NCBI GenBank assembly: GCA_016840465.1
Contig: JAEOSH010000001.1
Location: 89,263-109,262 of the forward strand
Length of the DNA stretch: 20,000 bases
DNA from: Candidatus Baldrarchaeum yapensis
GTDB lineage: Archaea; Asgardarchaeota; Baldrarchaeia; Baldrarchaeales; Baldrarchaeaceae
Direction of reading: 5' to 3'
The position numbers were made by a program, and so were the translations under genes. Under the pieces are notes generated by a model, which worked only from the letters and a program-made list of their open reading frames with translations, had not been told where the DNA came from and ran no database searches. Positions 1-20,000 of the stretch are shown here, one piece after another (positions within the stretch are counted from its first letter, which is position 1; every line of letters begins with the position of its first letter).

Positions 1-828
1 TCCCGACTTCAACCTAGTGATAAGAAGTTCATTTGCTTTTTTCCTCTTCAACTCAAGTTCATTCGCCTTTTTCAAGATTTCCTGTGGAAAGTCCTCGATA
101 CATGCTCTTATGCCCAATTCGGGCCCCCCCTGGTAGTATCCGACGGATCCGAGTACTGTCAATTTTTTTGATAACTCCGTGTGAGCATAAGACCTTCCCC
201 TCATTTGTATTAAGTAACGTTCTGTTGTCTTATGTCCTGATACCTTAACACGACCTGTAGATACCGCATCATTAAGCGCCATTCTGTTCAGCCCACGCAT
301 AACTCCAGGTATTTCGGCGCTACCGATTACTGCTAAGTGTGCACTTTCCAACATCTCCTTTACTAGGAATTTAGAAAAGAAATATGTGATCGTGGCCCCC
401 GATACTTCTTTCTCTCCAGATATTCCCATAAGCTCCGGATCAAGGTTAAGAACCAAAGGATCCTCGTAATCCATTGTATCATGATGATCAAGAATTATCA
501 CTAGATTCTTGCCTTCGTTATATTGTGATATCATACGAACATGAGGCGCGCCGATATCGAGATAAAATATCACTTTTCGCTTGTATTCCGCTTCTAACTT
601 CCTTACGACCTCAGGGAAGAATTTCTCGAGACATATTTTTCTTTCAACGTGGAATCCCTGCTTCTCTAAACATGATAACAGGATGGCAGCAGATGCGAGA
701 CCATCAGCATCATCATGAAACACCACTATGCATCCTTCATTACCTCTTTCACGTACCAACTCACACACTTGCGACAATTTCCTAAACAGTTTATCGTATC
801 TTTCACGTGACACCTTCTGTGCATTCAT
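1..828 (-). CDS. DHH-family phosphoesterase / archaeal RecJ-like (GAN-like) nuclease, C-terminus cut by window edge
   Basis: My minus-strand translation from ATG at 828-826 is open to base 1: MNAQKVSRERYDKLFRKLSQVCELVRERGNEGCIVVFHDDADGLAS...VIILDHHDTMDYEDPLVLNLDPEL...GSVGYYQGGPELGIRACIEDF. It contains HDDADG and the DHH motif (LDHHDT). It starts just after the PolB stop. The ORF track missed it because it runs off the window. Confidence 0.85.
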   Translation of the reverse strand, partial: MNAQKVSRERYDKLFRKLSQVCELVRERGNEGCIVVFHDDADGLASAAILLSCLEKQGFHVERKICLEKFFPEVVRKLEAEYKRKVIFYLDIGAPHVRMISQYNEGKNLVIILDHHDTMDYEDPLVLNLDPELMGISGEKEVSGATITYFFSKFLVKEMLESAHLAVIGSAEIPGVMRGLNRMALNDAVSTGRVKVSGHKTTERYLIQMRGRSYAHTELSKKLTVLGSVGYYQGGPELGIRACIEDFPQEILKKANELELKRKKANELLITRLKSG

Positions 829-838
829 AAAATCACGC

Positions 839-3229
839 TCACTTCTTCATGAATTCAAACAATGAAACTTGCCTCTTTTTGGTCTTTAAACTCTTTTCGT
901 CATACCCAAATGCCTTTAAGATCCTGAGAGCCGCTGGTATTATTTGCTTTTCCACGTAATAGTTTATGTCTATATCGTCGTATGTTGCCATGTTGTACGG
1001 CATTACCTTTTCCGCGAGTTTTTCTCCGCCCTTTACAACAACAAAACCTATTTTGCCTCCAACTTCTAAGAACCCCGTTGTTTCAAGTAGTTTCTTGGCG
1101 GCAACAACATGCGCTGCCTCCACTTTATACTCATCCAACTTTTTGCCCAGAGTCTTCCATATTATCAATTTCTCATAAGGTATCTCTCGTCGCTCAAGCT
1201 TACTTATAACATCCCGAACATACTCTGCCGCACGAACGGGTGAGTTCTCTTTCAGTATAATTTCGAGAACTTTCTCTTGCACCTCTCTTGCTATCTCACT
1301 CCAGTCCCCGCGCACAACCTCCAGACCCACCACATCGATCCTTCCATCCTCTAAGAGCCCAGCATAGCGTTTCTTCGCCTCCGTGAAGAAAATTCTTTTA
1401 TAAAGCTTCTCTGGTTTTATATCGAGTCCAAATAGTTGTTCAACTTTCTGCTCGAACAGTTCTGCTTTTTTAGAGTCCATCTTTATGAATACACTATCCG
1501 TATCTCCATAGATGACTTCTAATCCCAAATCCTTCGCTATCTTTATCGTCCGTCGAATTATTTCACGCCCCCAGGCTGTAGTAGCTTCTGCCACTGGCTT
1601 AATATACCATCGTGCACCAACCCATCCTGCATAGCCGTATGTTGCATTCGCTATTACCTTTATAGCAAGTTGTCTGCTGTTGAGAATACGGTACTCCGGG
1701 CTTTCCGGATCCAAACTCTTCATTTCTTCTCTTATTGCCTTTCGTGCTTCTAAAAGCTTCTTTAATGCTTTCTTATATAATCCGGGAGGATGCTTCCTAA
1801 ACCTGTGGCCCACCTCTGGTGCAACGAAGTACTCCTCGCCTTCCTTCACTTCCTCAGGGGGAACATACGTATCGGGGGATACGTTATAGTTTATCATGAT
1901 ATTAGGATATAACGCGCTAAAGTCGTAAACGATCACGTTTTCGTGAATCCCCATCTTCGGCTTTAAAACCAAACCGCCTTTGTATGGGACATGCTTTCTC
2001 TCAACTCTATTGGGAGCGAGTTCACCATCAAGATACGCATGACGCATCAAGTGCCACTCAACTCTAAATCCCACAGAGGCCGAGAGCACTTGGTCGGGTG
2101 GGAGTCCAACGATTGATGACAATTGCATGACAAAAGACAATATCTCTTCCGCTATTCCAAGTGTGCTAACGGCATCAGCCATCGCATATTCCAGAAGCGT
2201 CTTTCGCTTCTCCCGGTCATCCCAGTATTTTGAAATTTCAAGTTTGTTTATTATAACGCGTTCACTTTTCTTCATTACTCCCAAATACTCTGCAACGTTC
2301 TCGAGAGTTTTCACTTTGACCTCATACAACTCCTCAGCATAGTCAAGTAAATCTATATTTGCTCTACCGGTCACAGATATATGCCCATAGGTGGAGGTAT
2401 GCGGCTCGGAGAAATTTCTTCCAACGGAGAGCTTTATTCCTAAAGTCTTGCATCTCTCCATCAAATACGGCCAGTCAAATCTGTTAGAATTGTAACCAAC
2501 TATTATATCCGGGTCAAACTCTTGGACATAAGATATGAACTCTTTAAGCATATCCTTATCGTTATGGTCATCCGCTAAAAATTGCCTTTTATCTCCGGTG
2601 TTTGTGACAACGGAAATTATTATAACAGGGTCTTTCTCGGGATTTGGGGCACCTCTCGGGTTATAACACTCTATATCAAATGCCATTACCTTTAAATCCG
2701 GTATTTTTGTGTCTTCCACAGGTTTCGGTGGTCTCAAGGCTTCATATACTTTGTCAACTTTGATATTTCCCGAGTTTTCTCTCTCAATAGCCTCCACTTC
2801 ATGCCATCCACAAGGGGTCAGCTGGTGATCTATCAAATAGCGCATTGAATATCTTATATCTGCCTCTAAAAAGTCCTCCACTCCAGCAATTTTTAGTACG
2901 TCCTCTCTATACTCAGGTACGCTTCTGGGGTTCCTACATACGACTCTTAGGACAGTAATTTCCCTTCCGAAGTATTTTCTTTTCACAACATCAACTTTTA
3001 GAATAGGACTACCGAGTTTTGACAGGTTTTTGAGTTTCAAAAACACATCTTCTGGATTTGCGTCCTCAGATAATTTGACATAAAAGTAGGGTCTGAACAT
3101 CTCATCCAGTATTAGTACTCTCCTCCCCGACTCGTCTATTCCCCATAACTCAAGTCTAGGAACATTATTTGAAATAAGCGTATATCCGATATCGAGCAGC
3201 CAGAACCTCACTTTCATTTCCGAAATCAC
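839..3229 (-). CDS. polB: Family B DNA-directed DNA polymerase
   Basis: 796 aa with exonuclease motif FDIECYNPRG, YNSNRFDWPYL, polymerase motifs DFSALYPNIMINYNVSPDT, KVIANATYGYAGW and YGDTDSVF. Confidence 0.97.
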   Translation of the reverse strand: MISEMKVRFWLLDIGYTLISNNVPRLELWGIDESGRRVLILDEMFRPYFYVKLSEDANPEDVFLKLKNLSKLGSPILKVDVVKRKYFGREITVLRVVCRNPRSVPEYREDVLKIAGVEDFLEADIRYSMRYLIDHQLTPCGWHEVEAIERENSGNIKVDKVYEALRPPKPVEDTKIPDLKVMAFDIECYNPRGAPNPEKDPVIIISVVTNTGDKRQFLADDHNDKDMLKEFISYVQEFDPDIIVGYNSNRFDWPYLMERCKTLGIKLSVGRNFSEPHTSTYGHISVTGRANIDLLDYAEELYEVKVKTLENVAEYLGVMKKSERVIINKLEISKYWDDREKRKTLLEYAMADAVSTLGIAEEILSFVMQLSSIVGLPPDQVLSASVGFRVEWHLMRHAYLDGELAPNRVERKHVPYKGGLVLKPKMGIHENVIVYDFSALYPNIMINYNVSPDTYVPPEEVKEGEEYFVAPEVGHRFRKHPPGLYKKALKKLLEARKAIREEMKSLDPESPEYRILNSRQLAIKVIANATYGYAGWVGARWYIKPVAEATTAWGREIIRRTIKIAKDLGLEVIYGDTDSVFIKMDSKKAELFEQKVEQLFGLDIKPEKLYKRIFFTEAKKRYAGLLEDGRIDVVGLEVVRGDWSEIAREVQEKVLEIILKENSPVRAAEYVRDVISKLERREIPYEKLIIWKTLGKKLDEYKVEAAHVVAAKKLLETTGFLEVGGKIGFVVVKGGEKLAEKVMPYNMATYDDIDINYYVEKQIIPAALRILKAFGYDEKSLKTKKRQVSLFEFMKK

Positions 3230-3753
3230 CTTTCTTGCAGTGTCATTATTTTCTTTGATTTGTTATACCTTAAAAGTGTCGTTGTGTCTCCTAGATCAAG
3301 TACCATGAGAAATGCGTCCAGCCCATCCCCGTAATAATTCCTTAGTCTCCTTGAGACTCTGAAACCACTACTCTTGTAGAGATAGATAGCAATATCATTA
3401 TCAACTGCAACTTCCAACAATGCTCTCGATAACCTTAACTCAGAAAACTTTTCCAGTATACTTAAGAGCAGTTTCCTTCCAATACCTAGGCCCCTGAAAT
3501 TGGGATGTACAGCTATAGATACGATATGACCAACGGATCCCTTAATGAGTCCGGCAACGTACCCCACAATTTTTCTCTCGATCTCAGCAACTAAAACTAT
3601 AGAATTTTTGCTCGCAATAATCCATCTAAGCGTATCAAGAGAGTAGGGCCTATCAAATGACGACTTTTCTACTAAATATATTTTAAACAGATCATCTAAA
3701 TTCGCATTACGTATCGAGACGTGAATCCTTAATTTATTACTCATTTTCAACAT
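3226..3753 (-). CDS. GNAT-family N-acetyltransferase, RimI-like
   Basis: GNAT motif IVSIAVHPNFRGLGIGRKLLLSILE and C-terminal LYKSSGFRVSRRLRNYYGDGLDAFLMVLDL. Overlaps the polB start. Confidence 0.88.
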   Translation of the reverse strand: MLKMSNKLRIHVSIRNANLDDLFKIYLVEKSSFDRPYSLDTLRWIIASKNSIVLVAEIERKIVGYVAGLIKGSVGHIVSIAVHPNFRGLGIGRKLLLSILEKFSELRLSRALLEVAVDNDIAIYLYKSSGFRVSRRLRNYYGDGLDAFLMVLDLGDTTTLLRYNKSKKIMTLQER

Positions 3754-4876
3754 TTTCCTCGTTCTCTCTTCTTATAAGCGGTACAGGATACCTTAATAAT
3801 GCAATAACATCGCCAAAACTCTTTAACTGCCTAGCAACAGGACTTTTCTCCGAGCATATGATAATATTTCCTTTACTAGTTTCTACATTCCTCAAAAGTT
3901 CATCTATTTTTTGCCTGTTTTCCGTTCCGAGCGCTCTTATTAAATTTTCGGAGATTAGGAGTTCTTGAATCGCACCAATTTTTGCACATTCGGAAACTTC
4001 ATCGATTCCATAGGCAATATTTTGCTCATTCTTCGCAATTCTTCTAAGGAACTCTTCCATAATCTTTGATTCCTGAAGTATGTGCATATCTGATAGTATC
4101 TTTGAAATTACCCCTCTCTTTATGGCCTCATAGAGCGCGCTTTCACTGGCACTGCTCGTGGTGTCAGTTATTATTCCCTTCGTTTGAATATTTCCTTTTT
4201 TCTCGATATACTCCTTCAAACGGTCTTTTACAAAGCCCGGACCGACTATTACTAACGGTAGATCCTTATGACCAATCCTTTCCACAACTTCCTTTAGAAC
4301 TTCGGTTATCCTCTCAAAGAACTTTCTCAACTCGTACTCATATCCCTCAACATCATAGCTTTTTCCACTAACATTACTTGACAATGTGTGCGTAACTGTA
4401 ACCCCACGATCACTGATCACTCCTATTGTCGCTTCAGATTCATCTACCGCAACTATTACTACTTGGGGACGCTGTACTGCCCTCACCGCTTCATTTAACC
4501 TTCTCAGCATATACTCGGGCCACTCGTCCTTAACAATTTTTAGAGTCGTTCCCGGTTCGACATTAATCGTGTGATATGCACCCATCGGAACCAAATCTTC
4601 CGGTCCTTCTACTATTTTTCCCTTTATTCTCAATCTCGTAGAGTACTCGTGAAACTTGACATCCTCCACCTTTATACCTAAATATACCACGACTCGTTCG
4701 CCACGTTTTCGCCTGATAGAGTTACGTCGGGAAATGCTTCTTACAGTCTTCGCAAAAACCAGGTCACCCGGCATTATAATGTTAAATAAATGCCAGAGAT
4801 CATCGAATGATTCGGGAACTACTACGATTTCTCCATGTTTCAAGTTTGCTTCCAATATCTTCAAGGGTTCACTCAC
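3737..4876 (-). CDS. pelA: mRNA surveillance protein pelota (Dom34 family)
   Basis: 379 aa: EPLKILEANLKHGEIVVVPESFDDLWHLFNII, GDLVFAKTVRSISR, VIVAVDESEATIGVI, GPGFVKDRLKEYI, typical of archaeal pelota. Confidence 0.93.
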   Translation of the reverse strand: MSEPLKILEANLKHGEIVVVPESFDDLWHLFNIIMPGDLVFAKTVRSISRRNSIRRKRGERVVVYLGIKVEDVKFHEYSTRLRIKGKIVEGPEDLVPMGAYHTINVEPGTTLKIVKDEWPEYMLRRLNEAVRAVQRPQVVIVAVDESEATIGVISDRGVTVTHTLSSNVSGKSYDVEGYEYELRKFFERITEVLKEVVERIGHKDLPLVIVGPGFVKDRLKEYIEKKGNIQTKGIITDTTSSASESALYEAIKRGVISKILSDMHILQESKIMEEFLRRIAKNEQNIAYGIDEVSECAKIGAIQELLISENLIRALGTENRQKIDELLRNVETSKGNIIICSEKSPVARQLKSFGDVIALLRYPVPLIRRENEENVENE

Positions 4877-5974
4877 CTAGAGAGGATTATAGGATATAAG
4901 TATGCGATCTGCTGTCGGATACTCTTCGACAATTCCTATTTTTATATTAGGTATCAGTCGTTTTATCTCGGTGGCAAGTTCCTCAACAATGCACCACGCG
5001 GTCTCCACACGACCCTTATTGAAATCTATCCCAACAAGTTCCTCGGGAATATCAAATTCCTCAATGAGAATTCGGCGAATTCTTATTAGTTTTGTGCATG
5101 TTGGTCGTTTGGGCTCGATGACCCCCTTTATTAGCAGTCCGTCCTCAGAGATTTCATCGTAAGGCTTTGCCACATTTCTTGCTCTTCTCAGTAATCTGTT
5201 CCTTAGTTGCACTGCATCTTTTAATCTGCTCGGGCAATAATGAACAGATATTGTCGAATTTTCGGCCGCCCATTTTAATATCTCAATGGCACATTCCTCA
5301 CTTCCTTCCACGGCCGCTAATGATCCTTCCTTCAATCGAAAACCTCTTTTTTTCAACTGCTCGGCATTAGTTTCGCTAAATTCAAACTCATTTAAATTTA
5401 AAAATTTAGCCCCAACATTTTCAAGATATTTGGCGAATTCCATCAATTGCTTTTCGTTACCCGGTATTGCCGGCATCTCCCCACCGACAGTAATTTTTGT
5501 CTTTGTAGCCAATGAAATTACGTGCCAATAAGGTTTAGCTGGGTGAAACCTCAGTTCATCAAGCCCCGCTTTTTCCAATTGTCTTAAAAGGCTGAGATTT
5601 ACACGAGTACCACTTGTATAGAGGTGTATATGAAACTCCTTCCCGAAGGTCTTCTTTAAGAGTTTTATGAACCTTAAAGTTCTTCTCGGTCTAACGAGGG
5701 GATCTCCCCCTGTTATTCCAGCACCAAGAGCGTCCATTAGTTTTGCCTCTTTAATAATATCGTCCTCTTTTTTAACTAAGAGTTCATTTGCATACACAAC
5801 ATCTTTCCATCGACGTTCCTCTGAGAGGGGACAATAATAGCATCTCCTATCGCACATTCCAGTTACGAAAAGTACTAACTTTGCGCCTTCCATGCATAAT
5901 TCGCAACCCCTTGCCAACTCTCCGACTAGTAAGGAGTTTGCAGGAGTCTTCACTATTCCTCGCATAATGATCAC
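4877..5974 (-). CDS. Radical SAM protein
   Basis: CxxxCxxC-type cluster motif CDRRCYYCPLSEERRW, GAGITGGDPL and HIHLYTSG. Confidence 0.88.
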   Translation of the reverse strand: MIIMRGIVKTPANSLLVGELARGCELCMEGAKLVLFVTGMCDRRCYYCPLSEERRWKDVVYANELLVKKEDDIIKEAKLMDALGAGITGGDPLVRPRRTLRFIKLLKKTFGKEFHIHLYTSGTRVNLSLLRQLEKAGLDELRFHPAKPYWHVISLATKTKITVGGEMPAIPGNEKQLMEFAKYLENVGAKFLNLNEFEFSETNAEQLKKRGFRLKEGSLAAVEGSEECAIEILKWAAENSTISVHYCPSRLKDAVQLRNRLLRRARNVAKPYDEISEDGLLIKGVIEPKRPTCTKLIRIRRILIEEFDIPEELVGIDFNKGRVETAWCIVEELATEIKRLIPNIKIGIVEEYPTADRILISYNPL

Positions 5975-6681
5975 TTTTCAAAAATTCTTCTCCGAATAAT
6001 AGGATCCCTATCCGCCAGTTTCTTCAAATAACTTTCAAAGGTTTCATCTTTTGGTACTTCTCTTTTGAGATAAACACCCGTTCTGCCAATTGCATCTCTT
6101 CGTAGTAAAATCTTCACACGCTCTTCAACAACTTTTACGTCTACACCAAGAATATCTGCAACCTCCGATTCACGCCCCACGACGGGCATTTCTATATGCC
6201 CATACTCTGTCGGTATGATTAACATCAGTCGCTTATCCACACCTGGGACTCTTTTCCCTGCTAAGAGTTCTTCAACATTCAGGCATCCGCTAAATTTGTA
6301 AAACTCCCATTCATTTTCTCTTAATTCTGTCAAGGGGAAAGTCACGGAAGTCTTCTCATCGATGTATATATGAGCCTTTATACTATGCCATGGAGTTGCC
6401 TGCACGATTTCCCTAGAATATATTGGATATTCGGCAGAGGAGAGAACTAGTTCCACTTTGTAGGATGGAACCACAACTGGTATGAATATATCAATATCGC
6501 TATCCTTATTCACATCCCCTCTAGCAACACTGCCATGAACAATACTATCGAAACCATTATCTTTGAGGCACACCATTATTTTTACAGCCTTATCCCTTAA
6601 TTCCCGTAAAAGTTTCCACCTTTCGTCCGTGTATATTACCTCAATGGTATCACCTGATACTACTGGCTTCCTCCTTGTCAT
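5971..6681 (-). CDS. Nucleotidyltransferase domain-containing protein
   Basis: Pol-beta-like motif VHGSVARGDVNKDSDIDIFIPV. Overlaps the upstream CutA-like ORF end. Confidence 0.8.
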   Translation of the reverse strand: MTRRKPVVSGDTIEVIYTDERWKLLRELRDKAVKIMVCLKDNGFDSIVHGSVARGDVNKDSDIDIFIPVVVPSYKVELVLSSAEYPIYSREIVQATPWHSIKAHIYIDEKTSVTFPLTELRENEWEFYKFSGCLNVEELLAGKRVPGVDKRLMLIIPTEYGHIEMPVVGRESEVADILGVDVKVVEERVKILLRRDAIGRTGVYLKREVPKDETFESYLKKLADRDPIIRRRIFEK

Positions 6682-7009
6682 TCACAACTTCACCAATCCA
6701 CTTCAAGTAGTCTTCTAATCCGTCGATTATCGGTAGAATAATTGCTTCAGGAACCTCATAAGGATGTTCCTTCTTTATGACAGAGATTGCAGATTTTGAT
6801 TTCTTTTTTGTTGTTTTTATCATGAGCACGTATTCAACTGCCTCTTCTATCTTTCCTTCCCACCAATAGAGGGATTTAGCATTTTCTAATATGCTAACAC
6901 ATGCAACTAATTTCCTGTCTAGCAACACCTTGGCGATTCTCAATGCTGATTCTCTAGAGGGTGTTGTGGTAATTATTAATACGTATTCTGGCGTTTCCAT
7001 AATCATCAC
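6650..7009 (-). CDS. cutA: CutA-like divalent-cation tolerance protein
   Basis: LIITTTPSRESALRIAKVLLDRKLVACVSILENAKSLYWWEGKIEEAVEYVLMIKTT and HPYEVPEAIILPI are CutA signatures. Confidence 0.93.
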   Translation of the reverse strand: MMIMETPEYVLIITTTPSRESALRIAKVLLDRKLVACVSILENAKSLYWWEGKIEEAVEYVLMIKTTKKKSKSAISVIKKEHPYEVPEAIILPIIDGLEDYLKWIGEVVNDKEEASSIR

Positions 7010-7079
7010 CGGAATGCATTTCAGAAAGTTACTTATGAAGGTGGTGATATTTCTTCATGTTTGGCGTCAAGGTGGTTTC

Positions 7080-8246
7080 ATGATTGAGGCTTTCATCTAT
7101 ATACTCATCTTTTGGGCGACAATCGCAATGGTTTCGTCAATGATAGACCTGCGTAAGTATAATATTGAAGTATATCCTTTCGTCCTGAGCTTTAAGACAA
7201 AAAGACTCAATACCTTCATAAACAAGATTTCTACAAAGTATGTTTCCGTATGGAGAAAAATATGGACCGTCGGCGTTGTTATTTCACTATGCTTAATGGT
7301 ATTCGCAGTTTATTTGCTAATCGATAACCTAGTTGCAAGTTTTGAGTCGAGACCTATAACACCCGTTGCACCTTTAATTCCTGGGATTACAATAACGGGT
7401 TACACGCTGATATATGCACTTCTTGGAATCACAATAACAGCAATTTCGCACGAGCTTGCTCATGGAATCGCAGCAGGATCGGAGGGATTGAGAGTAAAAA
7501 GCACAGGATTGATAGTAATTGGGGTGTTATTTGGGGCGTTTGTTGAACTTGATGATAGGGAAGTAAAAAAACTAAGCCCTAAAAGGAGATTATACGTATT
7601 CTCCGCTGGCTCGGCATCAAACGTTGTTATCGCATTTCTCTTTCTTGCTCTAATAGCGACATTTCCCCTAATCATAAGCCCTATTTACAACACCTCCCCT
7701 ACCGGAGTCGTCGTTGTAGAATTGGTGAGCGATGGACCTGCGTATAAGGCTGGCATCACGAAGGGGGATGTTATAACGCACATAAATAATACTCCCATAA
7801 ACGGCGTTAACGATCTTAACAAGATTCTATCCAGAACATCTCCTAATGACACTGTAGTGGTAAGTACGCTGAGAGGGAATTTCACTGTAAGGTTATCTCC
7901 TTGTCCACGGAATTCATCGCGTGGTTATCTTGGAGTTTACGTTTTTGATTATTATAGTTCCAGAGTGCCCCTCCTTGAGAGCATTCTTACTCCTCTGTTT
8001 CCCTACCACATTTATGAAACTTTGCTATGGACGTTCATGATTTCCTTTAGTGTTGCGCTCTTTAATATGTTACCCATACCTCCCTTTGATGGTGATAGAC
8101 TCTTAGCGTCAATTCTTGAAGCGTTTAATATCAGGAAGAACATAAGAAACTACGTAAGGGTGACTGTTGCATGTATTTGTACTATTCTACTGCTATTAAA
8201 CATCATATTTACCTTTATGTCGTTTGGAATTGTGATTTTCTCGTAA
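7080..8246 (+). CDS. M50-family (site-2 protease) membrane metalloprotease with PDZ domain
   Basis: HELAHG zinc motif, PDZ-like segment VVELVSDGPAYKAGITKGDVITHINN, and NMLPIPPFDGDRLL. The start is probably ATG at 7080, behind a GGTGG Shine-Dalgarno-like sequence, rather than the track start at 6891. Confidence 0.92.
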   Translation: MIEAFIYILIFWATIAMVSSMIDLRKYNIEVYPFVLSFKTKRLNTFINKISTKYVSVWRKIWTVGVVISLCLMVFAVYLLIDNLVASFESRPITPVAPLIPGITITGYTLIYALLGITITAISHELAHGIAAGSEGLRVKSTGLIVIGVLFGAFVELDDREVKKLSPKRRLYVFSAGSASNVVIAFLFLALIATFPLIISPIYNTSPTGVVVVELVSDGPAYKAGITKGDVITHINNTPINGVNDLNKILSRTSPNDTVVVSTLRGNFTVRLSPCPRNSSRGYLGVYVFDYYSSRVPLLESILTPLFPYHIYETLLWTFMISFSVALFNMLPIPPFDGDRLLASILEAFNIRKNIRNYVRVTVACICTILLLLNIIFTFMSFGIVIFS

Positions 8247-8337
8247 ATATATGCAAGCCTTCCACTTGAGATAATTAGCGATTTTGGTTTTTGTTGCTTG
8301 ACTCTTCACACAAGAAATATGGCATCAGACGTTAAGT

Positions 8338-8344
8338 TTATATG
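8338..8344 (+). promoter_or_regulatory. TATA box for the permuted 5S rRNA transcript
   Basis: TTTATAT lies about 26 nt upstream of the first base of the 12-bp terminal stem (8368), the usual archaeal TATA to +1 distance. Confidence 0.6.
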
Positions 8345-8367
8345 GAGGCTCAACTTCCGCAATTACT

Positions 8368-8527
8368 GGTGCAACGCCGCGTGAGAGTTAAGCCTCCGCA
8401 CGTTCCCGGGAGTACTGTCCTCCGCGAGGGGACGGGAAACCGGGAAGCTGCTCACCCACATGGGTGGGCGGCCATAGTGCGGAGGGCAACACCCGTTCCC
8501 ATTCCGACCACGGAACGGCGTTGCACC
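8368..8527 (+). rRNA. Circularly permuted 5S rRNA precursor; predicted mature circle is 8386-8514 (129 nt)
   Basis: The canonical 3' part (GTTAAGCCTCCGCACGTTCCCGGGAGTACTGTCCTCCGCGAGGGGACGGGAAACCGGGAAGCTGCTCACCC, 8387-8457) comes before the canonical 5' part (GGGTGGGCGGCCATAGTGCGGAGGGCAACACCCGTTCCCATTCCGACCACGGAA, 8462-8515). Helix I 8447-8457/8462-8472, helix II 8477-8485/8393-8401 (9 bp perfect), helix III CCGT/ACGG, helix IV GTCCTC/GGGGAC with GCGA-type loop, helix V TTCCCGG/CCGGGAA. Terminal stem 8368-8379/8516-8527. Confidence 0.93.
8380..8515 (+). promoter_or_regulatory. Bulge-helix-bulge splicing motif pairing the two ends of the permuted 5S transcript
   Basis: Outer stem GGTGCAACGCCG/CGGCGTTGCACC; central 4-bp helix CGTG (8380-8383)/CACG (8509-8512); 3-nt bulges AGA (8384-8386) and GAA (8513-8515); inner pairs GTT (8387-8389)/GAC (8506-8508). 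Predicted cuts are after 8385 and after 8514. Confidence 0.88.
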
Positions 8528-8540
8528 GCTCCTTCTAATA

Positions 8541-8549
8541 CTTTATAAG
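8541..8549 (+). promoter_or_regulatory. TATA box for downstream DUF1512-like gene
   Basis: CTTTATAAG, upstream of the CDS starting at 8601. Confidence 0.5.
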
Positions 8550-8600
8550 TGGTGTCGGATACAAGTAATAACCATGAGCGATGATAAGATGCCGTAGAGG

Positions 8601-9761
8601 ATGATAATTGTGCAACCACTTGTTCAGGAAGAGAGCACATTTGTACAATGGCTGATATTGTTATTCTTCATGATATCCATATTTATGTCAATGTTTTATG
8701 AGAAGATTAGATTTTCCGCTGGAATCAGACAGATAAAGATGGAGTTAATGAAGTTGGAAAGGCTCGCGAAAAACGGAAAAGAGTTGGTAATAAATGCAGT
8801 AAAGGAAATAGGGAAGCCCGGGTTTGATCCAAGTAATAGAATCTTAGAGTTCTTAGAGTTCTTTATGATAGAGCCAGTAGATAGAGATCCTTTTGGTATC
8901 ATGAAAAAGCTAGAGCATCTGATTAATCTGAGAAGGGACGTTTTCCGCAGGTTTCTATCTGAAGTCGCGCCAAATGCGTCGAGGGATGAACGTGCAAACC
9001 TGGAGGGCGCATTAGAGGCCACAATTGTGATAGATTACTTATTTAGACTTGTGAGGCATTATTTGATACTCAGCGAGAGAACTAAGAGTTACATTCTAGT
9101 TGCACAACTGCAGTTGCAACTACCGCTTGTGATGAGATATGCAAAGGCGTACTTTGAGGCTTTAAAGGCATTTAAAGATGGAAAACCGATAGGAGATGGT
9201 ATAGGTGTACTTGTGGCAACGAAATTCGTGTACGATCTTGCGAAGGACGGAGAAAGTAGGGTGACCTTTAAGGAAATCGTAGAAGATACATTGGTTACCG
9301 AGGTAATGTTTGAGGGACGAAAGATTTTCGTTGTAAGAGCAAAGGGACCTGGAGCGTTCGTTGGAAAGCCAGGCGATGCAATTGTTAAAATCATAGAAGA
9401 CTGTAAAGGAAAAAATGACATATCTAGGATCATTATGATCGATGCTGCATTGAAACTTGAAGGAGAGCGTAGCGGTGAGGTTGCTGAGGGTGTTGGGGCA
9501 GCAATAGGTGGCATAGGTGTTGACAGGTTTAAGATAGAGGAAATAGCTACAAAATATGGGATTCCTCTTGATGCAATAATAATTAAGGAGTCCCTAGAGG
9601 AGGCCATTAGCCCACTCAAAAAGGAGATTTTTGAGAGTGTAAATGAGGTAATAAAAAGAATAAAAAGAATTATTCTCCAGTCGACAAAACCCGGGGATGC
9701 AATCATACTTGCTGGTATTGGTAATGCTGCTGGGATAGGCTTCATGAAGCTTTCTTCCTGA
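8601..9761 (+). CDS. DUF1512-like conserved archaeal membrane-anchored protein
   Basis: 386 aa with one N-terminal transmembrane segment and a long conserved soluble region (VVRAKGPGAFVGKPGDAIVKIIE; GVGAAIGGIGVDRFKIEEIA; GDAIILAGIGNAAGIG). Family assigned from memory. Confidence 0.7.
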   Translation: MIIVQPLVQEESTFVQWLILLFFMISIFMSMFYEKIRFSAGIRQIKMELMKLERLAKNGKELVINAVKEIGKPGFDPSNRILEFLEFFMIEPVDRDPFGIMKKLEHLINLRRDVFRRFLSEVAPNASRDERANLEGALEATIVIDYLFRLVRHYLILSERTKSYILVAQLQLQLPLVMRYAKAYFEALKAFKDGKPIGDGIGVLVATKFVYDLAKDGESRVTFKEIVEDTLVTEVMFEGRKIFVVRAKGPGAFVGKPGDAIVKIIEDCKGKNDISRIIMIDAALKLEGERSGEVAEGVGAAIGGIGVDRFKIEEIATKYGIPLDAIIIKESLEEAISPLKKEIFESVNEVIKRIKRIILQSTKPGDAIILAGIGNAAGIGFMKLSS

Positions 9762-9773
9762 TGGTGATGCCAT

Positions 9774-10163
9774 ATGAAAAGATCTTTAATGTCATTGTCG
9801 ATTATGCTCCTCATGTTAGTGGTCTTCTCTGTTATAATATATTTACTTCTTAACTTTGTGGCCACAATGCAAGAGTCTTCGATTTCTCTGTTTATGATGA
9901 TTTTTACGATCCTTATTATTTACTTGATCCTTTTACCAGTAATATCTCAGTTCGCTAGAATGTATAGAGTGGCAAAAATGAGGCAGATTATGCCTTCTCT
10001 GCTGTCGGTGATAAAATGTCAAGATTGCAATTATGTTCTCGTTAGGGAATTTTTAACGGGAGATTATGTGTTTAAGAACGTCGGAAAATGTTATAAGTGC
10101 GGCGGTAATCTCTACATAGACGCAATATACTTAACATCCGAAAAGAAAGGAAAGGGTGCATAA
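9774..10163 (+). CDS. Small membrane protein with C-terminal zinc ribbon, unknown function
   Basis: Two hydrophobic segments, then CQDCNYVLVREFL...GKCYKCGGNLY (CxxC...CxxC). Confidence 0.65.
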   Translation: MKRSLMSLSIMLLMLVVFSVIIYLLLNFVATMQESSISLFMMIFTILIIYLILLPVISQFARMYRVAKMRQIMPSLLSVIKCQDCNYVLVREFLTGDYVFKNVGKCYKCGGNLYIDAIYLTSEKKGKGA

Positions 10164-10166
10164 AAT

Positions 10167-10844
10167 ATGGCGGTGAAACTTACATTCTTAGGTCATGCAG
10201 CATTCAAGATAGATCATGGCGATAAAACTATTCTTATAGATCCCTTCATAACTGGCAATCCTCTCTGCCCGATCAAAGTCGAGGATATAAGGAAGTGCGA
10301 CATAATTCTCGTAACACACGATCATGGAGACCATTTAGGGGACACCATAAAGATCGCGAAAAATACTGGTGCAAAAGTGGTTGCAATATACGATTTAGGA
10401 GTATTTATAGAGAAAAATGGCGTCACCAATGTTATAGGAATGAATATTGGTGGTTCGACCGATATAGACGGAATTAAAGTGACAATGGTAAAGGCGTTCC
10501 ATAGTGCCGAGAGAGGCGCTCCCGTTGGCTATATCATAAGGTTAGGAAATGTTGCAATTTACCACGCAGGCGATACTGACGTATTCTACGATATGAAGTT
10601 AATAGGAGATCTCTATCGACCGGATGTAGCATTACTTCCAATATCAGGATACTACACGATGGGACCCTTGGAGGCCGCATACGCTACCCAATTAATAAAG
10701 CCGAAGATTGCTATTCCCATGCATTACAATACCTTTCCAGTAATTAAGCAAGATCCAAACGTGTTCGCAGAGAATGTAAAGAAATTATGCCCCGAGGTTG
10801 AGGTTAAAATACTAAATCCCGGAGAGACGATTACCATTGGATGA
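10167..10844 (+). CDS. Metallo-beta-lactamase-fold metal-dependent hydrolase (UPF0173-like)
   Basis: LGHAAFKIDHGDKTILIDPFITGNP, VTHDHGDHLGDT, YHAGDTDVFYDMKLI, PMHYNTFPVI. Confidence 0.93.
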   Translation: MAVKLTFLGHAAFKIDHGDKTILIDPFITGNPLCPIKVEDIRKCDIILVTHDHGDHLGDTIKIAKNTGAKVVAIYDLGVFIEKNGVTNVIGMNIGGSTDIDGIKVTMVKAFHSAERGAPVGYIIRLGNVAIYHAGDTDVFYDMKLIGDLYRPDVALLPISGYYTMGPLEAAYATQLIKPKIAIPMHYNTFPVIKQDPNVFAENVKKLCPEVEVKILNPGETITIG

Positions 10845-11343
10845 GTTCAAACTCAAAAAAGTCGGAGTTGCGGGCACGTTTGATAAACTGCATAAGGGTC
10901 ACAAACTTTTACTTTTAACGGCATTTTCTGCAGGAGAAAGAGTAATAATAGGTATTACTTCCGAGAAGTTGATAAAGGGCAAGAAAATGTGCCAAAAGAT
11001 AGCCCCATTTGACGAGAGAGTTAAAAAGGTAAAGGAATTTCTCTCAAGCCGAGGCTTTAAGGATTATAATATAATTAAATTAGACGATCCTTATGGTCCC
11101 GCAATTAATGATCCCTCGATGGACGGATTAGTTGTAACTAGGGAAACCTTAAACAACGCACTCGCTATTAACAAGATTAGAATAAAACAGGGAATGAAAC
11201 CACTTACCTTAATAGTGGTTCCATTGGTACTTGCCGAGGATGGACTTCCAATATCCTCTACTCGTATAAGACTAGGAGAAATAGATGAGAACGGAAAATT
11301 GAAGACGTATTCAGGAGGTTTATGTCGCAATCGAAAGGTGTGA
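10837..11343 (+). CDS. coaD: Phosphopantetheine adenylyltransferase, archaeal type
   Basis: GVAGTFDKLHKGHKLLLLTAF (HxGH-type nucleotidyltransferase), GLVVTRETLNNALAINKIR, ISSTRIRLGEI. Confidence 0.9.
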   Translation: MDEFKLKKVGVAGTFDKLHKGHKLLLLTAFSAGERVIIGITSEKLIKGKKMCQKIAPFDERVKKVKEFLSSRGFKDYNIIKLDDPYGPAINDPSMDGLVVTRETLNNALAINKIRIKQGMKPLTLIVVPLVLAEDGLPISSTRIRLGEIDENGKLKTYSGGLCRNRKV

Positions 11344-11353
11344 GAAGGACTAC

Positions 11354-11360
11354 CTTTTTA
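11354..11360 (+). promoter_or_regulatory. Candidate TATA box for the H/ACA locus
   Basis: T-rich CTTTTTAT-like element about 26-30 nt before 11386, where the GC-rich structured RNA begins. Confidence 0.35.
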
Positions 11361-11385
11361 TTCCGTGTGGAATAATAAGTAATAA

Positions 11386-11496
11386 GCACCCCGCCGCGAA
11401 ATCCGTGCTTGATGGGCTCCCGCACTTTTGAGGCGCGGTGCGTCACCGCATACCGATGAGTGCGGAGTCAACCCAGGCACGGGACAGGCGGGGTGC
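11386..11496 (+). ncRNA. H/ACA-type guide RNA module 1
   Basis: Outer helix GCACCCCGCC (11386-11395)/GGCGGGGTGC (11487-11496). Lower stem TCCGTGC (11402-11408)/GCACGGG (11477-11483) is followed directly by ACA (11484-11486). Pocket TTGATGGG/TCAACCCAG; upper stem CTCC(C)GCAC/GTGCGGAG; GCGGTG CGT CACCGC apical hairpin. Exactly 16 nt lie between the upper stem and ACA. Confidence 0.65.
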
Positions 11497-11497
11497 A

Positions 11498-11602
11498 GGG
11501 GTGGGTGCAGTAAGGGCCCACTACAAGAGAGCCCAGTGGAGAGCGGCGTATGCCGCCCAGTGACACTGGGTGTTAGTCATGTGGGCCACATGCACCCACC
11601 CC
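11498..11602 (+). ncRNA. H/ACA-type guide RNA module 2 with kink-turn
   Basis: Outer helix GGGGTGGGTGCA (11498-11509)/TGCACCCACCCC (11591-11602). Lower stem GGCCCAC (11515-11521)/GTGGGCC (11581-11587) is followed directly by ACA (11588-11590). Pocket TACAAGAGA/GTTAGTCAT; upper stem GCCCAGTG (11531-11538)/CACTGGGT (11564-11571). K-turn with tandem GA (11539-11540)/GA (11562-11563) and AGT 3-nt loop; apical stem GCGGC GTAT GCCGC. Pocket-to-ACA spacing is 16 nt. Confidence 0.75.
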
Positions 11603-11621
11603 AACTTCGTGGTGGTAGCGG

Positions 11622-12470
11622 TTGCGTGTAAAGGTAAAATCATTGAGGGAAATGCTTAAGGAAATTTTTGGTGAAGACATCCCCGCAGACATTCCGAGAA
11701 AATATAAAATTTATGGAGATATTGCTGTAGTTAAGATACCAAGCAAATACCGCCACTTGAAGAAAGAGATTGGAGATCTTATTCTAAAGAACGACCCACG
11801 GATTAGATCGGTCGTAAATATTGAGAAAATTCATGGAACTTTCCGAGAGCCAATAGCTGAGGTCATCGCAGGGGACCCGAATACCGTTACGACTATCATT
11901 GAAAATTCATGTAGGTTCAAGCTTGATGTCGCCAAGCTTATGTTTTGCTTAGGGAACCAGCATGAGCGCGTGCGATTGGCGAATATAGTTTTTTCCGATG
12001 AGGTAGTTGTCGATATGTTCGCGGGGGTCGGACAATTTTCAATACCGATAGCGGTACATTGCAAACCGGAGAGAATATTTGCAATAGAAATTAATCCCAC
12101 AGCGTTTCGCTTCTTAGTAGAAAATATATTTATCAATCACGTCGAGGAAGTAATTTTCCCGATATTGGGCAATTGTAGAGAGGTAATTCCTGCATTCCTG
12201 AAAGGACGTGCCGATAGGATAATAATGGGGTTCATTGAGTACACAAACAGATACTTGGATGCCGCGCTTGTGGCTTTGAGGGATAAAGGAGGAATCATAC
12301 ACTTTCATAACGTTTATAATTCGGAGGACGCTATTGAGATGGCGATTTCCGATATAAAGGATGCCGCAGAAAGATCTAGAAGGAGACTCGTAAAAGTAAT
12401 ACACAAGCGTATAGTGAAGGAGTATGGGCCCAAGCTTGTACATGTTGTGATAGATGCAAAAATAAAATGA
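11622..12470 (+). CDS. Class I SAM-dependent methyltransferase, Trm5/TYW2-like tRNA methyltransferase
   Basis: VVDMFAGVGQFSIPIAVHCKPERIFAIEINPTAFRFLVENIFINHV and HFHNVY are Trm5-family motifs. Start is TTG 11622 or ATG 11652. Confidence 0.87.
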   Translation: MRVKVKSLREMLKEIFGEDIPADIPRKYKIYGDIAVVKIPSKYRHLKKEIGDLILKNDPRIRSVVNIEKIHGTFREPIAEVIAGDPNTVTTIIENSCRFKLDVAKLMFCLGNQHERVRLANIVFSDEVVVDMFAGVGQFSIPIAVHCKPERIFAIEINPTAFRFLVENIFINHVEEVIFPILGNCREVIPAFLKGRADRIIMGFIEYTNRYLDAALVALRDKGGIIHFHNVYNSEDAIEMAISDIKDAAERSRRRLVKVIHKRIVKEYGPKLVHVVIDAKIK

Positions 12471-12542
12471 TAGAAAGTAGTTACGAGATATGTGTCATAA
12501 AACAATTGTTTCAACAAAAATGTACAAATAGAGGTAAGCAGG

Positions 12543-12962
12543 ATGGCAAAGATAATAGATGACGAAAAATTGCTGAAGTTGTTTGATGCCCTTAGAGAGT
12601 CCTCTGAAAAGGGAATACCAATAATCGTGGAAGGAAAACGCGATGAGGATGCTCTGCGAAGTATTGGTATTTGTGGCCAGATAATTAAAGTCGCTGGTCA
12701 AGGTCCATTGAAAGTGGTGGATTCGATGATATCCTCAGGACGAATACCTTCTTCCGTCATAATACTAACTGATCTGGATAGGAAGGGTGACCTGCTTGCA
12801 AGTATGCTTGATGACCTCCTCAGATCGTATGGTATTGTTCCAATTAATGAGTTCAGGTATGAACTCAGAAAAATCGTCGGAGGGCGCATAAAGGGAATTG
12901 AGGAGTTGACTTATCTCCTCGAATTTATCGAGAGAAATTCCCGGAGGCGATACGATGAATAA
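12543..12962 (+). CDS. Small Toprim-domain protein
   Basis: PIIVEGKRDEDALRSIG...VIILTDLDRKGDLLASMLDDLL (Toprim E and DxD motifs). Confidence 0.83.
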   Translation: MAKIIDDEKLLKLFDALRESSEKGIPIIVEGKRDEDALRSIGICGQIIKVAGQGPLKVVDSMISSGRIPSSVIILTDLDRKGDLLASMLDDLLRSYGIVPINEFRYELRKIVGGRIKGIEELTYLLEFIERNSRRRYDE

Positions 12963-14121
12963 AGAAAATTTTGAAACAACAAAATACGTTATAAGGGCAA
13001 GGTTTGAAGTAGATGGGGTTGTTGAGAAGTCTGATGTTATAGGTGCAATTTTCGGCCAGACCGAAGGATTACTTGGTGAGGACCTCGACCTTAGGGAACT
13101 TCAGAGAACGGGGAGAATTGGAAGAATAAAAGTAGAGTTAGAAACTAAGGGCGGTAAAACATCTGGTGTGATAATAATGCCTTCATGCCTTGATAGAGTT
13201 GAGACCGCAATTCTTGCAGCAGCTCTCGAAACAATAGACAGAGTAGGGCCATGTACAGCAAGAGTCTCCCTGGAAAAAATAGAGGACGTCCGCGAAGAGA
13301 AGAGAAAGAAGATTGTACAAAGGGCTGTTGAGATATTAAAAAATTGGGAGTCAAGCTTGCCTGAAACAAAGGAAATTATAGAGCAGGTACTGGATGCTAT
13401 CAGAAGTGCTGAGTTGATAAAGTACGGTCCCGACGAGTTGCCAGCGGGACCGGGCATCGAGGAATCCGATACGATAATAATTGTTGAAGGAAGAGCTGAT
13501 GTTATAAATCTTTTAAAACACGGATTTAAGAACGTGATCGCTGTTGAGGGAACAAATATTCCTAAAACAATCATAGATTTATGTAAAAGAAAGACGGCTA
13601 TCGTTTTTGTAGACGGTGACAGAGGTGGAGAACTTATCCTCAAAGAATTGCTTCAGGTTGCAGATATTGACTATGTTGCAAGGGCACCTCCAGGCAGAGA
13701 GGTTGAGGAATTGACACGTAAAGAGATAATAAAGGCTCTGAGAAATAAGATCCCAGTCGAACAGTATATGCCGGAAAAACAAAGAATCAAGAAGATGCAA
13801 AAGGTTATAAGGGAGAGTATAACGAGGCCGCAAGTGCCGGGACAGATTCTAGAGTTAATCGATAAAGTTAAGGATCTCGGAAAAGCGTTAATTCTGGACG
13901 AAAATTTTAACATTCTCGCGGAAGTTGCTGTTGGGCAGTTATTAGAAGAACTTGGGAGGGTCGAACGCGCAAAGGCTATAGTTTTTGACGGAATAATTAC
14001 ACAGCGCTTAGTGGATTTAGCGTATGAGAAGGGTGTAGAATACATAATTGGTGCAGTCAAAAGGGATTTGACAAAACAACCCGCTGAAATGTCGATTTTA
14101 ACATTTGATACTCTCGAATAA
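12955..14121 (+). CDS. dnaG: Archaeal DnaG-like primase
   Basis: Toprim core IIVEGRADVINLLKHGFKNVIAVEG, TAIVFVDGDRGGELILKELLQ, DYVARAPPGREVEELT. N-terminus TTKYVIRARFEVDGVVEKSDVIGAIFGQTEGLLGEDLDLRELQ. Confidence 0.95.
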   Translation: MNKENFETTKYVIRARFEVDGVVEKSDVIGAIFGQTEGLLGEDLDLRELQRTGRIGRIKVELETKGGKTSGVIIMPSCLDRVETAILAAALETIDRVGPCTARVSLEKIEDVREEKRKKIVQRAVEILKNWESSLPETKEIIEQVLDAIRSAELIKYGPDELPAGPGIEESDTIIIVEGRADVINLLKHGFKNVIAVEGTNIPKTIIDLCKRKTAIVFVDGDRGGELILKELLQVADIDYVARAPPGREVEELTRKEIIKALRNKIPVEQYMPEKQRIKKMQKVIRESITRPQVPGQILELIDKVKDLGKALILDENFNILAEVAVGQLLEELGRVERAKAIVFDGIITQRLVDLAYEKGVEYIIGAVKRDLTKQPAEMSILTFDTLE

Positions 14122-14138
14122 GACAATTAGGTGGAAGA

Positions 14139-14816
14139 ATGAAGGTTGCATGCGTAATCCCTGCATATAATGAGGAGCCAAATATAGGTCATGTTGTTAA
14201 GGGAGCCAAAAAGTACTGCGACCTTGTAATTGTCGTTGATGATGGAAGTACAGATAGGACGTCCCTTGAGGCGAAAAGAGAGGGCGCTATCGTCATCAGG
14301 CATCAGAGAAATCTGGGTAAAGGGGCAGCACTAAGAACAGGGTTTAAAAGTGCAATCGAGCATGGAGCCGACGTTATCGTGGTTATAGATGGCGATGGTC
14401 AACATGACCCGAATGAAATTCCCAAGCTTGTACAAGCATTACTTAACCGCGACGCAGATATCGTCATAGGTTCCCGATTCCTTAAGAGACAGCTGAGCGG
14501 AATGCCTCCTCAAAGGATACTTAGTAACTTCCTGACAACAACGATATTGAAACTCTTATTTGGCATTAAAATAACAGATTCGCAGTGCGGATTTCGTGCC
14601 TTCAAACGTACTGCACTAGAAAAGCTTATTGATTTTGAGGATAATAAGTATGCGGCCGAGACCGAGATATTAATAAACGCAAAAAGATACGGCTTCAAAA
14701 TAATCGAAGTTGGTATTAGTGTCAAGTATGGGGAGGAAGAGTCAAAAATACGACCTATCAGAGATACCGTTAGATGGATACGTTTAGTATTCAAAAAATT
14801 TTTTGAAAAACAGTAG
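14139..14816 (+). CDS. Family 2 glycosyltransferase (dolichyl-phosphate mannose synthase-like)
   Basis: VIPAYNEEPNIGHVV, VVDDGSTDRTS, DGDGQHDPNEIPKL, SRFLKRQLSGMP. Confidence 0.93.
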   Translation: MKVACVIPAYNEEPNIGHVVKGAKKYCDLVIVVDDGSTDRTSLEAKREGAIVIRHQRNLGKGAALRTGFKSAIEHGADVIVVIDGDGQHDPNEIPKLVQALLNRDADIVIGSRFLKRQLSGMPPQRILSNFLTTTILKLLFGIKITDSQCGFRAFKRTALEKLIDFEDNKYAAETEILINAKRYGFKIIEVGISVKYGEEESKIRPIRDTVRWIRLVFKKFFEKQ

Positions 14817-14828
14817 AGTTCAGCGGCT

Positions 14829-15725
14829 TTACTCCTTACTTACCATTTTTGATATCAGTTCCCACTGCCTATCGACCCATCTCTGTATTTCCTCTATATC
14901 CTCTCTCGTTAAGTGAGAAAATCTTCCCTGCAGCTTTAGGTACTCCTCGACAGGTAGCCTTTTTTCTGGATCCAGCAACGCCTTGCTGGGACCTGTTAAA
15001 CGGAATTTTCCGTCCTCAACTTCATATAGTACCCACATTCCAGTTCTCACCGCCAATCGTGATATTTTCACTGTTAATTTGGAATCAAATCTCCAACCTG
15101 GGGGGCATGGGGCAAGTATATGTATGTATCTGGTCGCGCCACGTTTTTCTTTCGCTTTTTTCACTTTTCTGAAAAGGTCATGCGGGTATCCACTTGTCGC
15201 CGTGGCGACATACGGTATATCATGAGCGATCATTATTCTTGGCATGTTCTTTTTGTGTTCACGCTTGCCGAGAATAGGAGTTGTTGTTGTTATAGCTCCG
15301 TACGGGGTTGCTCCACTTCGCTGGATGCCAGTGTTCATATATGCTTCATTGTCATAACATATGTAAATGAAATCTGTTTGCCTTTCGGCGGCTCCGGATA
15401 GAGCCTGAATGCCTATATCAACAGTACCCCCGTCACCCGCCCATACAAGAACCGTTGCGTCCTTACCTCTCGCCTTCAAGGCAGCAACTATACCTGATGC
15501 TGCCGCTGCTGCAGCAGCAAACGCTATATTTAGAACGGGGATTCCTATTGCGCTCTTAGGATAGAGTCCCATGAAAACGGACGTGCAACACGCTGGAACC
15601 ACCATTATGCTCTTCTTTCCTAGGGCTTTTAACACCCACCTAAGCGCCATTGTCGCACCACAACCGGGACAACTCGCATTACCTGGGTAAAAGTATTCTT
15701 CCAGAGGATACCTTTGTGCCGACAT
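14829..15725 (-). CDS. porB: Pyruvate/2-oxoacid:ferredoxin oxidoreductase beta subunit
   Basis: GNASCPGCGATMALRWVLKALG, WAGDGGTVDIGIQALSGAAER, CYDNEAYMNTGIQRSGATP. Confidence 0.95.
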   Translation of the reverse strand: MSAQRYPLEEYFYPGNASCPGCGATMALRWVLKALGKKSIMVVPACCTSVFMGLYPKSAIGIPVLNIAFAAAAAAASGIVAALKARGKDATVLVWAGDGGTVDIGIQALSGAAERQTDFIYICYDNEAYMNTGIQRSGATPYGAITTTTPILGKREHKKNMPRIMIAHDIPYVATATSGYPHDLFRKVKKAKEKRGATRYIHILAPCPPGWRFDSKLTVKISRLAVRTGMWVLYEVEDGKFRLTGPSKALLDPEKRLPVEEYLKLQGRFSHLTREDIEEIQRWVDRQWELISKMVSKE

Positions 15726-15727
15726 TT

Positions 15728-16930
15728 TTAATCACCCTTAAGTCCGACCCATTCACAGATGAAACCTTCTTTTTCCTCCTCAAGTGCTTTAAATGCCCTC
15801 ATAAATAATTCAGCCTGCATATCTGGAGTAACGTCTCTTCCTCCGATTCCAACTATGAAATTCATTATTAATGGAGGATTCTTTTCACCGTAGAGCGCTG
15901 CGGCAATATCTGCAGCACTTATCCCGCAGTATCCATAACTCGCATTTCTATCGACTACTACCAGCACTTTTACTCTCCTTCCGATTCTTATGAAGTCCTC
16001 ATATGGAAAGGGCCTGTAAACTCTGAGTTTTACCGACCCGACTTGGTAACCTTGTTCTCTTAACATATCAACGACGTACTTTGCTTGAGCCGCGAGCGTT
16101 CCCATGGATACCATTACGACTTCAGCATCGTTTGTTCTATATTCCTCTACTAATGCTCCATGATATCTTCCGAACATTCTCTTGAAATCATCAGCAGCCT
16201 TTTTTATTTTATCTTTAGCTTTTAGCATTCCTACCTGCATGAGATATCTATATTCCATGTATCCGACTTGTGTGCCTACGGCTTCTGCTAGAACGATGTT
16301 CCCATGAGTGACGGGATTGTCCACGTCACTGATGTCAAACGGAGGCTCATACGGAGGTAAGTACTCTTCAACTTCCTTTTCGCTTAGTACGTGAACCGGT
16401 TGGTACGTATGACTTAGAAGGAATCCATCGCCACATACCATTGCTGGCATTCTCACCTCCGGATCCTCAGCAACCCGGTACGCCTGTATTATTGTGTCAA
16501 AGAACTCTTGGTTACTTTCAACGTAGAATTGAATCCAGCCAGTGTCCCGTTGTGATAGACTATCTATATGATCCGGCCATATATTCCATGGAGGCCCCAT
16601 TGCTCTATTTATAACCGCCATAACAATAGGGAGCCTCGCCCCCGCTGCCCAGTGAAGCATCTCATGCATATAGGCAAGTCCATGCGCGGAAGTTGCTGTA
16701 AACGCACGTGCTCCTGCTGCAGACGCGCCGATACATGCTGCCATTGCGCTGTGTTCGGACTCTACTCTCACGTACTCGCACTTCATTTCTCCCCTCTCTA
16801 TAAGTTCCGCTATTTTCTCGACAATCGATGTTTGAGGTGTTATAGGGTATGCCGCAACCACCTGTACCCTTGCCGCTTTAGCAGCATAAGCTGCGCTATA
16901 ATTCCCGGTGAGTATCATCACTTCTCCCAT
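15728..16930 (-). CDS. porA: Pyruvate/2-oxoacid:ferredoxin oxidoreductase alpha subunit
   Basis: GNYSAAYAAKAARVQVVAAYPITPQTSIVEKIAELI, ESEHSAMAACIGASAAGARAFTATSAHGLAYMHEM. Confidence 0.95.
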   Translation of the reverse strand: MGEVMILTGNYSAAYAAKAARVQVVAAYPITPQTSIVEKIAELIERGEMKCEYVRVESEHSAMAACIGASAAGARAFTATSAHGLAYMHEMLHWAAGARLPIVMAVINRAMGPPWNIWPDHIDSLSQRDTGWIQFYVESNQEFFDTIIQAYRVAEDPEVRMPAMVCGDGFLLSHTYQPVHVLSEKEVEEYLPPYEPPFDISDVDNPVTHGNIVLAEAVGTQVGYMEYRYLMQVGMLKAKDKIKKAADDFKRMFGRYHGALVEEYRTNDAEVVMVSMGTLAAQAKYVVDMLREQGYQVGSVKLRVYRPFPYEDFIRIGRRVKVLVVVDRNASYGYCGISAADIAAALYGEKNPPLIMNFIVGIGGRDVTPDMQAELFMRAFKALEEEKEGFICEWVGLKGD

Positions 16931-17223
16931 TCTACTACCTCCCTCTCAACTTTTATTGCGTCATATGGGCACTCCTCAACACACACAAGACAGCCCTTGC
17001 AATAATTGTAGTTTATCCTTGGTCCTTCATCCTTCGAAAAAACTATAGCGTTCTCCGGACAATAAGTCCAACACATGCCACACTTTTTGCACTTCTCATA
17101 ATTAATGACAGGGCGTTCAGCCCTCCACCGACCCGTCATTCCCATAGATCCAGGGCCTGGCCTCGAGAGTGGTGTTGGCGGAATTTCCTTCATCCACTCA
17201 TAGTTCTTCACAACAATTTTCAA
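16918..17223 (-). CDS. porD: Pyruvate/2-oxoacid:ferredoxin oxidoreductase delta (2x[4Fe-4S] ferredoxin) subunit
   Basis: CKKCGMCWTYCPENAIVF and CKGCLVCVEECPYDAI. Confidence 0.93.
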   Translation of the reverse strand: MKIVVKNYEWMKEIPPTPLSRPGPGSMGMTGRWRAERPVINYEKCKKCGMCWTYCPENAIVFSKDEGPRINYNYCKGCLVCVEECPYDAIKVEREVVEWEK

Positions 17224-17856
17224 GGGGACATCACCACCGTCTTTTCATACGCGATACGTGCGGCCTTTGCATTAAGTTCTGCAAGTTCTCCCTCCCATTC
17301 CTTTAATATTACGGATAGCACTGATTCTATCCTGACTATCCCGGTGGCCTTGGAAAAGGCGCCCAGCATTGGTGTAATCCCCGGGTGAGGAAAACCCTCA
17401 CCCTTTGAGGACAGGAATCCCAGCAACCTTCAATCCTAGATCCAAAGCTATTTTTGTGGCGTCTACTGTCGCTATCTTGTACTTTGGGGGAATTCCCATC
17501 TCTAAAAGTTCCTCTGGTTGTTTTGATATGTTAACTACCAGCATTCCCCCATTCCTCAAGCCTTCTAACACGTTTACCATACCGAGTAATGAGGGGTCCA
17601 GTACGACAACTACATCTGGGTTGTAAATTTGGCTACGTAGGTGGATTTTTTTGGAAGATATCCGTGTAAAGGCAGTTACTGGTGCACCTCTCCGCTCCGC
17701 TCCAAAGAACGGAAATGCCTGTACATCCTTATATCCATCGATATATGCGGCCTTTGCGAGAAGTTCTGCTGCTGTTACAGCGCCCTGACCTCCTCTTCCA
17801 TGCCAGCGGACCTCTATAATCTCCACATTTGAGTTCATAAACTTATCACCTAGCAC
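17220..17856 (-). CDS. porG: Pyruvate/2-oxoacid:ferredoxin oxidoreductase gamma subunit, interrupted; proposed join complement(17220..17376,17405..17856)
   Basis: Exon 1 has VRWHGRGGQGAVTAAELLAKAA...FGAERRGAPVTAFTRI...GLKVAGIPVL. Exon 2 has TPMLGAFSKATGIVRIESV. The two lie in different frames, separated by 28 nt. The joined length is 609 nt = 203 codons. Confidence 0.87.
17377..17404 (-). other. 28-nt BHB (archaeal splicing endonuclease-type) intron in porG
   Basis: Minus strand: TGT-CCTC-AAA-GGGTGAGG-GTTTT-CCTCACCC-GGGG-ATT-ACA. Outer helix TGT/ACA, central CCTC/GGGG, bulges AAA and ATT, inner 8-bp helix. Cutting AA^A and AT^T gives GTC CTC AAT ACA CCA = VLNTP. Confidence 0.85.
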
Positions 17857-18174
17857 TCTTCCTTCATTCCCCTATTGGTTGACGTTATTAATTAGTTCAC
17901 CCGATAAGGAATAAATGTTTAGAGGACGAGAAAGGCAATAGTTTTAAACCACTCAAGAGCGGTTGCTGTATAGTTTTCGTCCTTAATAATCAGATTGCTA
18001 ACCTCACTTTATAAGAGAACGAGTAAGAGAGGATATTGAGAATTTGAAAAACGTACATGTTTGGAATCATAACACTCAATCTGATGATATTTAAATGTAG
18101 AGACGTTCTTAATGTTGAATGTGTCATGATCGAATTTCGCCTCAGAACAATATTGACGTTTAGTGGTGGTAAAT

Positions 18175-18351
18175 ATGAGCAAGAGCAAGAAGAGGAGAAG
18201 AAGAGAGGCACCCATGCCTCTAAGTAGTGCTGGTCTTATTAGATTCTTTGAAGAAGAGAGTAGAGGTATAAAAATAGGACCTGTGGCAGTTGTACTTCTT
18301 GCCATAATCCTAATATTGTCAGTAGGCGTGGCATGGGCGGTTTTTGGATGA
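18175..18351 (+). CDS. Preprotein translocase subunit Sec61-beta (SecG-like)
   Basis: 58 aa: basic N-terminus MSKSKKRRRREAPMPLSSAGLIRFFEEESRGIKIGPVAVV, then a single transmembrane helix. The track start (18163) adds 4 aa upstream. Confidence 0.9.
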   Translation: MSKSKKRRRREAPMPLSSAGLIRFFEEESRGIKIGPVAVVLLAIILILSVGVAWAVFG

Positions 18352-18362
18352 ATTTAACTTCA

Positions 18363-18938
18363 TTACTCGTTTTTTGGATGATATTTTTCTTCTCTCACTT
18401 TTTCGCGATCTTCATGTTCAATTCTACTAATTCCATACGGGTCTTCTACTATAACGGTAAATTTCATCTCACCGCGTTTGGCCTTTTCCAGCGTTTGAAG
18501 GTACTCTTGATATTTTTTCCTCTCTTCCTCGCTTTCTACACCAAATAATAATGCCATAATCGCTCTTTTGACTCTTTCCAGAATTCCTTCAACATTTGTT
18601 ATGAAGGAGTTGGAAGATGGCCCCGGTTTTATTAAGATGCTCAACTCAGGTATTTTTATTGTGCCTGTGGGCGATTTTACTATCTTTGCATAGATATCCT
18701 TGGGATTTTCCACGGCTAGGACGTATCTAATCGGGCCCTTTGATGATAAAGGCCATGAGGTTGAGCTTTTGTATCCACAACTTTCGCATTTCATAGATAA
18801 AAGTATGCATCTTCCGAAACTCGGTATTTCTGTTTCACTCCACCTGAGTTCTAATGAGTTTTTACCGCATACTGGGCAAACATCCTTTGCAACGAAAATT
18901 TCCGGTTCTTTACTATCACGCCCCAAAATTACCACCAC
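18363..18938 (-). CDS. ZPR1-type zinc finger protein
   Basis: CPVCGKNSLELRWSETEIPSFGRCILLSMKCESCGYKSS...EGILERVKRAI matches archaeal ZPR1-domain proteins. Confidence 0.87.
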   Translation of the reverse strand: MVVILGRDSKEPEIFVAKDVCPVCGKNSLELRWSETEIPSFGRCILLSMKCESCGYKSSTSWPLSSKGPIRYVLAVENPKDIYAKIVKSPTGTIKIPELSILIKPGPSSNSFITNVEGILERVKRAIMALLFGVESEEERKKYQEYLQTLEKAKRGEMKFTVIVEDPYGISRIEHEDREKVREEKYHPKNE

Positions 18939-19034
18939 TTGAGTGCCTTAATACCCAACAACTAATAATAAGTTATATTATCGTGATAGCGAGGGTGAGT
19001 ACATGTTAGTTTCAATATGGTATGGTGAGCGGAC

Positions 19035-19328
19035 ATGGATCTAACGAAATTTCAGGAACTCATGCGAAAACTATACTTTGATAAGGATAAAAAGAGAGGA
19101 GTTTTCAAGACGTTTGCATGGCTTGTTCAAGAGGTGGGAGAACTAGGTAGAGCACTTTTGAATGGAAACAGGGATGCGATAATGGAGGAGATGGGAGATG
19201 TTCTTGCATGGTTGTCAAGCTTAGCTAATATTTTAGATATAGATTTGTCGGAAGCCGCTCAGAGGAAATATCCAGGTGTTTGTCCCAAATGCGGGTGCAA
19301 GCCCTGCCGATGTCCCGAAAACGTGTAA
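19035..19328 (+). CDS. MazG-like nucleotide pyrophosphohydrolase
   Basis: FKTFAWLVQEVGELGRALLNG...EEMGDVLAWLSSLANILDIDL (EExxE/ExxD-type motif), with a C-terminal CPKCGCKPCRCP zinc-binding-like tail. Confidence 0.85.
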   Translation: MDLTKFQELMRKLYFDKDKKRGVFKTFAWLVQEVGELGRALLNGNRDAIMEEMGDVLAWLSSLANILDIDLSEAAQRKYPGVCPKCGCKPCRCPENV

Positions 19329-19520
19329 GCGGTTAAGATGCAAATTTTTAACAAACTTTGTAACATATGACCAATTACACGGTTCTTAGCGATTCCTTTT
19401 ATTCATTGGCAATGTTGTCGTAATATTGCCCAATAATAATCTTATAAAATATTAGCATCTTTTTGGGAAGCTTTATGGGTCAAAATCGTTGCCAAAAGAC
19501 GTATTTTACCAAGATATAAT

Positions 19521-19553
19521 CCCATATCCTCCTATGGGAAAAGTTTTTATTTT
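19521..19553. terminator. Hairpin followed by T-rich stretch in an intergenic region
   Basis: CCCATA TCCTCC TATGGG inverted repeat, then AAAAGTTTTTATTTTC. Confidence 0.3.
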
Positions 19554-19679
19554 CATGCTAGTCTCCAAACAAAATAAGTTTGTATTCGAGGCAATGTTTA
19601 CATCGTTCGAGAGATGGGGAATTTTATAGTTGTATAATAATTTAGTCATTACAATTGCAAAGTAGAGGTGATAAGGAAT

Positions 19680-20000
19680 ATGACGAACTTTGATCCTCTC
19701 TATGTAATTATGGGAGCAGTCATAGTAGCGCTTCTCGGTGTGCTTTCGTTAAAAACGAAAGCGGTTGATAAGAGCGGATTCCTAGCAGGTTTTTTTGTGG
19801 GGTTTTCAATTTGGATTTTTCTAGGATGGCAATTTTTCATAGTAATATTAATGTTCCATACTATAGCCGCCGTCTTTACACACTTTAAGTACGACATCAA
19901 AAGAAGGCGAGGAGTTGCGGAAGAGAAGGGTGGAGCAAGAGCTTGGTACAATGTGCTTGCGAATGGCGGACTTCCTGCAATTTTGGCAATATTCGAAGGA
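19680..20000 (+). CDS. DUF92-like (TMEM19-related) integral membrane protein, truncated by window end
   Basis: ATG at 19680 is open to 20000: MTNFDPLYVIMGAVIVALLGVLSLKTKAVDKSGFLAGFFVGFSIWIFLGWQFFIVILMFHTIAAVFTHFKYDIKRRRGVAEEKGGARAWYNVLANGGLPAILAIFEG. Confidence 0.8.
   Translation, partial: MTNFDPLYVIMGAVIVALLGVLSLKTKAVDKSGFLAGFFVGFSIWIFLGWQFFIVILMFHTIAAVFTHFKYDIKRRRGVAEEKGGARAWYNVLANGGLPAILAIFEG

What the first reader, a model, noticed from the sequence alone, without database searches (positions are those of the whole stretch)
8368..8527. Circularly permuted 5S rRNA gene
Every conserved 5S element is present but the order is rotated. Canonical nucleotides from loop B to the 3' end (8387-8457) come first, then ACAT (8458-8461), then the canonical 5' end through helix III (8462-8515). 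The native 5' and 3' ends are fused, so helix I becomes an 11-bp hairpin stem (GCTGCTCACCC-ACAT-GGGTGGGCGGC). Helix II (GTGCGGAGG 8477-8485/CCTCCGCAC 8393-8401) can only form between the swapped halves. Permuted tRNAs and SRP RNAs are known in Pyrobaculum, and permuted 5S rRNAs have been described in some stramenopile mitochondria. I know of no described cellular archaeal permuted 5S gene, though I cannot search.
Basis: partly seen in the sequence, partly recalled or inferred. Interest (0 to 1): 0.97.

Follow-up and report, generated by a model that had tools for sequence, protein, structure and literature searches.

The report
Permuted, splice-flanked 5S rRNA gene
This Asgard archaeon (Baldrarchaeia) encodes its 5S ribosomal RNA with the two halves swapped, and the flanks carry the cut-and-join signal of the tRNA-splicing enzymes, so the RNA is probably made as a closed circle; several other Asgard lineages do the same and standard annotation misses the gene.

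Summary
Window 8386-8457 is the 3' part of a 5S rRNA. A 4-nt cap (ACAU, 8458-8461) follows, then the 5' part (8462-8514). Rfam gives only two sub-threshold half-hits in swapped order. A model built from the rotated sequence finds ordinary 5S genes end to end in unrelated organisms.

The locus is identical in four independent assemblies of a Candidatus Baldrarchaeia genome. The same arrangement occurs in other Baldrarchaeia, in Odinarchaeia, in an Odin-like lineage and in Njordarchaeota. Across these, 27 of 49 base pairs carry compensatory changes.

- a 12-bp outer helix (8368-8379/8516-8527), of whose inner 10 pairs (the ones scored) 8 covary;
- an invariant 4-bp helix, CGUG/CACG;
- two 3-nt bulges.

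Cutting in the bulges and ligating gives CACGGA|AGUUAAGCC, the canonical 5S sequence, on a 129-nt circle.

Best reading: a permuted 5S gene matured by the tRNA-splicing endonuclease and ligase, probably into a circular 5S rRNA. No RNA data were available. I found no published description. The closest precedent is the permuted SRP RNA of Thermoproteus.

The parts
8337..8344 (+). TATA-like box TTTATATG, 23 nt upstream of the first base of the outer helix. It predicts a transcription start at about G8368.
   Evidence: Direct reading. An equivalent A/T box lies upstream of the outer helix in every related locus; I counted 20-23 nt in the Baldr and Odin loci and about 28 nt in Njord. The promoter function is inferred from the known position of archaeal TATA boxes (about -26).
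8368..8379 (+). H1, 5' strand of the outer (processing) helix, GGUGCAACGCCG.
   Evidence: It pairs perfectly with 8516-8527. Only the inner 10 bp (8370-8379/8516-8525) were scored across lineages: 8 of those 10 pairs carry double-sided compensatory changes and 100% of cells are paired.
8380..8383 (+). H2, 5' strand of the central 4-bp helix of the BHB, CGUG.
   Evidence: It is complementary to CACG 8509-8512 and invariant in all seven sequences.
8384..8386 (+). Bulge A (AGA). The predicted endonuclease cut is after G8385.
   Evidence: The geometry was found by the BHB search. The bulge is AGA or AAA in all lineages. The cut position is inferred from the known archaeal BHB rule.
8386..8457 (+). 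3' part of the 5S rRNA: loop B 3' strand (AGUUAAG), helix II 3' strand (8393-8401), helix V, loop E, helix IV and loop D (8403-8446), and helix I 3' strand (8447-8457).
   Evidence: Rfam RF00001 partial hit to the 3' half of the model, folds and covariation in helices V, IV and I.
8458..8461 (+). 4-nt cap loop ACAU that joins the canonical 3' end to the canonical 5' end.
   Evidence: The loop is UUCG, GCCG or UGCG in the other lineages.
8462..8514 (+). 5' part of the 5S rRNA: helix I 5' strand (8462-8472), loop A (CCAUAG), helix II 5' strand (8477-8485), and helix III with loop C (8493-8513).
   Evidence: Rfam RF00001 partial hit to the 5' half of the model, 25.7 bits, and folds.
8509..8512 (+). 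H2, 3' strand of the central BHB helix, CACG. It overlaps the 3' strand of native helix III (A8510-G8513), so the BHB and helix III are alternative folds.
   Evidence: The BHB conformer lies only 1.6 kcal/mol above the MFE.
8513..8515 (+). Bulge B (GAA). The predicted cut is after A8514. Ligating A8514 to A8386 gives CACGGA|AGUUAAGCC.
   Evidence: The junction equals the Rfam 5S consensus ...CggAAguUAAGc shown.
8516..8527 (+). H1, 3' strand of the outer helix, CGGCGUUGCACC.
8528..8548 (+). Short pyrimidine- and T-rich trailer (GCTCCTTCTAATACTTTATAA), a possible termination region.
   Evidence: Direct reading only. Related loci have T4-T7 runs 14-16 nt after H1. This is inference.

Best explanation
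This is the 5S rRNA gene of a Candidatus Baldrarchaeia (Asgard) archaeon, circularly permuted at the DNA level.

Transcription probably starts at or next to G8368 and yields a roughly 160-nt precursor in which the 3' part of 5S precedes the 5' part. The old 3' and 5' ends are joined by a 4-nt cap on helix I.

The two ends of the precursor pair into a 12-bp helix (H1). That helix continues into a 4-bp helix (CGUG/CACG) flanked by two 3-nt bulges on opposite strands, which is a bulge-helix-bulge (BHB) motif.

The tRNA-splicing endonuclease (EndA) is predicted to cut after G8385 and after A8514. RtcB ligase is predicted to join A8514 to A8386. This restores the canonical ...CACGGAAGUUAAGCC... sequence between helix III and loop B and produces a covalently closed 129-nt 5S rRNA. 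Once H2 is gone, native helix III can form.

Shown here: the permutation, its conservation and covariation, the BHB geometry and the exact junction. Inferred: cleavage, ligation, and the final product staying circular in the ribosome.
For: 1. Both halves match RF00001 in swapped order.
2. The rotated or circular product folds into the 5S Y shape, z = -5.4.
3. Model R1, built from rotated sequences, finds canonical 5S genes end to end in unrelated organisms at 59-65 bits but only split hits in the permuted loci.
4. The locus is identical in four independent assemblies.
5. The same architecture is present in other Baldrarchaeia (L011, L012, L018, L039 and more), Odinarchaeia (L037/L038), an Odin-like lineage (L042) and Njordarchaeota (L044). 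The 5S bodies are only 64-85% identical between lineages.
6. Covariation: 97.6% of cells are paired and 27 of 49 pairs have changes on both sides, matched by 0 of 500 shuffles. Slid controls pair at 36-49%. In H1, 8 of the 10 scored pairs covary with no broken pair.
7. A BHB with H2 = CGUG/CACG and bulges ARA and GAA is found at the same place in every lineage. In all of them the predicted junction is CACGGA|AGU(U/C)AAGC, the canonical 5S sequence.
8. The BHB conformer lies 0-2.1 kcal/mol above the MFE in four of five lineages.
9. H1 evolves faster than the body (40-70% against 64-85% identity), and the 5S bodies of the full-length Baldr relatives are identical (apart from a 3-nt deletion in L011) while H1 and the flanks vary. 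This is the pattern expected of a discarded processing stem.
10. A precedent exists: the permuted SRP RNA gene of Thermoproteus is cut by the splicing endonuclease and functions as a circle (PMC4731332).
Against: No RNA data exist, so cleavage, ligation and circularity are untested.

The inner flanking helix of the BHB (H3) is weak. It has 3 bp in the window and none by strict adjacency in the other lineages. The motif is therefore closer to a bulge-helix-loop, and it is unknown whether Asgard EndA accepts that.

Forming H2 requires melting native helix III. In the Njord sequence the BHB conformer costs 8.1 kcal/mol.

H2 and the bulges never vary, so they carry no covariation support of their own.

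I could not scan a whole genome, so a second, conventional 5S gene elsewhere is not excluded.
Confidence: 0.72

Rival explanations
1. Circular intermediate, linear product. The precursor is cut and ligated at the BHB as above. The circle is then reopened in the 4-nt cap of helix I, which regenerates a conventional linear 5S rRNA. This is how the permuted tRNA genes of Cyanidioschyzon merolae are matured.
For: The cap sits exactly where canonical 5S termini lie. Its sequence is free to vary: ACAU, UUCG, GCCG and UGCG. The tRNA precedent is cited in PMC4267664 and PMC10085705.
Against: The cap is only 4 nt on an 8-11-bp G+C-rich stem. In the Baldr relatives it is C(UUCG)G, the form I know (own knowledge) as an unusually stable structural tetraloop, not a processing site; in Odin L037 the UUCG loop is closed by G-C. 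There is no spacer and no conserved flanking motif, and I know of no enzyme that would open it (own knowledge). For tRNAs, RNase P and tRNase Z define the ends, and nothing equivalent is known for 5S.
Confidence: 0.13
2. No splicing. The mature 5S rRNA stays linear and permuted. H1 serves as a new terminal helix projecting from the loop B and helix III region. The product is then permuted, as in brown-algal mitochondrial 5S rRNA.
For: The TATA box places the transcription start at the first base of H1, so no leader needs removing. H1 is long, stable and always paired. A permuted mature 5S exists in organelles (PMC4267664).
Against: This reading does not explain four features together: the invariant CGUG complementary to CACG, the two 3-nt bulges exactly 4 bp apart, the junction that would restore the canonical sequence to the nucleotide in all five lineages, and the faster evolution of H1. 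It would also leave about 31 extra nucleotides inside the beta domain, where I understand ribosomal proteins uL18 and uL5 bind (own knowledge, not tested).
Confidence: 0.12
3. Non-functional relic or assembly artefact, for example a breakpoint in a 5S tandem, with the real 5S gene elsewhere.
For: Whole genomes could not be scanned. Several metagenome contigs end inside the 5S body (L014, L022, L027, L036).
Against: The sequence is identical in four independent assemblies. Only 4 nt separate the old 3' and 5' ends. The arrangement is conserved, with 27 compensatory pairs, in five lineages whose neighbouring DUF1512 proteins are 50-57% identical to the window's, where measured. The TATA box is conserved and the locus is a G+C island. 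The type MAG of Baldrarchaeum (94% complete) was described with 16S and 23S but no 5S (bioRxiv 10.1101/2020.10.19.343400). That last point is weak, because many MAGs lack 5S.
Confidence: 0.03

Closest known systems
Permuted SRP RNA gene of Thermoproteus (Plagens et al. 2015, eLife, PMC4731332)
   Same: An archaeal, essential, universally conserved structural RNA is encoded with swapped halves. [quoted passage not shown] The ligated circular RNA is the functional form (abstract).
   Different: The RNA is different (SRP RNA, not a ribosomal RNA) and so is the phylum (Thermoproteota). That case has RNA-seq and enzyme assays. Here everything after transcription is predicted.
Permuted tRNA genes of Cyanidioschyzon merolae (Soma et al. 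2007, as cited in PMC4267664 and PMC10085705)
   Same: The 3' half precedes the 5' half. The flanks form a splicing-type motif. The transcript is circularised by the tRNA-splicing machinery.
   Different: The host is a eukaryotic nucleus. The circle is an intermediate that is reopened at the true tRNA ends. Here the joined ends are capped by a 4-nt loop with no evident processing site.
Permuted mitochondrial 5S rRNA of brown algae and other stramenopiles (Valach et al. 2014, PMC4267664; Rfam mtPerm-5S)
   Same: Helix I is replaced by a closed hairpin, so the 5S domains are connected in a different order.
   Different: In those RNAs the new ends lie at the alpha/gamma junction (loop A) in an open three-way junction, and the mature RNA itself is permuted and linear. 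Here the break lies between helix III and loop B. It is closed by a 12-bp helix plus BHB, and it is predicted to be resealed.
Post-transcriptionally permuted or circular 23S rRNA of Pyrococcus, Thermococcus and other archaea (PMC7758197, PMC12918454)
   Same: BHB-dependent excision and circularisation of a ribosomal RNA, with circular or permuted rRNA inside ribosomes.
   Different: Those genes are colinear, and the permutation arises only in the RNA. PMC12918454 states that this processing involves 16S and 23S 'but not 5S rRNAs'.
Low-level circular 5S reads in Sulfolobus and Halobacterium (Danan et al. 2012, PMC3326292)
   Same: Circular 5S molecules were detected in archaea.
   Different: They came from ordinary colinear genes and were a minor species that RT-PCR did not validate. 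The authors suggested an intermediate or a degradation product.

Membership tests
5S rRNA (Rfam RF00001) | Full-length match to the family covariance model at gathering score (38 bits). | tested here: not met
   In genomic order there are only two partial hits, 25.7 and 15.8 bits. The permuted Odin locus likewise gives no hit at gathering score. This is the expected result for a permuted gene. The tool cannot score a rotated sequence.
5S rRNA (Rfam RF00001) | Colinearity with canonical 5S after rotation: helices I-V and loops A-E in the standard order. | tested here: met
   The rotated product folds into the Y shape. Model R1, built from rotated sequences, matches canonical 5S genes over positions 1-121 at 59-65 bits (E about 1e-10 to 6e-12; Natrinema, Thermoplasmata and uncharacterised metagenome contigs). 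It also matches a Ranarchaeia 5S at 89.7 bits.
5S rRNA (Rfam RF00001) | Helices maintained by compensatory substitutions. | tested here: met
   Pairs with changes on both sides: helix II 3 of 9, helix V 7 of 7, helix IV 6 of 8, helix I 3 of 8. Helix III is invariant. Overall 97.6% of cells are paired, matched by 0 of 500 shuffles.
5S rRNA (Rfam RF00001) | Incorporated in the large ribosomal subunit, and the only 5S of the cell. | not testable with these tools
   No RNA or ribosome data are available and whole genomes could not be scanned. There is no canonical 5S in the 20-kb window.
BHB-processed permuted RNA genes (Thermoproteus SRP RNA, C. merolae tRNA) | The 3' portion is encoded upstream of the 5' portion in one transcription unit. 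| tested here: met
   A single TATA box lies upstream and only 4 nt separate the halves.
BHB-processed permuted RNA genes (Thermoproteus SRP RNA, C. merolae tRNA) | The transcript flanks form a bulge-helix-bulge: two 3-nt bulges on opposite strands, 4 bp apart, with flanking helices. | tested here: met
   H1 has 12-13 bp, H2 is CGUG/CACG, and the bulges are AGA and GAA. The same holds in all lineages. Caveat: the inner helix H3 has 3 bp here and is absent by strict adjacency elsewhere, so the motif is of the relaxed bulge-helix-loop type.
BHB-processed permuted RNA genes (Thermoproteus SRP RNA, C. merolae tRNA) | Cleavage and ligation restore the canonical RNA sequence at the junction. | tested here: met
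   The predicted junction CACGGA|AGUUAAGCC equals the 5S consensus CggAAguUAAGc. The circles are 122-129 nt.
BHB-processed permuted RNA genes (Thermoproteus SRP RNA, C. merolae tRNA) | Actual cleavage by EndA, ligation by RtcB, and circular junction reads. | not testable with these tools
   This needs RNA-seq or circRNA-seq, or enzyme assays. An RtcB gene was seen only in a related Ranarchaeia locus (L041 12824-14269). As far as I know EndA and RtcB are general archaeal enzymes (own knowledge).
Stramenopile mitochondrial permuted 5S (mtPerm-5S) | New termini at the alpha/gamma junction (loop A) with an open three-way junction, and a linear permuted mature RNA. | tested here: not met
   Here loop A is intact and closed. 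The break lies between helix III and loop B in the beta domain. Compare the description in PMC4267664.

The most novel reading that the evidence does not exclude
Ribosomes of several Asgard lineages (Baldrarchaeia, Odinarchaeia, Njordarchaeota) contain a covalently closed circular 5S rRNA. It is made from a permuted gene by the tRNA-splicing endonuclease and ligase. 5S genes are a regular substrate of that machinery in Asgard archaea: the Ranarchaeia gene, which has the normal order, carries what looks like a 47-nt spliceable intron in loop C. These lineages would then be the first cellular organisms known to have a 5S gene with swapped halves, and the first with an obligatorily circular 5S rRNA.
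Probability: 0.5. Interest if true: 0.92.

Novelty: new variant of a known kind. Interest (0 to 1): 0.88.

Why it matters
5S rRNA is usually treated as an invariant, easily annotated RNA; one Asgard rRNA study calls it 'essentially constant'. A recent paper states that archaeal rRNA circularisation concerns 16S and 23S 'but not 5S'.

A gene-level permutation of 5S in cellular organisms would add a ribosomal RNA to the short list of permuted RNA genes (tRNA, SRP RNA, tmRNA). This one is shared by several Asgard classes and apparently repaired by the tRNA-splicing machinery. It would predict a circular 5S in the ribosomes of close relatives of eukaryotes.

It has a practical side. Rfam-based annotation fails on these genes, so MAG quality reports will wrongly score these lineages as lacking 5S.

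It also gives a shared derived character that could be mapped on the disputed Asgard phylogeny. The intron-bearing Ranarchaeia gene at the same syntenic position offers an entry point to how the permutation arose, for example by tandem duplication of a spliceable gene.

Tried and rejected
1. My one genome-contig scan used a pattern that was too strict (GTACTG...GGGAANCC...CCAYAG). It misses the relatives found later. It returned only ordinary Natrinema 5S genes followed by a chance CCATAG, and Thermoplasmata 5S genes with a large insertion. It therefore says nothing about how the trait is distributed among sequenced genomes, and it did not return the window's own species.

2. The metagenome scan found eight more Baldr loci of one sequence type. 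Its other 15 hits were chance matches, mostly ordinary 5S genes in normal order with a chance upstream GGGAA. That pattern also misses the Odin and Njord types.

3. My first BHB scan of the whole window used loose thresholds. It gave hundreds of trivial hits and timed out. With H1 of at least 10 bp there are still about 10 generic hits in 20 kb. The bare motif is therefore not rare. What is significant is its exact position, its conservation and the junction it restores.

4. I considered a kink-turn reading of CGUGAGA with GGAA. I dropped it because position 2n would be A instead of G and the BHB explains the same nucleotides better.

5. I looked for leader-trailer pairing outside H1 and found none. 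The TATA box leaves no room for a leader.

6. The locus of a Freyarchaeota-named MAG (L040) has no 5S within 21 kb.

7. A BHB search in the roughly 100-nt insertion of the Thermoplasmata 5S found no motif that would restore a canonical 5S.

8. MAFFT misaligned the apex of helix I. I left three apex pairs out of the counted structure.

Full report
**Observation.** Window 8368-8527 reads GGTGCAACGCCG-CGTG-AGA-GTTAAGCCTCCGCACG...GGGAAACCGGGAAGCTGCTCACCC-ACAT-GGGTGGGCGGCCATAGTGCGGAGGGCAACACCCGTTCCCATTCCGAC-CACG-GAA-CGGCGTTGCACC.
- Rfam finds no family at gathering score anywhere in the 20-kb window.
- At relaxed threshold RF00001 hits twice in swapped order. The 5' half of the model matches 8464-8515 (25.7 bits) and the 3' half matches about 8381-8456 (15.8 bits).
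- The region is a 57% G+C island in roughly 38% G+C intergenic DNA.
- It folds at -94 kcal/mol (z = -5.5). The fold has helix I as an 11-bp hairpin, helix II formed between the swapped halves, and a long closing helix made by the two ends.

**Not an artefact.** The neighbouring DUF1512 protein is encoded on contigs from four separate assemblies: ENA ERZ1742239, JGI 3300014886, JGI 3300014911 and NCBI GCA_054386075.1. The 221 nt around the gene are 100% identical in all four. NCBI names these proteins as Candidatus Baldrarchaeia, an Asgard class. The surrounding genes are typically archaeal (PolB, an aRF1/pelota-type protein, a TYW2-type methyltransferase).

**It is a 5S rRNA when rotated.** I joined the sequence at the predicted junction and started it at G8462. 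The result is a 125-nt RNA plus the 4-nt cap, and it folds into the textbook three-helix 5S shape both as a linear molecule and as a circle (circular MFE -64.6 kcal/mol, z = -5.4).

The Rfam tool cannot score a rotated sequence, so I ran the reciprocal test. I built covariance model R1 from rotated Baldr sequences only.
- R1 finds ordinary 5S genes end to end (model positions 1-121) in Natrinema, Thermoplasmata and uncharacterised metagenome contigs, at 59-65 bits.
- In its own genomic loci it finds only two split hits, the 3' half followed by the 5' half.

**Relatives.** Contigs carrying DUF1512 homologues (54-57% identical to the window's protein, also Baldrarchaeia) have the same permuted gene upstream. 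In these the helix I cap is UUCG and the outer helix has a different sequence. A metagenome pattern scan added eight more loci of this type.

R1 then revealed split hits in three further loci:
- an Odinarchaeia contig (L037/L038);
- an Odin-like 712-kb contig (L042);
- a Njordarchaeota contig (L044).

Reading these sequences shows the same architecture in all. The 5S bodies are only 64-85% identical between lineages.

On an alignment of seven precursors from five lineages (A4), the 5S helices plus the outer helix give these figures:
- 97.6% of cells form standard pairs.
- 27 of 49 pairs have changes on both sides.
- 0 of 500 shuffles reach any of these values.
- Controls with the 3' partner slid by 1-3 columns pair at only 36-49%.
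- Pairs with double-sided changes per helix: helix V 7 of 7, helix IV 6 of 8, helix II 3 of 9, helix I 3 of 8.

The gene is therefore under selection as a structured 5S RNA across several Asgard lineages.

**The flanks.** The outer helix H1 (8368-8379 with 8516-8527) is perfectly paired in every lineage. Of its inner 10 pairs, the ones scored on A4, 8 carry compensatory double changes. H1 evolves faster than the body (40-70% identity). Among the full-length Baldr relatives the 5S body is identical (apart from a 3-nt deletion in L011), while H1 and the flanks vary.

Immediately inside H1, on the 5' strand, lies an invariant CGUG followed by ARA. CGUG is complementary to the invariant CACG at 8509-8512, and three nucleotides (GAA) separate CACG from H1 on the 3' strand.

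This is the geometry of the archaeal bulge-helix-bulge motif. On each strand, read 5' to 3', there is a flanking helix, a 4-bp central helix, a 3-nt bulge and a second flanking helix. I derived that orientation from the known tRNA-intron case, from my own knowledge. A simple search finds this motif at the same place in every lineage.

Cutting after the second bulge nucleotide on each strand and ligating joins A8514 to A8386. The junction reads CACGGA|AGUUAAGCC, which equals the universal 5S consensus CggAAguUAAGc with no base missing or added. The products are circles of 129 nt here and 122-125 nt elsewhere, and all fold as 5S.

The BHB conformer requires native helix III to be open. It lies only 0-2.1 kcal/mol above the MFE in four of five lineages and 8.1 kcal/mol above it in the Njord sequence.

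A TATA-like box lies upstream of H1 in all lineages (20-23 nt in the Baldr and Odin loci, about 28 nt in Njord). The primary transcript should therefore begin at H1 itself.

**Interpretation.** The combination points to maturation by the tRNA-splicing endonuclease and RtcB, yielding a circular 5S rRNA. The elements of that combination are:
- a covarying but otherwise unconstrained H1;
- an invariant H2 complementary to a conserved 5S segment;
- two 3-nt bulges 4 bp apart;
- a junction restored to the nucleotide.

This is the pathway demonstrated for the permuted SRP RNA of Thermoproteus (PMC4731332).

The helix I caps are tight tetraloops; in the Baldr relatives the cap is C(UUCG)G. That argues that the cap is a permanent structural feature and not a site where the circle is reopened. 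This step is inference.

Weak points:
- There are no RNA data.
- H3 is weak or absent, so the motif is of the relaxed bulge-helix-loop kind.
- H2 and the bulges are invariant, so they have no covariation of their own.
- I could not scan a complete genome for a second, conventional 5S.

The type Baldrarchaeum MAG was published with 16S and 23S but no 5S. That fits but is weak evidence.

**Comparison with what is known.** The brown-algal mitochondrial 'permuted' 5S has its new ends at loop A and remains a linear permuted RNA, so this gene is not a member of that family. Archaeal 23S rRNAs become circular or permuted only after transcription from colinear genes, and a 2026 paper states that 5S is not processed this way. 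Minor circular 5S species were seen in Sulfolobus and Halobacterium from normal genes and were not validated. A 2023 list of natural RNA permutations includes no cellular 5S gene. Full-text searches for permuted or circular 5S in archaea returned nothing relevant.

I therefore rate this a new variant of a known kind. The mechanism is known for tRNA and SRP RNA. The substrate (a ribosomal RNA) and the clade (Asgard) are new.

**Evolutionary context.**
- An unnamed lineage (L043) has an ordinary 5S immediately upstream of DUF1512, the position the permuted gene occupies in Baldr and Njord.
- Ranarchaeia (L041) also has a 5S there, in normal order (RF00001 77 bits). It is interrupted in loop C by 47 nt that form a BHB-like motif: H2 is UCCG/CGGG, the bulges are AAA and AAC, and H3 is GUAGA/UUUAC.
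- Removing those 47 nt restores CCCAUUCCGAA|CUCGGAAG and a 122-nt 5S.

This suggests that 5S genes at this locus have been substrates of the splicing machinery in Asgard archaea. It is compatible with an origin of the permutation by duplication and deletion of a spliceable gene. The intron site and the permutation junction are 8 nt apart, so the Ranarchaeia gene is not the direct ancestor.

Noticed in passing
L041 9560-9728 (+), Candidatus Ranarchaeia MAG GCA_054387495.1, just upstream of its DUF1512 gene: This 5S rRNA gene has the normal order (RF00001 77 bits). It carries a 47-nt insertion in loop C that forms a BHB-like motif (H2 UCCG/CGGG, bulges AAA and AAC, H3 GUAGA/UUUAC). Predicted splicing restores canonical CCCAUUCCGAA|CUCGGAAG and a 122-nt 5S. 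It looks like an intron in a 5S rRNA gene, and I found no literature on one.
   Followed up: partly
L007 6025-6245 (-), L008, L009 6001-6220 (+), L005: Thermoplasmata and 'Euryarchaeota RBG' MAGs: These 5S genes carry an insertion of roughly 90-100 nt between the 3' strand of helix V and the 3' strand of helix I. This is reminiscent of the 108-nt insert I recall (own knowledge) in Halococcus 5S. No BHB that would remove it cleanly was found.
   Followed up: partly
L043 9795-9913 (+), JGI 3300025090, taxon not named: An ordinary, uninterrupted 5S gene lies directly upstream of DUF1512, the syntenic position of the permuted gene in Baldr and Njord. It may show the ancestral state.
   Followed up: no
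L011 3190-3362 (-), L012 931-1103 (-), L037 8369-8536 (-): These are very long tRNA-like genes next to the 5S loci. Two are 173-nt genes that end in CCACCA and have about 100 nt between acceptor and T arm; they were picked up only through the ends of the tmRNA model. The third is a 168-nt tRNA with two large insertions. They are presumably tRNAs with long or multiple introns.
   Followed up: no
L014, L022 and L027 (contig ends at ...GCCTCCGCAC) and L036 (contig starts at CCATTCCGAAC): Several metagenome contigs break inside the 5S body at recurring positions. The likely cause is that co-occurring Baldr strains share an identical 5S body but differ in H1 and the flanks, which forks the assembly graph. 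The H1 3' strands seen are GGAUGCC, GGGUGCC, GGACGCC and GGGCGCC.
   Followed up: no
L012 4472-4730 (+): A sub-threshold match to the H/ACA guide RNA family HgcG/Pab40 (28.7 bits, E = 9e-5) lies between the CTP_transf_like and TYW2 genes. The corresponding spacer in the window (about 11343-11622) was not examined.
   Followed up: no
L011 about 3630-3645: This Baldr copy (Guaymas sediment contig) lacks 3 nt (TCC) in helix IV compared with all other copies of its type. It is either a real variant or an assembly error.
   Followed up: no

What the first reader, a model, noticed from the sequence alone, without database searches (positions are those of the whole stretch)
8380..8515. A BHB motif joins the ends of the permuted 5S; splicing recreates the exact canonical sequence and predicts a circular 5S rRNA
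The new ends form 12 bp (8368-8379/8516-8527) + 4 bp CGTG/CACG + two 3-nt bulges (AGA, GAA), each 3' of the central helix, + inner GTT/GAC. This matches the geometry of the tRNA-intron BHB cut by the archaeal splicing endonuclease. Cutting between bulge nt 2 and 3 (after 8385 and 8514) and ligating 8514 to 8386 gives ...CCGACCACGGA|AGTTAAGCCTCC..., the consensus CACGGAAGUUAAGCC. The unspliced transcript reads CACGGAACGGCG and GAGAGTTAAG instead. The product would be a 129-nt circle, with a leader-trailer fusion as by-product. If the circle stays closed, the ribosome would carry a 5S rRNA without ends.
Basis: partly seen in the sequence, partly recalled or inferred. Interest (0 to 1): 0.97.

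Follow-up and report, generated by a model that had tools for sequence, protein, structure and literature searches.

The report
Permuted 5S rRNA gene, splice-circularised
This Asgard (Baldrarchaeia) archaeon encodes its 5S ribosomal RNA with the two halves swapped, flanked by a motif of the kind the tRNA-splicing enzymes cut. Cutting and joining there would give an exact, probably circular 5S rRNA, and the same design in several Asgard classes explains why standard tools miss their 5S genes.

Summary
Window 8386-8514 is a 5S rRNA gene with its 3' part (8386-8457) encoded before its 5' part (8462-8514). Helix I is capped by the loop ACAU. The new ends sit in a canonical bulge-helix-bulge (BHB) motif: a 12-bp outer helix, the 4-bp central helix CGUG/CACG, and two 3-nt bulges.

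Cutting after 8385 and 8514 and joining 8514 to 8386 gives CACGGA|AGUUAAGCC. This is the Rfam 5S consensus with no indel, on a 129-nt circle that folds as a normal 5S.

I found the same architecture in Odin-, Baldr-, Jord- and Asgardarchaeum-type MAGs, in MAGs labelled Heimdallarchaeota, and in unlabelled metagenome contigs, 17 distinct sequences in all. Across them:
- The outer helix is paired in 153 of 153 cells, with many compensatory changes.
- The central helix is paired in 67 of 68 cells.
- Two BHB registers occur, and both restore CGGAAGUYAAGC.
- Discarded bulge bases vary; retained ones do not.

Rfam's gathering threshold misses every permuted copy. A paper on closed Heimdallarchaeum genomes reports that no 5S could be predicted.

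No paper in the searchable library describes this. The closest precedent is the permuted, circular SRP RNA of Thermoproteus. Cleavage, ligation and persistence of the circle are inferred, not shown.

The parts
8337..8344 (+). TATA-box-like promoter element (TTTATATG), preceded by a BRE-like purine-rich stretch at 8330-8336. It predicts a transcription start at about 8367/8368, the first base of the leader helix.
   Evidence: a TTTATA-type box starts 25-34 nt upstream of the outer helix in most of the permuted loci (-30 in the window). The start site is inferred from the usual archaeal spacing, not mapped.
8368..8379 (+). Leader strand of the outer (exon-side) helix h of the BHB. It is discarded with the by-product.
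   Evidence: 12 nt, 100% complementary to 8516-8527; 12 of 13 pairs show compensatory changes; 153 of 153 cells are paired across 17 sequences.
8380..8383 (+). 5' strand (CGUG) of the 4-bp central BHB helix.
   Evidence: It pairs with 8509-8512. Across lineages 67 of 68 cells are paired, with the variants CGUG/CACG, CCGU/GCGG, CCGC/GCGG and CUGG/ACGG.
8384..8386 (+). 5' bulge AGA. The predicted cut lies between 8385 and 8386, so A8386 becomes the 5'-OH end of the excised 5S.
   Evidence: In relatives the bulge is AAA, AUA or AAG. Bulge nt 2 (discarded) varies G/A/U, while the retained nt 3 always matches the 5S consensus.
8386..8457 (+). 3' part of the 5S rRNA. It holds the second A of the helix III AA bulge, GUUAAG, the 3' strand of helix II, helices V and IV with their loops, and the 3' strand of helix I.
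   Evidence: Rfam model 3' half, 8381-8456. (HMM positions about 54-119). (helices IV, V and I covary).
8458..8461 (+). Four-base loop ACAU that caps helix I where a normal 5S has its 5' and 3' ends.
   Evidence: In relatives the cap is UUCG in most of the distinct sequences, UACG in Jord, and CACG or UUUG elsewhere.
8462..8514 (+). 5' part of the 5S rRNA. It holds the 5' strand of helix I, loop A (CCAUAG), the 5' strand of helix II, and helix III with loop C up to ...CACGGA.
   Evidence: Rfam model positions 1 to about 52. (HMM positions 6-54)..
8509..8512 (+). 3' strand (CACG) of the central BHB helix. These bases also belong to mature helix III, so the BHB and mature helix III are alternative pairings.
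   Evidence: With the BHB core enforced, the best fold is -92.4 kcal/mol against an MFE of -94.0.
8513..8515 (+). 3' bulge GAA. The predicted cut lies between 8514 and 8515, so A8514 becomes the 3' end that is joined to A8386.
   Evidence: Bulge nt 3 (discarded) is A or U in relatives, while nt 1-2 are fixed within each register.
8516..8527 (+). Trailer strand of the outer helix. It is discarded and predicted to be ligated to the leader as a small hairpin by-product.

Best explanation
This is the functional 5S rRNA gene of an uncultured Asgard archaeon. NCBI labels the MAG Candidatus Baldrarchaeia. The gene is encoded in circularly permuted order.

A small independent transcript of about 160 nt starts at the leader helix. 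It folds so that leader and trailer form a 12-bp helix. This helix presents the two new ends of the 5S in a bulge-helix-bulge motif.

The archaeal tRNA-splicing endonuclease (EndA) cuts between nucleotides 2 and 3 of each bulge, after 8385 and after 8514. The RNA ligase RtcB then joins A8514 to A8386. That junction lies inside the conserved AA bulge of helix III and restores the canonical sequence ...CACGGAAGUUAAGCC...

The product is a 129-nt covalently closed 5S rRNA whose helix I is capped by a tetraloop. It most likely enters the ribosome as a circle. The leader and trailer are released, probably ligated into a hairpin.

Shown here: the permutation, the BHB geometry, the exact restoration of the 5S sequence and fold, conservation and covariation across Asgard lineages, and invisibility to standard 5S annotation.

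Inferred: the promoter and start site, EndA cleavage, RtcB ligation, and persistence of the circle.
For: 1. Permuted 5S. Rfam gives two half hits in swapped order. The rearranged sequence matches an HMM of normal 5S genes full length at 62.4 bits. Both the linearised and the circular product fold into helices I-V.

2. BHB. The geometry is exact at the stated coordinates. The BHB conformer lies only 1.6 kcal/mol above the MFE at 37 C and 2.0 at 70 C.

3. Recurrence. One DNA pattern that demands the permuted order found the same gene in GTDB genomes labelled Odinarchaeota, Baldrarchaeota, Jordarchaeia, Asgardarchaeum abyssi and Heimdallarchaeota, and in metagenome contigs. The relatives first reached through the neighbouring DUF1512 gene also carry it.

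4. Covariation. On alignment A1, 95.8% of cells pair, against 76.4% in shuffles and 35-49% with slid partners. The outer helix has compensatory changes at 12 of 13 pairs. Normalised for register over 17 distinct sequences, the outer helix pairs in 153 of 153 cells and the central helix in 67 of 68.

5. Two registers. CGUG/CACG is cut GGA|AGU, and CCGU/GCGG is cut GGAA|GUC. Both regenerate CGGAAGUYAAGC. This is expected only if the cut-and-join product is what selection sees.

6. Bulge positions predicted to be discarded vary; retained ones do not.

7. A TATA-like box lies about 30 nt upstream of the helix start in most lineages, and oligo-T follows the trailer in several.

8. Helix I is capped by UUCG or UACG tetraloops on covarying stems in most lineages. 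This fits a cap that stays in the mature RNA.

9. Asgard archaea carry an (alpha-beta)2 EndA with the L1 loop, which confers broad BHB specificity (PMC5829648).

10. Precedent. The permuted SRP RNA gene of Thermoproteus is cut by the splicing endonuclease and functions as a circle (PMC4731332).

11. Rfam at gathering threshold finds no 5S in the window or in 19 permuted loci, while a control colinear 5S scores 93.3 bits. Closed Heimdallarchaeum genomes were reported with no predictable 5S (PMC8813620).
Against: - There are no RNA data, so cleavage, ligation and circularity are untested.
- The central helix uses bases that belong to mature helix III. The BHB must therefore compete with a local hairpin, and the unconstrained MFE does not show the BHB.
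- Within the main register the central helix is invariant. Its covariation evidence comes only from the second register.
- The inner helix is weak: 3 pairs in the window, and a G-A mismatch followed by 2 pairs in most relatives.
- The window's own cap loop, ACAU, is not a known stable tetraloop.
- I could not scan the whole genome, so a second, colinear 5S gene elsewhere is not excluded.
- The window has no clear oligo-T terminator after the trailer.
Confidence: 0.78

Rival explanations
1. The first steps are the same: EndA cuts at the BHB and RtcB ligates. But the circle is only an intermediate. A second nuclease opens or removes the helix I cap (8458-8461), giving a conventional linear 5S. 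This is what happens to permuted tRNA genes and to many circular pre-16S/23S RNAs.
For: - Permuted tRNAs are expressed through a circular intermediate (Soma 2007, as cited in PMC4267664). My own knowledge, not taken from a paper read here: that intermediate is then opened at the natural termini.
- Circular pre-16S/23S RNAs are generally thought to be re-linearised (PMC12918454).
- The window's cap ACAU is not a classic stable tetraloop.
Against: - The caps are only 4 nt and are mostly UUCG or UACG on GC-rich covarying stems. That is a poor nuclease target and looks selected for stability.
- No conserved processing motif or tRNA-like element lies at the cap.
- The Thermoproteus SRP RNA and the 23S rRNA of many archaea stay circular.
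Confidence: 0.17
2. EndA, or another nuclease, trims the precursor at the bulges but the ends are not ligated. The ribosome then carries a linear, permuted 5S with a nick in the AA bulge of helix III and a capped helix I. This would parallel the permuted linear 5S of brown-algal mitochondria.
For: - A nicked molecule would hold exactly the same bases as the ligated one, so the perfect sequence restoration does not by itself prove ligation.
- Permuted linear 5S rRNAs exist in organelles (PMC4267664).
Against: - EndA leaves a 2',3'-cyclic phosphate and a 5'-OH. These are the substrates of the archaeal ligase RtcB (established knowledge; RtcB ligation after EndA cleavage is stated in PMC10515664).
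- Excised BHB-bounded RNAs such as tRNA introns and pre-rRNAs are routinely found circular in archaea.
- The ends would be held together by only 2 bp on one side of the nick.
Confidence: 0.05
3. The locus is not a working gene. It would be a rearranged pseudogene, an assembly artefact, or a leader-trailer stem processed by an enzyme unrelated to the splicing endonuclease.
For: - Rfam does not call it a 5S at the gathering threshold.
- The rest of the genome could not be inspected for a colinear copy.
Against: - Identical sequence occurs in four independent assemblies of the same species.
- The same architecture is seen in many assemblies from different studies and lineages, with compensatory changes in every helix.
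- A promoter-like box sits at the right distance.
- The exact 4-bp and 3-nt geometry is kept in two registers.
Confidence: 0.02

Closest known systems
Permuted SRP RNA gene of Thermoproteus tenax (Plagens et al. 2015, eLife; PMC4731332)
   Same: - An essential structured non-coding RNA gene was 'missing' from annotation because its halves are swapped.
[quoted passage not shown]
- The ligation junction lies inside the functional RNA, and the circle is the mature, functional form.
   Different: - The RNA is different: SRP RNA of about 300 nt against 5S rRNA of 115-129 nt.
- That case is confined to some Thermoproteus species, whereas this one spans several Asgard classes.
- That case has RNA-seq and biochemical proof; this one has none.
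Permuted tRNA genes (Cyanidioschyzon merolae, Soma et al. 2007; Thermofilum and other archaea, Chan et al. 2011)
   Same: The 3' half is encoded upstream of the 5' half, a BHB lies at the new ends, and expression goes through a circular RNA made by the splicing machinery (cited).
   Different: In permuted tRNAs the natural termini are joined by a linker. My own knowledge, not taken from a paper read here: that linker is removed so that the final tRNA is linear. Here the natural termini are joined by a tight 4-nt cap with no evident processing signal.
BHB-dependent circular pre-16S/pre-23S rRNA, and circular or permuted 23S in mature archaeal ribosomes (PMC12918454; PMC7758197; bioRxiv 10.64898/2026.03.23.713588)
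   Same: A leader-trailer helix carries a BHB, EndA cuts, RtcB ligates, and an rRNA circle results. In many lineages the 23S circle is retained in the ribosome.
   Different: - Those genes are colinear, and the junction lies at or outside the mature ends.
- Here the gene itself is permuted and the junction rebuilds an internal conserved element, so the RNA cannot have a continuous helix III without ligation.
- These papers state that circularisation applies to 16S and 23S 'but not 5S' and know of no BHB at 5S genes.
Permuted mitochondrial 5S rRNA of brown algae and other stramenopiles (Valach et al. 2014; PMC4267664; Rfam mtPerm-5S)
   Same: It is a 5S rRNA in which conventional helix I no longer carries the molecule's ends, and which standard models miss.
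   Different: - The organellar ends lie at the three-way junction, not in helix III.
- That molecule is permuted and linear in its final form.
- It has no BHB and no splicing machinery.
Low-level circular 5S reads in Sulfolobus, Halobacterium and Pyrococcus (Danan et al. 2012, PMC3326292; cited)
   Same: Circular forms of 5S rRNA have been seen in archaeal circRNA-seq.
   Different: Those genes are colinear and have no BHB. The circles were rare, were not validated by RT-PCR, and may be degradation or side products.

Membership tests
5S rRNA (Rfam RF00001) | Scores at or above the curated gathering threshold (38 bits) as a colinear match | tested here: not met
   no hit at gathering. Two half hits of 25.7 and 15.8 bits lie in swapped order. 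The same holds for 19 related loci, while a control colinear 5S scores 93.3 bits.
5S rRNA (Rfam RF00001) | Full set of conserved sequence elements and helices I-V once the two parts are placed in canonical order | tested here: met
   the rearranged sequence matches an HMM of 14 colinear 5S genes over positions 6-118 at 62.4 bits, with no indel at the junction; canonical three-helix-junction fold for both the linearised and the circular product; helices I, II, IV and V covary. cmscan could not be run on a rearranged sequence with these tools.
Canonical hBHBh' substrate of the archaeal splicing endonuclease | Two 3-nt bulges on opposite strands, separated by exactly 4 bp, each bulge 3' of its central-helix strand | tested here: met
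   the window has AGA/GAA around CGUG/CACG. The 4-bp and 3-nt geometry is kept in all 17 distinct sequences; one has a G-A in the fourth central pair.
Canonical hBHBh' substrate of the archaeal splicing endonuclease | Both flanking helices have at least two Watson-Crick pairs (definition quoted in PMC7714728) | tested here: met
   In the window the outer helix has 12 bp and the inner helix has G-C, U-A and U-G. In most relatives the inner helix starts with G-A, so those are relaxed BHBs. Asgard EndA is of the broad-specificity (alpha-beta)2 + L1 type.
Canonical hBHBh' substrate of the archaeal splicing endonuclease | Actually cleaved by EndA between bulge nucleotides 2 and 3 | not testable with these tools
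   This needs an in vitro cleavage assay or end mapping. Indirect support: only the positions predicted to be discarded vary.
Permuted non-coding RNA genes restored by BHB splicing and circularisation (permuted tRNAs, Thermoproteus SRP RNA) | 3' part encoded upstream of the 5' part on one strand, with the natural termini linked | tested here: met
   8386-8457 is the 3' part, 8458-8461 the cap, and 8462-8514 the 5' part.
Permuted non-coding RNA genes restored by BHB splicing and circularisation (permuted tRNAs, Thermoproteus SRP RNA) | BHB at the new termini whose cut-and-join product restores the canonical sequence | tested here: met
   the junction is CACGGA|AGUUAAGCC in the window. All lineages and both registers give CGGAAGUYAAGC.
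Permuted non-coding RNA genes restored by BHB splicing and circularisation (permuted tRNAs, Thermoproteus SRP RNA) | Circular RNA with the predicted junction detected in cells | not testable with these tools
   No transcriptome data are available here.
Circular pre-rRNA processing intermediates (16S/23S type) | Colinear gene, with the BHB in a processing stem outside the mature sequence | tested here: not met
   The gene is permuted, and both cut sites and the junction lie inside the mature 5S, in the helix III AA bulge.
Organellar permuted 5S (mtPerm-5S type) | Ends relocated to the junction of the alpha and gamma domains, with a linear final product and no BHB (PMC4267664) | tested here: not met
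   Here the break lies in helix III and is flanked by a BHB.

The most novel reading that the evidence does not exclude
A large part of the Asgard archaea, at least Odin-, Baldr-, Jord- and Asgardarchaeum-type lineages and some Heimdall-labelled ones, have no conventional 5S gene. They would depend on the tRNA-splicing endonuclease and ligase to make 5S rRNA from a permuted gene. Their ribosomes would then carry a covalently closed, end-less 5S rRNA. The shared break point in the helix III AA bulge suggests a single ancient permutation that has persisted through the divergence of these classes.
Probability: 0.55. Interest if true: 0.88.

Novelty: new variant of a known kind. Interest (0 to 1): 0.84.

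Why it matters
5S rRNA is a universal ribosome component. Its gene is assumed to be trivially recognisable in archaea.

- A permuted 5S would make ribosome production in these Asgard lineages depend on the tRNA-splicing endonuclease and ligase. It would also add 5S to the rRNAs that can be circular in a working ribosome.
- Recent papers state that circularisation concerns 16S and 23S but not 5S (PMC12918454), and that no BHB is known at 5S genes (bioRxiv 10.64898/2026.03.23.713588).
- It gives a concrete explanation for a practical puzzle: closed Heimdallarchaeum genomes in which no 5S could be predicted (PMC8813620). It also bears on MAG quality standards that ask for a 5S gene.
- It yields a directly testable prediction, a 23-mer junction sequence that is absent from the genome.
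- Because Asgard archaea are the closest known relatives of eukaryotes, unusual features of their ribosome biogenesis attract wide interest.

Tried and rejected
- ARAGORN found no tRNA in the window or in L007. This rules out a permuted or split tRNA as the explanation.
- The search for related loci with the DUF1512 neighbour found nothing in genome contigs. I reached relatives through the search for homologous proteins plus look-up of encoding contigs instead.
A pattern starting with AAGC would have picked up about 12% of normal 5S genes by chance. I used the reverse-complement form anchored on AGTYAAGC. About 40% of the hits were still colinear 5S genes with a chance upstream AGTYAAGC. I separated these by the AGT[GCT]AA that follows CGGA.
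- RNAalifold on A1 paired the leader CGUG with CACG/CGCG inside the 3' strand of helix II, not with 8509-8512. I rejected this pairing because it destroys helix II, shows no two-sided changes, and gives no BHB.
- In Baldr relatives L005 and L006 an alternative register (CCGU/ACGG) is also possible, but it would insert two extra A's at the junction. I rejected it because register 0 is shared with all neighbours and gives the consensus.
- I tried to use an intron-containing tRNA-Trp of the Odin relative (L007 8369-8536) as an internal control for the cleavage rule. It has two insertions and a long anticodon-intron helix and was too ambiguous to use. Instead I derived the rule 'cut between bulge nt 2 and 3' from the canonical 37/38 intron geometry, which is established knowledge. 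It is supported here by the pattern of variable and fixed bulge bases.
- No EndA or RtcB gene lies in the 20-kb window.
- Nine full-text literature searches found no description of a permuted or BHB-flanked archaeal 5S. The library covers only open-access PMC and bioRxiv, so publication elsewhere is not excluded.

Full report
**What is in the sequence.** The 8364-8536 stretch is a GC-rich island (0.575 GC) in a roughly 40% GC archaeal window.
- 8368-8379 GGTGCAACGCCG pairs perfectly with 8516-8527 CGGCGTTGCACC. The repeat finder lists this as I1: 12 nt, 100% complementary.
- CGTG 8380-8383 pairs with CACG 8509-8512.
- AGA 8384-8386 and GAA 8513-8515 are unpaired, each lying 3' of its central-helix strand.
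- G8387-C8508, U8388-A8507 and U8389-G8506 form a short inner helix.
- The stretch 8386-8514 is 129 nt.

**It is a permuted 5S rRNA gene.** At Rfam's gathering threshold the window has no hit at all. With relaxed thresholds the 5S_rRNA model hits twice on the + strand.
- 8464-8563 aligns the model's 5' half up to ...CCGACCACGGAA at 8515 (25.7 bits, E=0.0024).
- 8381-8456 aligns the model's 3' half (15.8 bits).

So the 3' half lies upstream of the 5' half. The two strands of helix I (8447-8457 and 8462-8472) are joined by the loop ACAU.

I built an HMM from 14 colinear 5S genes that my scans happened to collect.
- The window sequence, cut at the BHB and re-opened at the cap, matches it full length (positions 6-118, 62.4 bits).
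- The genomic order gives two swapped pieces of 33.6 and 12.9 bits.

The linearised rearranged RNA and the 129-nt circle both fold by minimum free energy into the standard 5S shape: helix I, helix II, helix III with loop C, and helices IV and V.

**The junction.** The Rfam alignment places the break inside the conserved two-base AA bulge of helix III. Joining A8514 to A8386 gives CACGGA|AGUUAAGCC, which is the consensus CggAAguUAAGc with no base gained or lost.

**The BHB geometry and the cleavage rule.** A canonical archaeal pre-tRNA has its intron at 37/38.
- Position 38 is the last base of the 3' bulge and abuts the anticodon stem.
- Positions 32-35 form the 4-bp helix.
- Positions 36 and 37 plus the first intron base form the 5' bulge.

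Each bulge therefore lies 3' of its central-helix strand and is cut between its second and third base. This is established knowledge of the motif. The definition of hBHBh' is quoted in PMC7714728. The window matches this arrangement exactly, with the 5S in the position of the intron.

The central helix borrows C8509-G8512, which belong to helix III in the mature RNA. The BHB is thus an alternative pre-processing conformer. With the BHB core enforced, the best fold is -92.4 kcal/mol against an MFE of -94.0 at 37 C, and -46.3 against -48.3 at 70 C. The conformer is accessible.

**Organism and context.** The neighbouring genes are ordinary archaeal housekeeping genes. They include PolB, Pelota, an M50 protease, DUF1512, Trm5/Taw2, DnaG-type Toprim proteins and pyruvate:ferredoxin oxidoreductase. 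The same contig occurs in four assemblies. NCBI labels the proteins as from a Candidatus Baldrarchaeia MAG. No EndA or RtcB gene lies in the window.

**Relatives.** The DUF1512 neighbour has its best homologues, at 52-57% identity, in Guaymas/Baldr-type contigs and in Odinarchaeia. Their contigs carry sub-threshold 5S hits. Reading them showed the same permuted gene with the same BHB but different leader-trailer sequences.

I then scanned GTDB species genomes and JGI metagenomes with a pattern that demands the order AGTYAAGC ... CAYAG ... ACCCGNNCNCATNNCGANCNCGGA. Colinear 5S genes with a chance upstream match were removed. The permuted gene was found in MAGs labelled as follows:
- Odinarchaeota;
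- Baldrarchaeota;
- Jordarchaeia/Jordarchaeales;
- Asgardarchaeum abyssi;
- Heimdallarchaeota, in two MAGs;
- an unclassified 'archaeon Dive96' MAG with four copies;
- a 'Thermoproteota' MAG whose 5S is Jord-like;
- several unlabelled metagenome contigs.

In total there are 17 distinct sequences with both flanks.

**Comparative tests.**
- *Overall pairing.* On the 13-sequence alignment A1, my structure (outer helix plus 5S helices) has 95.8% of cells paired, against 76.4% in column shuffles and 35-49% when partners are slid. There are 34 pairs with two-sided changes.
- *Outer helix.* It has compensatory changes at 12 of 13 pairs. Normalised for register over all 17 sequences, it pairs in 153 of 153 cells, with two to four pair types at every position.
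- *Central helix.* It pairs in 67 of 68 cells.
- *Two registers.* Most lineages use CGUG/CACG and cut GGA|AGU. The Heimdall-labelled group, L048 and L028 use CCGU, CCGC or CUGG against GCGG or ACGG, shifted by one base, and cut GGAA|GUC. Both give CGGAAGUYAAGC. A one-base slip that leaves the product unchanged is what selection on the spliced product predicts.
- *Bulge bases.* The bases predicted to be discarded vary (5' bulge nt 2 is G, A or U; 3' bulge nt 3 is A or U). The retained ones are fixed within each register.

**Transcription unit (inferred).** A TTTATA-type box preceded by a purine-rich stretch starts 25-34 nt upstream of the first paired base of the leader in most lineages. In the window it is TTTATAT at 8337-8343, which places the start at about 8367/8368. 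Several relatives have an oligo-T run directly after the trailer; the window does not have a clear one. The unit is therefore a stand-alone transcript of about 160 nt.

**Fate of the circle (inferred).** Helix I is capped by UUCG in most of the distinct sequences, by UACG in the Jord group, and by CACG, UUUG or ACAU elsewhere. The stems covary.
- Four-base UNCG caps are typical stable structural elements and poor nuclease targets.
- No conserved processing signal lies at the cap.
- The Thermoproteus SRP RNA works as a circle, and many archaea keep circular 23S in ribosomes.

On this basis I judge a mature circular 5S more likely than re-linearisation. Only RNA data can decide.

**Enzymes.** Asgard archaea are reported to have the (alpha-beta)2 EndA with the L1 insertion, which confers broad BHB specificity (PMC5829648). 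This fits the weak inner helix seen in most relatives.

**Annotation consequence.** At Rfam's gathering threshold none of 19 permuted loci gives a 5S hit, while a colinear control scores 93.3 bits. Wu et al. [quoted passage not shown] A permuted gene would explain this. I could not scan those genomes.

**Novelty.** Nine full-text searches of open-access PMC and bioRxiv found no description of a permuted or BHB-flanked archaeal 5S.
- A 2026 paper says circularisation applies to 16S and 23S 'but not 5S'.
- A 2026 preprint says that, if circular 5S were confirmed, it would have to form without a BHB.
- Rare circular 5S reads in Sulfolobus and Halobacterium come from colinear genes and were not validated.
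- Permuted organellar 5S is linear, has a different break point and has no BHB.

The mechanism class is known from permuted tRNAs and the Thermoproteus SRP RNA. Its use for 5S rRNA, across Asgard classes, appears to be new: a new variant of a known kind.

**Limits.**
- There are no RNA data.
- The rest of the genome was not inspected for a colinear 5S.
- The MAG labels are those of the depositors.
- The central helix is invariant within the main register.
- The literature search is restricted to the held library.

Noticed in passing
window 11327-11620 (+), between the cytidylyltransferase-like ORF (10837-11343) and the Trm5/Taw2 ORF (11622-12470): A second GC-rich island (0.64 GC) with sub-threshold Rfam matches to the H/ACA guide RNA HgcG/Pab40 (28.2 bits against a gathering score of 77) and to Pyrobac-1 (36.1 against 40). 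The Baldr relative L006 has the same hit at the syntenic spot (4472-4730). It is probably an unannotated H/ACA-type sRNA.
   Followed up: partly
window 8344-8355 versus 8386-8397: GGAGGCTCAACT, lying between the TATA-like box and the leader helix, is 92% complementary to the first 12 bases of the excised 5S (AGTTAAGCCTCC). It lies upstream of the inferred start site, and the relatives I looked at show no equivalent, so it is probably chance.
   Followed up: partly
L012, L013, L016, L017 (MAG 'archaeon Dive96_bin2.176'): Four copies of the permuted 5S, identical over the 115-nt core, each sit at the very end of a contig. The gene is therefore multi-copy in that genome and breaks the assembly.
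   Followed up: no
L014 374-508 (-); L036 5157-5249 and 4877-4985 (-); L044 4480-4572 and 4744-4852 (+): In Asgardarchaeum-type contigs the permuted 5S is followed on the same strand by one or two long, intron-containing tRNA genes. In L014 the first starts about 24 nt after the trailer. Substrates of the splicing endonuclease are thus clustered and possibly co-transcribed.
   Followed up: no
L036 5576-5700 versus 6373-9456; L044; L033; L041: In these contigs the permuted 5S lies about 600-700 bp from the start of the 23S rRNA gene (about 350 bp in the truncated contig L041). In L036, L044 and L033 it is on the opposite strand (divergent). In the window and in Baldr, Odin and Jord contigs it is unlinked from other rRNA genes.
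   Followed up: no
L007 8369-8536 (-): An Odinarchaeia tRNA-Trp (anticodon CCA) gene spans 168 nt with two insertions. One is about 60 nt at the anticodon loop, forming a 9-bp anticodon-intron helix, and the other is about 35 nt in the variable region. ARAGORN misses it.
   Followed up: partly
L005 3190-3362 (-) and L006 931-1103 (-): Sub-threshold 'tmRNA' hits (27.5 bits against a gathering score of 47) lie upstream of the permuted 5S in two Baldr-type contigs. Archaea have no tmRNA, so this is probably a long intron-containing or otherwise disrupted tRNA. Not examined.
   Followed up: no
window 8601-12470; L005; L006: The gene order 5S, DUF1512, small ORF, metallo-beta-lactamase-fold protein is kept between the window and both Baldr-type contigs, although the DUF1512 proteins are only 54-55% identical. 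L006 also keeps the continuation: cytidylyltransferase, H/ACA-like RNA, Trm5/Taw2.
   Followed up: partly

What the first reader, a model, noticed from the sequence alone, without database searches (positions are those of the whole stretch)
8368..17404. Expanded BHB processing in one genome: 5S rRNA and an mRNA within 10 kb
Two independent, near-ideal BHB motifs outside tRNA genes sit in one 20-kb window. This suggests a splicing endonuclease with broad specificity (alpha2beta2-type or similar) and that many more genes in this genome are interrupted, permuted or split. Automated annotation would call them missing or frameshifted.
Basis: inference. Interest (0 to 1): 0.75.

Follow-up and report, generated by a model that had tools for sequence, protein, structure and literature searches.

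The report
Permuted 5S rRNA gene plus mRNA intron
In this Asgard archaeon the 5S ribosomal RNA gene is encoded back-to-front and must be cut and rejoined (probably into a circle) by the tRNA-splicing machinery, and a nearby metabolic gene carries a 28-base intron of the same type; the back-to-front 5S turns out to be shared by several Asgard classes, is invisible to standard annotation, and I found no report of it.

Summary
Both observations are real and lie exactly where stated. (1) 8367-8528 (+) is a circularly permuted 5S rRNA gene: 3' half, 4-nt cap, 5' half. A 13-bp leader/trailer helix, a 4-bp helix (CGUG/CACG) and two 3-nt bulges flank it. Cutting after the second bulge base and ligating gives a 129-nt RNA whose junction restores the 5S consensus CGGA|AGUUAAGC. 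Rfam misses it (25.7 bits; threshold 38). Re-ordered, it matches ordinary archaeal 5S end to end (72.5 bits). Ten distinct variants exist in Baldr-, Odin-, Asgardarchaeia-, Heimdall- and Frey/Jord-type genomes. Covariation is strong: 95.7% paired versus 71% when shuffled, and the outer helix covaries at 9 of 10 positions. Helix I is always capped by a short loop, so a circular mature 5S is the most likely product (inferred). (2) 17404-17377 (-) is a 28-nt canonical BHB intron in the pyruvate:ferredoxin oxidoreductase gamma gene. Removing it restores the frame and the invariant Asn-Thr. It is species-specific and identical in at least 12 independent contigs. Asgard archaea are reported to have the broad-specificity (alpha-beta)2 endonuclease. 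However, I found no other interrupted protein gene in about 173 kb, and this genome's SRP RNA is canonical. The two features are best read as unrelated events.

The parts
8334..8346 (+). BRE/TATA-like promoter box (TAAGTTTATATGG) about 25 nt upstream of the leader helix
   Evidence: Read directly from the sequence. A comparable A/T box lies 25-35 nt upstream of the outer helix in all 10 variants. Promoter function is inferred.
8367..8379 (+). 5' leader strand of the outer (processing) helix, UGGUGCAACGCCG
   Evidence: Pairs with 8516-8528. The outer-helix columns are 100% paired in 10 sequences, with compensatory changes at 9 of 10 positions.
8380..8383 (+). BHB central helix, 5' strand (CGUG)
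   Evidence: Pairs with CACG 8509-8512. Invariant in 7 variants. Replaced by CCGY/GCGG, shifted by 1 nt, in the Heimdall type.
8384..8386 (+). 5' bulge AGA; predicted cut between 8385 and 8386
   Evidence: Geometry. The cut position comes from the rule 'after the second bulge base' (my knowledge of EndA). The rule is validated internally because it yields the 5S consensus junction.
8386..8457 (+). 5S rRNA 3' half (helix III 3' end, helix II 3' strand, helices V/IV with loop E, helix I 3' strand)
   Evidence: Rfam partial hit 8381-8456. Matches positions 51-116 of a profile built from ordinary archaeal 5S genes. Helices supported by covariation.
8458..8461 (+). 4-nt cap (ACAU) closing helix I, where a normal 5S has its free ends
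   Evidence: The relatives have UUCG (5 lineages), UACG, CUCG, CACG or UUU(G) at this position.
8462..8514 (+). 5S rRNA 5' half (helix I 5' strand, loop A CCAUAG, helix II, helix III with loop C CCCAUUCCGA)
   Evidence: Rfam partial hits at 8464-8563 and 8464-8534. Matches profile positions 4-50.
8509..8512 (+). BHB central helix, 3' strand (CACG); also part of mature 5S helix III
8513..8515 (+). 3' bulge GAA; predicted cut between 8514 and 8515
   Evidence: Joining 8514 to 8386 gives CCACGGA|AGUUAAGCC.
8516..8528 (+). 3' trailer strand of the outer helix, CGGCGUUGCACCG
17405..17838 (-). porG exon 1 (434 nt; Met1 to the first two bases of the Asn145 codon)
   Evidence: Translation. Pfam POR domain.
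17411..17413 (-). Exon-side helix h, 5' strand (UGU); pairs with ACA 17375-17373
   Evidence: Three WC pairs, which meets the hBHBh' definition of at least 2 WC pairs (PMC7714728).
17407..17410 (-). BHB central helix, 5' strand (CCUC); pairs with GGGG 17382-17379 (one U.G pair)
   Evidence: This helix is also present in the predicted MFE fold.
17377..17404 (-). 28-nt BHB intron AGGGUGAGGGUUUUCCUCACCCGGGGAU. It contains the in-frame UGA that truncates the annotated ORF, and an 8-bp hairpin (h').
   Evidence: Identical in contigs from independent assemblies.
17220..17376 (-). porG exon 2 (157 nt; third base of the Asn145 codon to the stop). Its end overlaps the start of the delta-subunit gene (16918-17223).
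   Evidence: The spliced CDS is 591 nt and encodes 196 aa. It matches Pfam POR 1-173/173 and aligns without gaps to 11 homologues.

Best explanation
The window comes from a Candidatus Baldrarchaeia (Asgard) genome. It holds two unrelated substrates of the archaeal tRNA-splicing endonuclease (EndA) that are not tRNAs.

(A) The 5S rRNA gene is circularly permuted. A short transcript with its own promoter carries, in order: leader, 5S 3' half, 4-nt cap, 5S 5' half, trailer. Leader and trailer pair into a 13-bp helix, which continues into a 4-bp helix flanked by two 3-nt bulges (a BHB). EndA cuts inside both bulges. The RNA ligase RtcB then joins the 2',3'-cyclic phosphate and 5'-OH ends of the excised 129-nt piece. 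This recreates the continuous helix III / helix II strand (CGGA|AGUUAAGC) that the gene order had broken. Helix I is closed by a stable short loop in every lineage, so the most likely mature product is a covalently closed circular 5S rRNA. The arrangement is ancient and is shared by at least five Asgard groups.

(B) The gamma subunit gene of a four-subunit pyruvate/2-oxoacid:ferredoxin oxidoreductase operon carries a 28-nt canonical hBHBh' intron. EndA and RtcB remove it from the mRNA, which joins AA|U into the invariant Asn145 codon and restores the last 51 residues. This intron is a recent, species-level gain.

Shown here: gene order, BHB geometry, covariation, the junction logic, conservation, and the annotation failure. 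Inferred: cleavage by EndA, ligation, circularity of the mature 5S, and splicing of the mRNA.
For: Source organism.

5S gene:
- The two halves are detected separately and in permuted order.
- The re-ordered sequence matches a profile of Rfam-verified archaeal 5S genes end to end: positions 4-116 of 120, at 72.5 bits for the window and 52-84 bits for the others. In native order it splits exactly at profile position 50/51.
- The re-ordered RNA folds into the three-way 5S shape.
- The precursor folds far better than shuffles (z = -5.6, 0 of 200 shuffles as good). The BHB conformer is only 1.6 kcal/mol above the MFE.
- Ten distinct variants were found by synteny and pattern scans.
- RNAalifold recovers the outer helix and helices I-V de novo.
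- Pair counts: 95.7% paired versus 71.3% shuffled (0 of 500 shuffles as high) and 33-47% in slid controls; 33 of 43 pairs show compensatory change; the outer helix is 100% paired.
- Two BHB registers, 1 nt apart, both regenerate CGGAAGUYAAGC.
- A permuted-5S covariance model scores the permuted units 115-167 bits and ordinary 5S genes at most 46 bits.
- Ordinary archaeal 5S genes score 57-103 bits on RF00001; none of the permuted ones reaches the threshold.

porG intron:
- The spliced protein covers Pfam POR 1-173/173.
- It aligns without gaps to 11 intron-less homologues. The junction lies inside invariant N145, next to invariant T146.
- The interruption is identical in at least 12 contigs from independent assemblies.
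- Exon 2 keeps all the invariant residues.

Precedents from the literature: a permuted SRP RNA gene processed by EndA into a functional circle (PMC4731332); the cbf5 mRNA intron (PMC2738675); Asgard (alpha-beta)2 EndA with the L1 loop (PMC5829648).
Against: - No RNA data: cleavage, ligation, circularity and mRNA splicing are all inferred.
- The porG BHB is not statistically unusual on geometry. It is also not the predicted MFE fold: -19.0 versus -23.9 kcal/mol.
- The helix on the mature-RNA side of the 5' bulge exists only in the window, L025 and L085. In the other 7 of 10 variants the motif is bulge-helix-loop-like, and cleavage of that form by an Asgard EndA is untested.
- I could not check whether the genome also has a conventional 5S gene elsewhere.
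- The cut position within the bulges rests on my own knowledge plus internal consistency, not on a cited experiment.
Confidence: 0.8

Rival explanations
1. The permuted 5S is cut and ligated as described, but the circle is only an intermediate. It is re-opened at or near the helix I cap to give a conventional linear 5S, as happens with permuted tRNA genes and with circular pre-16S/23S rRNA.
For: Circular pre-rRNAs are classically re-linearised, and permuted tRNA circles are opened at the acceptor ends (background in PMC12918454; PMC4267664). The window's own cap (ACAU) is not a classical stable tetraloop.
Against: The linker is only 3-4 nt and sits directly on a perfect helix I in all 10 variants. 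In 8 of 10 it is a UNCG/YNMG-type stable loop, which looks selected for closure rather than for cleavage. The A/U-rich motif used for 5S end-processing in methanogens (PMC10515664) is absent from the 3-4-nt cap. The Thermoproteus SRP RNA stays circular (PMC4731332), and circular 23S is reported inside ribosomes (PMC12918454).
Confidence: 0.2
2. EndA excises the piece but it is never ligated. The mature 5S is then a linear, permuted molecule with its ends in helix III and a capped helix I.
For: Permuted final 5S molecules exist in brown-algal mitochondria, so a ribosome can tolerate re-wired 5S connectivity (PMC4267664).
Against: All known archaeal EndA products are ligated by RtcB: tRNA exons, intron circles, rRNA circles and SRP RNA (established knowledge; PMC4731332, PMC10515664). 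Both BHB registers conserve nucleotide-exact continuity of CGGAAGUYAAGC. The break would fall in a conserved protein-binding strand.
Confidence: 0.08
3. The permuted locus is a non-functional rearranged relic or mobile 5S-derived element, and the real 5S gene lies elsewhere in each genome.
For: Whole genomes could not be searched here. The locus fails RF00001.
Against: - Ten lineages spanning several Asgard classes keep every conserved 5S loop motif.
- 33 of 43 pairs show compensatory substitutions.
- Each has its own TATA-like box.
- Synteny next to DUF1512 is conserved in Baldr-type genomes.
- No canonical 5S is seen in any fetched Asgard locus, including the one next to a 23S gene.
Confidence: 0.03
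4. The porG interruption is not spliced. It is decoded by a +1 ribosomal frameshift through the insert, or by a gene-60-like translational bypass. Alternatively the gene is a pseudogene, or is expressed as two polypeptides.
For: - The +1 frame is open through the insert; the product would be ...VLK/GEGFPHPGITPML..., 205 aa.
- The insert has a take-off GGG, an immediate UGA stop, a hairpin, and a landing GGG 22 nt on.
- The BHB geometry is not significant by itself.
- The BHB conformer is 4.9 kcal/mol above the MFE.
Against: - Only BHB excision reproduces invariant N145 and the gapless family alignment.
- The frameshift product would add 9 residues and the bypass product 2. Both lose the invariant Asn.
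- Exon 2 keeps all invariant residues, and the operon (gamma, delta, alpha, beta) is otherwise intact with a coupled stop/start. This argues against a pseudogene.
- The locus differs by only 1-3 SNPs over 2.1-3.5 kb between samples.
- The motif meets the canonical hBHBh' definition.
Confidence: 0.12

Closest known systems
Permuted SRP RNA gene of Thermoproteus tenax (Plagens et al. 2015, eLife; PMC4731332)
   Same: A universal structured ncRNA is encoded with its 3' part before its 5' part. [quoted passage not shown] In that case the mature RNA is a functional circle, which is the outcome I predict here.
   Different: The RNA is different: 5S rRNA, a ribosome component. The distribution is also different: several classes of Asgard archaea rather than a few Thermoproteus species. 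There is no RNA evidence here. This genome's own SRP RNA is canonical.
Circularly permuted tRNA genes (Cyanidioschyzon merolae; Thermofilum; cited within PMC4267664 and PMC5829648)
   Same: The 3' half lies upstream of the 5' half. A BHB is formed by the flanks, and processing goes through EndA, ligase and a circular intermediate.
   Different: tRNA circles are re-opened by RNase P and tRNase Z at a removable linker. Here the linker is a 3-4-nt cap stacked on helix I, with no evident opening signal.
BHB-dependent circular pre-16S/pre-23S rRNA, and circular or permuted 23S in mature ribosomes (PMC7758197, PMC12918454)
   Same: A leader/trailer processing helix contains a BHB. EndA and RtcB circularise an rRNA, and some circles persist in ribosomes.
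   Different: Those genes are collinear, so circularisation is not needed to restore their sequence order. The literature states explicitly that this pathway applies to 16S and 23S 'but not 5S rRNAs' (PMC12918454). Known 5S maturation uses other nucleases (PMC10515664).
Permuted mitochondrial 5S rRNA of brown algae (Valach et al. 2014; PMC4267664)
   Same: Helix I is replaced by a closed hairpin, so the 5S connectivity is re-wired.
   Different: In the organelle case both the gene and the final RNA are permuted, with an open three-way junction and no BHB, cutting or ligation. Here the break is in helix III and is predicted to be healed by ligation.
cbf5 pre-mRNA intron of Crenarchaeota (Watanabe et al. 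2002; Yokobori et al. 2009, PMC2738675) and the single EndA-cleaved mRNA of Haloferax (PMC7714728)
   Same: A short BHB intron lies inside a protein-coding gene. Its removal restores the reading frame, it has a lineage-specific distribution, and gene callers mis-annotate the gene.
   Different: The host gene is different (a metabolic enzyme subunit, porG, rather than an RNA-modification enzyme) and so is the phylum (Asgard). The intron is only 28 nt and is restricted to one species-level lineage. Splicing has not been shown experimentally.

Membership tests
5S rRNA (Rfam RF00001) | Scores at or above the Rfam gathering threshold (38 bits) in genomic order | tested here: not met
   25.7 bits over the whole window. 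The two halves score 23.4 and 15.8 bits separately. The same failure occurs in 5 relatives, while ordinary archaeal 5S genes score 57-103 bits. The failure is explained by the permuted gene order.
5S rRNA (Rfam RF00001) | Full-length sequence homology to bona fide 5S once the order is restored | tested here: met
   Against an nhmmer profile of 7 Rfam-verified archaeal 5S genes, the re-ordered window sequence scores 72.5 bits over profile positions 4-116 of 120. In native order it splits at position 50/51.
5S rRNA (Rfam RF00001) | Three-way junction with helices I-V, supported by covariation, plus the conserved loop A, loop C and loop E motifs | tested here: met
   RNAalifold and pair counts on 10 sequences show helices II-V 86-100% paired, with compensatory changes. 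CCAUAG, CCCAU and CGA are invariant and GUAC nearly so (one column varies in the two Heimdall-type sequences); GGGAA is conserved in 8 of 10 (GCGAA in those two).
Canonical BHB (hBHBh') substrate of archaeal splicing endonuclease | A 4-bp helix flanked by two 3-nt bulges on opposite strands (definition in PMC7714728) | tested here: met
   5S: CGUG/CACG with bulges AGA and GAA. porG: CCUC/GGGG with bulges AAA and AUU.
Canonical BHB (hBHBh') substrate of archaeal splicing endonuclease | Both flanking helices have at least 2 Watson-Crick pairs | tested here: met
   Window 5S: 12 WC pairs in the outer helix; inner helix GUU/GAC has 2 WC pairs plus 1 G.U. porG: outer helix 3 WC pairs, inner helix 8 WC pairs. 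In 7 of 10 5S relatives the inner helix is absent, so the motif is relaxed there.
Canonical BHB (hBHBh') substrate of archaeal splicing endonuclease | Actual cleavage by EndA and ligation by RtcB | not testable with these tools
   Needs RNA-seq junction reads or an in vitro assay.
Permuted, EndA-processed ncRNA genes (tRNA, SRP RNA) | The 3' part is encoded upstream of the 5' part, and the flanks form the BHB so that ligation restores the functional order | tested here: met
   The junction regenerates CGGAAGUYAAGC in two registers.
Permuted, EndA-processed ncRNA genes (tRNA, SRP RNA) | A circular RNA species is detected | not testable with these tools
[quoted passage not shown] | Excision at the BHB restores the reading frame and collinearity with intron-less homologues | tested here: met
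   The 28-nt excision gives a 196-aa protein that covers Pfam POR 1-173/173. It aligns without gaps to 11 homologues, and invariant N145/T146 are recreated at the junction.
[quoted passage not shown] | BHB motif more significant than chance | tested here: inconclusive
   Geometry of this quality occurs in 67% of shuffled windows. Its significance comes only from the exact position.
(alpha-beta)2 splicing endonuclease with L1 loop (broad specificity) | Alpha and beta subunit genes present in this genome | not tested
   Neither gene is in the window or its extensions. The literature reports this type for Asgard archaea generally (PMC5829648).

The most novel reading that the evidence does not exclude
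In several Asgard classes (Baldr, Odin, Asgardarchaeia, Heimdall-type, Frey/Jord) the only 5S rRNA gene is circularly permuted. The 5S rRNA that sits in the ribosome is then a covalently closed circle made by the tRNA-splicing endonuclease and RtcB. This would make ribosome biogenesis in the closest archaeal relatives of eukaryotes strictly dependent on the tRNA splicing machinery. It would also mean the trait was present early in Asgard evolution.
Probability: 0.5. Interest if true: 0.9.

Novelty: new variant of a known kind. Interest (0 to 1): 0.82.

Why it matters
1. 5S rRNA is one of the most conserved and most easily annotated genes. A whole group of lineages in which it is encoded back-to-front explains why standard tools (Rfam/Infernal-based annotation, MAG quality criteria that require a 5S) would report it as missing in these genomes. 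Model R1 or the pattern scans used here offer a fix.
2. Current reviews and primary papers state that BHB/EndA circularisation concerns archaeal 16S and 23S but not 5S. This locus contradicts that for Asgard archaea.
3. If the mature 5S is circular, it would be the first circular 5S in a ribosome. It would also tie ribosome assembly to the tRNA splicing enzymes in the lineage from which eukaryotes arose.
4. The porG intron adds a second kind of protein gene, in a new phylum, to the very short list of archaeal mRNA BHB introns. It shows that such introns can be gained recently.

Tried and rejected
1. Generic BHB scanning as a significance test. With G.U pairs allowed, the counts in the window equal those in shuffles. 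It is useful only when combined with function.
2. A third BHB candidate at 19226-19460 (11+4 WC pairs, no inner helix). Rejected: it is AT-rich, motifs that good (at least 15 WC pairs) occur in 45% of shuffles, and it would delete the C-terminus of an intact MazG gene.
3. An ORF-repair screen for more mRNA introns in about 173 kb of Asgard DNA, plus a 7.7-kb extension of this genome. The eight other hits in the 173 kb were adjacent-gene fusions, non-coding frames or rRNA sequence, and the single extra hit in the extension fuses an antisense frame onto the NAC gene.
4. A search for the porG intron in relatives. All homologues at or below 65% identity are uninterrupted. Cluster variant P0124 could not be fetched.
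5. A permuted SRP RNA in this genome. It is canonical.
6. Most of the 76 genome-scan hits were ordinary bacterial or archaeal 5S genes with a chance upstream match. L093 and L095 from the metagenome scan are chance matches in coding sequence.
7. ARAGORN on the related loci. It is uninformative because it misses intron-containing tRNAs.
8. Extending the window to the right. The contig that was returned ended after about 2 kb.
9. Literature searches for a prior report of a permuted or BHB-processed archaeal 5S. None was found in the searchable library. Subscription-only papers are not covered.

Full report
**What the window is.** The proteins of the window are exact matches to a MAG that NCBI names Candidatus Baldrarchaeia archaeon (Asgard archaea; GCA_054386075.1 and other assemblies). 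The gene content is archaeal housekeeping: PolB, Pelota, an M50 protease, DUF1512, TYW2/Trm5, a DnaG-like Toprim protein, a four-subunit pyruvate/2-oxoacid:ferredoxin oxidoreductase operon, and ZPR1. At default thresholds neither Rfam nor ARAGORN reports any RNA gene.

**Checking the observation.** The finding's two end coordinates are exact. 8368 is the first Watson-Crick pair of a leader/trailer helix, and 17404 is the first base of an insert in porG on the minus strand.

On each strand the archaeal bulge-helix-bulge motif reads, 5' to 3': flanking helix, 4-nt central helix, 3-nt bulge, flanking helix (definition in PMC7714728). Both sites have this layout.
- 5S site: UGGUGCAACGCCG-CGUG-AGA-GUU ... 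GAC-CACG-GAA-CGGCGUUGCACCG.
- porG site: UGU-CCUC-AAA-[8-bp hairpin]-GGGG-AUU-ACA.

On statistics the picture is mixed. A scanner for this geometry finds as many motifs in dinucleotide shuffles as in the window when G.U pairs are allowed. Scored by Watson-Crick content, a motif as good as the 5S one (18 WC pairs) appears in 2 of 60 shuffled windows. One as good as the porG motif (14 WC pairs) appears in 67% of them. Geometry alone therefore does not carry the porG case. Position and function do.

**The 5S site is a circularly permuted 5S rRNA gene.**
- Rfam gives only a sub-threshold hit (25.7 bits against a threshold of 38) covering the 5' half at 8464-8563. A focused scan finds the 3' half upstream, at 8381-8456.
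- Cutting after the second base of each bulge excises 8386-8514 (129 nt). Joining its ends gives ...CCACGGA|AGUUAAGCC..., which is the universal 5S sequence CGGAAGUUAAGC.
- Re-opened at helix I, the RNA folds into the canonical three-armed 5S shape.
- I built a profile only from seven ordinary archaeal 5S genes that pass Rfam. In native order the sequence splits into profile positions 51-116 followed by 4-50. In restored order it matches positions 4-116 of 120 at 72.5 bits.
- The precursor folds much better than shuffles (z = -5.6). The conformer with the full BHB is within 1.6 kcal/mol of the optimum.
- A BRE/TATA-like box lies about 25 nt upstream of the leader, and the trailer is followed by T-rich sequence. 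The unit is therefore probably a small independent transcript. This is an inference.

**It is conserved across Asgard archaea.**
- Synteny through the neighbouring DUF1512 gene led to the same arrangement in two Baldr-type contigs and in an Odinarchaeia MAG.
- A degenerate pattern scan of 185,579 species genomes gave 76 hits. Most are ordinary 5S genes with a chance upstream match. The true permuted cases are Baldrarchaeota, Candidatus Asgardarchaeum abyssi (class Asgardarchaeia), two Heimdallarchaeota-labelled MAGs, an unclassified MAG with four copies at contig ends, and a MAG labelled 'Thermoproteota'.
- The 'Thermoproteota' MAG is in fact Freyarchaeota/Jordarchaeia-like. Its TrpRS is 99% identical to a Freyarchaeota protein.
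- A metagenome scan added two more variants.
- In all ten distinct sequences the same cutting rule gives CGGAAGUYAAGC. The Heimdall type does so even though its BHB is shifted by one nucleotide (central helix CCGY/GCGG, bulges AAG/AAA).
- RNAalifold on the aligned precursors recovers the outer helix and 5S helices I-V without guidance.
- The pair count gives 95.7% paired cells, against 71.3% in column shuffles (0 of 500 as high) and 33-47% when partners are slid. 33 of 43 pairs show compensatory change. The outer helix is 100% paired and covaries at 9 of 10 positions.
- A covariance model of the permuted precursor scores all permuted units 115-167 bits and ordinary 5S genes at most 46 bits.
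- RF00001 scores ordinary archaeal 5S genes 57-103 bits and gives no gathering-level hit for any of the five permuted relatives tested or for the window.
- In one lineage the permuted gene lies about 670 nt from the 5' end of a full-length 23S gene, in divergent orientation.
- No canonical 5S was seen in any Asgard locus I fetched. I could not search whole genomes.

**How it most likely works.** The closest precedent is the permuted SRP RNA gene of Thermoproteus tenax. There the tRNA splicing endonuclease processes the circularisation site, and the ligated circular RNA is the functional form (PMC4731332).

By analogy, EndA would cut both bulges and RtcB would ligate the excised piece. Half of the BHB (CACG-GAA) is itself mature 5S sequence. 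In the finished RNA that sequence pairs within helix III, so the leader's CGUG acts as a temporary partner.

Helix I, where a normal 5S has its two ends, is closed by a 3-4-nt loop in every lineage. Eight of ten have a UNCG/YNMG-type stable tetraloop (UUCG in five, plus UACG, CUCG and CACG). L025 has UUU(G) and the window has ACAU. There is no spacer or obvious opening signal. I therefore think a covalently closed circular 5S is the most likely mature form (about 0.6). Re-opening at the cap comes next (about 0.2), and then an unligated permuted molecule (under 0.1). None of this can be decided from DNA.

In 7 of 10 variants there is no helix on the mature-RNA side of the 5' bulge. That makes the motif bulge-helix-loop-like. 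This fits the (alpha-beta)2 EndA with the L1 loop reported for Asgard archaea (PMC5829648), but it does not prove that this enzyme is used.

**The porG site is a 28-nt BHB intron.**
- The annotated ORF (17398-17856, minus strand) stops at a UGA inside a hairpin, and the rest of the protein continues in another frame.
- Excising 17404-17377 joins CUC AA|U ACA. The result is a 196-aa protein that covers the Pfam POR domain from position 1 to 173 of 173.
- This protein aligns without gaps to eleven uninterrupted homologues. The junction falls inside invariant Asn145, next to invariant Thr146.
- The motif meets the canonical hBHBh' definition: 3 and 8 WC pairs in the flanking helices.
- The interruption is identical in at least 12 contigs from independent assemblies. 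Gene callers always split the gene into 152-aa and 68-aa fragments, and NCBI gives the truncated product no accession.
- All homologues at or below 65% identity lack the insert, so it is a recent, lineage-specific gain.

Rivals for porG. The +1 frame is open through the insert. The insert also has gene-60-like features: a GGG take-off codon, an immediate UGA stop, a hairpin, and a GGG landing codon 22 nt further on. Both alternatives would add residues and destroy the invariant Asn, so I rate them together with 'pseudogene' at about 0.12. Two caveats apply. The BHB conformer is 4.9 kcal/mol above the predicted optimum, and the geometry alone is not significant.

**The wider claim.** The support for this is limited.
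- In favour: Asgard EndA is reported to be the broad-specificity type. tRNA genes in related loci carry large or multiple insertions, including at non-anticodon positions, and an intron-blind tRNA finder misses them.
- Against: an ORF-repair screen of about 173 kb recovered only porG, with no enrichment over random cuts. A 7.7-kb extension of the same contig contains no further case.

The 5S permutation is ancient and clade-wide, while the porG intron is recent. Their proximity is best read as coincidence.

**Prior knowledge.** I found no paper describing a permuted or BHB-processed archaeal 5S gene.
- The only 'permuted 5S' paper concerns organelle 5S whose final RNA is permuted, with no cutting or ligation (PMC4267664).
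- A 2026 paper states that excision and circularisation applies to archaeal 16S and 23S 'but not 5S rRNAs' (PMC12918454).
- Characterised archaeal 5S maturation uses other nucleases (PMC10515664).
- mRNA BHB introns are known essentially from cbf5 in Crenarchaeota, plus one EndA-cleaved mRNA in Haloferax (PMC2738675; PMC7714728).

The library does not cover most subscription journals, so prior description cannot be excluded.

**Verdict.** The permuted 5S is a new variant of a known mechanism (EndA/ligase rescue of permuted RNA genes), applied to a ribosomal RNA and spread across Asgard archaea. The porG intron is a new member of the rare class of archaeal mRNA BHB introns.

Noticed in passing
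window 11327-11595 (+): An H/ACA-type guide RNA candidate lies between the cytidylyltransferase-like gene and the TYW2/Trm5 gene. It scores 28 bits on HgcG/Pab40 and 36 bits on Pyrobac-1, both below threshold. The same element sits upstream of the TYW2 gene in L006 (4472-4730) and L007 (1-125).
   Followed up: partly
L101 14277-14593 (same genome, about 2 kb left of the window start): A canonical, full-length, unpermuted archaeal SRP RNA gene (182 bits, model 1-317/317). Not all structured RNAs of this genome are rearranged.
   Followed up: yes
window 12543-12962 and 12955-14121 (+): A DnaG-like Toprim protein is encoded as two overlapping ORFs (139 aa and 388 aa). L006 has the same two-ORF arrangement, so the split is conserved. 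There is no BHB at the boundary.
   Followed up: partly
L005 1843-1963; L007 10369-10536; L025 374-508; L054 4443-4566; L091 4480-4572 and 4744-4852: tRNA genes in related Asgard loci are 93-168 nt long, with one or two large insertions, including at non-anticodon positions. Rfam finds them, but ARAGORN finds none of the first four and calls only L091 4480-4575, as tRNA-SeC. This fits frequent non-canonical tRNA introns in these lineages.
   Followed up: partly
L017, L023, L028, L036 (MAG 'archaeon Dive96_bin2.176'): Four contigs of one MAG begin or end inside an identical permuted 5S unit. This suggests a multi-copy 5S gene that breaks the assembly.
   Followed up: no
L091 273-3356 and 4013-4164; L088 (same sequence): A complete 23S rRNA gene stands without a 16S gene within the about 650 nt separating its 5' end from the permuted 5S. 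The 5S is divergently oriented and is followed by two intron-length tRNAs. The rRNA genes therefore appear to be unlinked in this lineage.
   Followed up: partly
L076 (JAPDJY010000015.1): This MAG is deposited as 'Thermoproteota archaeon'. It carries a permuted 5S, and its TrpRS is 99% identical to a Candidatus Freyarchaeota protein and 64-66% identical to Jordarchaeaceae proteins. The label is probably wrong.
   Followed up: yes
L005 5190-5362 (-) and L006 931-1103 (-): Weak tmRNA/tRNA-clan hits (27.5 bits) lie a few hundred bases upstream of the permuted 5S in two Baldr-type contigs. They may be a disrupted or intron-rich tRNA. I did not examine them.
   Followed up: no
window 17377-17412 (-): The porG insert also resembles a translational bypass element: a GGG codon, an immediate UGA stop, an 8-bp hairpin, and a second GGG 22 nt further on in the downstream frame. 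I judged this a coincidence, because the bypass product would lack the invariant Asn.
   Followed up: yes
window 19226-19460 (+): An AT-rich inverted repeat with BHB-like bulges (11+4 WC pairs, no G.U pairs) spans the end of the MazG gene and the intergenic region. Motifs that good (at least 15 WC pairs) occur in 45% of shuffled windows. It is probably chance or a terminator-like element.
   Followed up: yes
window 9774-10163 (+): A 129-aa ORF (called as 119 aa) with no Pfam match. It is conserved immediately downstream of DUF1512 in this genome and in L005, L006 and L007.
   Followed up: no

Follow-up and report, generated by a model that had tools for sequence, protein, structure and literature searches.

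The gene for the gamma subunit of pyruvate:ferredoxin oxidoreductase (porG) lies on the minus strand of the window, that is, the whole 20,000-nt stretch of DNA from Candidatus Baldrarchaeia (Asgard) analysed here, and is interrupted by 28 nt at window positions 17377-17404. Is this gene dead, encoded in two pieces, translated by recoding, misassembled, or interrupted by an intron that is removed from its mRNA? The original prediction proposed the last of these, a BHB intron inside a protein-coding gene.

The porG locus

The operon has the order porG-porD-porA-porB, runs on the minus strand from 17856 down to 14829, and encodes a four-subunit 2-oxoacid:ferredoxin oxidoreductase (Table 1). At the DNA level porG consists of two fragments. 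The first (ORF 17398..17856) terminates in ...GLKVAGIPVLKG at a UGA stop, and the second (ORF 17220..17426), which lies in another frame, includes ...ITPMLGAFSKATG and contains the rest of the domain. An in-frame GTG at 17856, upstream of the ATG at 17838, provides an alternative start, and the porG stop overlaps the start of porD (UUGA). Identity to relatives is 64-72% for exon 2 and 66-69% for exon 1; exon 2 is thus conserved as well as exon 1, and there is no decay past the insert. The N-terminal 152-aa PorG fragment is recorded from 12 contigs, four of which were read here.

Table 1. Coordinates of the interrupted genes, their exons and the parts of the BHB motif.
Feature	Sequence	Position	Strand	Remarks
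porG exon 1	window	17405..17838	(-)	ATG at 17838; 3' end ...CCU GUC CUC AA; N-terminal part of Pfam POR
28-nt BHB intron (predicted), AGGGUGAGGGUUUUCCUCACCCGGGGAU	window	17377..17404	(-)	identical in L001-L004
Whole BHB motif	window	17373..17413	(-)	sole match of the refined motif within the window
Outer helix UGU/ACA	window	17411-13 / 17373-75	(-)	3 bp
Central helix CCUC/GGGG	window	17407-10 / 17379-82	(-)	4 bp, between two 3-nt bulges on opposite strands
Bulges	window	5' AAA 17404-06; 3' AUU 17376-78	(-)	
Inner hairpin GGGUGAGG-GUUUU-CCUCACCC	window	17383-17403	(-)	perfect 8-bp helix
porG exon 2	window	17220..17376	(-)	U ACA CCA AUG ... UGA
porD	window	16918-17223	(-)	intact, downstream in operon
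porA	window	15728-16930	(-)	intact, downstream in operon
porB	window	14829-15725	(-)	intact, downstream in operon
porD+porA+porB block	window	14829..17223	(-)	same operon as porG
porG site-1 intron	L005; L019; L021	2127-2159; 2142-2176; 217-250		also in L165-L181
glyA inserts	L182	3991-4019, 4688-4714, 4778-4805	(-)	29, 27 and 28 nt (introns 3, 2 and 1)
glyA inserts	L184	3875-3903, 4572-4597, 4661-4688		29, 26 and 28 nt (introns 3, 2 and 1); same three positions

Anatomy of the insert and predicted splice product

The minus-strand text across the insert is CCUGUCCUCAAAGGGUGAGGGUUUUCCUCACCCGGGGAUUACACC, which reads, in RNA-sense order, UGU CCUC AAA GGGUGAGG GUUUU CCUCACCC GGGG AUU ACA. The splicing endonuclease is reported to cleave between the second and third nucleotide of a bulge (PMC12397907), a rule which was checked on the tRNA-Thr of the porG contig (see below) and holds there. 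Removal of 17377-17404 in silico produces a 609-nt ORF from the GTG, or one of 591 nt (196 aa) from the ATG, which reads GIPVLNTPMLGA. The predicted spliced junction is CCUGUCCUCAA joined to UACACCAAUG, and the peptide spanning it is VAGIPVLNTPMLGAF. The spliced PorG matches Pfam POR (PF01558) in one stretch from position 1 to 173 of 173 (E=1.8e-43), whereas the unspliced frame meets a UGA stop two codons past the 5' cut. The 28-nt split, every coordinate and every part of the motif given in the original prediction proved correct, and its claim that cuts at AA^A and AT^T leave an uninterrupted 609-nt ORF with conserved PorG sequence was reproduced, with a full-length Pfam POR match.

The cut also restores a single residue. 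When 28-nt deletions were tried in this register and next to it, AAU was recreated by one alone, the deletion that follows from the canonical BHB cuts AA^A and AU^U; a shift of one or two bases puts Ile or Lys in place of Asn. The codon at the junction is that of Asn145, a residue present in all 120 sequences aligned, with no gap in the alignment at that point (GIPVLNTPMLGAF vs GIPVLNTPILGAF in the nearest relatives). A search of the window (3 mismatches allowed) and of 181 loci found no further copies of the GGGUGAGG..CCUCACCC hairpin beyond the porG copies, so the DNA searched does not contain it as a palindromic repeat.

Folding and chance expectation

In the predicted minimum-energy fold the 5' bulge, the 4-bp helix and the 8-bp hairpin all form. 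The fold lengthens the central helix by a U-A and a G.U pair, to 6 bp, and does not form the 3-bp outer helix and the closed 3' bulge. The canonical BHB form lies approximately 5 kcal/mol above the minimum for 60 nt at 37 C (-19.0 vs -24.3, a difference partly contributed by small unrelated hairpins) and is approximately 1.5 kcal/mol costlier than the minimum at 75 C. Because folding prefers the longer central helix over the 3-bp outer helix, the motif is best regarded as a BHB whose outer helix is weak. The description of the motif as a complete hBHBh' thus stands for its parts, all of which are in place, but "complete" was generous for an outer helix of 3 bp that is absent from the minimum-energy fold. 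Endonucleases of the L1-loop (alpha-beta)2 type accept relaxed motifs (PMC5829648).

By themselves, BHB-like motifs are frequent. Under a loose hBHBh' definition the window has approximately 100 matches; in control DNA, a motif of H4 plus an h' of at least 6 bp has approximately 7 matches per 10 kb of strand and the refined BHB motif 5.6 per 100 kb, or about 2 expected per 40 kb of strand. The occurrence of the motif alone is not beyond chance. Its exact register is far beyond chance, with a probability of approximately 2.7e-6 per position and length (62 control matches in 1.11 Mb of strand x 21 lengths). With the hairpin granted, the other seven pairs still have a probability of approximately 1e-3 of falling in the correct register. 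With such a register probability, and with AAU arising only from the deletion made by the canonical cuts, the restored Asn is indeed as hard to explain by chance as had been claimed.

In stricter scans of approximately 76 kb of Baldrarchaeia DNA, motif counts equaled background after the known introns were taken out, and no further introns can therefore be claimed there. A generic BHB scan combined with ORF merging over 1.25 Mb was dropped: gene junctions and shadow ORFs produced false positives in far too great a number. One further BHB-like stretch in the window, an in-frame 57 nt with AAA/AAA bulges at 10087-10143 (+) inside a 129-aa ORF, was rejected as an intron, since a zinc ribbon has its second CxxC pair encoded there.

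The insert across assemblies and relatives

The same 28 nt are found in the window, in NCBI GCA_029856545.1 (the JGI 3300014911 contig), and in the Logan assemblies of SRR14699971 and SRR6823441. The contigs read are approximately 99.9% identical to the window and, over all of porG including the 28 nt, identical to it; at least three independent assemblies carry the insert. Since the 28 nt are identical in contigs from different runs and samples, a sequencing or assembly error is excluded, which the original prediction had thought unlikely on other grounds. No sequence variants of the window's intron occur among the copies read, and the insert is fixed in the population.

Relatives at 60-65% identity seen in searches do not have the window's insert. 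A metagenome scan with PorG alignment gave no split porG among the matches listed, all of which were at 63% identity or less. The comparison of porG in related genomes that had been proposed as a check on the intron shows the window's site to be empty in the relatives seen, and it shows sister Baldrarchaeia to be interrupted at another site.

A second porG site in sister Baldrarchaeia

A genome-collection scan returned 80 porG loci, none of them from the window's own species; in three of the loci porG is interrupted. Two of the three carry the label Baldrarchaeota, and the third is given as "Odinarchaeota AUK032". This last contig (JAGGSW010000062.1, titled "Candidatus Odinarchaeota archaeon AUK032") encodes a PorG 96% identical to that of the Baldrarchaeota MAG locus L005 and harbors the same intron; its Odinarchaeota label is probably outdated. 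PorG of the sister lineage is 62-68% identical to that of the window, and PorA is 69% identical between the two lineages. The window's insert is missing from the sister genomes, as theirs is from the window. Among the best 120 database matches, all PorG entries of the sister lineage are 138-aa exon-2 fragments, and none is full-length at more than 65% identity. In the sister lineage porG is detached from porDAB, lying beyond a glycosyltransferase gene on the opposite strand.

The sister insert (site 1) is located between the invariant Glu48 and Arg49, at the border of FGAE and RRGAP in the most conserved 8-residue stretch of the family, and its predicted spliced junction is GGCGCAGAA joined to AGRCGUGGAGCC. 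Six variants were recovered from 18 contigs, with lengths of 33, 33, 34, 34, 34 and 35 nt. All variants have the central helix GCAG/CUGC and a 5' bulge of AAA; in the 3' bulge, A-N-A, the middle base is U, G or C. The 7-bp inner helix contains three compensatory double changes (GAC/GUC to AGU/ACU). Across the variants, 97% of cells are paired, a figure that falls to 26-53% on sliding the 3' partners by 1-3 columns.

The three lengths of the site-1 insert put exon 2 in all three frames, and consequently no single frameshift, read-through or bypass fits. The first exon-2 codons (RRGAP) show synonymous changes only; in two variants a stop codon precedes them and no start codon intervenes. Because RRGAP is kept even there, its codons must be linked to exon 1 in the RNA.

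Three inserts in glyA

In L182, 20 kb around a sister porG, glyA is called as two SHMT fragments, and reading of the DNA shows three BHB inserts (Table 1). Their removal by the same cut rule gives a 449-aa SHMT which matches Pfam SHMT in one stretch over positions 6-399 of 399 and aligns with the SHMT of Methanocaldococcus jannaschii (4uqv) without gaps across the three junctions (E=6e-141). The junctions fall between LIASEN and IPSPAV, between RYAE and GWPGER, and at the K of LVAG-K-AVAFAEML. A second genome, L184, encodes a spliced SHMT that is 90.4% identical to that of L182, with no gaps. The hairpin tops of the inserts differ between the two genomes, and the helix of the second insert has been rebuilt (GUCCCU/GGGGGC vs GUCCCAGU/ACUGGGAC). 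Besides porG and glyA, no other split genes were found in L182 and L184.

One plan is common to all five intron positions, H(4)-AA^A/U-[6-9 bp hairpin]-H(4)-A-N^N with a length of 26-35 nt, and the window's intron fits it.

A protein search with the C-terminal part of SHMT returned almost only fragments. This was not taken as evidence of wider splitting, because the fragments checked (L186 and L187) are cut by contig ends. A stand-alone 190-aa C-terminal SHMT piece is found in Thorarchaeota contig JBQSKZ010000235.1 (L185:2069-2641), with homology starting within a few residues of the position of the third glyA insert; upstream there is no N-terminal part, and a divergent 603-aa gene is found instead. 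This piece could belong to a split gene, be a remnant, or stem from a chimeric contig.

A tRNA intron and the splicing machinery

Approximately 5 kb beyond porG on the same contig lies a 94-nt tRNA gene (L001:5381-5474, minus strand) with an 18-nt BHB intron at 32/33, defined by the helix CCGG/CCGG and the bulges ACU and AAU. Removal of the 18 nt by the same cut rule gives a perfect 76-nt tRNA-Thr(CGU). ARAGORN had called this gene tRNA-Gly(GCC), a call replaced here by tRNA-Thr(CGU) with a BHB intron, which has a perfect cloverleaf after removal. With such a tRNA on the porG contig, the organism must own an endonuclease that handles non-canonical positions. This agrees with the report that Asgard EndA is an (alpha-beta)2-type enzyme with an L1 loop, which confers broad specificity (PMC5829648). 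Neither endA nor rtcB is found within the approximately 28 kb of this genome examined.

The neighboring 90-nt tRNA gene (L001:5283-5372, minus strand) is called Phe(GAA) by ARAGORN. Its anticodon loop, CUUCUAA, suggests Arg-UCU. An extra hairpin of approximately 12-14 nt in the D-loop region of this tRNA is probably another non-canonical intron.

Interpretation of the insert

Judged from the DNA, the 28 nt are probably (at roughly 0.85) a BHB intron within porG, carried by the porGDAB pre-mRNA of a Candidatus Baldrarchaeia archaeon; its removal would depend on the splicing endonuclease. Upon transcription, CCUC of the exon would pair with GGGG of the intron, with the bulges AAA and AUU flanking the helix and the 8-bp intron hairpin inside. 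The tRNA-splicing endonuclease (EndA) would then cut after the second base of each bulge, and a ligase of the RtcB type would join ...CUCAA to UACACC..., recreating the Asn145 codon and bringing the last 51 codons into frame. The 28-nt intron would be freed, probably as a circle. Unspliced mRNA would be translated into a truncated protein, because UGA follows two codons past the cut, and a regulatory role for the intron is conceivable. The intron reading of the original prediction is supported by the sister inserts, which are 26-35 nt long and often not multiples of three, by the compensatory changes in their helices, and by the BHB intron in the tRNA gene.

The first alternative is that a hairpin-containing insertion of 28 nt inactivated porG and that its BHB-like pairing is coincidental. 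The frame is broken at the DNA level, the insert is absent from relatives at 60-65% identity seen in searches, and BHB-like motifs are not rare, all in favor of such a pseudogene. However, chance would have had to hit the exact register (approximately 3e-6, and approximately 1e-3 for the other seven pairs even with the hairpin granted) in a gene whose exon 2 is as conserved as exon 1 and whose partners porD, porA and porB are intact. The insert would also have become fixed in several samples, and the analogous sister inserts have been kept, with compensatory changes, in species whose protein sequences are 4-20% apart. Inactivation is accordingly an improbable account of this locus.

A second alternative holds that porG is a split gene whose products, an N-terminal PorG of 152 aa that ends in ...VLKG and a C-terminal piece whose first codon is the ATG of ...PMLGA, assemble into one subunit. 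Gene callers annotate two ORFs, and the ATG lies 9 nt past the junction with a GGGG run approximately 10 nt upstream. The invariant Asn145-Thr146, however, would be missing from both pieces. At site 1 the RRGAP codons are under purifying selection although they lie upstream of any start codon, and two variants have a stop, with no later start, ahead of RRGAP; glyA, moreover, would have to be made in four pieces. We regard assembly from separate polypeptides as very unlikely.

Translational recoding has just as little probability. In a bypass like that of T4 gene 60, the ribosome would leave at GGG, which is followed by UGA in the hairpin, and resume at the GGG 22 nt downstream; otherwise, a +1 frameshift could occur. 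The layout of take-off GGG, UGA, hairpin and landing GGG in the frame of exon 2 is compatible with such an event. The bypass product, VLKGITPMLGA, would nevertheless lose the invariant Asn and gain residues where no homologue has a gap, and a simple +1 shift would insert approximately 9 residues. The sister inserts (33, 34 and 35 nt; 26 or 27 nt) would each need a different event, and site 1 of porG has no matching take-off and landing codons.

An assembly or sequencing artefact, conceivable in that the source is a metagenome-assembled genome, has a negligible probability when SRR14699971, SRR6823441, JGI 3300014911 / GCA_029856545.1 and the window all carry the identical 28 nt.

The BHB intron of porG could also be one of many. 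One of approximately 57 neighboring genes examined is interrupted (glyA, with three introns), a count from which porG is excluded as the gene by which the loci were picked. On this basis, the odds are about even that Baldrarchaeia possess genome-wide BHB mini-introns of 26-35 nt in coding genes, with tens of genes affected per genome; the introns would share one architecture (H4-AA^A...A-N^N), lie at the most conserved codons, and result from lineage-specific gains at new sites. The expression of POR and SHMT would then depend on the tRNA-splicing machinery, and this would be the first proteome in a prokaryote to bear introns of the tRNA-splicing type, among the closest relatives of eukaryotes.

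Other features of the window

ARAGORN and Rfam scans of the window found no tRNA and no family at gathering score. A GC-rich intergenic island at 8464-8563 (+) (58% vs 42% background) has a full-length match to Rfam 5S rRNA at 25.7 vs 38 bits gathering; it is probably a 5S rRNA gene, divergent and stand-alone. Another island rich in GC (64%), at 11327-11595 (+), has matches below gathering score to H/ACA-type archaeal sRNAs (HgcG/Pab40, 28 bits) and, at 11520-11579, to Pyrobac-1 (36 bits, also below gathering score). It probably represents a multi-hairpin H/ACA guide RNA upstream of a TYW2-like gene.

Significance and comparison with known systems

BHB splicing of coding sequence is indicated here in Asgard archaea for two central metabolic genes and five positions, with variable lengths and compensatory changes. 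The PorG and SHMT database entries of these lineages seen in searches are all fragments. If splicing is confirmed, the fragments or pseudogenes that gene callers report for such genes are mis-annotations, and metabolic reconstructions from Asgard MAGs are affected. Confirmation would also mean that the tRNA-splicing endonuclease regularly matures mRNA in the lineage nearest to eukaryotes, with a bearing on the origin of RtcB-type mRNA splicing (XBP1/HAC1) and on intron tolerance. The gain and mobility of BHB introns would become directly testable, because the sites differ between sister lineages and each lies at an invariant motif.

Introns in archaeal coding genes are very rare, as the original prediction had stated: the literature searched gives cbf5 of Crenarchaeota alone, first reported in 2002. 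No report of BHB or mRNA introns in Asgard archaea or Baldrarchaeia was found in it. The cbf5 introns (Desulfurococcales/Sulfolobales; Watanabe 2002, Yokobori 2009) are 16-44 nt long (PMC2738675), and cbf5 was still named as the only coding-sequence BHB case in 2020 (PMC7714728). Like the 28-nt intron of porG, those of cbf5 are short and BHB-like, interrupt an ORF, and often have a length that is not a multiple of three; they depend on a hetero-oligomeric tRNA-splicing endonuclease, as the porG intron presumably does, and both show lineage-specific gain and loss. The hosts differ, cbf5 being the gene for a pseudouridine synthase in Crenarchaeota and porG that for a subunit of a metabolic oxidoreductase in an Asgard archaeon. 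Unlike cbf5, the Baldrarchaeia have at least five intron positions in two genes, with up to three per gene. The porG intron would work like the cbf5 intron and is not its orthologue.

The motif and cut rule of the porG intron are the same as those of archaeal tRNA and rRNA BHB introns, including those at non-canonical positions such as 32/33 of tRNA-Thr(CGU). Unlike in those introns, the substrate is the coding region of an mRNA, the exon side of the motif is under codon constraint, and its outer helix is weak. An mRNA substrate, here a predicted one, is also the common point with HVO_1309 of Haloferax volcanii, the mRNA of which contains a BHB intron in its 5' UTR that is processed by EndA at the BHB sites (PMC7714728). 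The HVO_1309 intron, unlike that of porG, lies in an untranslated leader and leaves the reading frame uninterrupted.

The coding gap of T4 gene 60 opens, as in porG, with a Gly codon followed by a stop in a hairpin. Unlike in gene 60, take-off and landing at the GGG codons of porG would not give the conserved protein, and the sister introns exclude a common bypass. In eukaryotes, a short non-spliceosomal intron (26 nt in XBP1) of HAC1/XBP1 mRNA is removed by Ire1, a protein endonuclease that cuts at RNA structures, and a tRNA ligase or RtcB rejoins the exons, with a change of reading frame. The porG intron would resemble this system in its working; the endonuclease and the motif differ, and no homology is implied.
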